Source of the DNA: an uncultured Elusimicrobiales bacterium
GTDB lineage: Bacteria > Elusimicrobiota > Elusimicrobia > Elusimicrobiales > Elusimicrobiaceae
NCBI GenBank assembly: GCA_944324735.1
Contig: CALUXL010000106.1
Location: 1-40,163, forward strand
DNA length: 40,163 nt
Direction: 5' to 3'
The notes beneath the pieces were generated by a model. That model was not told the DNA's origin and did not search any database. It saw nothing but the letters and a program-made list of their open reading frames with translations. This document shows, piece after piece, positions 1 to 40,163 of this stretch. A program made the translations under genes and the position numbers. Numbering within the stretch: position 1 is the first letter of the stretch; every line of letters begins with the position of its first letter.

Positions 1-1
1 T

Positions 2-643
2 CCTGCCGATAAAGACGCCTTGTTTAATACGCTTAAAACCTCGTTTGAAAAAGGCCGCTATGACGTGTGCGCCACCCTCATACGGGAACGCTTCAAAACT
101 GTCTATCCCTTGCTTTCTTTGTTTAAAGACGTACAGCGCAAGGTAATAGACAGCGTAATGAACAAAGTGTACGAAGATACCGACCGCAAGTTCACGCAGA
201 TTTTTGAAGAACAATACCCCGTGGTGCGCGGCTTACAGTATATCGGCACGCCGCTGCCCAAACCGTTTTTAACGGTGGCGGATTTTGTGCTTACCAGCGA
301 TTTAAAGGCCGAGTTCCGCGCCAAAGACGTAGACATCAACGCCGTGGAAGAACTGATGGAAGACGTTAAAACGCTGGGATTAGACGTAAGCGGAGAGGAA
401 CTGCGCCGCGTGGTGAGCGATAAACTGACGTTCTTGTCTTTCTCGTTCGCGCGCAACCCGGCAGACAGCGCCGCCGCCATGAAAATAGTGGAGTTTTTAA
501 ACTATATGGAAATATTCGGCTTTACGCCCGATATTACCAAAGCGCAGGAATTTGTATTCCTGGCGTTAAAGGGCCTGGGCAAAGAAAAAATGAGTAAAGA
601 CGTATTAAAAGCTTTAGCCCGGAAATTAAAAATTGCATTATAA
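2..643 (+). CDS. C-terminal part of a probable DUF3536 / GH57-associated protein (5' end outside window)
   Basis: Frame is open from position 2. Helical C-terminus with LFKDVQRKVID...PLPKPF resembles the DUF3536 tail from memory of the family. Confidence 0.55.
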   Translation, partial: PADKDALFNTLKTSFEKGRYDVCATLIRERFKTVYPLLSLFKDVQRKVIDSVMNKVYEDTDRKFTQIFEEQYPVVRGLQYIGTPLPKPFLTVADFVLTSDLKAEFRAKDVDINAVEELMEDVKTLGLDVSGEELRRVVSDKLTFLSFSFARNPADSAAAMKIVEFLNYMEIFGFTPDITKAQEFVFLALKGLGKEKMSKDVLKALARKLKIAL

Positions 644-670
644 AAGGTTAGTTATATTTAAGGATAAAAA

Positions 671-1675
671 ATGAAGAAAATACTTCTTTTTATAAGTGGT
701 TTATGCTTAATGGGATGTTCACATTTTTCTTTTGCAAAAGTAAAGGATTTTTTTACCGATCCTAATACTAAGCGACAGCAATTGATTTCTGCTGAAGCGG
801 AGACCACTATACATGAAGAAATAGCTAAAGCCTATGGTGGAGAATATGGAGGGTTTTTAGTGAGTTTAGAAGAGCCAATGCCTTCTCTTGAGGTTGTGAG
901 TGCAAATATTGAGGGACAACTCCAAAAACATACAAATATTAATCTTTCCCAATTACAAAGTTCTTCTAAAACTAGTATGCTTAAACAGGCTGTAATATAT
1001 AATGAACTTTCGGTAGCAGAAAGGGCTCTTATAACAGCACGTGAGAACCTATTAAAAGGGGTTTGTTCTCCGAAGGCTTTTAACTCTTGGGATATTTATC
1101 AAATAAGTAAAGGGCGATCCTCTTCTGCTGAATGGTTTTGTAATGAAAATATAGAATATCAACGTTTAAATAAGCAACTGGAGAATATTCAAAACTTAAA
1201 GAGAGAACTATATCAAACTGCATATAACGAAGAAAGAGAAAAATTTGTAAAAATCACAGGCGTAGATATCTCCAATAAAGCATTACTTACAGCTACTTTA
1301 TTAAATTATATGCCGCTCACTCCAAATAAAAATACGCTCTATGATTTACAAAATACAAGAGTTATTCAGACTTTGCCTAAAGGTATTTTAGTTGGAGGAA
1401 GTGGCGTTGTGTCTGATTTCGGCATATACACAGATAAAATGGCATTTATTTATACTTCAAAAGATTTTGTTGATGGGGAACCATTACAAGGAGAAGTAAA
1501 ATTTGTGGGAACATATCAATATCGTTCTGTGTTAGGTGCCAATAGAAAAGTAAACGCTTATAGGTTTTTTTCTTTTAAGTGGGAACAATATAATATACGG
1601 CGGGAAGATTTTTATTTCTATCCAGTTGTCAGAGAATTAGGAAAGAGTGATATTCAAAAACTATTGAACATATGA
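671..1675 (+). CDS. Lipoprotein of unknown function, AT-rich
   Basis: MKK plus hydrophobic stretch plus lipobox LMGC; AAGGA RBS; visibly more AT-rich than flanking genes. Confidence 0.75.
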   Translation: MKKILLFISGLCLMGCSHFSFAKVKDFFTDPNTKRQQLISAEAETTIHEEIAKAYGGEYGGFLVSLEEPMPSLEVVSANIEGQLQKHTNINLSQLQSSSKTSMLKQAVIYNELSVAERALITARENLLKGVCSPKAFNSWDIYQISKGRSSSAEWFCNENIEYQRLNKQLENIQNLKRELYQTAYNEEREKFVKITGVDISNKALLTATLLNYMPLTPNKNTLYDLQNTRVIQTLPKGILVGGSGVVSDFGIYTDKMAFIYTSKDFVDGEPLQGEVKFVGTYQYRSVLGANRKVNAYRFFSFKWEQYNIRREDFYFYPVVRELGKSDIQKLLNI

Positions 1676-1718
1676 TAGTTATTAATGATATTTGGTAGAA
1701 GAGGCCTAAAACGATATT

Positions 1719-2342
1719 TTAAAAAATAGCGTCGTGGCGTTCGATAATATGGTCCAGCGTTTTTAAGCGTTTTTTGGCGTGGGGTTCGCCCTGCACGGCG
1801 GCCAGCAGATAGTAACGGCGGGCCTTGTCTTTATCTTGCGGGGTGCCGGTGCCGCAGGCGTAAAAATCACCCGTCATTACTTGGGCAAACGGGCTGCCGG
1901 CGTCGGCCGCTTCCAGGGCCAGGGTAAAGGCTTGTTTCGGGTCTTTGGGGGTGCCAATGCCTTTTAAATGGCACATAATTAAATTCAGTTTGCCTTCATA
2001 ATTCCCCTGTTGGGCGGCCTCCTGATACCAGCGGAAGGTTTCCCGGTCGTTTTGGGGGCAGCCGTCTCCCGCGCGGTACATGGCGGCCGTAAGCACCTGG
2101 GCTTGGGCCAGGCCGGCTTTGGCGGCTTGTTTAAAACAGGTAAAGGCTTTTTCGGCATTTTTTTCTACTTCTTTGCCTTTGTAATATTTGTGGCCTAAAG
2201 CCACCAGGCTGGCCGGGTCCCCCTGGGCGGCTTTGTTTTGCAGGGCTTGCAGTTGGCGGCGTTTAACGTGTTTGTAAACGGCGTAAGCAAGGCCTCCTAC
2301 AATAAAACAGGCGGCGGTAAGAAACAGGGTTTGGTTAGTCAT
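1719..2342 (-). CDS. Sel1-like repeat (TPR) membrane-anchored protein
   Basis: N-terminal TM segment; repeated A..LG..Y..G.G...D...A..WY..AA.QG motifs. Confidence 0.9.
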   Translation of the reverse strand: MTNQTLFLTAACFIVGGLAYAVYKHVKRRQLQALQNKAAQGDPASLVALGHKYYKGKEVEKNAEKAFTCFKQAAKAGLAQAQVLTAAMYRAGDGCPQNDRETFRWYQEAAQQGNYEGKLNLIMCHLKGIGTPKDPKQAFTLALEAADAGSPFAQVMTGDFYACGTGTPQDKDKARRYYLLAAVQGEPHAKKRLKTLDHIIERHDAIF

Positions 2343-2350
2343 AAAAATCC

Positions 2351-3022
2351 TTATTTGGTTTTTATCAGTTTGCGGTTTTCCAGGGTGTACACGTCGGTTG
2401 CGTAGTTTACGGCGTGCACGTCGTGCGTAACCATTAGAACGGTTAAGCCTTGGCTTGCCATGTGGGCAAAATCTTTAAATACTTGTTCTTTGCGCGAAGC
2501 GTCCAAATTGCCGGTGGGCTCGTCGGCCAGTAACAATACCGGGCTGTTACGCAAGGCGCGCGCAATGCTGGCGCGTTGCTTTTCCCCGCCGGAAAGTTCA
2601 CTGGGAAATTTGTGGGAGATGGCCCCCAAACCCAAATTTTCCAGCAGTTCCTGCGCTTTTTTGGGGTTGGGTTTGCCTTGCATAATGGCGGGCAGTTCCA
2701 CATTTTCCAGGAGGGAAAACTCCGGCAACAGTCCGTCAAACTGAAACACAAACCCCATCTTGTTTAAGCGCAGGGCGGAACGGGCGGATTCTTTGCGCAT
2801 GTTGGTAAGTTCTTTACCTTCAAAAAATATTTGTCCGCTGGTGGGTTTATCCAGCATGGCAATTAAGTTTAACAGCGTGCTTTTGCCGCTTCCGCTGGGG
2901 CCTAAAAGCACGGTAAAGCTGCCCTTGGCAACGGACAAGGAAACATCTTCCAGCACGCATAAATTTTCGTCCTGCTGGCTGTAAATTTTGGTCAAATGGG
3001 TGATTTCTATGATATTATCCAT
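2351..3022 (-). CDS. lolD: Lipoprotein-releasing ABC transporter ATP-binding protein
   Basis: GPSGSGKST, LSGGEKQR, LLADEPTGNLD, GFVFQF; adjacent to a LolC/E permease. Confidence 0.85.
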   Translation of the reverse strand: MDNIIEITHLTKIYSQQDENLCVLEDVSLSVAKGSFTVLLGPSGSGKSTLLNLIAMLDKPTSGQIFFEGKELTNMRKESARSALRLNKMGFVFQFDGLLPEFSLLENVELPAIMQGKPNPKKAQELLENLGLGAISHKFPSELSGGEKQRASIARALRNSPVLLLADEPTGNLDASRKEQVFKDFAHMASQGLTVLMVTHDVHAVNYATDVYTLENRKLIKTK

Positions 3023-4232
3023 AACGTATAGCGTCCGTCGGGTTCACGCGGGAGGCCTTGGCCGCCGGGTACAGCCCCGCAAAGAAACAAATTAAATAAC
3101 TGCCGCCCACTACGGCCAAAATGTCCGTCCACTCCATGCGTACGGGTACTTTGGTTAAGTAGTAAATGTCTCCGGGCAGTTCCACAATGTTAAACGTGGC
3201 AATAATCCAGCACAGCAGGCACGCCAGCGCAATGCCCAAAAAGATACCCAGCGTGGCAATGGCCATGGCTTCCCACATAAATACTTTGCGTATCATTTTG
3301 GGGCTGGCGCCCATGGCGCGCATGAGGCCGATGTCGCGCAGTTTTTCGGTACCCAGCAAAATCAGGTTTCCGGCAATATTTAGGGAGGCCACAATAATAA
3401 TTAAAAACAGAATAATAAACATAACGGCTTTTTCCAGCTTTAAAGCCGCATACAGGGTGCTGTTTAATTGGGCAAACGTGCGTACGGCATACCCGTAGCC
3501 AATGGCCTGGCGGATTTGTTCGGCGGCTTGGTCCGCCTGGTTTAAGTCGTGCAGTTTTACGGCTACCCCCGTTACGCCGCCTTTAAGGCCTAAAAAATCA
3601 CTGGCGTGGGGAAGGGTGGTGTAGGCGATGGTATTGTCAAACTCGTAATACCCTGTGCGCAAAAGGCCGCTTACGCGAAATTTCTTCATTTTGGGGAACA
3701 TACCCGCCGAGGTGGAAATGGACTGCGGAGAAATAAGCACCACGTCATCGCCCACCTGGGCGCCCAGGCTGTAGGCCAGTTCCGTCCCTAATACCAGCGG
3801 GGCGGGGGCGTCTTCGTCCCAGTCGGGGGTAAAGGAGCCCTCGGTTAAAGATTCGTTTAAATTGTTAATGTGTTTTTCTTTTTCCGGGTCCAGCCCGCGC
3901 ACCACCAGGCCTACGCTTTGCCCGTCATAAGACAAAATGGCCTGCCCGTAAATATGCGGCGCGGCGGCCTGAACCAAAGGGATTTGTTCAATTTTTTTAA
4001 TGTATTGCGGGTAAGCGTCCGCCGCCATGCGCCCAAACACCAAAATATGGCTTTGCGCGCCGATGACTTTTTCTTTAATATCGCTTTGAAACCCGTTCAT
4101 CACGGACAGCGTGGTAATCAGTGCCGCTACCCCCACACTTACCCCTGCCACGCCAATAAGCGTGGTGATAATGGCAAATAAGCCTTTGCGGCGGGTAAGA
4201 TAGCGCAGCGCTACAAAACGTTCAAATTTCAT
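3015..4232 (-). CDS. lolE: Lipoprotein-releasing ABC transporter permease LolC/E (start revised to MKFERF at 4232)
   Basis: VALRYL, LSVMNGF, LKLEK, IGLMRAMGA, YPAAKASRVNP..AIRY motifs; 4-TM FtsX/MacB topology. Confidence 0.85.
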   Translation of the reverse strand: MKFERFVALRYLTRRKGLFAIITTLIGVAGVSVGVAALITTLSVMNGFQSDIKEKVIGAQSHILVFGRMAADAYPQYIKKIEQIPLVQAAAPHIYGQAILSYDGQSVGLVVRGLDPEKEKHINNLNESLTEGSFTPDWDEDAPAPLVLGTELAYSLGAQVGDDVVLISPQSISTSAGMFPKMKKFRVSGLLRTGYYEFDNTIAYTTLPHASDFLGLKGGVTGVAVKLHDLNQADQAAEQIRQAIGYGYAVRTFAQLNSTLYAALKLEKAVMFIILFLIIIVASLNIAGNLILLGTEKLRDIGLMRAMGASPKMIRKVFMWEAMAIATLGIFLGIALACLLCWIIATFNIVELPGDIYYLTKVPVRMEWTDILAVVGGSYLICFFAGLYPAAKASRVNPTDAIRYG

Positions 4233-4314
4233 ATGTATATTGTACTTTATTTGTAGAAAACACCCCAGTGTGTTTTGTGGGGCCGTTTGTCGGCCGGGAA
4301 TATGCAGGAAGAGC

Positions 4315-4342
4315 TTGATTTGTTTTTTTTTTTTGATAAATT
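4315..4342 (+). promoter_or_regulatory. Putative pilin promoter with a T12 tract in the spacer
   Basis: TTGATT (4315-20), 16-bp spacer containing T12 (4323-4334), TGn-TAAATT (4337-42). Confidence 0.45.
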
Positions 4343-4380
4343 TTGTTGGAAACAAAATTTAGTCAAAAAAGAGGGGAAAA

Positions 4381-4944
4381 ATGAAAAATGCGTATATGAA
4401 GGAATTAGGAGGCTTTACGCTTATTGAGCTTTTGGTAGTGGTATTAATTATTGGTATTTTGGCGGCGGTGGCGGTGCCGCAATACCAAGTGGCGGTATGG
4501 AAGGCGCGTTTTGCTGCTTATATGCCCTTGGTAAAGCATATTAAAGACGCGCAAGAAGCCTATTTTATGGCTAATGGCCGGTATGCTGCCAATTTTGATG
4601 AACTGGGGATAGATTTGCCGCCCGGCGAAGCGGTTTCGTCCAATCGGTTTACGGGAACGCCCGGCATTAAATACCAAAACGGCATGGTAGTGTTTACCAG
4701 CGGGTTATTTGCCGGTGTGGTAAGAGGTGGGGAAAACGCAGAGCCTTTTGGGGCGTATGCCGTATCTTTTGATAATATTTCCGGAAAAGATAATAATCAC
4801 TGGGCGTATGCGCCCAGCCAGCAAGGCTGCCATTATTGGGCCAACCATACCGGACGGTTGATGGAAAAAGTGTGTAAAAGCTGGACAGGCGGAACAATCC
4901 GAACGGCCTATTCCCCCAACGGATTTCCAGGTTATTCGTTTTAG
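4381..4944 (+). CDS. Type IV pilin-like protein (PilE-type)
   Basis: Prepilin motif G|FTLIELLVVVLIIGILAAVAVPQY with E5; C-terminal Cys pair; GAGGGG RBS. Confidence 0.93.
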   Translation: MKNAYMKELGGFTLIELLVVVLIIGILAAVAVPQYQVAVWKARFAAYMPLVKHIKDAQEAYFMANGRYAANFDELGIDLPPGEAVSSNRFTGTPGIKYQNGMVVFTSGLFAGVVRGGENAEPFGAYAVSFDNISGKDNNHWAYAPSQQGCHYWANHTGRLMEKVCKSWTGGTIRTAYSPNGFPGYSF

Positions 4945-4949
4945 AAACA

Positions 4950-4983
4950 AAAACCCCCGCGCGGAAATGAGCGCGGGGGTTTT
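4950..4983. terminator. Bidirectional intrinsic terminator between pilin and lysS
   Basis: AAAACCCCCGCGC-loop-GCGCGGGGGTTTT between convergent genes. Confidence 0.85.
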
Positions 4984-4999
4984 GCTGAAAATATTTTTC

Positions 5000-6514
5000 T
5001 TACTCTTCCAGTTTTTTAAGGGTGGGGAATAAGATAATCTCGCGGATGGAATCCTGACCGGTTAACATCATTACAATGCGGTCAATCCCTATACCCATGC
5101 CTCCGGTAGGCGGCATGCCGTTTTCCATGGCTTCGATATAATCCGCGTCCAGAATGTCGGCATTTTCGGCGTCTTCGCCTTTGGCGGCGGCTTTTTCGGC
5201 CGCTTGGTCTTTCAGGCGCTGCAACTGGTCGGCCGGGTCGTTAAGCTCCGTATAGGCGTTGGCCAGTTCCTGCCCGTTTACAAAGACTTCAAAGCGTTCC
5301 ACAATTTCCGGGTCGCCCGGTTTGGTTTTGCTGAACGGGCTGACGGCGGTGGGATAATCCAGTGCGATGACGGGGTTGTGGTAATCGGCCAGCAGTTTGC
5401 CTTCAAACAGTTCGTCAAAGATGGAACCGTCGGAATCATCCGGCCCGAATTTTACGCCCTGTTCTCTGGCTACTTCTTCCAGCTTGGCGCGGTTGAATTT
5501 GCGGCCGTCTAACACTTCGTGAATATCACGGCCGAATTTTTCCTGCCAGGCCTGCGGAATATAAAGGCGTTTGTACGGGGGGCGCAGGTCCACGTCATAT
5601 CCGCGGAAGTGTACCGTTTCCGCACCGATGGCTTTGGCCGCATTGCCCAGGATTTCTTCAAACAAGTCGGCCATGGTGTACACGTCCCCATAGGCTTGGT
5701 ACATTTCCATCATGGTAAATTCCGGGTTGTGGGTGGTGTCGATCCCTTCGTTACGGAACATGTGCCCAATTTCGTAAATTTTATCCATACCGCCCATAAT
5801 CAGGCGTTTGTGGTGCAGTTCCAACGCAATGCGCAGGTAGAGCGGCATTTTAAGCGCGTTGTGGTACGTTTCAAACGGGCGAGCAATAGCCCCGCCGGAA
5901 GAGGGGTTCAAAATAGGGGTTTCCACTTCCAGGTAGCCTTTGGCGTCCAGCGTTTTGCGAATGGAAGAAATAATTTTGGCGCGTTTGATGAAAATTTCTT
6001 TTACGTCTTCGTTGGCAATCAAATCCAAGTGGCGTTTGCGAAAGCGCACTTCCACATCCTGCAAGCCGTGGTATTTTTCCGGCATGGGGCGGATGGCTTT
6101 GGAAATCAGCGTAACTTTGGTGGTTTTGATGGTGTTTTCACCCGTTTTGGTTACAAACATGTGGCCGGTAACGGATACAAAGTCCCCCACCGCAATGTGT
6201 TTTTTGAAAAATTGATAGGCTTCATCGCCCAAGTTGTCTTTGGCTACATACAGTTGCACGCGGCCCGTAAAATCGCGCAAGTGGGCAAAGGCGGCCTTGC
6301 CCATGCTGCGCAGCTGCATAATGCGGCCGGCGGTTACCACTTCGGTCCCTTCGGGGGAGTTTTTGGCTTCCAGGCAGGACTGTTTCTTCTCACAGCGGGT
6401 AGGGTAAGGTTCCACACCCAGGGAGCGGATTTCTTTTACTTCCGCATAGCGCTGGGCGATAATTTCTTGCAGGGCGTTGCCCTGTTCTTTGGTGTGCTCT
6501 TTCGTTTCCGGCAT
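5000..6514 (-). CDS. lysS: Lysine--tRNA ligase, class II
   Basis: OB-fold (AGRIM..R.MGKAAF), LEVETP, LRIALELH, FRNEGIDTTHNPEFT, GMPPTGGMGIGIDR. Confidence 0.98.
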   Translation of the reverse strand: MPETKEHTKEQGNALQEIIAQRYAEVKEIRSLGVEPYPTRCEKKQSCLEAKNSPEGTEVVTAGRIMQLRSMGKAAFAHLRDFTGRVQLYVAKDNLGDEAYQFFKKHIAVGDFVSVTGHMFVTKTGENTIKTTKVTLISKAIRPMPEKYHGLQDVEVRFRKRHLDLIANEDVKEIFIKRAKIISSIRKTLDAKGYLEVETPILNPSSGGAIARPFETYHNALKMPLYLRIALELHHKRLIMGGMDKIYEIGHMFRNEGIDTTHNPEFTMMEMYQAYGDVYTMADLFEEILGNAAKAIGAETVHFRGYDVDLRPPYKRLYIPQAWQEKFGRDIHEVLDGRKFNRAKLEEVAREQGVKFGPDDSDGSIFDELFEGKLLADYHNPVIALDYPTAVSPFSKTKPGDPEIVERFEVFVNGQELANAYTELNDPADQLQRLKDQAAEKAAAKGEDAENADILDADYIEAMENGMPPTGGMGIGIDRIVMMLTGQDSIREIILFPTLKKLEE

Positions 6515-6603
6515 AAATACCTCGTAAATGATATTATCTTTATTTTATCAAATTAATAAGCGGCGGCGGAAATGGTAAAATAATTTAAACTGAGGGAAAA
6601 AGT

Positions 6604-7215
6604 ATGAAAAAATTAATCGGACCTTTACTCATCATCGCCCTTATTTTGGGGGGCGGAATGTTAATGCGTTTCGGGCCGGACGGACGCGACGAGCGCGGCG
6701 CCACCCGCCTGATGCGCTCCATAGAAAGTGGGGACAATGCCCTGGAAACAGAAAAACTGATTGCCCGCTCCAACGATTTAAACGTGGAAGATAATTCCGG
6801 CCGTACCGCTTTGTTTTATGCCGTACAGCACAGTAAAAATACGGACTTGCTGGCTAAATTATTAAAAGAAGGGGCGGATATTAACGTGGCCGATAATGCC
6901 GGCCAAACGGCGCTTTTTGTAGCGGCGCAGAGCAACCCCTCCCCGCAAGTGGCGGAATTTTTGCTCACCTCTGCGGCGGTTGTAAACGCGGCGGATAAAA
7001 ACGGCGTAACCCCGCTTATGTTGGCGGCGCAGAATAATAATAAAGAGGTTTTGTCCATCTTCTTGCGCGCCGGGGCGGACACCCAGGCCAAGGATGCCCA
7101 AGGCAAAACCGTGGCCGATTATTTGCAGGAAAATACCCAGCTAAGCGAACAGGAAAAGAATGACTTCCGCCAAGCTATGTTGGTGCTTTATTTATTAAAG
7201 CCCTTGGGTAAATAA
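6604..7215 (+). CDS. Ankyrin-repeat protein with N-terminal signal/TM segment
   Basis: Repeats GRTALFYA, GQTALFVA, GVTPLMLA, GADIN. Confidence 0.9.
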   Translation: MKKLIGPLLIIALILGGGMLMRFGPDGRDERGATRLMRSIESGDNALETEKLIARSNDLNVEDNSGRTALFYAVQHSKNTDLLAKLLKEGADINVADNAGQTALFVAAQSNPSPQVAEFLLTSAAVVNAADKNGVTPLMLAAQNNNKEVLSIFLRAGADTQAKDAQGKTVADYLQENTQLSEQEKNDFRQAMLVLYLLKPLGK

Positions 7216-7231
7216 AATTTTACAAAGGCAC

Positions 7232-7262
7232 AAAAAACCCGGCTCTTAATGCCGGGTTTTTT
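7232..7262. terminator. Bidirectional intrinsic terminator
   Basis: AAAAAACCCGGC-loop-GCCGGGTTTTTT between convergent genes. Confidence 0.88.
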
Positions 7263-7272
7263 ATTTTAAAGT

Positions 7273-8166
7273 TTATTTGCCGGGGCTTTGCAGGGCGCGC
7301 AGTAAATTTAATTTGGTTTTTTGCGCAAAAGATAATTTATAGGGGTAAAACGCAAAGGAACCATCTTGCAAGGGAACAATCTGGCCCCAGCGGTCTTTGC
7401 CGTTTACGTGTAAATAAGCGCTTACGCGTACAATGTTTTTGGCGGGGATGTCGTGGCTGGTAGTCCAGATGTGTTTGTTTTCGCCTTTAAAGCCGTCAAT
7501 ATGTACGATTACGGGAATGCCCGGCTCCTGCGGGCAGGTGTAAATATGGGCAATTTGCGGTACGTTGGTCATAAAAATCAGCCGTTTTTTGGTCCAGCCG
7601 TCCACCGCGCTGCGCGAGGCCAACAGCCCTTTGGAAAAAATGACCTCTAAATCTTCGGCCGGGTTTAATAACAGCATGCCGCGGGCCAAGTCCCCCGGGT
7701 AAAGGGAGAGCGGATAAGGGGCGGGAAGTTTTACCGGCGGCATTACCTCTTTAAAATCTTTTACAATCACGGGCGGAACATTTTGCAGTTTGGGTACATG
7801 GCATTCCGTGGCTAAAAGGGCAATTTCTTTATCGGTCATGGAGGCCGGTTTTTGCGCGGCTTGGTAACGCTGCGCCGCCAATTTGTGATGGTGGGAGGGG
7901 CTTGCGCGGTGCACCGTCCAGGCGTTTATACGTTTTTGGCGAGAGAGCTCCTTTTGCAAGCGTTTTTGTTCCACCGCGGAAGGATAAAAACGCCGCGCGG
8001 GAACGGGTGCCGCCGCGGCGTTTTGCTGTTTTTTAACAAGTTGTTTAAAAAAATTCTTTTGGGCATTTGCCGTGGCAGGGCAAAGCAATACGGCTAACGC
8101 ACAGATGCTTACACACAGGCGCAACCATACAAAGCGGGCGGGATGAAAAGTATTATTCGGCTGCAT
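7273..8166 (-). CDS. Secreted protein with C-terminal ART/Tpt1-like domain (paralog 1; start uncertain, 8166 or 8181)
   Basis: Signal peptide ending ANA; LARG...IFSKGL..S...IFMT...PVIVHI...HDIP..NIVRVSA shared with the two paralogs. Confidence 0.6.
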   Translation of the reverse strand: MQPNNTFHPARFVWLRLCVSICALAVLLCPATANAQKNFFKQLVKKQQNAAAAPVPARRFYPSAVEQKRLQKELSRQKRINAWTVHRASPSHHHKLAAQRYQAAQKPASMTDKEIALLATECHVPKLQNVPPVIVKDFKEVMPPVKLPAPYPLSLYPGDLARGMLLLNPAEDLEVIFSKGLLASRSAVDGWTKKRLIFMTNVPQIAHIYTCPQEPGIPVIVHIDGFKGENKHIWTTSHDIPAKNIVRVSAYLHVNGKDRWGQIVPLQDGSFAFYPYKLSFAQKTKLNLLRALQSPGK

Positions 8167-9022
8167 AAGGTTTAAATACAAATTCTCCTGTTTGGGTCAT
8201 GCTGATGTCTCCCCATACGGGGGTGCCGTCCACCGGCAAGAGGGCGCTGATGCGGACAATTTGGTCGGTAGGGATGTCTCCCATGGAAAGTACACCCGCC
8301 CCGGCCGGGTTGCGCACGGTGGGGATGGTGTTTTTTACCTGAATCATCAGCGGAACTTTGCCGTCCCCTTCCGCCCGGCGCACGGCGTAATGTTCGGCCC
8401 GGCGGGAATCGGAAATTAAGCAAATGTTTTTGGTTTCACCCACGGCTTGATTGGCTAAATCCACCAGGGCTTTGGTTTGATAGGTAAGGACGGCAAAATC
8501 ACTGTGGTGCGCGCCGGAATCTTTGGCGCGCAGGCCGTTTTGTAAAATGTTGCGAAGCCCCTCTTCGTTAATGGATATACCGCGGTAAAATACCCGTTTG
8601 GGGCTGGTAAAAGGATAGGGGGGCAAAGGTTCCTGATAAGAGGGCGGTTGCAATTGGTTCAGTACCACCACCTCTCCGCTTAAGCGCGGCATGGGGTAGC
8701 GGGTGGGTTGGGCGCCGTGTTTATATAAATAGTTTAAGGCTTTGCGTTTGGAAACCCCCACCTTGGTCATTAAAGAATAATAAAGGCGTTTGTTGTTGTC
8801 ACTCATGGCCTTTTGGGCGGCCGGGGTGAGTGAACGGGCGGCGGCCGCTTGCGCCGAAGCGCTTTTAGCCGCTTGGGCAGGTGCTTTTTTGGTTAAGGTT
8901 TTGGCGGTCCCTTTTATGACGGGCTGCCATTGGGCCCGCACAGGGGAGGCGGCGCCCAATACCAGGGCGCTTACTAAGACGGCTACATAAGAAAGCTTGC
9001 ACACCCCAAATGTGTTTTTCAT
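8153..9022 (-). CDS. Secreted protein with C-terminal ART/Tpt1-like domain (paralog 2)
   Basis: Signal peptide ending VRA; FYRG...ILQNGL...ICL...A..YA...DIP..QIVRISA. Confidence 0.65.
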   Translation of the reverse strand: MKNTFGVCKLSYVAVLVSALVLGAASPVRAQWQPVIKGTAKTLTKKAPAQAAKSASAQAAAARSLTPAAQKAMSDNNKRLYYSLMTKVGVSKRKALNYLYKHGAQPTRYPMPRLSGEVVVLNQLQPPSYQEPLPPYPFTSPKRVFYRGISINEEGLRNILQNGLRAKDSGAHHSDFAVLTYQTKALVDLANQAVGETKNICLISDSRRAEHYAVRRAEGDGKVPLMIQVKNTIPTVRNPAGAGVLSMGDIPTDQIVRISALLPVDGTPVWGDISMTQTGEFVFKPYAAE

Positions 9023-9059
9023 ACTAATAATATAAGGGTTTTTAAAAAAGTTTACCAGG

Positions 9060-9086
9060 GCCTTTGGGCCTATATGCTTTTAGGCC
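9060..9086 (-). promoter_or_regulatory. Conserved upstream motif, copy 1
   Basis: GCCTTTGGGCCTATAT..TTTTAGGCC, 38 bp upstream of the paralog 2 start; near-identical copy at 10601. Confidence 0.55.
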
Positions 9087-9815
9087 TTATTTAGCGGGCT
9101 TAGTGGGCCGTGCGGGCGTAAGCCCGGCGGCCGGGCGCGGCATGGGGCGCGGGGCGGGGCGTTTAATACCGCTGGGGGGCATATAAAGGCGCGGGTCGGA
9201 CCCGGGGTTTGCCCCTGCATTTCCGCCGGGAACCATCACCGGGCGCATAACCGGGGGGCGGTTAACCGGCCGAAAGTGAGAGCCGTGAGAACCGCCGGGC
9301 CGTTTACCCGGGCGGCGTTTGGCATAGCCCGAGGGGCGCGGTGCCAGCGGGGTGCCTTCATAAGGCTCTGCTTTTACGCTGTCGCCTCCCGGCTGAAAAA
9401 AGGGAACAAATTTGCCCGGTTCGGTAGCGGTTTGTTTTTTGGCTTTAGGGGCTAAAGATTCATTTTGGGCAGAGGTGGAAGAAGGTGGCTCCTTTTTGTA
9501 AGTAGAAAAAGAGTCCTTTTCCAGTTCCGGTTCTTGGGCCTGGGGGGCCGGTTGTTTGGCAGATTGGGCTTTTTCTTGTTTTTCGTATTCTTCCAAGTAT
9601 TTGGCCAGTTCTTTTTCAAACTCTTCATCCGTCATTTCGTCTTTCGGGGCGGAGGAAGCGGAAGGATCCACATTTTTTATGGTAATGGTTTGGGTTACCT
9701 GGGTGTTGGCCGGCAACTGGGGTATAAAGGCTTGGGCAAAAAGCGTGCCGCCCGGCAGAGCGATTGCCAGGGAAAGTATAAAAAGGCAGAAAGTAAAGTT
9801 CTTTTTAAAAGTCAT
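9087..9815 (-). CDS. Secreted Pro/Lys-rich low-complexity protein
   Basis: Signal peptide ending LFA; Pro-rich tail; TTGGCA-17-TATACT promoter places +1 on the ATG. Confidence 0.7.
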   Translation of the reverse strand: MTFKKNFTFCLFILSLAIALPGGTLFAQAFIPQLPANTQVTQTITIKNVDPSASSAPKDEMTDEEFEKELAKYLEEYEKQEKAQSAKQPAPQAQEPELEKDSFSTYKKEPPSSTSAQNESLAPKAKKQTATEPGKFVPFFQPGGDSVKAEPYEGTPLAPRPSGYAKRRPGKRPGGSHGSHFRPVNRPPVMRPVMVPGGNAGANPGSDPRLYMPPSGIKRPAPRPMPRPAAGLTPARPTKPAK

Positions 9816-9857
9816 ATATACAGTATAATAAGAAGATTTACTTTTGCCAAGGCGGGC

Positions 9858-10561
9858 TTATTTGGCGCCGTGTTTAGGGTAGGGTAAAAATACAAAACGC
9901 TCGTCTTGTGCCAGGCGTATTTCACCCCATACGGGGTGGCCTTTAATAATTAAAAGGGCGCTTACGCGGTGTATCCAGGAAAGGGGAACATCATGCGGGA
10001 TGGAAACGATACGCTCGTTACTTACGCGTTTTAAATGGATGATAACGGGGATATGGTCATCAAAGCGGGTGCCTTCCAGCGCAAAGGAGAGGGCCAGTTT
10101 CAGGTCCGGGGTGGCATAGATGGCTTTTTGATTGTCCGGGTATTGGCGGCCGTCATAAGCGGCAAAATTGCGGGAGTGGGTTTTGGATACTTCCAGCCCT
10201 TGTTTTAAAATGTGGCGCAGTTGCTGGCCGGTGGCGTCTAAGGTCATGCCTCGGTATAGCTCGGTTTCCTGTTCGGGGAGGGGAAAGGCCGGCAAGCGGT
10301 GCATGCGGGCATAATAGGCGCTGGTGTATTCCAGCGAGTTAAAAAACAAAGGGGCTTTTTTGGCGGCTTGCGCCTGGGATATGGCACTGCGGCGGGCTAA
10401 GGCCTGTTGCACGCGTTTGGACAGGGCGGATAATTTGCCCTCACAGCGCTGGCTGAATGCTTTTAGCATTTGTTTAATAGGCGGCTGCGCCTGCGCCGGC
10501 TGGGGGCAGAGGCCTAGAAACAAAAAAAAGTGAGGATAAACGCGTAAAAAGGGGTTTTCAT
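9858..10561 (-). pseudogene. Secreted ART/Tpt1-like paralog 3, frameshifted in a T8 run within the signal peptide
   Basis: ATG at 10561 reads MKTPFYAFILTFFCF-stop. One extra T at 10522-10529 gives MKTPFYAFILTFFLFLGLCPQPAQA joined to the 221-aa ORF (LYRG..ILKQGL..IYAT). Confidence 0.65.
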
Positions 10562-10600
10562 TTTATTTATTCTAGCTGTTTTAATACTTTAAAGGCATGA

Positions 10601-10634
10601 GCCATTGGGCCTATATTCCCCCGGTTTTTAGGCC
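10601..10634 (-). promoter_or_regulatory. Conserved upstream motif, copy 2
   Basis: GCCATTGGGCCTATAT...TTTTAGGCC, 15/16 identical to copy 1, 40 bp upstream of ATG 10561. Confidence 0.55.
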
Positions 10635-10652
10635 CATTTTGTGCGTCCCAAT

Positions 10653-10681
10653 AAAAAAACCCGCGTTGAAACGCGGGTTTT
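10653..10681 (-). terminator. Intrinsic terminator of the original (interrupted) tRNA gene
   Basis: Minus strand AAAACCCGCGT-TTCA-ACGCGGGTTTTTTT directly after the tRNA 3' remnant. Confidence 0.8.
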
Positions 10682-10687
10682 AAATAC

Positions 10688-10701
10688 TGCGCCCACCAGG
10701 A
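10688..10701 (-). other. Prophage att core: 3' end of a tRNA gene (probably tRNA-Arg)
   Basis: Minus strand TCCTGG-TGGGCGC-A matches the 3' T-arm strand, acceptor strand and discriminator. No upstream tRNA body; lies ~135 bp from the integrase stop. Confidence 0.7.
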
Positions 10702-10819
10702 CCATAACAATATCTGATATTTTGTATAGGAACGCCTAAAATATAGTTCTTGTTCCGTCTATATTGGTTCTTTTAAGGTTCCTGTTCAACCCCTTTAAGT
10801 ACCCTATATTTTAAAAAAA

Positions 10820-10841
10820 TTTTACTACAATTTTTACTACA
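10820..10841 (+). repeat. Tandem TTTTACTACA direct repeats, likely integrase arm-type sites
   Basis: Two exact 10-mers (10820-29, 10832-41) between the att core and the integrase end. Confidence 0.5.
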
Positions 10842-11934
10842 CTTTGGGTAACTTTTCCACCGCGCCAGCCAGGGTGACGGGGGATAAGTGGGCGTAAATT
10901 TCGGTAGTTTTTATGCTGCTGTGCCCCAACAGTTTGGAAACAGTGTATAAGTCTACCCCTGCTTGCACCAAATGGCTGGCGTATGTATGCCGCAACTTAT
11001 GTAGGCCGCCTTGAAGCCCGGCTTTTTTTACAAATTTCGCAAATTTGACGGAAAGCCCTTCCAGGGTTAAGGGGTCCCCATAATAATCATACATGACACG
11101 TTTGCATTTGGGAGAATGCGGCAAAACCCGAAGATAGGAAAGCAAATCCGCCGAGAGGGGGATGTCCCGGCATTCGTTGGTCTTGGGTGTCCAGCCGGGT
11201 TTAGGCTGTACGGTAAGGGTCTTTTTAGTGAAATCTATGTCCCCCCACTCCAAAAATACCATTTCCCCCCTACGCAGGCCCGCCCGCGCCCCCAGCAATG
11301 TGGCGGTTTTATAGGGGCAGTATCCACCGTGTTCTTCGGCCTTTTCGTCCGCGCACTTTAGCACTTGGGCTAATTCCTGCGGGGTAAAGAAATCCACGCG
11401 CCCTTTGGGAGTTTTAAACTTTTTAATGCGTGACAGCTTCATTTCCGGCAGCAGTTCCCACTCCGCCCCTTTGCGAAGCGCGCACTTTACCGCACGTACC
11501 ATACGGTTTATCCCCTCGTTTGACATAAGGCCCATGGGGCGCTTATCCTTTTTGGGGTTATATGTGGCGGCAAGTTTATCTGAAGTATTTTTAAGCCAGG
11601 TTTGGAAGTTTTCCACAAGGTCGAGGTTTATTTCTTCCAGCGTTTTTGGAGAGGCAAACTCTTCAAAATAATTAAGGGCGCGGCGGTCGTGCCCCAGGGT
11701 AATGGGGCTTTTGTTGGCGCGGGACCAGTCCAAATACCGCTGTTTAAATGCTGCCCATGTGCTGGTGCCGTATTTGGAGCGGGATTTGCTTTCCGCCTTG
11801 ATGTCTGCCAGCATGCGCTGGGCCGCCGCCTTGTTTTCACACAAGGCACACTGTTTGCGCTTGCCGTTAACCATAACAGAACCCCAATATACCGGGGAGC
11901 CGGCGCGCTTATAGACAGAAGGTAGTTTAGGCAT
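10837..11934 (-). CDS. int: Tyrosine recombinase / phage integrase
   Basis: LRRGE, PKT, HKLRHTYAS, LLGHS, TEIYAH catalytic motifs. Confidence 0.96.
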   Translation of the reverse strand: MPKLPSVYKRAGSPVYWGSVMVNGKRKQCALCENKAAAQRMLADIKAESKSRSKYGTSTWAAFKQRYLDWSRANKSPITLGHDRRALNYFEEFASPKTLEEINLDLVENFQTWLKNTSDKLAATYNPKKDKRPMGLMSNEGINRMVRAVKCALRKGAEWELLPEMKLSRIKKFKTPKGRVDFFTPQELAQVLKCADEKAEEHGGYCPYKTATLLGARAGLRRGEMVFLEWGDIDFTKKTLTVQPKPGWTPKTNECRDIPLSADLLSYLRVLPHSPKCKRVMYDYYGDPLTLEGLSVKFAKFVKKAGLQGGLHKLRHTYASHLVQAGVDLYTVSKLLGHSSIKTTEIYAHLSPVTLAGAVEKLPKV

Positions 11935-11942
11935 AGAAAGAC

Positions 11943-12773
11943 TTATAATCCTAAAGAAGGGCTAAAAAACATTACTTCGGATCCTTGGTAATGTTCTTTA
12001 ACGCTGTAATTTAAACTGTATGTTTTACAGCGGTGAGGCGTGTACAATTTGCGGACTTCTTTAACGTTGTCGTAAGATACTATCCAATGTTTTGAGTACT
12101 TTTTTATATTGTTAGACAAGTTGAGGTGGTCCTTATCTGAGAAGTGATTATAATATAAAGAAGCTCCTTTAACATAATAGGGAGGGTCTAAAAAAACTAA
12201 ACTTTTTTCTGGCAATTCTATTTCCATTCTAGATAAGAAAGCAGAGGCTTCGTCATTAGACAAGTATATCTGGGGTTTAAGTTCGGAAATTCTGAGGATT
12301 TTATCTGCCAGAGCTACTTTATTAAACCTAGCATCTATTTTATATTTACCAGTTTGTTTTTTCCCACCAATAATACCACCGCGGACTACACCGGATACAT
12401 TGGTTCGGTTTAAGAAAAAAGTAGAAAAGCCAAGCTCAAACAAAGAAGCCTTTTCTTTGTTGAATTGGACAGCAAGTTGGCGTTCGTGTTCTTCCACGGT
12501 TATTGGTGTTTTTTGCATTGTGCAAATAAGCCGTTCTGGCTCATTTAGCACGGAGTGCCAAAATGCATAAATAGAACGATCTAAATCGTTTATATATATT
12601 CTGGACACAAACCCGGAAAACAATAGATTTAAGGCCAAACCCGCCCCCCCAGCAAATGGTTCGGCATAAGCTCCGCCCACTAGGTCGTTTTTATTCAACA
12701 GTTCTTTTATTTGCGTAGCAAGACAAGCCTTACCACCGGGATAACGCAAGGGAGACCAGTTTTTATGTTTCAT
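11943..12773 (-). CDS. DNA adenine methyltransferase, Dam/D12 class
   Basis: SPLRYPGGK, EPFAGGAG, INDLD, FLNRT, FLDPPYY. Confidence 0.92.
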   Translation of the reverse strand: MKHKNWSPLRYPGGKACLATQIKELLNKNDLVGGAYAEPFAGGAGLALNLLFSGFVSRIYINDLDRSIYAFWHSVLNEPERLICTMQKTPITVEEHERQLAVQFNKEKASLFELGFSTFFLNRTNVSGVVRGGIIGGKKQTGKYKIDARFNKVALADKILRISELKPQIYLSNDEASAFLSRMEIELPEKSLVFLDPPYYVKGASLYYNHFSDKDHLNLSNNIKKYSKHWIVSYDNVKEVRKLYTPHRCKTYSLNYSVKEHYQGSEVMFFSPSLGL

Positions 12774-12813
12774 GTGAATATATTAACAAATAAATTTTGT
12801 TTTGGCCATAGTT

Positions 12814-14397
12814 TTATTCTATGGGATCAATTTCTAGTTTTTTTGCCAAAACATTACAGGCTTTTTTAAAGTCTTTTATGAAATTTGTACACCCGTCAGG
12901 ATGACGTTCTTTCCACAAAGTAAATAGCTTAAGTTGGATTGTTGTTTTTTTAAAAAATCGTTTAGCAAATTGCTTCTGTTCGCTGGAGCCTTGTGGATAA
13001 GAATCAAATTTAGCAGGCAAAAAATCTTTTAATATTACATCCTGTTTTATTCCGAAGCGTTTTTTAAAGTCTTCTGTATCCATATCTTTGATTAATTTAT
13101 AAACAGCCACCTCAAAACATTCTTCTTCTGGTAGAGGTACAATAGTTCCGGCTTTTTGAGCGATATGTTTTTGGGAAGGAGAAAGAACCTTTTTCCAGTC
13201 CCCATCCATCACAATAATACCGTGGTGTAAGTCATAAAATTTTTTTTGATATAAGGTAATATATTGCGGCAAACCTATGGATATGGTTTGAAATGATACA
13301 CGATTTCGAATATCTATTGGTAAAATTCTAGAGGCCAACATTGTTGCCGTTGTATCCTCACAGTAGACTTTTATTTTTTCAGGCTTGTAATCAATCAACT
13401 CTAAATCGGCCTCGACCTCTTTGTAACCGCGCATAGTAACTATATCTTTGATTTTTATTCCACTGGTTTCTCTTTCCAAGAATAATACTTTATGGTTTTT
13501 ACCAGAAACATCAGGCAATGATAATTTTTTTAGTTCGTCCAACATGACTTTAGAATGAGAGGTAAACACAATTTGTAAATCCAATTCCTGTGCTTTGTTA
13601 GCTAAAAATTCTAACATCTTACGTTGGGCCCATGGATGTAATGTTACATCCAGTTCATCTATAAGCAAAATACCACCTTTGTATTCACTAGGGTATTTGG
13701 TCTTTAGATTCTGGAACGACAGCACTGCTATGATAATTTTGGCTACATTTCCTTGCCCTGCCGAATTGGTTAAATAGGAGCAATCACTAGCATTAACCCC
13801 CTCGAAAATATCCGTACCACTTTTGGCAATAACAGGAACGGCCGTTACAGGGGATATATCCGTTAAAATAGAGGCATAAGCCGAAGTGAATTCGTCTTTT
13901 AACCCATTGTCTTCCAAGCGTATAGTAGGGGATTTTTTGTGCAAATCGCTTTCTCCAATTGGATTTAAGCGTCTTAAGCTCAAATAGTATACTGGGCGTT
14001 CTACATAATTTATTTTGGAATTTTTATCTTTTGCATACCAAAATCGAATCGGATTTTTTTCGTTATATCGAGGATAACTTTTAATAGGATATTCAGATAT
14101 ATGATCTGTTACACTTTCGTTTAAATACAATGTCCATTGGTGAGAGCCAATCTCTTCATATTTGATGTCAAACTTAAACTTTTCAGCCATTTGGGATTTG
14201 AAATTATATCCATCCAAGGACTTTTCTTTAGCGAAGATATGATCATCCGGTATCGTGAAACCTTGGCTGATAATACCTAACAAGGTGGATTTTTGGGTTT
14301 TGTTTCTTCCAAAAATTCCAGTTAGCCATTTACCCAAGGTAAATTCTTGGTTTTCTATTGCCCGAAATTTAGTAATATGGACTTTATCAATAATCAT
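12814..14397 (-). CDS. ABC-type ATPase fused to TOPRIM-like nuclease (OLD-like)
   Basis: Variant Walker A GRNKTQKST, signature SAGQ, Walker B LLIDELD, H-loop FTSHS; C-terminal VYCED and MDGD; GGAGG RBS. Confidence 0.8.
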   Translation of the reverse strand: MIIDKVHITKFRAIENQEFTLGKWLTGIFGRNKTQKSTLLGIISQGFTIPDDHIFAKEKSLDGYNFKSQMAEKFKFDIKYEEIGSHQWTLYLNESVTDHISEYPIKSYPRYNEKNPIRFWYAKDKNSKINYVERPVYYLSLRRLNPIGESDLHKKSPTIRLEDNGLKDEFTSAYASILTDISPVTAVPVIAKSGTDIFEGVNASDCSYLTNSAGQGNVAKIIIAVLSFQNLKTKYPSEYKGGILLIDELDVTLHPWAQRKMLEFLANKAQELDLQIVFTSHSKVMLDELKKLSLPDVSGKNHKVLFLERETSGIKIKDIVTMRGYKEVEADLELIDYKPEKIKVYCEDTTATMLASRILPIDIRNRVSFQTISIGLPQYITLYQKKFYDLHHGIIVMDGDWKKVLSPSQKHIAQKAGTIVPLPEEECFEVAVYKLIKDMDTEDFKKRFGIKQDVILKDFLPAKFDSYPQGSSEQKQFAKRFFKKTTIQLKLFTLWKERHPDGCTNFIKDFKKACNVLAKKLEIDPIE

Positions 14398-14467
14398 TAT
14401 TTTGCCTCCACCATAGGGTACGGCGTGGGTGTTTTTAATTCAATACCCCGCCGGAGCGGGGTTTAGG

Positions 14468-15283
14468 TTATTTTAACTTTATGTAACAATAATTTAAGTG
14501 ATTAATAAGTTGATTATAATATTTCTTCATTAATTCTTGGGAAATATCATATTCTCCAAACATATAGGAAAAAATGTCTGTTTCAAACACATTAATAAAA
14601 ACCATTGTATGGGAATTTCTTGCAAGGCGAACGTCTAAATCAGATACTCTGCGTGTTTCATATGGCGTACCTGTGATTAAACTCAAAGGGGTTATTTTGG
14701 CCTTTTGGGCGATTTCCCAAACTTTGTGGGCCTCTTTATAGGTTTCCCAATCATCTTTATTACAGGGGGCAGAAAGGGCCTTTTTTAACACATCTCCCTT
14801 TGCTTGTTGTTCTTCCTTTTTTTGAGCGATCCTTTCATTACGTGTTTGTTCACTTTCATAAGATACAGGTAAGATATCATCTGAATTATCCCGGGTCTTA
14901 ATTTCTATCGTTTCCCCCTCAGGAGATTTTGCCATCAACACAAAAGCATATTTATTATTTCCACAGTAATTGATACCGGGCATACAATATTCTTTGTCCG
15001 ACACTACAACATCTTCTATAACAAAAGATTTTTCATCTTCCGTCTGGTATATTTTTTTGCCCAGCCAAATAGCAGAAAGTCTTTCTTTTTGCTTTTGTTG
15101 CTCTTCTTCGCGCTGTGCTTTTTCTTCCGATTCGTATTTGATTTTTGCCGCAGCAGTTGCTTCTTTCTCGGTTTTTACAGGGGTATCCAAGCGATAAGAT
15201 TTTCCATTATAGTATCCCACATAATGCGTAGCGCACCCCGTTAATACGGCGGCAGCACAAAATAATAAAAATATTTTTTTCAT
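14468..15283 (-). CDS. Prophage lipoprotein (possible superinfection exclusion)
   Basis: MKKIFLLFCAAAVLTGC lipobox; located in the cI operon. Confidence 0.7.
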   Translation of the reverse strand: MKKIFLLFCAAAVLTGCATHYVGYYNGKSYRLDTPVKTEKEATAAAKIKYESEEKAQREEEQQKQKERLSAIWLGKKIYQTEDEKSFVIEDVVVSDKEYCMPGINYCGNNKYAFVLMAKSPEGETIEIKTRDNSDDILPVSYESEQTRNERIAQKKEEQQAKGDVLKKALSAPCNKDDWETYKEAHKVWEIAQKAKITPLSLITGTPYETRRVSDLDVRLARNSHTMVFINVFETDIFSYMFGEYDISQELMKKYYNQLINHLNYCYIKLK

Positions 15284-15342
15284 ATATTTTTTCCCTTAAT
15301 GTATTGTTATTATAATATTTATTACATACATTGTTAGTTAAA

Positions 15343-16308
15343 CTAATCTTCGGAAGCTTCTTCCATAGATACTAAATGCGGCTTGTTATAAGCAACTTTT
15401 TCAAAAGCCACATCCAGCAATTCTGCATCTTTAATTTTATTTTCATTTACTCTTGCATTAATAACGCAGAATATAGGTTTGCGCTGGAATAAACTCGCTT
15501 GGATAATGGGAAGTTTTTGATCATTAAATAAAGAGTTAGGTAATAACACACTAAACGAAGATGCTTCTTTCTGAAGAGAACATTTAAAACCGCCATCTTC
15601 CAATTGTTCTACTTTTTCTATTACATAAAAATCGTCTAAGCGAGTTTGGTCAAAAGAAGACCTCGTCTGCTTCAATATATTGGCTATATCTTCTTGGGAA
15701 AACACAGTATCACCAATTTGGACAGATTTATTTACAGCCAAAGGCTTTATGATATCTTTTTTAACGGATATACTACGCGCACAGATATCAGCCGTACGCT
15801 CATTTGCACGGCTAAGGGCTTCAATGGCTTTATTATATTTTGCCGCCTCTGTGTTCTGGATATTTTGATTTTCTTTGCTTTTCAAATATGAATCATAGGC
15901 GCCTTTGCCAAAATAAGCCACAATGAATGCAACAAAAACAATTGTAATATCTGTTCCGTTCATATGTTTTAATATTTCATCTACAATGGGCTTAATAGCC
16001 ACGATAAACTCGGTACATCCTTCTTTTACCTTTACTTGTAATTGCAAAGACTGTTTTTCTGAATCAGTAAGTTTTTTGTTTGGATTACCATATCTAATGA
16101 TAGCATAAGAATGATATATTTCTTCCTGCAAAGTTGAAAAACTTTGCATAAAACTATACCCAATAAGCATATCACGATTGGGGTCTTTAATCAATAAAGT
16201 AGGCCATTCTTCTATAACGAAAGAATAATCCTTAACAGCATTAATATCCAGTTCTGGATCAGAAAAAAACTCTATAATTTCTTGTCCGTTTGCAAAGGTT
16301 TGCTCCAT
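15343..16308 (-). CDS. Hypothetical prophage protein with one central hydrophobic helix (start revised to MEQTF)
   Basis: 321-aa ORF; GAGGG RBS before 16308; low GC. Confidence 0.75.
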   Translation of the reverse strand: MEQTFANGQEIIEFFSDPELDINAVKDYSFVIEEWPTLLIKDPNRDMLIGYSFMQSFSTLQEEIYHSYAIIRYGNPNKKLTDSEKQSLQLQVKVKEGCTEFIVAIKPIVDEILKHMNGTDITIVFVAFIVAYFGKGAYDSYLKSKENQNIQNTEAAKYNKAIEALSRANERTADICARSISVKKDIIKPLAVNKSVQIGDTVFSQEDIANILKQTRSSFDQTRLDDFYVIEKVEQLEDGGFKCSLQKEASSFSVLLPNSLFNDQKLPIIQASLFQRKPIFCVINARVNENKIKDAELLDVAFEKVAYNKPHLVSMEEASED

Positions 16309-16404
16309 TATTTTCCCTCTTACATTAAACCAAGCCAGTTTTCTTTGTCTTGGCGGCTCCAAGAGCCAATAATCAGCCCGATTTTTATAATTACAGCCAC
16401 ATTT

Positions 16405-16998
16405 TTATTGAATATTTAGCTCCTTTCGTGCTTCTAGGTCCGCATCACGAATTAAATCATTTAAACAATTAACAATCTTTTTAAACTTTTCTTTTGCTTC
16501 TTTTTCATTCTTGCTTCCACTTATTTGATTAAAAATCTCTCCTACATTTACTAATTCGTTGCTGATATTTTTTATTGAATGTCTAATCGATTTAGAAAAA
16601 TATAAAGTATTTTCATTAAAAATTTTATGAAAATATTCGGCAGCTTCACTTACTTGACCTTTTAACGCAATATGATTTGCTTTTTCTTCCAAAGAAAGCA
16701 TATCAAAAGGCCCTTCTTCTAATAGCAATAAGTTCAAAGGATCTATAATGTTATTAAGACTATGAAATAATTTTGTATAGGCTTGGTGTTTTTTTTCTAA
16801 GGACAACGTACATTTATACTTTTCAATTTCCAAAGGCATAATGAAAAACTGGGAACATAAAACTGCCCCCATGATACTTATTATTGCTACGGCTATTTCC
16901 ATCTGTCCTATATCATAAAAAATTCTCGCCCCAAACAAAAACAAGGAAAGAGTTACTAACCACAAAATATAAACTTTGAATTTTTTATAGAAAATCAT
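16405..16998 (-). CDS. Hypothetical membrane protein with two N-terminal TM helices
   Basis: Start MIFYKK overlaps the cI stop; two hydrophobic segments followed by a helical domain. Confidence 0.65.
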   Translation of the reverse strand: MIFYKKFKVYILWLVTLSLFLFGARIFYDIGQMEIAVAIISIMGAVLCSQFFIMPLEIEKYKCTLSLEKKHQAYTKLFHSLNNIIDPLNLLLLEEGPFDMLSLEEKANHIALKGQVSEAAEYFHKIFNENTLYFSKSIRHSIKNISNELVNVGEIFNQISGSKNEKEAKEKFKKIVNCLNDLIRDADLEARKELNIQ

Positions 16999-17629
16999 CT
17001 TTTCGAAAAACTCCCTTGTATACGCCCTTAATAAACACATTCTTTAACGGTTTTATAATGGCTTTAAATTTTTCTGTATTAATAGGGCGTAATTCTGCTT
17101 CGCTACCTGTTACAAATAATCTTTTTAATGTATATTCCTCGTCAACAACCGCTAAAACAATTTGTCCATCGTAATCAGTGTATTCTTGTTTCTTCAAAAT
17201 CACATATTCCCCATCTTTGATGGTAGGCTCCATACAGCTTCCTTTGACCTTAACTGCAAAAATACGTTTATCTTTCGTAGGTAAAGGAACGAAATCTATA
17301 GGGTCTTCTGTTAAGTTACTGCCTTTAAAGGTGGCAGCAGAAACAATACCCCACACAGGTATAAATTGAACATCTTCTGGAGAAAAAACATTTTCCAAAT
17401 TTTCCGATAAAAAAGCATCCTTTACTTTTTGTAAAGGTTGTCCCAATACTTTTGCAATGGCTTGTATATTTTCTTCAGAGGGTAACTGAATACCATTCAT
17501 CCATCGAGTAATAGCACTTTGAGTCAGAGCCAACTCTTTAGCCAACTTTGCCTGTGCGCCTCTTAAAACCCCTCCATTCCATTCTTGTAAGAGTTTTTCT
17601 TTTCTGTTCATATTTTCGTTCCTATTCAT
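16985..17629 (-). CDS. cI: CI-like repressor, XRE HTH plus S24 peptidase domain (start 17629 or 17611)
   Basis: QAKLAKELALTQSAITRWMNG HTH; IPVWGIVSAA, VKGSCMEP, TLKRL. Confidence 0.9.
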   Translation of the reverse strand: MNRNENMNRKEKLLQEWNGGVLRGAQAKLAKELALTQSAITRWMNGIQLPSEENIQAIAKVLGQPLQKVKDAFLSENLENVFSPEDVQFIPVWGIVSAATFKGSNLTEDPIDFVPLPTKDKRIFAVKVKGSCMEPTIKDGEYVILKKQEYTDYDGQIVLAVVDEEYTLKRLFVTGSEAELRPINTEKFKAIIKPLKNVFIKGVYKGVFRKDDFL

Positions 17630-17654
17630 AAAATAAGGCAAAACAACACACCTC

Positions 17655-17689
17655 TTGACAAATCAATCAAATTTGATTAAGATTGATTT
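17655..17689 (+). promoter_or_regulatory. Early rightward promoter with overlapping operators
   Basis: TTGACA-17-TAAGAT; perfect palindrome AATCAAATTTGATT (17665-78) nested in the inverted repeat AAATCAATC/GATTGATTT. Confidence 0.8.
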
Positions 17690-17724
17690 ATAAGGCGCAA
17701 ATCCTTGTAAAAAAGAGGTTCAGC

Positions 17725-17838
17725 ATGGCAGATAAAGGCAAGCCAAATTACACAACTTACGTGGACGAGTTAACTGGTTTTTTAATTATAGAAGCTAACC
17801 GCCCGGTAATTGTTAAGCCTTTATCTTCCCGAGAATAG
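17725..17838 (+). CDS. 37-aa ORF, first gene of the rightward transcript (not in ORF track)
   Basis: AGAGGT RBS; MADKGKPNYTTYVDELTGFLIIEANRPVIVKPLSSRE. Confidence 0.45.
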   Translation: MADKGKPNYTTYVDELTGFLIIEANRPVIVKPLSSRE

Positions 17839-18037
17839 GTTCAATTTTCAAAGGTTTGTTGGCGGTAATTGTAAAATTCCCGTCATTTTGAAAAGCAACA
17901 ACGATAATAAGCCCGTTCTCATATTCAAGTGTTTGGCTGGTAAGTCTTCTGTCTTCCGCTTCATGGTAGTTCATATAACTGCGCACTAAACGTGCCGGGG
18001 CAGAAAACTTAAAAGTTTTACTTGTTTTTCCAAACAT
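17813..18037 (-). CDS. Hypothetical 74-aa protein
   Basis: AGAGGT RBS; beta-strand-like pattern. Confidence 0.6.
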   Translation of the reverse strand: MFGKTSKTFKFSAPARLVRSYMNYHEAEDRRLTSQTLEYENGLIIVVAFQNDGNFTITANKPLKIEPILGKIKA

Positions 18038-18056
18038 AAAAACCTCTTAAAATATA

Positions 18057-18244
18057 CCGCGTTGAAAACTGCGAAGAATGCAACGCGACAAACCGCCACA
18101 AAGGGCGGCACAAACAAAGAGAGTACGACACCACGCTAAAACAATTTTTGCGGGCAACCGCAAAACAGACAGTCTTTGTTTGTGAAACCGATAGCAGGGC
18201 CAGTAGCCCAACCTTTCGCAGAGGTCGCTATCGGTTTTTATTTT
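18057..18244 (+). ncRNA. Candidate structured RNA (multi-helix leader or sRNA)
   Basis: 12-bp helix 18109-20/18173-84 enclosing a GCAA tetraloop hairpin; 11-bp helix 18185-95/18227-37 closing two hairpins; then a U-rich tail. Confidence 0.5.
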
Positions 18245-18277
18245 AACAAATTTAAGTTAGTTAAGGGGAACCAAAAA

Positions 18278-18565
18278 ATGACTAGAGAGAAACGGGCCAG
18301 CATGGCCCTTGAAAAACAACTGGGTGAAAAAAGTTTTTACACCCTGTATGGCATGTGCGCGCAAATACCCGGCCGCACGGCCGGAAGCCGCCTTTCCCCC
18401 AACCAGCTGCTTAAGTACGTAAAAGAGGGGTGCCCGTGTTTTGAGCACGCGGGGCAGGTTCTTTTTGAAAAAGACTTAACCGTATTTTACAACTGGCTGC
18501 GGCAGCGCAAACCCTTGCGCCAAATAAAAGCGCAGGAGCGCCTGCGCCGTATTTATGGAAGGTAA
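18278..18565 (+). CDS. Excisionase-like winged-HTH protein (start revised to MTREK)
   Basis: AAGGGG RBS; YTL..M...S.NQL.KYV.EG.P....G.VLF....WL pattern typical of HTH_17/Xis. Confidence 0.6.
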   Translation: MTREKRASMALEKQLGEKSFYTLYGMCAQIPGRTAGSRLSPNQLLKYVKEGCPCFEHAGQVLFEKDLTVFYNWLRQRKPLRQIKAQERLRRIYGR

Positions 18566-18569
18566 CCCT

Positions 18570-18641
18570 ATGAAATACATTTTAGGCGTAATGGGAATAG
18601 CTTACTGGCTGGGGCATTTGGCCTTTTACATTTGGGGATAA
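18570..18641 (+). CDS. 23-aa hydrophobic peptide (not in ORF track)
   Basis: GGAAGGT RBS; MKYILGVMGIAYWLGHLAFYIWG. Confidence 0.45.
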   Translation: MKYILGVMGIAYWLGHLAFYIWG

Positions 18642-18901
18642 TTTACCGCGCGCCGCCGCGTAATACCGGGCCCTAGCCGTTAGGTTAAACGGAGCCGAAA
18701 CGGCGGCAAAAAACCGTTTTGTTCTTTACTTCCTTGTATGGCAAAAGCGTTTGACGGCGTGGACATACTGGCACACCCGGCAGAGTGAACGCAACCGGCC
18801 CGCCCCGGATTGAAACACAAACGGGGCCTGCAATAAAACTGCTTAATCTGTTGATAGTGTGGGGCGGCCTAATAACCGCCCCCAATTAGAGAGGTGTAAA
18901 A

Positions 18902-19660
18902 ATGACAAATGAAATAGTAAAGGCGCAAAATACTCCAAGCGAAGTATTAAGCGATCAAAAACTAAATGATTTTTTGGACATATCGGGCGTGGGCAGAAAC
19001 CTGCCGGCCGATAAGCGCATGCAATTTGTGGAAATTGCCAAAGCCTATGGTTTAAACCCGTTTAAACGGGAAATCTACTGCGTTGGCTATGGCGGGCAGA
19101 CTTCCATTATTACCGGGTATGAGGTGTACATTAAACGGGCCGAACGCACCGGCAAGCTGGATGGCTGGAACGTGCAAATAGAAGGAACCGGCAACGATAT
19201 GAAGGCTACCATTACCATTTACCGCAATGACTGGAAACAAACCTTTAAGCACGAAGTGTACTTTGAGGAAGCCGCCAACCGCACCAAAGACGGGGAGCTC
19301 AATTCCGTTTGGAAAAAAATGCCCCGCTTTATGCTTAAAAAAGTGGCCATAGCGCAGGGCTTCCGGCTGTGCTTTTCGGACGAGCTGGGCGGTATGCCTT
19401 ATACCAATGACGAACTGGGCGCCGAAGAAAAGAAAGAAGAAATAAAAGCCTCCCCCGCCAAACCCACGGATACCGCGGTGCAAGCCGAAGCGGTGGAAAT
19501 ACTGGAACTGCCGCAAGATGTTTTAAGGGTGTTAAAATCTGCCCAAACCCGGGCCCAGTTAAAGGATATTTGCCGCGACGTGCTGAAATCTTTAGGGGAT
19601 CCGTACCGCGAAACCTTAAACGATTATTACCGCAAACACGCCGCCGCACTGGGGGCCTAA
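18902..19660 (+). CDS. bet: Single-strand annealing protein, Bet/RecT family
   Basis: LNPFKREIY, YIKRAERTG, WKKMPRFMLKKVAIAQGFR.CF, Y..DEL. Confidence 0.9.
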   Translation: MTNEIVKAQNTPSEVLSDQKLNDFLDISGVGRNLPADKRMQFVEIAKAYGLNPFKREIYCVGYGGQTSIITGYEVYIKRAERTGKLDGWNVQIEGTGNDMKATITIYRNDWKQTFKHEVYFEEAANRTKDGELNSVWKKMPRFMLKKVAIAQGFRLCFSDELGGMPYTNDELGAEEKKEEIKASPAKPTDTAVQAEAVEILELPQDVLRVLKSAQTRAQLKDICRDVLKSLGDPYRETLNDYYRKHAAALGA

Positions 19661-19661
19661 T

Positions 19662-20492
19662 ATGGAACTGCAAATACAACACCAGGAACTGGCCCCTATC
19701 CAAGCCAATTTGGAGCAAATAAAAGGATATGTGCAGGGCGTGGTGGCCAAATACCAAAACGCAGCCTATACGGACGAACAAATGAAGCTGGCCAAGGCGG
19801 ACCGGGCAGACCTTAAACGCCTAAAAGAAGATATAGACGTCAAGCGCAAGCAGGTAAAATCCGCCTGGAATGCCCCCTATTTGGAGTTTGAAAGCCAAAT
19901 AAAAGCCATTACCGCACTTATTGACCAGCCCGTGGCGCTGATTGACGGCCAAATAAAAGACTGGGAAGAACGCCGCAAAAAAGCCCGTTATAACGCATTG
20001 GAAACGGTATTTAACAAATGGAACCCGTTCGGCCCGTTGCTGGAGTTTGAAAAAGTGGTGGACGCGGAAATGCTTAAAATGTCCACCACGGATAGCAAAG
20101 CCACCACCCTGCTTACCCGCAAGCTGGAAAAAATAACCGGGGAAATGGCCCAGCTGGAAAGCGTGGTGGACCCGGCCTTCCGTACGGAATGTGTGGCCCA
20201 CTACACCCAAACCCTAAACCTGGCCGAGGCCATCCTGCATGAAAAGAACTTAAAAGCGCAAAAAGCCAAACAAGACGCCGTTTTGGGCACGGTGGAACCC
20301 CTGCCGATTCCCACGCAACCTTTGCAGGAAGCGCAAGCGGAAATAGAAGACATCTTTGCCGATATGCCCCTGGCGGACCCGGCCCAACGCCCGGAAACGC
20401 GCCGCTTTATTATTACCGGAACGGCCGCAAAGGTGAACGAACTGCAACGCCATGCCGCGCAGCTGGGCCTTAAAATGCGCGAAGTATTTTAA
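19662..20492 (+). CDS. DUF1351-like coiled-coil phage protein
   Basis: AKADRADLKRLK..ID.KRK.VK....PY.EFE; usual neighbour of annealases. Confidence 0.75.
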   Translation: MELQIQHQELAPIQANLEQIKGYVQGVVAKYQNAAYTDEQMKLAKADRADLKRLKEDIDVKRKQVKSAWNAPYLEFESQIKAITALIDQPVALIDGQIKDWEERRKKARYNALETVFNKWNPFGPLLEFEKVVDAEMLKMSTTDSKATTLLTRKLEKITGEMAQLESVVDPAFRTECVAHYTQTLNLAEAILHEKNLKAQKAKQDAVLGTVEPLPIPTQPLQEAQAEIEDIFADMPLADPAQRPETRRFIITGTAAKVNELQRHAAQLGLKMREVF

Positions 20493-20493
20493 G

Positions 20494-20552
20494 CCTGCCC
20501 CAACCGGGCGGGCTGGCCGGGGGGTGTTACACCTCCGCATCCCCCACTTTTT
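20494..20552 (+). terminator. Tandem hairpins / possible early terminator
   Basis: GCCTGCCC/GGGCGGGC and GGGGGTG/CATCCCC stems followed by T5. Confidence 0.4.
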
Positions 20553-20564
20553 AGGAGGTAGAAA

Positions 20565-21026
20565 ATGAATTTAACCAAATTAAAAATTAAACCGAGTGAA
20601 ACTGAAATACATTATGGAGTTCAAGCCCTAAATGCCAATAAAGATACGGTATTTAAAAGCTGGGATCTGCAAAGCCCAGAATTTTTATCCTGTCTTCAAT
20701 CCCTAAAGCCATATTTACTTAAAGTCCTTGATTTTGGGAATGAATATGGGGAAGGGCTTACCATTACCGGAATTACTTTACGGCAGGAAAACCCGGACGG
20801 AGCGGATATGGAGAATTACGGCTTGGTAATAAGTGCAGTTAAGAACTTGGGAAATTCGGCCACTCCTTTCTGCTTGAATACCCCATATATTCCTCCTTGT
20901 CGTAACGAAAACACCAATACCATTATGGATGAAGATTTAGCCATGGAAATAAACAAAATAATCGGTTTTTGCGAACGGTTTGTTGCTGGCAAGGAACGTG
21001 CTCAAGGTGAATTATTTGGAGAATAG
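20565..21026 (+). CDS. Hypothetical phage protein
   Basis: AGGAGG RBS; 153-aa ORF in operon. Confidence 0.75.
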   Translation: MNLTKLKIKPSETEIHYGVQALNANKDTVFKSWDLQSPEFLSCLQSLKPYLLKVLDFGNEYGEGLTITGITLRQENPDGADMENYGLVISAVKNLGNSATPFCLNTPYIPPCRNENTNTIMDEDLAMEINKIIGFCERFVAGKERAQGELFGE

Positions 21027-21028
21027 AC

Positions 21029-21247
21029 ATGAAATATAAACATTGCCCAAAGTGCGGGCAAATAAAACCCGCCGAAGAGTTTAACCGCCGTTATGACGGC
21101 CTGCAGCCTTATTGCCGGGAATGCAACCGCAAATACCCCAAAGAACGCCTGGAAACGGCAAACAGCCATTTTGATTTGCTGGTTATGCCCAACGGGGTGA
21201 GGGCGTTTATCCTTAAAAAAGAATACAGAGGAAAAGACAATGCTTAA
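21029..21247 (+). CDS. Zinc-ribbon protein
   Basis: CPKCGQIK...F...DGLQPYCRECN. Confidence 0.75.
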   Translation: MKYKHCPKCGQIKPAEEFNRRYDGLQPYCRECNRKYPKERLETANSHFDLLVMPNGVRAFILKKEYRGKDNA

Positions 21248-21593
21248 ATTTTTCCGCCGTAATACCAACACCCGCGAAAAATTCCTGCTGGGCGCCTTGC
21301 TTAGCCAGCGGTACGGAAAAGAACTGAGGGTGGAGTTTCGCTTTTGCCCGGGGCGCAGGTTCCGGGCGGACTGGTACATCCCCAGCCTAAACGTGCTTGT
21401 TGAGTATGAGGGCATTTTTGCGGCCAAAAGCCGCCACACCAGCCTGGCCGGATATTCGGCCGATTGTGAAAAATACAACCTGGCACAAATAATGGGGTTT
21501 AAAGTGCTGCGCTACACCGCGCAAAACTACGCCCAGGCACAGGCCGATCTGCTAGAGCTGGAGCAGGATTTAAAATTAGGCGGCAGTGTATGA
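21240..21593 (+). CDS. Phage PD-(D/E)xK endonuclease (Vsr/DUF559-like)
   Basis: EFRF...RRFRAD...VEYEG...RH...GY..DCEKYN.A...GFKVLRYT. Confidence 0.8.
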   Translation: MLKFFRRNTNTREKFLLGALLSQRYGKELRVEFRFCPGRRFRADWYIPSLNVLVEYEGIFAAKSRHTSLAGYSADCEKYNLAQIMGFKVLRYTAQNYAQAQADLLELEQDLKLGGSV

Positions 21594-22327
21594 AAATACC
21601 CTACGTAAAAATATACACGGCCGACTTGCTGGCCAAATCCCGCAAATTAAGCCCGGAACAAATAGGCCGCGCGGTGGTGGGCGTGTGTGAACAAGCCTTT
21701 GAAAACGCAACCGATTACCAACCCCAAACCGAACCGGAACAAGCGTTCTTTAATTTGCTTATGGAATGGAAGCAGGAAAGCATAGCGGCGCTAAAACAAA
21801 AGCGCTCGGCCGGCCGAAACGGCGCCAAAAAACGCTGGCAAAACGAAGCGCAAAACGAAGAACTTTCAGACGGTAGCACCGCCATTTTACCTGCTAATGG
21901 CAGACAGATACAGAAACAGATACAGAGTAATATAACTACTTACTGCGAGCCTGCGGCCGCAGTTTTAAAGAAATGCCGCGGGAACGACAACGGAACCGAT
22001 ACAACGGCTAAAAGCAGACCCGCCCACGGGGAAAAGGGGGCTAGAGTGAAAACGCCGTTGCAAGAATTTTCAAACGCCGTACTGGCCGAGTTTGAAGACC
22101 CCATGAACGATACCCAAAAGGGCATTTGGTTTAAACGCAACTGCCGCTGTTTGGCAGACATTTTAAACCTTTGCGGTAAAAACATACCGCTGGCTGTGCA
22201 TACGGTGCGCATATGCGTGGACAGGCTGGACAAAGCCGGCCTAAAAGGCGGCTACGAAGCCGTTTGCCGCAACCTGCCCGAATACTATGCCCAAGCCCAA
22301 AAAGCCCTGCAAGGAGCCCAAAAATGA
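21590..22327 (+). CDS. Putative replication initiator (YdaU/DUF1376-like N-terminus)
   Basis: PYVKIY.AD.LA....LS.EQ.G, then AGR.GAK.RW and a low-complexity linker; position in the replication block. Confidence 0.6.
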   Translation: MKIPYVKIYTADLLAKSRKLSPEQIGRAVVGVCEQAFENATDYQPQTEPEQAFFNLLMEWKQESIAALKQKRSAGRNGAKKRWQNEAQNEELSDGSTAILPANGRQIQKQIQSNITTYCEPAAAVLKKCRGNDNGTDTTAKSRPAHGEKGARVKTPLQEFSNAVLAEFEDPMNDTQKGIWFKRNCRCLADILNLCGKNIPLAVHTVRICVDRLDKAGLKGGYEAVCRNLPEYYAQAQKALQGAQK

Positions 22328-22740
22328 GAAAAAAACAAGATAATACCATGCCGGCCGCGCTGATTCCGCCACCGCAAGACGCGTGCCAGTTCTGCTGGAA
22401 CGATAAACAGGGCGTTTATAGCAGCATACCCGTGTATTTGGTGGAGCCTTCCGGCAACTGGGTGGAGCTGGGATTTCGTTCCCAATGCCCCTGTTGCGGA
22501 CACGTAAAACGCTACGATAACGGGGTGCTTTACCGCCTAAACGGTAAAGTGGCGGATTTTAAGGCCCAAAACTGGCCGGAAGTGCGCCAATGGAACCTGG
22601 ACGCAAACGCCTTAAATAACCTGGTTTCCACCGCTAAAACCCGCTATTTTGAAGTAAACAATTTGCCCAAGTACCAAAGCCCCCGCCACCGCGCCGATTT
22701 TTTTGAACCCAAAGCAGAACGGTGCGAAATGTATGCTTAA
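22324..22740 (+). CDS. Zinc-binding hypothetical protein (start revised to MRKKQ)
   Basis: ATGA overlap with the upstream stop; CQFC and CPCC motifs. Confidence 0.65.
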   Translation: MRKKQDNTMPAALIPPPQDACQFCWNDKQGVYSSIPVYLVEPSGNWVELGFRSQCPCCGHVKRYDNGVLYRLNGKVADFKAQNWPEVRQWNLDANALNNLVSTAKTRYFEVNNLPKYQSPRHRADFFEPKAERCEMYA

Positions 22741-22786
22741 GCATAGGCGGGGCAGAGGCAACTTTTAGGCAACCTTGGAGGGATAT

Positions 22787-22900
22787 ATGCAATTTGTAAA
22801 CGGTATTTTATTTGGCTTTGGCCTGGGCCTGGGCTTTTACCTGGGCGTAAGCGCCTGGGATATGGCCAGTGAATGGTTTTATAACAGACGGGAAAAATAA
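22787..22900 (+). CDS. 37-aa Gly-rich membrane peptide (not in ORF track)
   Basis: GGAGG RBS; MQFVNGILFGFGLGLGFYLGVSAWDMASEWFYNRREK. Confidence 0.55.
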   Translation: MQFVNGILFGFGLGLGFYLGVSAWDMASEWFYNRREK

Positions 22901-22983
22901 TTTTTTGAGGTTACGACTATTTTCCGCCGCTTTGGGCGGCTGGCTATGTATCGGGCATAGCACGAAAAAAAGGAAGGTAGTCA

Positions 22984-23655
22984 ATGAGAAAAGAAGTAAT
23001 AGGCAAACAAACGTTGTATTGCGGCAATTCGTTGGAAATAATGGACTTATTACCTAACAAATCTTACGGGCTGGTGCTAACCGATCCGCCCTATATGATA
23101 AACACCAAGAGCGACGGCACAGGCAAAATTGACCCATGGGGCGATTATATGAACGCCGCGGTGTTTTATTCCAAGTGGATCGGCCAGGCCCGGGAAAAAC
23201 TGACGGAAGACGGGGCTTTATTCTCTTTCCTAAACTGGCGCAGTGTGGCCACCTTTATGCGGGCGTCCTGCTCTTTGGATTGGCCCATGGAAAACCTGCT
23301 TGTTTGGAACAAAAAGCATTTAGGCACCAATACATACGGCTTTCGCCCGGTGTATGAAATGATTGCCCTGTTTAGAAACAAGGGCTTTAAAGTGGAAAAC
23401 CGAGCCCTGGGGGACGTGATAACCTTCCCCCGGTTGACCCGCAAGCCCAACCACCCGGCCGAAAAACCGCTGGATTTGTTGCTTTTTTTGCTGGAAACCG
23501 CCGGCAAAGATAATGTGCTGGATGTTTTTATGGGTTCCGGCACCACGTTGCTTGCGTGCCAGCGCCTGGGTCTATCCGGCACCGGCATTGAGATAAACGA
23601 GAAATACTTTGATATTGCCTGCCAAAGGCTGCAAGACGCCATTAGCAAGCAGTAA
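22984..23655 (+). CDS. DNA methyltransferase, N4/N6 beta class
   Basis: LTDPPY preceding HPAEKP and VLDVFMGSGTT, GIEINEKYF. Confidence 0.92.
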   Translation: MRKEVIGKQTLYCGNSLEIMDLLPNKSYGLVLTDPPYMINTKSDGTGKIDPWGDYMNAAVFYSKWIGQAREKLTEDGALFSFLNWRSVATFMRASCSLDWPMENLLVWNKKHLGTNTYGFRPVYEMIALFRNKGFKVENRALGDVITFPRLTRKPNHPAEKPLDLLLFLLETAGKDNVLDVFMGSGTTLLACQRLGLSGTGIEINEKYFDIACQRLQDAISKQ

Positions 23656-23661
23656 ACAAAA

Positions 23662-23698
23662 AAAGCGTGTATATGAGGGGTATACACGCTTTCTCTTT
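23662..23698. terminator. Intrinsic terminator ending the early operon
   Basis: 12-bp stem AAAGCGTGTATA/TATACACGCTTT with A-rich and T-rich flanks. Confidence 0.7.
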
Positions 23699-23708
23699 GT
23701 TATCTTTA

Positions 23709-23738
23709 TTGACAAAACTAACAATAAAATAGTATAAT
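23709..23738 (+). promoter_or_regulatory. Consensus sigma70 promoter of the moron
   Basis: TTGACA-18-TATAAT. Confidence 0.7.
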
Positions 23739-24127
23739 ATAATTATAAAAAATGGAAAAAAACGAATTTTATAGAAAATTTCTACATTTTACCGCTTCCT
23801 TTTTAGTTTTTATGCCGCGGTTATTGTTCAACTTGCCGAGTTTCCATTTCACTTTGCCCCAGTTCTACTTGAAATATTGATTTTTAACTCTATAACCTAT
23901 ACAATATATGTAGTAGTTGTCACTACAATATGAGTTTCTGTCAGGTTTTTTGTGCAGTTTTGAATGAAATGATTACTAGGATGTTTCTTTCCTCTTGCTT
24001 TGTGACAGAAGTAAACGGGTTTTGTTGTCTGTTATATTTGTATGAATTAGAGGCGTTTTGGGGATATGTTGTAAAAATCAAATAGCAGTAAGTTATACTT
24101 GGGAAATATTTGCTTGTGAGGTAGTTT

Positions 24128-24811
24128 ATGACCATTTGTATTGCAGCTTTAGCGGATCAAGGAAAAAGTGCAATCCTGGCCTGTGACAAGATGCTCACGA
24201 TGCCGGGTTTATCTTATCAAATAGAAAAGGAATATTATAATAAAAAGTATTGTTTGAATGGCGATTATGTTATGTTTTCTGGGGACGCTATAGCTGCATA
24301 TGAAGTTATAGAAAATGCAAAAAAAATTATAGCAGATAATGAGAAAAAAAATATTTCACCGTTATCTGATATAAAAGAAACTTTACGACAAGCTTATCAA
24401 AGTTATAGAAGGAAACTTGTAATACAGCGATTTCTTGAAACCAGAGGACTAACCCTCGATTTATATTATTCTGGGAAAATTAATATACCTCCTCAAGTTG
24501 TTATGGAGATAGAAAATGCTTTCCAAAATATTAATATAAATTTGGAAATGATAATTGTTAGTAAGGGCTGTGATGAATTATTTCATATTTTCCAGCTTCA
24601 GCATCCAGGAGAGGTAAAGTGTTTTGACCCTATCGGCTATGCATGTATTGGGTGCGGTACTATTCATTCTTTATATTTTTTGACTGGTTCTGATTATTCT
24701 ATTTCTAAGTCTAAAGAGGATATAAAGAAGTTAGTACAAGAGGCCAAACAAAAGGCTGAGAAATCTCCAGGGGTCGGTACGCAAACAGATTTAATAGAAT
24801 TGCCCAAATAG
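24128..24811 (+). CDS. Proteasome beta-subunit-like Ntn hydrolase (threonine protease fold)
   Basis: M-T-I-C-I-A-A gives N-terminal Thr; ILACDKMLT, K, FSGD, YACIGCG, SPGVG; GAGG RBS. Confidence 0.8.
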   Translation: MTICIAALADQGKSAILACDKMLTMPGLSYQIEKEYYNKKYCLNGDYVMFSGDAIAAYEVIENAKKIIADNEKKNISPLSDIKETLRQAYQSYRRKLVIQRFLETRGLTLDLYYSGKINIPPQVVMEIENAFQNININLEMIIVSKGCDELFHIFQLQHPGEVKCFDPIGYACIGCGTIHSLYFLTGSDYSISKSKEDIKKLVQEAKQKAEKSPGVGTQTDLIELPK

Positions 24812-24823
24812 GGAGGTGATTTT

Positions 24824-24952
24824 ATGCTTAATGATATTACAGGATCTCAAGATATTAAGTTTGTGATTAGTGCGGGTTGGAAAACTCAAAAGACGTCGCC
24901 CAATGATGTCCATCTAAAAACTAACAAGGATTATTCTTTGTCTGCTGATTAA
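24824..24952 (+). CDS. 42-aa peptide co-transcribed with the protease (not in ORF track)
   Basis: Strong GGAGGTG RBS; MLNDITGSQDIKFVISAGWKTQKTSPNDVHLKTNKDYSLSAD; stop abuts the terminator. Confidence 0.6.
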   Translation: MLNDITGSQDIKFVISAGWKTQKTSPNDVHLKTNKDYSLSAD

Positions 24953-24980
24953 AAAATCCCCGCTTCGGCGGGGATTTTTT
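24951..24980. terminator. Intrinsic terminator of the protease moron
   Basis: AAAAAATCCCCGC-TTCG-GCGGGGATTTTTT, perfect stem with a cUUCGg loop. Confidence 0.9.
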
Positions 24981-25047
24981 ACCTAAATTTGCCTTTTCTC
25001 TAGCCTTTATAATTTTTATAATACTTAAAAATATTAAAGAGGTATGA

Positions 25048-25893
25048 ATGAGCGGGCCTATTTATCCTAATTGCCCTAATTTTACATTAGGAGAGCATTG
25101 CTATAATTGTGGGGTACAATTATGTTCTAAAATTAAATGCGGGAGGAAAAACCGTTGCCCAGCAGGGTATACAAAAGAACATATTCCCCCGAAATCTTTT
25201 TTTGAAATAAACAAAATAATAGATTCTATTGACTCAAATCCTCCCATATCAGATATCACAGTTCCATCTTGCCTTGTGTGTAATAATAAAGCCAGTATAA
25301 ACGACGAATATTTTGTGCGTTATATTGTAATTATGTCTGCGGTAAGAGTAGAATTTCCAAATAAACTTCTTAAAGAAACTATTCGTAAATTTAAAAGAAA
25401 TCAGGCCCTAATAAAAGAATTTTCTCAAGCTCCATATAACATGGTTGATATGGTTACACCAAACAACATATTAGTAGCTAAAACCCAAGCTATCAAAATG
25501 CCAGAGAAACATAAAATAGGTTTTTTTGCATGTTTAGAAAAGATAGTCAAAGGTTTATATTACAAACATTTAGGACATGTCCTAACCCAAAACATTCATT
25601 TAGCTTGGACAAATAGTGTTTTTCTTGCAGAAGGCAATATATTAAAAATTCCTTTTTTGCCTGATAATCTTGTAGATATATTACGAACAGCATTTAAGGA
25701 ACAATATACAGAAAGAAGGGAAGGAACGCTTTTTTTGAAAGTGGTAAATAAAGGCTTTCAAACAAATAATTTTAGGTATGCTTTTATTTTCTTAAGGAAT
25801 CAAGATGGAGAAGAATATCTGATTGTTTTTTTAAGTTTTTATGAACAATCGGAATTTATTTATGTTTTGACTAAGAATAATTCCCCTACTTGA
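25048..25893 (+). CDS. HNH-like nuclease domain protein
   Basis: CYNCG...TKEHIPPKSFF...TVPSCLVCNN...DEYF; low GC; AGAGG RBS. Confidence 0.75.
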   Translation: MSGPIYPNCPNFTLGEHCYNCGVQLCSKIKCGRKNRCPAGYTKEHIPPKSFFEINKIIDSIDSNPPISDITVPSCLVCNNKASINDEYFVRYIVIMSAVRVEFPNKLLKETIRKFKRNQALIKEFSQAPYNMVDMVTPNNILVAKTQAIKMPEKHKIGFFACLEKIVKGLYYKHLGHVLTQNIHLAWTNSVFLAEGNILKIPFLPDNLVDILRTAFKEQYTERREGTLFLKVVNKGFQTNNFRYAFIFLRNQDGEEYLIVFLSFYEQSEFIYVLTKNNSPT

Positions 25894-25918
25894 AAAACGC
25901 TAAATAATAGGCTATACT
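25890..25918 (+). promoter_or_regulatory. Promoter upstream of the morphogenesis operon
   Basis: TTGAAA-17-TATACT. Confidence 0.7.
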
Positions 25919-25931
25919 GTCTGTATCTGCG

Positions 25932-25975
25932 AAGACTGTCTAAGGCGCTTTTTGCGCCGGGGCAGTCTTTTTTTT
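25932..25975 (+). terminator. Leader terminator between the promoter and terminase
   Basis: AAGACTGTCT/GGGCAGTCTT plus GGCGC/GCGCC stems followed by T8; G-U pairs fit the + strand. Confidence 0.75.
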
Positions 25976-26008
25976 GTCCCACCGAGTTGCCCGCCACGAT
26001 AGAACAAT

Positions 26009-27580
26009 GTGGCAACAAAACTTAACAAACAACAAGAAGATTTTGCAAAAGCCGTCTTGACCGAAAAGACGGCCGTTGCCGCATGGAAAAAAAGCCACCC
26101 GGGCAGTAAGGCCAGTGCCAAAACGGCTAAAGAAAAGGCCAGCCGCCTTTTAAAAAACCCGGCTGTGGCTAGCCGGATAGCAGCGCTTAGGCAACAGGCT
26201 GCCGGCCCGGCTATTATGACGCTGGCAGACATTTTGAATTTTTGGTCTTTGACAACGCAAAACGGCAGTGAGGACATCTTTGCCCGCTTATCGGCCAGTA
26301 AAGCACTGGCCCAGCATTACTACAAGCTGGAAGCGGCCAAACAAAACGCGCCCCAGCCGGTGCAGGAGCCCCCGCAAAACGCGGCAGATTTTGCCCAATT
26401 TTGCGAGCGTCACGCTTACCCCCGGCCCTACCCCAAACAGGTAGAAATGGCCGAATTTGTACAAGGAAGCGGCCCTCGGCTGGTATTAGGCTCGCGCGGC
26501 TACGGCAAGACGGACTATGGGGTTATCTGCGCCCCCGCTTGGAAAATACTGCACGATCCTCAGGACACGTATCTTATCCTTACCAAAGAAAAAGCGCGCG
26601 GCACGGAAATCATAAGCGAAATTGCCCGCATTTTGACCGAGGAAGGCGTTACCCTTGCCAAAAGCAGTTCCCTGCGCCTGGTGCTGGCGGGCCACACCGG
26701 CAAAGACCCCAACGTGGCGGTGCTTCCGCTACGCAGTAAGTCTTTCCGCGGCCGCCACCCCAAGCATATTATTTGCGACGACCTTATCACCCCCGACGAC
26801 GTAAGCAAGGCCGAGCGCGACAAGGTGGAAGCCGTACGGGCCGAACTTATGAAGCTTACCGAAAATGTTTGCTTTATCGGCCAGCCGGCCCACGCTAAAG
26901 ACGTATACGCCAAACTGCGCAACCTGCCCGGCGTAAAAAAGCTGGAAGTACCTTACGGCTCTATCCCGCAGTTGGACGTTAATTTAGACGCCCAACGCGC
27001 CGCCGGCATTAGCGAGGAAAGCATACAGGCAAGCTACTTCCTGCAAATTGGCGAGGCCGAGCGCATGCCCTTTTCGGGTGTGGAATATGTGGACTTCTTC
27101 CCCAGTGGCACCAGTACAGGGTTTATAGACCCCAGCCACGAAGGGGTAGACTACACCGCCATGGCGATAGGCGCCATGAATTTTGACCGCTTTATCGTGG
27201 CGGGTTTTGCCTGGCCCAAAGCGTGGGATGATTGTCTGGAAGACATCCTAAGCGTAATAAAAGCGTACCGTGTAGCCTGTTTTGCGTTTGAAACCAACGG
27301 CCTGGGTAAACACCCCGTTATTTTGCTTCGCCGCATGGGGGCCCGGGTGGACGAGTGGAAAAGCACCGAAAACAAACACGGCCGCATTTTAAACGCGGCT
27401 ACCGGCAAGCAGTTTATAAAGCTGGCCCAATATTTGCCGCCCGAGCTTCAAACCCCGGCGTTTAGGCAGGCGCAGCAGACATTTAACAATATGGTTTTGG
27501 ACTATGAATACAAGGCCGAGCACGACGACGCGCCCGACGCGCTGGCCAACTTAATGAAATATGTAGGACTGGTAAAATAA
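26009..27580 (+). CDS. Terminase, small-subunit domain fused to large subunit
   Basis: N-terminal LNKQQE.FA...A..KASRLLKNP.V...I..L (TerS-like); then GSRGYGKT, FRGRHP..IICDDL, FIDPS, ETNG, HDDAPDALA (TerL). Confidence 0.88.
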   Translation: MATKLNKQQEDFAKAVLTEKTAVAAWKKSHPGSKASAKTAKEKASRLLKNPAVASRIAALRQQAAGPAIMTLADILNFWSLTTQNGSEDIFARLSASKALAQHYYKLEAAKQNAPQPVQEPPQNAADFAQFCERHAYPRPYPKQVEMAEFVQGSGPRLVLGSRGYGKTDYGVICAPAWKILHDPQDTYLILTKEKARGTEIISEIARILTEEGVTLAKSSSLRLVLAGHTGKDPNVAVLPLRSKSFRGRHPKHIICDDLITPDDVSKAERDKVEAVRAELMKLTENVCFIGQPAHAKDVYAKLRNLPGVKKLEVPYGSIPQLDVNLDAQRAAGISEESIQASYFLQIGEAERMPFSGVEYVDFFPSGTSTGFIDPSHEGVDYTAMAIGAMNFDRFIVAGFAWPKAWDDCLEDILSVIKAYRVACFAFETNGLGKHPVILLRRMGARVDEWKSTENKHGRILNAATGKQFIKLAQYLPPELQTPAFRQAQQTFNNMVLDYEYKAEHDDAPDALANLMKYVGLVK

Positions 27581-28545
27581 TGGAACTTAACTTTTCAAAA
27601 TTCTTTGGCACAAACACCCAACAGCAAACCGATTTCCAGCTGGACATTTGCTTTCCCTGGGACTTGGCCCAAAAAGACTTTACCGAATGGTTCTGCAAAA
27701 ACCTGTACCGTAAAGTGCTGTTGGACTGTTACGCCCGCGCGGCCGATTTTCCCCAGAAAAAAGAATCCGTCCTGTGGGACAGTGTGGTAAACACCCAGTC
27801 GGCCCGGGGGCTTGTTTCCATTTTGGCGGAAGGCATGACGGATACCGATCATGAAGTCTATTTGCTGTATGTAAACAATACCGTACGCCCCGCCCTAAAC
27901 GAAGAAGAACGCCAAGCCATTTTAAATGACCTTACCGGAGATCACGGCATTATCCTTAGTTTTAAAGATTTTTACCAAACCAAAATTTTAAAACAGCTGG
28001 CCGCCCTGTTATTTTGCGCCCTCAAAAACGCCAATACGGGGCTGCACCTTTCCCAGTCTGTCATATTAAAAATATCCGGCCTGCGGGAAAATATTTCCGT
28101 CCTTAACTCCCAGGGGCCCACTGCCCAGGCCAAAGCACTGGTGCAAGCCCTCACCCAAGACGGCAAAGGCGCCATGTTAGACAGCGGGGACCTGATAGAA
28201 ACCCCGCCCTTTGACCCGGAACCCATGGAAAAAACACTGGACGTTATTTTCGGGCTTATTTCTCTTTCCACGGGGTTGCCGCGCAGTTATGTGGACGGGT
28301 TGGTAAATTCCGGCCTGTCCGACACGGGCGAGGCGGACAGCCTGGCCGTGGAGCGCGCCCTGTCTTTTTATTTTAATTCCATTTTTAAACCGGTGTGTGA
28401 CAAATTGCTTAAATGCAGCCTGGTTTACAAACGTTCCAGCTGGCGTAAATTTGCCGAAGTTGCAAACCTGCTCCCGGTGCTGGAAGCCACCGATATGGTA
28501 CCCACGGAGTACAAAGAAAAACTGATTAAAGAAGTATTCGGCTAA
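27580..28545 (+). CDS. Probable portal protein (short)
   Basis: Directly after terminase; IS.STGLPRSY..G....GL..TGE.D motif typical of DUF1073-like portals. Confidence 0.65.
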   Translation: MELNFSKFFGTNTQQQTDFQLDICFPWDLAQKDFTEWFCKNLYRKVLLDCYARAADFPQKKESVLWDSVVNTQSARGLVSILAEGMTDTDHEVYLLYVNNTVRPALNEEERQAILNDLTGDHGIILSFKDFYQTKILKQLAALLFCALKNANTGLHLSQSVILKISGLRENISVLNSQGPTAQAKALVQALTQDGKGAMLDSGDLIETPPFDPEPMEKTLDVIFGLISLSTGLPRSYVDGLVNSGLSDTGEADSLAVERALSFYFNSIFKPVCDKLLKCSLVYKRSSWRKFAEVANLLPVLEATDMVPTEYKEKLIKEVFG

Positions 28546-29426
28546 TGGGGCAACGCTTTGACCCGCAAACGTGGCTAAAGCGGGTTTTCCCAAAGGGAAT
28601 TGAAAAATCCGGCTTATTAAACGACAAGCTGGAAATTAAAAAAACGTATTTAAAAGCCCTGGTGCGGGCCACGTCCGTAAGCCAAAGGCAGCTGACGCAG
28701 GAAATCTACAAAACGGTAGATTTCTACTTGGAAAAAGAAGAACGCCTTAAAGCGCAGGGCGTAAGGGCATTTAAACAAGAGGCTTTAAACGGCCAGGCCC
28801 TGCTGACGGAGCGTATAAAAAACTTCCTCGTTTACAGCGAGGTGCAAGCGCAGAAAAAGGCGCACAAGGGCCGCATGTACCGCTGGCTCCCGTCCAGCGC
28901 CAAGGAACCCGACCCGGAACACCAACTGCTATACGGCAAAGTGTTTCGCGAAGGGGAAGGCGACAAAGAAGGCTATATGCCTGGCGAGCGCTGGGGCTGC
29001 CAATGCGGCATAGAGTGGCTGGACGACGACGAAGCCTTTAAAGAATTTGCTGGCCGCAAATACAGCGGCTACAAAGGCCAAAAAGCCGTCACTAAATTAA
29101 TGCGCGAACGGCAAGGCTATGTGCCCAATGCGTTTAAAAACAAAGAAATAGGCAACATCAGTTTAATTTGGGGAAACGAAAAAATTGGCTTTGCTCATTT
29201 AATAGAAGGCCGCTCAAAGCAATTTCCCATTGAGGAGTTTTTGAAAGATTTTTCCAGCGTAGTGAAAGAAGGTAAAAAATACCCCAACAAATACAGCAAA
29301 ACGCGTTTTGATTTGTGGGACAAAAAACGGAAAAAGCTAGTTGTGATTGAAACCGTTTACGGAGAGAACAAAAAAATAAACTTTCCCGTCACTATGGTTA
29401 GACAAAAAAATAGACCCAAGCGGTAA
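28545..29426 (+). CDS. MuF/gp7-like head morphogenesis protein with C-terminal PBECR-like RNase toxin domain
   Basis: YRW......H...YG..F...PGERWGCQC (MuF-like); C-terminal EIGNISLIWG...GFAHLI..R (BECR-fold-like). Confidence 0.7.
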   Translation: MGQRFDPQTWLKRVFPKGIEKSGLLNDKLEIKKTYLKALVRATSVSQRQLTQEIYKTVDFYLEKEERLKAQGVRAFKQEALNGQALLTERIKNFLVYSEVQAQKKAHKGRMYRWLPSSAKEPDPEHQLLYGKVFREGEGDKEGYMPGERWGCQCGIEWLDDDEAFKEFAGRKYSGYKGQKAVTKLMRERQGYVPNAFKNKEIGNISLIWGNEKIGFAHLIEGRSKQFPIEEFLKDFSSVVKEGKKYPNKYSKTRFDLWDKKRKKLVVIETVYGENKKINFPVTMVRQKNRPKR

Positions 29427-29489
29427 GTGTAAGGCGTTGCATGAACACTTATTTTAAAAGAGGCTTCTTCCTCTTTCCGTTAGGTCTAT
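29404..29489 (-). ncRNA. Candidate ~85-nt three-way-junction RNA convergent with the MuF-toxin gene
   Basis: Own promoter; P1 AGACCUAA-CGG/CCG-c-UUGGGUCU, P2 AAAGAGG/CCUCUUU, P3 UAAGUGU/ACACUUA, then U7. Confidence 0.6.
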
Positions 29490-29493
29490 AAAC

Positions 29494-29522
29494 AGTATAG
29501 CGAAAAAGTACGTGTTTTTCAA
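29494..29522 (-). promoter_or_regulatory. Antisense sigma70 promoter inside the head operon
   Basis: Minus strand TTGAAA (29522-17), 17 bp, TATACT (29499-94). Confidence 0.7.
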
Positions 29523-29531
29523 GGAAACGAT

Positions 29532-30224
29532 ATGAAAAAATTACTTAAACTAATGCATCAAAATTACCTCTTACGCGCCCCTGAAGGCGCCGCAGGGGCA
29601 GACGGCGGCGGCGCGGATAAAACCGCGGATTTGGCCGCCCAGGTGGCCGCGCTTAAGGCCCAGGTGCAAGCCCTGCAAAAAGCCAGCCAGCCGGGCCAAC
29701 CGCCCGAACAAAAGCCAGCCTCCTCCAAAGACATTGTGGACGACGTGGCCAAAAAAATAGAAGCGGAAAAACTGGCCGAGCAAAAAAGCAAAGAGTTGGA
29801 AGCCGCCATACGCTTCAACCTTTCCGCCCAGCAGTTTGTGGAAGCCAAAAAGGCCTTCCTGTCCGAACGGGCCCCGCGCATTGTGGAAGAAATTGCCGCC
29901 AAACAATTTTCCACCGAGCTGGCCCGCGCTAGAAGCCTGCAAAAAAACCTGCTGTGCGATTATCTTTCCGAACAGGCCAACCTGGAGGCTTTGCCCGAAA
30001 GCCTAAAAACCCGGGCCATGGAATTTAAAAAATTGGCGGACGACGAAAAAGAAACCCGCGCCGCCGATTATTGGGACGTGCTCACCTTGGGCGTGGACCG
30101 CAAAGAAGTTATTAAACAAGCAGAAGAAGCCCAGCGGGCCAACAACGGCTACGCACCGCGCGGAACCTTCGTTGCGGATTATGAAAGCCGCGTGTTTGCG
30201 CTGGGGCAAAAAAAGGAGAAATAA
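29532..30224 (+). CDS. Probable capsid scaffolding protein
   Basis: Ala/Gly-rich N-terminus and coiled coil; upstream of capsid genes. Confidence 0.55.
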   Translation: MKKLLKLMHQNYLLRAPEGAAGADGGGADKTADLAAQVAALKAQVQALQKASQPGQPPEQKPASSKDIVDDVAKKIEAEKLAEQKSKELEAAIRFNLSAQQFVEAKKAFLSERAPRIVEEIAAKQFSTELARARSLQKNLLCDYLSEQANLEALPESLKTRAMEFKKLADDEKETRAADYWDVLTLGVDRKEVIKQAEEAQRANNGYAPRGTFVADYESRVFALGQKKEK

Positions 30225-30227
30225 ACC

Positions 30228-30644
30228 ATGCAATACGTATTGGGAAGCCCGCTTGAACGCGGCAAATCTGACGTAATCACCAACTTGGAAGACACCGCCG
30301 GCACCATTAAGGCCGGGCATATTGTAAGCCTGAAAGAAGACGGCACCGCCAAAGAGTTCGCCTCTTCCGACGGCAACATTTACGGCGTGGCCGGCTATCA
30401 CGAACAAAAAAACCGCCTGGCGGTTATCCGCTGCGGGTTAATGACCCCGGTGGTTATTGACGCGTCCGCCCAGCCTGCCGCCGGCAAAAAAGTGTATTTA
30501 ACCGCCGCCGGCTTAGCCACGGACGCGGCCGACAGCAACACCGCCACCGGCGCCATTTTTAAAAGCGGCGAGGTACAAGGTATTGACGCCGTTAGCAAAG
30601 AAACGGCCAAAGCGGCTCTGATTGATTTCCCCGGGGGGCTGTAA
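30228..30644 (+). CDS. Probable capsid decoration/cement protein
   Basis: IKAG.IV.L...G....IYGVA...AVIR.G...AGKKVYL.A.G; AGGAG RBS. Confidence 0.65.
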   Translation: MQYVLGSPLERGKSDVITNLEDTAGTIKAGHIVSLKEDGTAKEFASSDGNIYGVAGYHEQKNRLAVIRCGLMTPVVIDASAQPAAGKKVYLTAAGLATDAADSNTATGAIFKSGEVQGIDAVSKETAKAALIDFPGGL

Positions 30645-30645
30645 T

Positions 30646-30807
30646 ATGGGTAAAACCAAAACCCCCAAAGAAACCCAACAAACCGCCGCTAAAGACGCCC
30701 CAAGCGCCCCCCAGGCGCAAGCCCGGCCAAACGGCGAGCAACCGGCCCCCGCGGCCCAGGCGAAAACCACCGTTTCCGCCAGAGAAACCATTAAAAACAG
30801 GAGATAA
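30646..30807 (+). CDS. Small low-complexity protein (53 aa)
   Basis: ATG 1 bp after the previous stop; fills the operon gap. Confidence 0.45.
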   Translation: MGKTKTPKETQQTAAKDAPSAPQAQARPNGEQPAPAAQAKTTVSARETIKNRR

Positions 30808-30813
30808 CTTTTT

Positions 30814-31689
30814 ATGCCTACAGATTTACATTCTTTACCCACCACGGTGCAACAGGTTGTGGGTAATTATACCCCTTCTTATGTGCCTTTGTTTTCCCGC
30901 ATTTTTGACGCAGGCAAAACGGTGGCGCATGAGCCTAAAATCGGCCAAATCAAAATTGAAACGACCGACGTCATCGGCGACGCCACCACCCGCCGCATTA
31001 CCTCCCAGGATACGGAGTTTAAATCCGGCAAATTAGCCACCAGCAACAAAGTATTTAATAAATACATCCGCGCCGTTAAATTTATTAAATCGGGCTGGCA
31101 GCCGGAAGTAAACATTAACAAAATTTCCGCTCAGGTGTTGGATCAAAACATGCAGGCCTTTGATATAAACGTCCTCACCGGGGACCCGCTGAAAGACGGC
31201 ACCCTTTCCAACAACGGGCTTATGCAGTCCAAAGACCCTAACCACGTTACCAATACCTCTAAAGAGTTGGCTTCCGCCCTGGCTTTAAGTGACGCCAAAA
31301 CTTTTTTGGACGGGATTATCAAACAGGCGGAAGAAATGGTGGGCAATGCTCCCAAGCGCATTGTTTTTACCGGCTCTTTGGGTGATAAACTGGGCGGTTT
31401 TGTGCCCAATACGGCCGTGTCCGTACTCAGCGCCATTAAAGACGCCTACACCCAACAGGGCAAGCAGCTGGAATGGCTGTTTGCACCCAGCGGCGCCGGC
31501 ACGAAAGACGGCGTAATGGTGGTAACGCCTTCGGTTGTTACGTTTAACTATACGGCCCTGCCCCGCCTGTACAAAATGGGCTACAACGATGAAAACGAAT
31601 ATTCCTGGTTTGTTTTCATTGACGGTTCTTCCATGGTGGATGTGGAAAAACTGGGCGGCGTAATTGTGCAGCCGGTAACTTTTAGATAA
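30814..31689 (+). CDS. Probable major capsid protein
   Basis: Size and position; D..VLTGD....NNGL motif typical of the HK97 fold; AGGAG RBS. Confidence 0.65.
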   Translation: MPTDLHSLPTTVQQVVGNYTPSYVPLFSRIFDAGKTVAHEPKIGQIKIETTDVIGDATTRRITSQDTEFKSGKLATSNKVFNKYIRAVKFIKSGWQPEVNINKISAQVLDQNMQAFDINVLTGDPLKDGTLSNNGLMQSKDPNHVTNTSKELASALALSDAKTFLDGIIKQAEEMVGNAPKRIVFTGSLGDKLGGFVPNTAVSVLSAIKDAYTQQGKQLEWLFAPSGAGTKDGVMVVTPSVVTFNYTALPRLYKMGYNDENEYSWFVFIDGSSMVDVEKLGGVIVQPVTFR

Positions 31690-31700
31690 GGGGTGTTACT

Positions 31701-31970
31701 ATGCGCGAAGCCTTGGATAATGTCTTGCAGGTTATTGGAGCCACGTTTTTGACCACCGCGGAGTGGAACACCGCCAGCGGCGTGTTAAACGGGGCCGTGG
31801 ATAACGTAAGCCAATACCGGGCTTTGCGCACGGTTTTGACTTCCCGCGGGGGCGAGGACGACGCCTTGGAAAGACTTAAACACTATTTTTTGGCGTTGGG
31901 CCTTTCCCCCGCCCAGTTAGATTTGCCCGCGGCTAATTTTAGCAACATCTTTATAGGTGCCCCGTTATGA
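31701..31970 (+). CDS. Probable head-tail adaptor
   Basis: Small helical ORF after capsid; synteny only. Confidence 0.45.
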   Translation: MREALDNVLQVIGATFLTTAEWNTASGVLNGAVDNVSQYRALRTVLTSRGGEDDALERLKHYFLALGLSPAQLDLPAANFSNIFIGAPL

Positions 31971-32458
31971 GCGGGCAGGACGTAAAATTCCAAGCGGTGG
32001 AGCGGCTTAACTCGTTTCTGTCCAAACGTTTGGGCAAGTATGAAGTGGAAGTAGGTTTGCTGGAAGACGCACCCGCCGCCAAGTGGAAAAAAGAGCGCAA
32101 ACGCCTTGCCGGCGGCCCGGCCAATAAAGAAGCCGGTTCGGATAAAAACACAACCTTGCGCGAGGTGTTTGCCCATTGGGCCCAGGTATATAACTTACTG
32201 CTGGCCCCCCTGCGGGCGGAAGGCAACAAAGACGTGGTGGAAGTGATTGGCCGCATGGTGGCCGATTTGGTCACATTAGGGCGCCAAAAACAGCAGTTTC
32301 TAAATGCGGTGCAGGCCCTTATCCGCAACCCGATTTCACGCGGGGATTATGGCAAAAACAGCAAAGAGTGGGCCAAGGCCAAAGGGTTTAACCGCCTGTT
32401 AATTAATACGGGCAAGATGTTTAAAAACATTAAAGCGAGGTTTAAAAACCGTGTTTGA
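31967..32458 (+). CDS. Neck / tail-completion protein
   Basis: VEVGLL ... N...W...KG....LINTGKM..NI motif of phage virion morphogenesis proteins. Confidence 0.65.
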   Translation: MSGQDVKFQAVERLNSFLSKRLGKYEVEVGLLEDAPAAKWKKERKRLAGGPANKEAGSDKNTTLREVFAHWAQVYNLLLAPLRAEGNKDVVEVIGRMVADLVTLGRQKQQFLNAVQALIRNPISRGDYGKNSKEWAKAKGFNRLLINTGKMFKNIKARFKNRV

Positions 32459-32867
32459 AAAAGCGCTGGAAGAAGATTTAAAAAAGATTTTTAAAACCAA
32501 GGCGGTGCGCTTCTGCCGGGCCGAAGGGCTTTTGGAGCAGGACGTGCTTTGTGTGGACATTACTGCCCAGCGCATTGGCGCACAAGAAGGCAAAGCCTGG
32601 GCGCGGGTAAGCGGCACGGTGGCCGTGCGCGGGGCCAGCAAAAAGAATCCCGCCGGTTTCTTAACCAAAAAAGTGGCCGAGTCCGCGCCGCAACTACTTT
32701 CCCGCTTTTGGTTTGGCGCAAGCGAAAGCCCCGTTTTACTCCCCATAGAATGGGAAATAAAGGCTTATAAGCTGGATTTTACGTACTTCTACCAAGAAGA
32801 ATACGCCCCCGTAAAGGGCCTTATTGAATACGCCAAACTGTTTTGGCAATACATTATAGGAGCATAA
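32451..32867 (+). CDS. Probable tail terminator protein
   Basis: Size and position before the sheath gene. Confidence 0.45.
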   Translation: MFEKALEEDLKKIFKTKAVRFCRAEGLLEQDVLCVDITAQRIGAQEGKAWARVSGTVAVRGASKKNPAGFLTKKVAESAPQLLSRFWFGASESPVLLPIEWEIKAYKLDFTYFYQEEYAPVKGLIEYAKLFWQYIIGA

Positions 32868-32869
32868 AA

Positions 32870-33802
32870 ATGGCACAAAATGGCGACGTACTGCTTAACT
32901 ATATTTTGCAGTTAGATGTAAGAACCCCCACGCCGGACGCAAACACCGATTATTTGCGCGCCGTGGTGGCCGTGGTTAAACCCAAGGACGAAACCCCCAC
33001 GGGCCAAATCACCAAAGTAATCAGCGCAGAGGCCGCTTCCGCGCTTACCGATAATGCAGACGTGGCCGAACTTTTTAAGGGCGGCTTAAACAGCGCGCTT
33101 ATCCTGCCGGTGGACGATTTATCCGCCGTTGGCACGGCTTTGGCTTCCGCCACGGAACAATTTTACACCGTGCTTATTTCGTCTGATTTTAACAAAACGG
33201 AAATTGACAGCCTGGACGTAGGCACCTTTGACGGCGTAGTAGGCGCCGCGTTTGAACAGCAGGCCGACGCCAAAGCCTTTGCCGCGCAAAGCAAACGCTG
33301 CGGGGCCAAAAACGCCAAAAGTCTTTTTTACGTCTTTGGGCAACTGCTCAGCGCTTCCAGCTGGAGCAACCTGCAATACATTGATATGCCCTACTCGGAC
33401 GGCGTAACCACCGTGGCCGAAGCGGACAGCCTGTTTGCAGACAAAGTAACCTTTGTGTTGGACAGCCCCCAATACGGCCGCCGTTTGGGTTTGTTTGCGG
33501 CAGGCGGGCAGGCCATCATTGCCCCCTACATCACGCAGGAACTCATTACCAATTTGCAGGGCGCGGCTTTGCAGTATTTAAACTTAAACCGCCCGCAATA
33601 CACGCTTACGCAGGCCAAACTGCTGGAAGATTATTTAACGTCCGACGCAGACGCCCGCTACGTGCAAACCAAACTGTTAGATTACGCCCGGGTAAACGTA
33701 AGCCTTGCCGGCAAAAATTACGAAGGCACGGTTTCCGTGTCTATCCCCGAGCCTACCGCCCTGTGGCGGCTGAAAGGCATTTTAACGCAGGAGGCCCTGT
33801 AA
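32870..33802 (+). CDS. Probable tail sheath protein (short; start revised to MAQNG)
   Basis: AGGAG RBS; sheath-tube-chaperone-TMP synteny; beta-rich C-terminus. Confidence 0.55.
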   Translation: MAQNGDVLLNYILQLDVRTPTPDANTDYLRAVVAVVKPKDETPTGQITKVISAEAASALTDNADVAELFKGGLNSALILPVDDLSAVGTALASATEQFYTVLISSDFNKTEIDSLDVGTFDGVVGAAFEQQADAKAFAAQSKRCGAKNAKSLFYVFGQLLSASSWSNLQYIDMPYSDGVTTVAEADSLFADKVTFVLDSPQYGRRLGLFAAGGQAIIAPYITQELITNLQGAALQYLNLNRPQYTLTQAKLLEDYLTSDADARYVQTKLLDYARVNVSLAGKNYEGTVSVSIPEPTALWRLKGILTQEAL

Positions 33803-33803
33803 T

Positions 33804-34220
33804 ATGTACGCCTTAAGAACTTCTTTATGTGATTTTTACTTTTCCCGCAACGGAGTCGATTATGACGTCACCGCCGCGGTGGACACTGCCACCTTTGAAG
33901 ACCCGGAACGCAAGCATTTAACCCGCGGTTCTTCCGGGCAAAACAAAACGGGGCTTATTTATACCGAGGGTATCAAAGACCCCAAAACGCTTACGGTGGC
34001 GTTTATCGGCCTGTCGCAGGAAATGGCCAATATGCTGGCCGATATGTACAAAGAAGAAGAACGCACCGATTTTAAAATCGTGGACCGCAAAACCGGTCAG
34101 CGGCGTTCTTTTAAGCAGGCCATTATCAGCCAGCGCCCCCTGCAAAGCACCCTTACGGACGGAGCAGAAGAACAAACCGTGCAGGTTGTTTTTGAAAGCT
34201 ACCAGGTAGAAGACAAATGA
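33804..34220 (+). CDS. Probable tail tube protein
   Basis: 138-aa beta-rich ORF between sheath and chaperone. Confidence 0.6.
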   Translation: MYALRTSLCDFYFSRNGVDYDVTAAVDTATFEDPERKHLTRGSSGQNKTGLIYTEGIKDPKTLTVAFIGLSQEMANMLADMYKEEERTDFKIVDRKTGQRRSFKQAIISQRPLQSTLTDGAEEQTVQVVFESYQVEDK

Positions 34221-34606
34221 TAAAAACCAAAGAGTTACGCGGCCTGCAAAGCGTTTGGGCGCTAAATGCTTATTCCACCCTGGTCTACGGGCTTGCCACT
34301 GAGCAAGCCTGCCTGGGGCAGGATTACGAAACCAGCACGGCCAAGTTTGAAGCCTTGCCGCTTGAGGACAAAGAAAAGCAACTGCGCCACGCTTTGCAAA
34401 TCGTCAATTTATCCAAAGAAGACATGAATAATTTGCTGGCCTTTGCCCTGGACGTAAACGGCATACCGTACAGCCAAAAGAACGTGGACAAACTGCCGCC
34501 TATGGAACTGGTGGAAGCCATGCTGGCCGTATGCCTTGAGCTTGCGCAACTGCGCCCGCAAATCTGCCCGGAAGACGCAAAAAAAAACTTAAACCCGGCA
34601 GCGTAG
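34217..34606 (+). CDS. Tail assembly chaperone; -1 frameshift product extends to 34731
   Basis: A9 slippery run at 34579-87 just before the stop; -1 frame open to TAA 34729-31. Confidence 0.7.
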   Translation: MIKTKELRGLQSVWALNAYSTLVYGLATEQACLGQDYETSTAKFEALPLEDKEKQLRHALQIVNLSKEDMNNLLAFALDVNGIPYSQKNVDKLPPMELVEAMLAVCLELAQLRPQICPEDAKKNLNPAA

Positions 34607-34709
34607 ATTTGTTTGCAGAAGCCTTCCGCCGAACTGACGGCAACTACACCTTGCAGGAAATTTTGGAAGCGGCCTTTTACCGGGCCTTAAACAGAGCGGA
34701 GTTTGAACT

Positions 34710-35753
34710 ATGGCAGAAAGCTACATCATAACCATTAAGTTTACGCCAACCAGCCAAAGCCTAAAAGAAACGGAAAAGAAGCTTAACAGCACTTTTGACC
34801 GAGTGGTCAACCGTTTTAAAAACGGCTTTGGCAAGGCGTGGAAAGGGCTTAAAATAGGCGCAGGCATTGCCGCTATGGGCACGGCGCTTACGGCCCTGTT
34901 AAACCCGCTTGCCCAGCTTAATGAGCGCATAAACGCCACGCTGGATAAGGCCGGCAACATTAAAGACCGCGCCCAAGGCGCCGGAACGGACATTAAAAGC
35001 TATTTGGCCTTGCAGGGCTATGCCGCCAGCAAAGGCATAAACGAAGAAACCCTGCAGCAGGCGCTTAGCCGCATGCAGGTGCTGGTGGGCGAGGCCAAGG
35101 CCGGTAACGAGAACGCCCTTTCCAACTACGCCGGCGAAACAGACATGGCCAGGGTGTTCTATAACGTCATGAACAACATCGCCAAAGTGCAGGACCCTGC
35201 CCAGCGCGCCAAACTGGCCAGCGACGTGTTTGGCCAGCGCGCCGTAGCGCAATTGGGGCCTTTGGTGACGGAAGGCTTTGTGGCCGAAGATTTTAAAAAG
35301 TTATTGCAAGGCGTGGATTTAAACAAAGCCCAAGCTGCCGTTTTGGGGCTGGACGCCAAAGGCGACCAGCAAGCCGTCTTGCAATTTAAACGGGAAATAG
35401 ACGACCTGATCCAAAAAAATAAAGTTATCACGCCCGAAACCATAAAAATGCAGGATGCCAACGCCCGGGCCACAAACAAACTGGAAAACAACCAAATAAA
35501 ATCCTATGCCGATATTGCCAGCATTGACGCACGGTTAAAAGACCTGCAAACCAAACTCTACGACTTCCTGCTAAAAATGGAACCGTTATTGGAAATACTC
35601 CACAACAGTCTTAAAACCAGTTTAGAAGGATTGGGGATGTTACCTCAAGCCGTACAAGATACCAAAGATATATTGCCGACATTAAAAAATAAATTTGAAC
35701 AATTCTTTAGAGCATTTTTAAAATCCCAAGGTGGCGGAGGAGGCGGACGATGA
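34710..35753 (+). CDS. Tape measure protein (short, 347 aa)
   Basis: Ala/Gly-rich helical sequence, hydrophobic segment, LASDVFGQ motif; follows the chaperone. Confidence 0.7.
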   Translation: MAESYIITIKFTPTSQSLKETEKKLNSTFDRVVNRFKNGFGKAWKGLKIGAGIAAMGTALTALLNPLAQLNERINATLDKAGNIKDRAQGAGTDIKSYLALQGYAASKGINEETLQQALSRMQVLVGEAKAGNENALSNYAGETDMARVFYNVMNNIAKVQDPAQRAKLASDVFGQRAVAQLGPLVTEGFVAEDFKKLLQGVDLNKAQAAVLGLDAKGDQQAVLQFKREIDDLIQKNKVITPETIKMQDANARATNKLENNQIKSYADIASIDARLKDLQTKLYDFLLKMEPLLEILHNSLKTSLEGLGMLPQAVQDTKDILPTLKNKFEQFFRAFLKSQGGGGGGR

Positions 35754-36283
35754 TTACGCAACAAGCAGACCCTGTTTTGCTTTTCTACCCGCTTACCAAG
35801 CAGGAAAATGGCGACTTAAAACCAGGCATTCCCGTTCCGCTTTATCTGTCGGAAGAAGCAACCGGCCTATGCGTGGAAAGCGAAACCGACAGCCTAAACA
35901 TCAGCACGGATTTTATCCCCGTACTTAACGAACAGGGCACCGAAGCCGGCACCGTAAAAGTGCAACAGCGGGGCGAAACGCAAAACGTAAGCATTACGCT
36001 TATCGGCAATAAAAACTCCATAGGTTTAAACATTATTTTGCCTATGCTTAAAAGCATTTTTTCCAAGGTGTTTGCCGGGCTGGACTATAAGATAGCCTAC
36101 TTTCACCAAAACGTGCTTATTTTTAACGCGCGCCTGGCCTCTTACCAAATGACGCCCGGCTCCAACGATACCAAAGTAAGCCTTACGCTTAATTTGGAAA
36201 TCGTACCCGAAAACAGCGATAAAAAAGAGCCTCAAAGTGTGGTAGGTAAAAGTTGGGACGAAGTGCTTAAGGAGGCCGCATGA
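35750..36283 (+). CDS. Probable tube-initiator / baseplate protein
   Basis: Directly after TMP; beta-rich. Confidence 0.5.
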   Translation: MITQQADPVLLFYPLTKQENGDLKPGIPVPLYLSEEATGLCVESETDSLNISTDFIPVLNEQGTEAGTVKVQQRGETQNVSITLIGNKNSIGLNIILPMLKSIFSKVFAGLDYKIAYFHQNVLIFNARLASYQMTPGSNDTKVSLTLNLEIVPENSDKKEPQSVVGKSWDEVLKEAA

Positions 36284-36528
36284 AGTGGTATCAACTTTTT
36301 AACCAGGCAGAGGTGGCCAACCTGCCCTACGTGCAAGGCACATTTGCTTTGCAGGGTTACGGCACGGCCGATGTGCGCCTGTGCCGCGGCAACGCCTTGG
36401 CCCTGGTATTTAACGGGGTATACATCCCAACAAGTCTAAACGGCCGCGTGCCCTTTGTAACCAAAGACGGCAAATACGGCGCGTATTTAGACGCCAATGG
36501 CAATGTTTGGCTGGGGGTGCAGGTGTGA
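36280..36528 (+). CDS. Small baseplate-region protein
   Basis: AAGGAGG RBS; ATGA overlap. Confidence 0.55.
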   Translation: MKWYQLFNQAEVANLPYVQGTFALQGYGTADVRLCRGNALALVFNGVYIPTSLNGRVPFVTKDGKYGAYLDANGNVWLGVQV

Positions 36529-36980
36529 AAATATTTTGCGAGCACGGCTTTTACAGCTTTGAGGCGGAAAGCCTGGACGATAAAACCCTTTTTGAACTCA
36601 ACACCGGCCTTACCCTGGTGGGGTATGGCGAACGCCTGACATTTGCGCCGCTTGCGGCCTTGCCGGAAGTATCCGTGCAGGGCCAGCCATACGGCAATTT
36701 AACGGCCAAAGTAAACTTTTGCGGCACGCCGGCTGAGGTAATGCGCGCCAACGGTTTTGTATTTGATATAAGCGCCCAAGCCCTGGCCGATAAAACCCAA
36801 ATGCGCCAAGCCCAGGCACTTTACCCGCAACTTAACGGCGGCTATATTGCCACGGAGGCACTGCCCCAGGCGGGCGGACGCTACGGGCAAAAGGTGCTTT
36901 TAAGTTTCAACGGCGTAAGCCGCTTTGTAAACAAACAATTTATTTTAAGGGGGGCCGAGTTTGAAAACGCAAGTATTTAA
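36525..36980 (+). CDS. Baseplate-region protein (GTG start at 36525)
   Basis: GTGA overlap with the upstream stop; phage-like codon usage. Confidence 0.55.
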   Translation: MKIFCEHGFYSFEAESLDDKTLFELNTGLTLVGYGERLTFAPLAALPEVSVQGQPYGNLTAKVNFCGTPAEVMRANGFVFDISAQALADKTQMRQAQALYPQLNGGYIATEALPQAGGRYGQKVLLSFNGVSRFVNKQFILRGAEFENASI

Positions 36981-37284
36981 TGCCGTTTGTGAAAACGGCC
37001 AAGTAACCGTAAACGGCGCGCCCGTGCCGGGGGCGGTGGTCTTGTCTGCCGGCGCGGCCAAAAGCCAAGGGGTGGCCGTTTTCAGCGGCCCCAACGTGTT
37101 TTATATTGCCGTGCCTATGGACACGCTGGACAGCCTAATTGATTTGGTAGGCCAACTGGCTGACGCCGTAAAAAACGGCGTGCTGGCCAGCAACGGCGGG
37201 GGCGCCATTACTGCCCCCACCTTTGCCACCGGGTTAGAGCAGGTAAAACAAAACCTGCAAACCCTTAAGGGGGCCAAACAATGA
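36961..37284 (+). CDS. Possible baseplate spike protein
   Basis: Position before the gp25-like gene; C-terminal helix-turn-helix as in short spikes. Confidence 0.4.
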   Translation: MKTQVFNAVCENGQVTVNGAPVPGAVVLSAGAAKSQGVAVFSGPNVFYIAVPMDTLDSLIDLVGQLADAVKNGVLASNGGGAITAPTFATGLEQVKQNLQTLKGAKQ

Positions 37285-37598
37285 TTAAGGACATCCAATA
37301 CAACGAAACCCAAAAAGATTTGGTCATAGTGTCTAGCGAACTGCCCCGCGCCGCCAACTTAATAGACGTGCAGCTGGGCCAGCTGTACTACCGGCCGGAC
37401 TGGGGTGTGGATTTGGAATATTTCTTAAACCCGGACTATGAAATCCAGGCCGAAAGTTTTGAAGCCTACCTGCTGCAGCGCATTGGCTTTTGGGGCATGA
37501 ACGTAATAAACTTTGCGGCCAAGCAGGGGCGCTTTGTGCGGGAAATGATTTTTAACTTTGGCAACGCCAAAGAGAACAACTCTTTAATGCGAGGTTAA
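37281..37598 (+). CDS. gp25/gpW-like baseplate wedge (sheath initiator)
   Basis: QLGQLYYRPDWGVD motif (G.....P..G). Confidence 0.65.
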   Translation: MIKDIQYNETQKDLVIVSSELPRAANLIDVQLGQLYYRPDWGVDLEYFLNPDYEIQAESFEAYLLQRIGFWGMNVINFAAKQGRFVREMIFNFGNAKENNSLMRG

Positions 37599-37600
37599 CT

Positions 37601-38407
37601 ATGCCTTACTCTACCGATCAAAACTATGTACCCGAAGACTTGGCCGACATTATGGCCCGCTTTATGCAGGGCGTTAACGACCGTTTTGGCACGTCCTACA
37701 CGGCCGAAACGTTTGTGGGCACCGGTTTCTATAAGTATTTTTACGAGGTAGCCCAAAACATCTTGGCGGCCGAAAACACCTTTGCCGAGGCCTACACCAA
37801 ACTGCAGGACTACTTCCGCCACACCAACGAAACCATAGCCATCCCCAAAACCCCGCGCGAGGGGCTTATCAAAACCTTTAAAGACGCGGGCTATGTAATT
37901 TCTATTGAGCCGCAAACGCAGGAAAACGCCGGCACGCTGGGCGTGTGCGTACTGGTGGACACGGCGGCCGAAACTTACGCCGCCCAAAAGGCCCAAATTT
38001 TAACCATGCTTAAAGACTATACCGTGGCCGGCCTTTATTACGCCGGCACGGAACGCGGCGAGGTAACCCTTTCCAACGGCCAGGTGTTTGAATTTGGCTT
38101 TTATCCGCCCGCCAAAAAGGAAGTGTCTTTAAAGTTGGATATTACCCTTTCCAAAAACAGCACCATTTTGGCCGACAAAGAAGACGAAGTAAAAGACAAG
38201 CTGCTTGCCAATTTGGCGCAGTTATACACGCTGGGCAATAACTTTGAGCCGGAAAAATACTTTACCATTTCGCGCGACGCGCCTTACGCCTCAGCCGTCA
38301 AACTGCAATGGAAAACGGACGGGGCCTACTCCGGCGACATTTACCAGGCCAATTTTAAAGATTTGTGGCTTTTTAGCAAAGAGCGCATAGAGGTGGTGAT
38401 TGCCTAA
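37601..38407 (+). CDS. Baseplate J-like protein (short)
   Basis: Position after the gp25-like gene; AGT..V.V and V.LKLDITL motifs; GAGGT RBS. Confidence 0.55.
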   Translation: MPYSTDQNYVPEDLADIMARFMQGVNDRFGTSYTAETFVGTGFYKYFYEVAQNILAAENTFAEAYTKLQDYFRHTNETIAIPKTPREGLIKTFKDAGYVISIEPQTQENAGTLGVCVLVDTAAETYAAQKAQILTMLKDYTVAGLYYAGTERGEVTLSNGQVFEFGFYPPAKKEVSLKLDITLSKNSTILADKEDEVKDKLLANLAQLYTLGNNFEPEKYFTISRDAPYASAVKLQWKTDGAYSGDIYQANFKDLWLFSKERIEVVIA

Positions 38408-38928
38408 TGCAGTATTTTAAAGGGGACGACGTAGAAATTAAACTCAGCGGTTCTGCGCAAGCGGTTTTCCAAAACCTGCAAACGGAACTGACCGCCTGGT
38501 TTAACGACGCCTACAACAGCGCAGGCCTGGGCGCCATTTTGTACGACCGCAACCTGGTGCCCTTAAGCCAAACCATCGCGCGGGACGTGTTTATCAAAAA
38601 CTATGGCGAGATTTTACGCCGCTGGGAATACGTGGGCAGTTTTGAAAGCTACCTGTATGTGTTTATGCAGATATTTGGCCCCAAGACGCAAATTAATTTT
38701 GAGCGCCTGCGCCCCGGCGCTTTAAAAATATACATCGTAACGGACCAAACCGGCTTTATCAACTGGCTTAGCCAAAAAGCGCAGGAAATACGCACCCAAA
38801 GCGGCCAGCCCCTTATGTTTAAACAGGTGCTGGGCATTGAAAACTTTTACGAGGTGCAAGGCGTGCTGGACAGCCTAAACCCCGCCGGCATTTATTTGGA
38901 AGTAGATTTTAGATTAATCGTAAATTAG
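38407..38928 (+). CDS. Baseplate wedge protein (gpI-like)
   Basis: GS.ESY......IFG motif; between J-like and fibre genes. Confidence 0.55.
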   Translation: MQYFKGDDVEIKLSGSAQAVFQNLQTELTAWFNDAYNSAGLGAILYDRNLVPLSQTIARDVFIKNYGEILRRWEYVGSFESYLYVFMQIFGPKTQINFERLRPGALKIYIVTDQTGFINWLSQKAQEIRTQSGQPLMFKQVLGIENFYEVQGVLDSLNPAGIYLEVDFRLIVN

Positions 38929-38937
38929 GAGCGAACT

Positions 38938-39645
38938 ATGGCAGACGGAATTTCTATAACCGATTTGGAACAAAAAACCGAAGTTACCGACAACGATAAC
39001 TTTGCCGTTGATAACGGCGCTATTACCAACAAAGTAACCGCCAAGCAAATTAAAGACTATATGGGGCCCACGTACGTCAAAAAAGCGGGCGACACCATGA
39101 CCGGCCCCCTACAACTGCCCGCCCCGGCGGCCGGTTTGAACGACAACACCGCCATTACCGCCCAATGGGTAAACGATAAAATTGGCAATACCGGCGGCGG
39201 GTTTATTATTCCCGTGGGGGCGCTTCTTATGGGCCCTGTGGCTACAATGCCAGGCTACATTTTGTGTGATGGCCGCGCCGTAAGCCGCACGCAATACGCG
39301 GCTTTGTTTGCCGCTATCGGCACCAACTTTGGCGCGGGGGACGGAAGCAGCACTTTTAACGTGCCCGATTACAGGGGTTGTTTCCTGCGTAGGGCGGGCG
39401 GATGTGCGGGCACTATGTACCAAAAGCAACCGCAGGGGTTGCCGGATGTCGTCGGTAGCATGCCTGTAAACCCTGGCGGTAAAAATACGGGTGCTTTTTC
39501 GCAAAGTAATGGAACATCCCACAATCTATATGGAAATAGCTCAGATATTACTATTTTCGCTTCTTCCGCTTCCAACTCTATCTACGGGGCCGCTAACGAG
39601 GTCCGCCCCGTCAACTTTGCGGTTAATTACTTTATCAAATATTAG
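38938..39645 (+). CDS. Tail fibre with collar domain
   Basis: KAGDTMTG, PVGA...GYILCDGRAVSRTQYAALFAAIGT.FG.GDGSSTFNVPD.RG.FLR, EVRP.N.A.NY.IKY. Confidence 0.9.
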   Translation: MADGISITDLEQKTEVTDNDNFAVDNGAITNKVTAKQIKDYMGPTYVKKAGDTMTGPLQLPAPAAGLNDNTAITAQWVNDKIGNTGGGFIIPVGALLMGPVATMPGYILCDGRAVSRTQYAALFAAIGTNFGAGDGSSTFNVPDYRGCFLRRAGGCAGTMYQKQPQGLPDVVGSMPVNPGGKNTGAFSQSNGTSHNLYGNSSDITIFASSASNSIYGAANEVRPVNFAVNYFIKY

Positions 39646-39653
39646 GGGGTTTT

Positions 39654-39986
39654 ATGGCAAAAAAATATTGTTTTGTTCTTAACGAAGAAACCAAAGAAGT
39701 ACGCCTTGGCGCCGGCGTGGACGACGAATACTACGCCTCTATCGGCATGAAATTGCGGGAAGTGGAACAAGCCTACAACGGCAACTGGTATTTAAAGGGG
39801 TACGCCCCCGTTAAACCGGCTCCCACCGTGCAGGAACAGGTGCAGGCGTTAGAGGCACAAACCGGCCTTACCCGCACCCTGCGGGAACTGGTGCTGGCGG
39901 AAAATTCCGGCGCGAGCGATTACGTAAAACAGCAGGCTCAGGAAATAGAAACCCTGGCCGCGCCCCTGCGGGAGGCCGAACAATGA
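39654..39986 (+). CDS. Probable tail fibre accessory protein
   Basis: Follows the fibre gene; VEQAYNGNWYLKGYAP. Confidence 0.55.
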   Translation: MAKKYCFVLNEETKEVRLGAGVDDEYYASIGMKLREVEQAYNGNWYLKGYAPVKPAPTVQEQVQALEAQTGLTRTLRELVLAENSGASDYVKQQAQEIETLAAPLREAEQ

Positions 39987-40163
39987 CGCCGGAATTTTTT
40001 AACGCCGCGTGGAAAATAGCGGCCATTGTGTTTGCCGCCGGCGGTATGTGGAGCGAACTGCGCGCCATCCGCAAGGACATTGCCCGCCTGGAAGCCAAGC
40101 AGGATAAATACAACACACTCCAGGAGCGCATGGCTCGGGTGGAAGATAGTTGTGCCAACGCCC
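39983..40163 (+). CDS. Holin-like / lysis-region membrane protein (truncated by window end)
   Basis: ATGA overlap; MTPEFFNAAWKIAAIVFAAGGMW TM segment then coiled coil LEAKQDKYNTLQERM. Confidence 0.55.
   Translation, partial: MTPEFFNAAWKIAAIVFAAGGMWSELRAIRKDIARLEAKQDKYNTLQERMARVEDSCANA

What the first reader, a model, noticed from the sequence alone, without database searches (positions are those of the whole stretch)
28545..29522. MuF head protein-RNase toxin fusion paired with a convergent structured small RNA instead of an immunity protein
Seen in sequence: the MuF-like gene has a ~130-aa C-terminal extension (IGNISLIWG..GFAHLI..R). Only 105 bp separate it from the scaffold gene, leaving no room for an immunity ORF. 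That gap holds a minus-strand TTGAAA-17-TATACT promoter whose transcript would start near 29488 and fold almost entirely: an 11-13 bp closing stem, two 7-bp hairpins (loops AAGAAG and UCAUGCAACGCCUU), then U7. The closing stem has a U-G wobble on the minus strand that is an A-C mismatch on the plus strand. The RNA's 3' end overlaps the last 7 codons of the toxin gene. Established: MuF proteins of temperate phages carry polymorphic C-terminal toxins, usually followed by a protein immunity gene, and BECR-fold domains are RNases. Inference: a lysogen-expressed RNA antitoxin, either antisense (type I-like) or a tRNA-like decoy binding the nuclease (type III-like), guarding a virion-delivered RNase.
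Basis: partly seen in the sequence, partly recalled or inferred. Interest (0 to 1): 0.85.

Follow-up and report, generated by a model that had tools for sequence, protein, structure and literature searches.

The report
RNA antidotes for phage-delivered RNases
A phage head protein tipped with a predicted RNA-cutting enzyme is followed, on the opposite strand, by a promoter motif and a conserved folded small-RNA sequence that changes whenever the enzyme changes and also turns up alone in host chromosomes, in tandem sets and beside CRISPR arrays, so it is likely an RNA antidote to an enzyme the phage would inject.

Summary
Observation confirmed and widespread. The gene is MuF fused to a PBECR1 predicted RNase in a temperate Elusimicrobiota prophage. 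The convergent promoter plus structured RNA follows 16 of 21 extended MuF genes and 0 of 69 short ones; an antisense promoter motif follows 40 of 53 PBECR1 domains from several phyla, including internal domains of polyvalent proteins. The RNA type swaps with the nuclease tip (PBECR1, PBECR3, LPD13, LPD3, CdiA_C). Three-way junctions covary, with a likely loop-loop kiss. Nuclease-free orphan copies, the window's type included, sit in host chromosomes as mixed tandem sets and at the head of Cas9-type CRISPR arrays, also in this genome. No Rfam match; no paper found. Best reading: a type III-like RNA antitoxin that binds the nuclease (0.62); antisense control fits poorly. No transcript, toxicity or binding is shown here; Northern-validated antisense RNAs of unknown role are listed for H. 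pylori HP1116 (jhp1044 family). The scan noted a similar MuF-RNA pair on other DNA (e1-6788319).

The parts
28545..29426 (+). MuF-PBECR1 fusion gene (293 aa), between portal-like gene and scaffold-position gene
28545..29021 (+). MuF head-morphogenesis part, shared with short MuFs and with PBECR3- and LPD13-tipped forms
29022..29423 (+). PBECR1 predicted RNase domain, BECR fold
29196..29198 (+). His218, invariant in 24 aligned homologues; predicted catalytic histidine of PBECR domains
   Evidence: PMC5512222 section 19
29391..29393 (+). Thr283, invariant in 24 aligned homologues; predicted catalytic Thr/Ser
29494..29522 (-). sigma70-type promoter motif TTGAAA-17-TATACT, convergent on the nuclease gene
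   Evidence: conserved in relatives
29404..29488 (-). predicted ~85-nt small RNA, three-way junction ending in U7
29477..29489 (-). closing helix P1, 5' arm (pairs with 29423-29410, one bulged base at 29420)
29457..29476 (-). hairpin P2 with 6-nt loop (29469-29464); first three loop bases predicted to pair with the end of the P3 loop
29424..29451 (-). hairpin P3 with 14-nt loop (29444-29431), nearly invariant in five family members
29404..29410 (-). U7 run at the predicted 3' end, inside the last codons of the nuclease gene
10837..11934 (-). phage integrase (context: temperate prophage)
16985..17641 (-). CI-like repressor, HTH plus S24 peptidase (context)

Best explanation
The minus-strand unit likely encodes a small RNA antitoxin that would bind and block the predicted PBECR1 RNase at the tip of the MuF head protein, doing the job an immunity protein does in other MuF toxins. 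Shown: gene anatomy, BECR fold and kept catalytic residues, promoter motif matching the host phylum, covarying three-way junction, strict pairing with nuclease tips, orphan copies in hosts. Inferred: the RNA is made from a host promoter in the lysogen and right after DNA entry; it folds into a compact kissing-loop shape that a nuclease subfamily recognises; it protects the producer cell during late expression and the lysogen against incoming virions carrying the same enzyme; phages and hosts collect RNAs for other subfamilies as cross-immunity.
For: Unit present after 16 of 21 extended MuF genes, 0 of 69 short ones, which mostly abut the next gene (median gap 17 nt). Antisense promoter motif 60-150 nt past 40 of 53 non-redundant PBECR1 domains, against 6 of 53 on the sense strand and 15 of 134 other ORF ends; fold z of -2 or lower in 28 of 53 there, against 8, 5 and 3 of 53 in control windows. 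Motif follows the host: sigma70, TAnnTTTG, TGnTAnAAT (assignment of these motifs to Bacteroidota and Campylobacterota is recalled). In one 2314-aa Helicobacter prophage protein all 3 antisense extended -10 boxes follow the 3 nuclease domains, none on the sense strand. Two-sided changes in 16 of 23, 5 of 21 and 12 of 25 pairs in three subfamilies, each 0 of 500 shuffles. Kiss triplets pair in 15 of 15 cells of the window type (AAG:CUU, GGG:CCC twice, GAG:CUU, GAG:CUC) and 33 of 33 in a sister type. Orphans: tandem mixed sets in G032 (3 modules between lysS and macB/lolC) and G098 (4 modules between a sigma70-family gene and a nitroreductase); no PF18809 in 0 of 5 orphan-bearing genomes tested, 94-99% complete. 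Phages add foreign modules in tandem (L005, L150, four in L163). Northern-validated antisense RNAs are listed for HP1116 and HP0488 (PMC8322730 Table 1); HP1116 is JHP1044, a four-PBECR protein family.
Against: No transcript seen: runs laid were contigs, and the one true RNA run did not cover the locus. No PBECR toxicity or RNA binding was found in the papers read. RNA and nuclease are adjacent, so their co-inheritance is expected from linkage alone. Some orphans carry nuclease tails and scaffold stubs (L149, L250) and may be recombination debris. 13 of 53 domains had no promoter call; units inside Helicobacter ORFs fold weakly (z -1.9 to +0.7). Short-MuF controls come from other hosts and are not phylogenetically matched. 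The loop-swap test is not cleanly diagonal. Model R1 does not hit the window RNA, so subfamilies are linked by architecture more than by sequence. The H. pylori RNAs were not mapped to domain ends, and 46% of its ORFs have antisense starts. Shuffle controls ignore relatedness.
Confidence: 0.62

Rival explanations
1. Cis-antisense or transcriptional-interference control (type I-like): the convergent transcript lowers leaky late-operon expression of the nuclease gene in the lysogen.
For: Always convergent and overlapping or abutting the nuclease 3' end; present only with nuclease tips.
Against: Overlap is at the 3' end, not the ribosome site; ends are paired and tertiary-like contacts covary; orphans lie where no complementary nuclease mRNA exists; antisense cannot stop a protein delivered from a capsid (inference).
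Confidence: 0.13
2. The RNA is a cofactor, guide or dedicated substrate of the nuclease: a ribonucleoprotein packed in the virion that acts on host RNA, such as tRNA or crRNA.
For: One RNA per nuclease domain and subfamily matching; conserved loops.
Against: No variable guide-like segment: variation is compensatory; hosts without the nuclease keep the RNA; a host-type constitutive promoter suits the lysogen better than late packaging (inference).
Confidence: 0.1
3. The RNA acts on something other than the neighbouring domain, for example as a decoy for host or rival RNases or as a helper of CRISPR or RNA repair, and is only genetically linked to the MuF tip.
For: Orphans sit at CRISPR array heads and upstream of rtcB.
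Against: RNA type switches exactly with the tip in near-identical MuF backbones; no complementarity to the CRISPR repeat beyond 6 nt, so not a tracrRNA.
Confidence: 0.08
4. An elaborate terminator or RNA-processing site travelling with interchangeable tip cassettes; orphans are neutral relics.
For: U-run at the gene end; plus strand also folds; relic-like loci exist.
Against: A host-matched antisense promoter is kept; multi-helix covariation with conserved loops; tightly packed mixed arrays under one or two promoters, with no PBECR1 or MuF remnant found by HMM in the orphan loci tested.
Confidence: 0.07

Closest known systems
MuF polymorphic toxins (Jamet et al. 2017, PMC5576092; passages read)
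   Same: MuF with a swappable C-terminal toxin domain in the packaging module of a temperate phage; proposed virion delivery.
   Different: 89.4% of the 191 toxin genes there are followed by a small putative immunity ORF; here there is none, and a convergent RNA unit takes its place.
PBECR domains of polyvalent proteins (Iyer et al. 2017, PMC5512222; section 19 and passages read)
   Same: PBECR1 domain with His and Thr kept, fused to MuF; internal copies in jhp1044-type proteins.
   Different: The passages read describe no RNA partner or immunity factor; the paper speculates on mRNA or crRNA targets.
Type III toxin-antitoxin systems ToxIN, CptIN, TenpIN (PMC12283969; passages read)
   Same: Endoribonuclease likely held by a pseudoknotted RNA that binds it.
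   Different: There the RNA is a tandem repeat upstream in the same operon, before a terminator, and the toxin has the ToxN fold; here a single three-way junction lies downstream on the opposite strand of a BECR-fold virion protein.
AbiF / RCd22 (10.1101/2025.04.15.648962; abstract read) and AvcID (PMC10511110; search listing only)
   Same: Prophage or island toxin neutralised by direct binding of a non-repeat or two-motif RNA.
   Different: Unrelated toxins (HEPN-like, deaminase), defence systems of the cell, no virion fusion, no polymorphic swapping or orphan arrays described in what I read.
CdiA-CT/CdiI, colicin D, RelE/ParE (fold neighbours)
   Same: BECR fold: CdiA-CT of Serratia BWH57 7m5f Z 6.2, rmsd 4.3, 101 aligned; CdiA-CT NC101 5i4q Z 5.3.
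   Different: All solved partners listed are protein immunity factors or antitoxins.

Membership tests
PBECR1 (PF18809) | Match above the curated cut-off | tested here: met
   29.1 bits vs 27.6 for the C-terminal piece; 27.0 for the whole protein; 29.5
PBECR1 (PF18809) | [quoted passage not shown] | tested here: met
   H218 and T283 invariant in 24 close homologues; His at 90% or more in 26 distant ones
PBECR1 (PF18809) | RNase activity | not testable with these tools
   predicted only
MuF polymorphic toxin | MuF N-terminus in the head-packaging module of a temperate phage | tested here: met
   (Phage_Mu_F below cut-off, E 0.002; position after terminase and portal-like genes; integrase and repressor)
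MuF polymorphic toxin | Interchangeable C-terminal domains | tested here: met
   PBECR1, PBECR3, LPD13 or none on the same backbone
MuF polymorphic toxin | Small downstream immunity ORF | tested here: not met
   105-bp gap without ORF
MuF polymorphic toxin | Packaged in the virion and toxic | not testable with these tools
   inferred from family
Type III TA (ToxIN/CptIN/TenpIN) | Tandem RNA repeats and terminator upstream of the toxin, same operon | tested here: not met
   single RNA downstream on the opposite strand; definition
Type III TA (ToxIN/CptIN/TenpIN) | ToxN-type toxin family | tested here: inconclusive
   Pfam names PBECR1 only; fold searches list BECR proteins, none ToxN, but absence from a list does not exclude
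Type III TA (ToxIN/CptIN/TenpIN) | Pseudoknotted antitoxin RNA | tested here: inconclusive
   short loop-loop kiss supported by compensatory changes, not an H-type pseudoknot
Type III TA (general mechanism) | RNA binds and inhibits the toxin protein | not testable with these tools
   inferred from orphans and covariation
Type I TA | Antisense RNA pairing with the toxin mRNA to block translation or trigger decay | tested here: inconclusive
   23-nt overlap with the 3' end in the window; orphans lack a target
Any Rfam 15 family | Match at gathering score | tested here: not met
   none at the window (best E 0.43), none at the RNA in 19 loci or 20 further loci
tracrRNA (orphan copy beside CRISPR array) | Long anti-repeat complementarity | tested here: not met
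   longest shared word with the 36-nt repeat, either strand, 6 nt

The most novel reading that the evidence does not exclude
A widespread, unnamed class of RNA-based immunity: virion-delivered RNases of several families (PBECR1/2/3, LPD3, LPD13, CdiA_C) are each neutralised by a cognate kissing-loop RNA written on the opposite strand, even inside the coding sequence of polyvalent proteins, and bacteria capture these RNAs into chromosomal antidote libraries, some at the head of Cas9 CRISPR arrays, to disarm phage RNases that attack tRNA or crRNA.
Probability: 0.4. Interest if true: 0.96.

Novelty: new variant of a known kind. Interest (0 to 1): 0.88.

Why it matters
PBECR and related domains occur in up to 26% of polyvalent phage proteins (PMC5512222) and no immunity factor for them was found in the papers searched. 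This finding names a candidate antidote for each domain and makes their function testable: the RNA should allow cloning of otherwise toxic domains and reveal their targets. It would extend RNA antitoxins from cellular type III modules to polymorphic, virion-delivered toxins, explain the low-complexity linkers after these domains (Pfam DUF3519 covers one) as dual-coding RNA genes, suggest a role for unexplained H. pylori antisense RNAs, and add a host defence made of captured RNA decoys. Several cultured phages carry the arrangement (BPP-1, Itty13, BcepMigl, ABMM1, a Campylobacter phage).

Tried and rejected
Rfam: no family (the one hit, a SAM riboswitch in L003, lies elsewhere). Expression: one search listed 24 runs; 8 lays (X1, X2, X3, X5, X6, X8, X9, X10) were all contigs; the one true RNA run (X5) did not cover the locus; no conclusion. 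Single-protein scan of viral contigs, plasmid search and an exact pattern scan for the window-type P3 hairpin in viral contigs found nothing. Foldseek gave no match at E 0.001. Weak R2 hits in G088 and G081 and weak R1 hit in G118 look like terminators or coding sequence and were dropped. L096 (internal stop) was left out of the count; it has the unit. Five loci with short flanks were skipped. MAFFT misplaces the kiss in 4 of 12 rows of A6 and shifts P2 of the window by one column in A10, so those per-helix counts are approximate. tRNA mimicry was considered and not shown. A hidden immunity ORF was rejected. Antisense cassettes at the 5' end of homing endonucleases in earlier scan notes are a different arrangement and were not used. 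Paper searches found nothing linking PBECR, LPD13, DUF3519 or MuF tips to an RNA; subscription journals and the supplements of the papers read were not seen and may bear on novelty.

Full report
The window is contig C106 of a 1.57-Mb genome bin. Homologue names point to Elusimicrobiota, near Ca. Avelusimicrobium. From about 10.8 kb on it holds a temperate prophage with integrase, CI-like repressor, RecT, terminase, portal-like gene and head genes.

Observation. The 293-aa ORF 28545-29426 has a weak Phage_Mu_F match and a C-terminal PBECR1 domain above the Pfam cut-off. His218 and Thr283, the residues that Iyer et al. name for active PBECR domains (PMC5512222, section 19 read), are invariant in 24 homologues. 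An AlphaFold model (pLDDT 94.6) is nearest to BECR toxins: CdiA-CT 7m5f Z 6.2, 5i4q Z 5.3, ParE/RelE, colicin D; these are middling scores. The 105-bp gap has no ORF. No Rfam family matches.

The unit follows nuclease tips. The same MuF backbone carries PBECR1, PBECR3, LPD13 or nothing. I collected MuF loci from relatives and three contig collections. After removing near-duplicates, a convergent promoter motif with a transcript folding at z -2 or lower follows 16 of 21 extended MuFs and 0 of 69 short ones; 9 of the short ones have a promoter-like motif but no fold. The five extended exceptions are three tips of 281-309 aa without Pfam match (L021, L094, L106), a 46-aa tail (L080) and one borderline case (L088, z -2.0). 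The short controls come from other hosts, so they are not matched by descent. In Elusimicrobiales the promoter is constant while the RNA behind it changes with the tip. Distant MuFs with LPD3 or CdiA_C tips have the unit with a TAnnTTTG motif (I recall this as the Bacteroidota promoter).

It is not tied to MuF. A profile of distant PBECR1 domains gave 53 non-redundant domains with flanks. An antisense promoter motif ends 60-150 nt past 40 of 53, against 6 of 53 on the sense strand and 15 of 134 other ORF ends in the same loci; the positional profile peaks there (the window was chosen after seeing examples). Fixed 90-nt antisense windows at the domain end fold at z -2 or lower in 28 of 53, against 8, 5 and 3 of 53 in flanking windows. 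Cultured phages show it after terminal domains (Campylobacter phage 3PH123, Acinetobacter ABMM1) and after internal domains of polyvalent proteins (BPP-1, Itty13, BcepMigl, H. pylori phages), where the unit lies inside the reading frame. In a Helicobacter canis prophage protein all 3 antisense TGnTAnAAT boxes in 6.9 kb follow the 3 nuclease domains; in an H. cinaedi prophage 2 of 7 such boxes follow its two PBECR domains. Internal Helicobacter units fold weakly. Pfam DUF3519 spans the domain end and this linker.

Structure. Three subfamilies were tested: L003 type, 16 of 23 pairs with two-sided changes (12 sequences); window type, 5 of 21 (3 sequences); L004 type, 12 of 25 (11 sequences). Each exceeds all 500 shuffles and all slid controls, which do not correct for relatedness. 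In the window type three one-sided changes in P1 make G-U pairs on the minus strand. Five window-type RNAs keep a three-base loop-loop match in 15 of 15 cells (AAG:CUU, GGG:CCC twice, GAG:CUU, GAG:CUC). LPD13-type RNAs show CUGCC:GGCAG, CCCGC:GCGGG, CCUG:CAGG and L003-type CGCC:GGCG, CGCA:UGCG, CCGC:GCGG, but the swap matrix has off-diagonal values as high, so the kiss is likely, not proven. The L003 model also finds LPD13-type RNAs (E 5e-7 to 0.02) but not the window RNA. Among four close contig sets the only change inside the RNA is at 29455, in the unpaired linker. No Rfam hit at the RNA in 39 further loci.

Orphans. Phages add modules of other types in tandem: L005, L150, and four modules under one promoter before a single PBECR1 gene in L163. 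Models found L003/LPD13-type RNAs in 9 of 96 genus genomes, window-type in 5 of 145 family genomes at E below 1e-11 and L004-type in 10 of 145. G032 has three modules (LPD13, L004, window types) under one promoter between lysS and macB/lolC, the gene pair that flanks a pilin-like gene at 4381-4944 in the window. G098 has four modules between a sigma70-family gene and a nitroreductase. G075 has one just upstream of rtcB. PF18809 was found in 0 of 5 such genomes (G032, G113, G098, G062, G075; 94-99% complete); other tip families were not searched there. In G000 itself (C151:7448-7536), G013 and G061 an L004-type RNA with its own promoter motif lies directly before a CRISPR array of 36-nt repeats and 30-nt spacers (12, 20 and 23 repeat copies seen); Cas9 matches in 4 of 5 genomes tested, on the same contig in G061. 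One of 50 spacers matches L148, a prophage with a PBECR1-RNA pair, over 24 of 30 nt. The RNA is not a tracrRNA (6-nt longest match to the repeat). Against selection: L149 and L250 keep nuclease tails and scaffold stubs and look like debris.

Expression. Not shown: all runs laid were contigs. Indirect support: a review table lists Northern-validated antisense RNAs on HP1116 (HPnc5970, 6000) and HP0488 (HPnc2240, 2250) (PMC8322730, passages; the primary paper, Sharma 2010, not read). HP1116 is JHP1044 (PMC549213, table passages), HP0488 shares 1430 bp with it (PMC3046158, one passage), and jhp1044-type proteins hold four PBECR domains. I could not map those RNAs to domain ends.

Mechanism. A predicted RNase made late and likely carried in the head needs protection at the protein level. 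A constitutive host promoter, a compact covarying fold, one RNA type per nuclease type, and value without the cognate gene all fit an RNA that binds the enzyme (0.62). Antisense control explains the position but not the orphans (0.13). Cofactor or guide (0.10), unrelated decoy (0.08) and terminator or relic (0.07) remain. The nuclease target is unknown; fold neighbours and the rtcB and CRISPR contexts suggest tRNA or crRNA (inference).

Relation to known systems. It is a PBECR1-tipped MuF but lacks the immunity ORF seen after 89.4% of MuF toxin genes (PMC5576092, passages). It would work like a type III antitoxin but fails the ToxIN/CptIN/TenpIN layout (PMC12283969, passages); AbiF/RCd22 (abstract) is the nearest precedent for a phage-borne RNA antitoxin. 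A 2026 BECR classification (10.64898/2026.08.28.747851, passages) has no occurrence of 'RNA antitoxin', 'type III', 'noncoding' or 'sRNA'. Ten searches found no description of this pairing; supplements and subscription journals were not seen. An earlier scan note (e1-6788319) saw a similar pair beside a Mu-like MuF and left the link open; it is not independent evidence.

Verdict: real, widespread and apparently undescribed; function inferred. Interest 0.88.

Noticed in passing
G000:C151:7448-8412 (L274:1501-2465): Orphan L004-type RNA with its own promoter motif directly before a CRISPR array (36-nt repeat, 30-nt spacers) in the window's own genome, next to a serine-recombinase-like element; Cas9 match on C30.
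   Followed up: partly
L253:260-1600 (G075:C4): L003-type RNA module just upstream of rtcB on the same strand, in a genome without PF18809; recalls Y RNA-rtcB loci (from memory).
   Followed up: partly
L257:1320-1740 (G066:C6) and L255:1500-1620 (G105:C6): A second Elusimicrobiales phage family with a different carrier protein (weak LPD3 tip in L257) followed by up to four promoter-plus-RNA units in a row.
   Followed up: partly
L254:1500-1710 (G062:C8): Two orphan structured modules under one promoter motif between a flavin reductase and a glycosyltransferase gene.
   Followed up: partly
L021, L094, L106 (MuF tips of 281-309 aa): MuF extensions without Pfam match and without the RNA unit; L106 has what looks like a short sense ORF behind it, a possible protein immunity gene.
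   Followed up: no
L248:1376-2814 (G229:C12): Leucine-rich-repeat protein with a C-terminal PBECR1 domain, also followed by a convergent L003-type RNA.
   Followed up: partly
L154:2880-3130 (Campylobacter phage vB_CJ12660_3PH123): Two annotated tiny ORFs overlie two antisense promoter-plus-RNA units after the terminal PBECR1 domain; the ORFs may be spurious.
   Followed up: partly
window 26009-27580: Terminase gene appears to fuse a small-subunit domain (PF03592, aa 5-92) with the large-subunit ATPase and nuclease part.
   Followed up: no
window 11943-14397 and 25048-25893: Prophage cargo: Dam-type methylase with an AAA_15/AAA_21 ATPase near the integrase, and an HNH-like ORF without Pfam match before the terminase; possible defence genes.
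   Followed up: no
L182:1734-1820: A weak window-type model hit (E 0.03) about 1 kb upstream of the PBECR1 gene, possibly another module.
   Followed up: no
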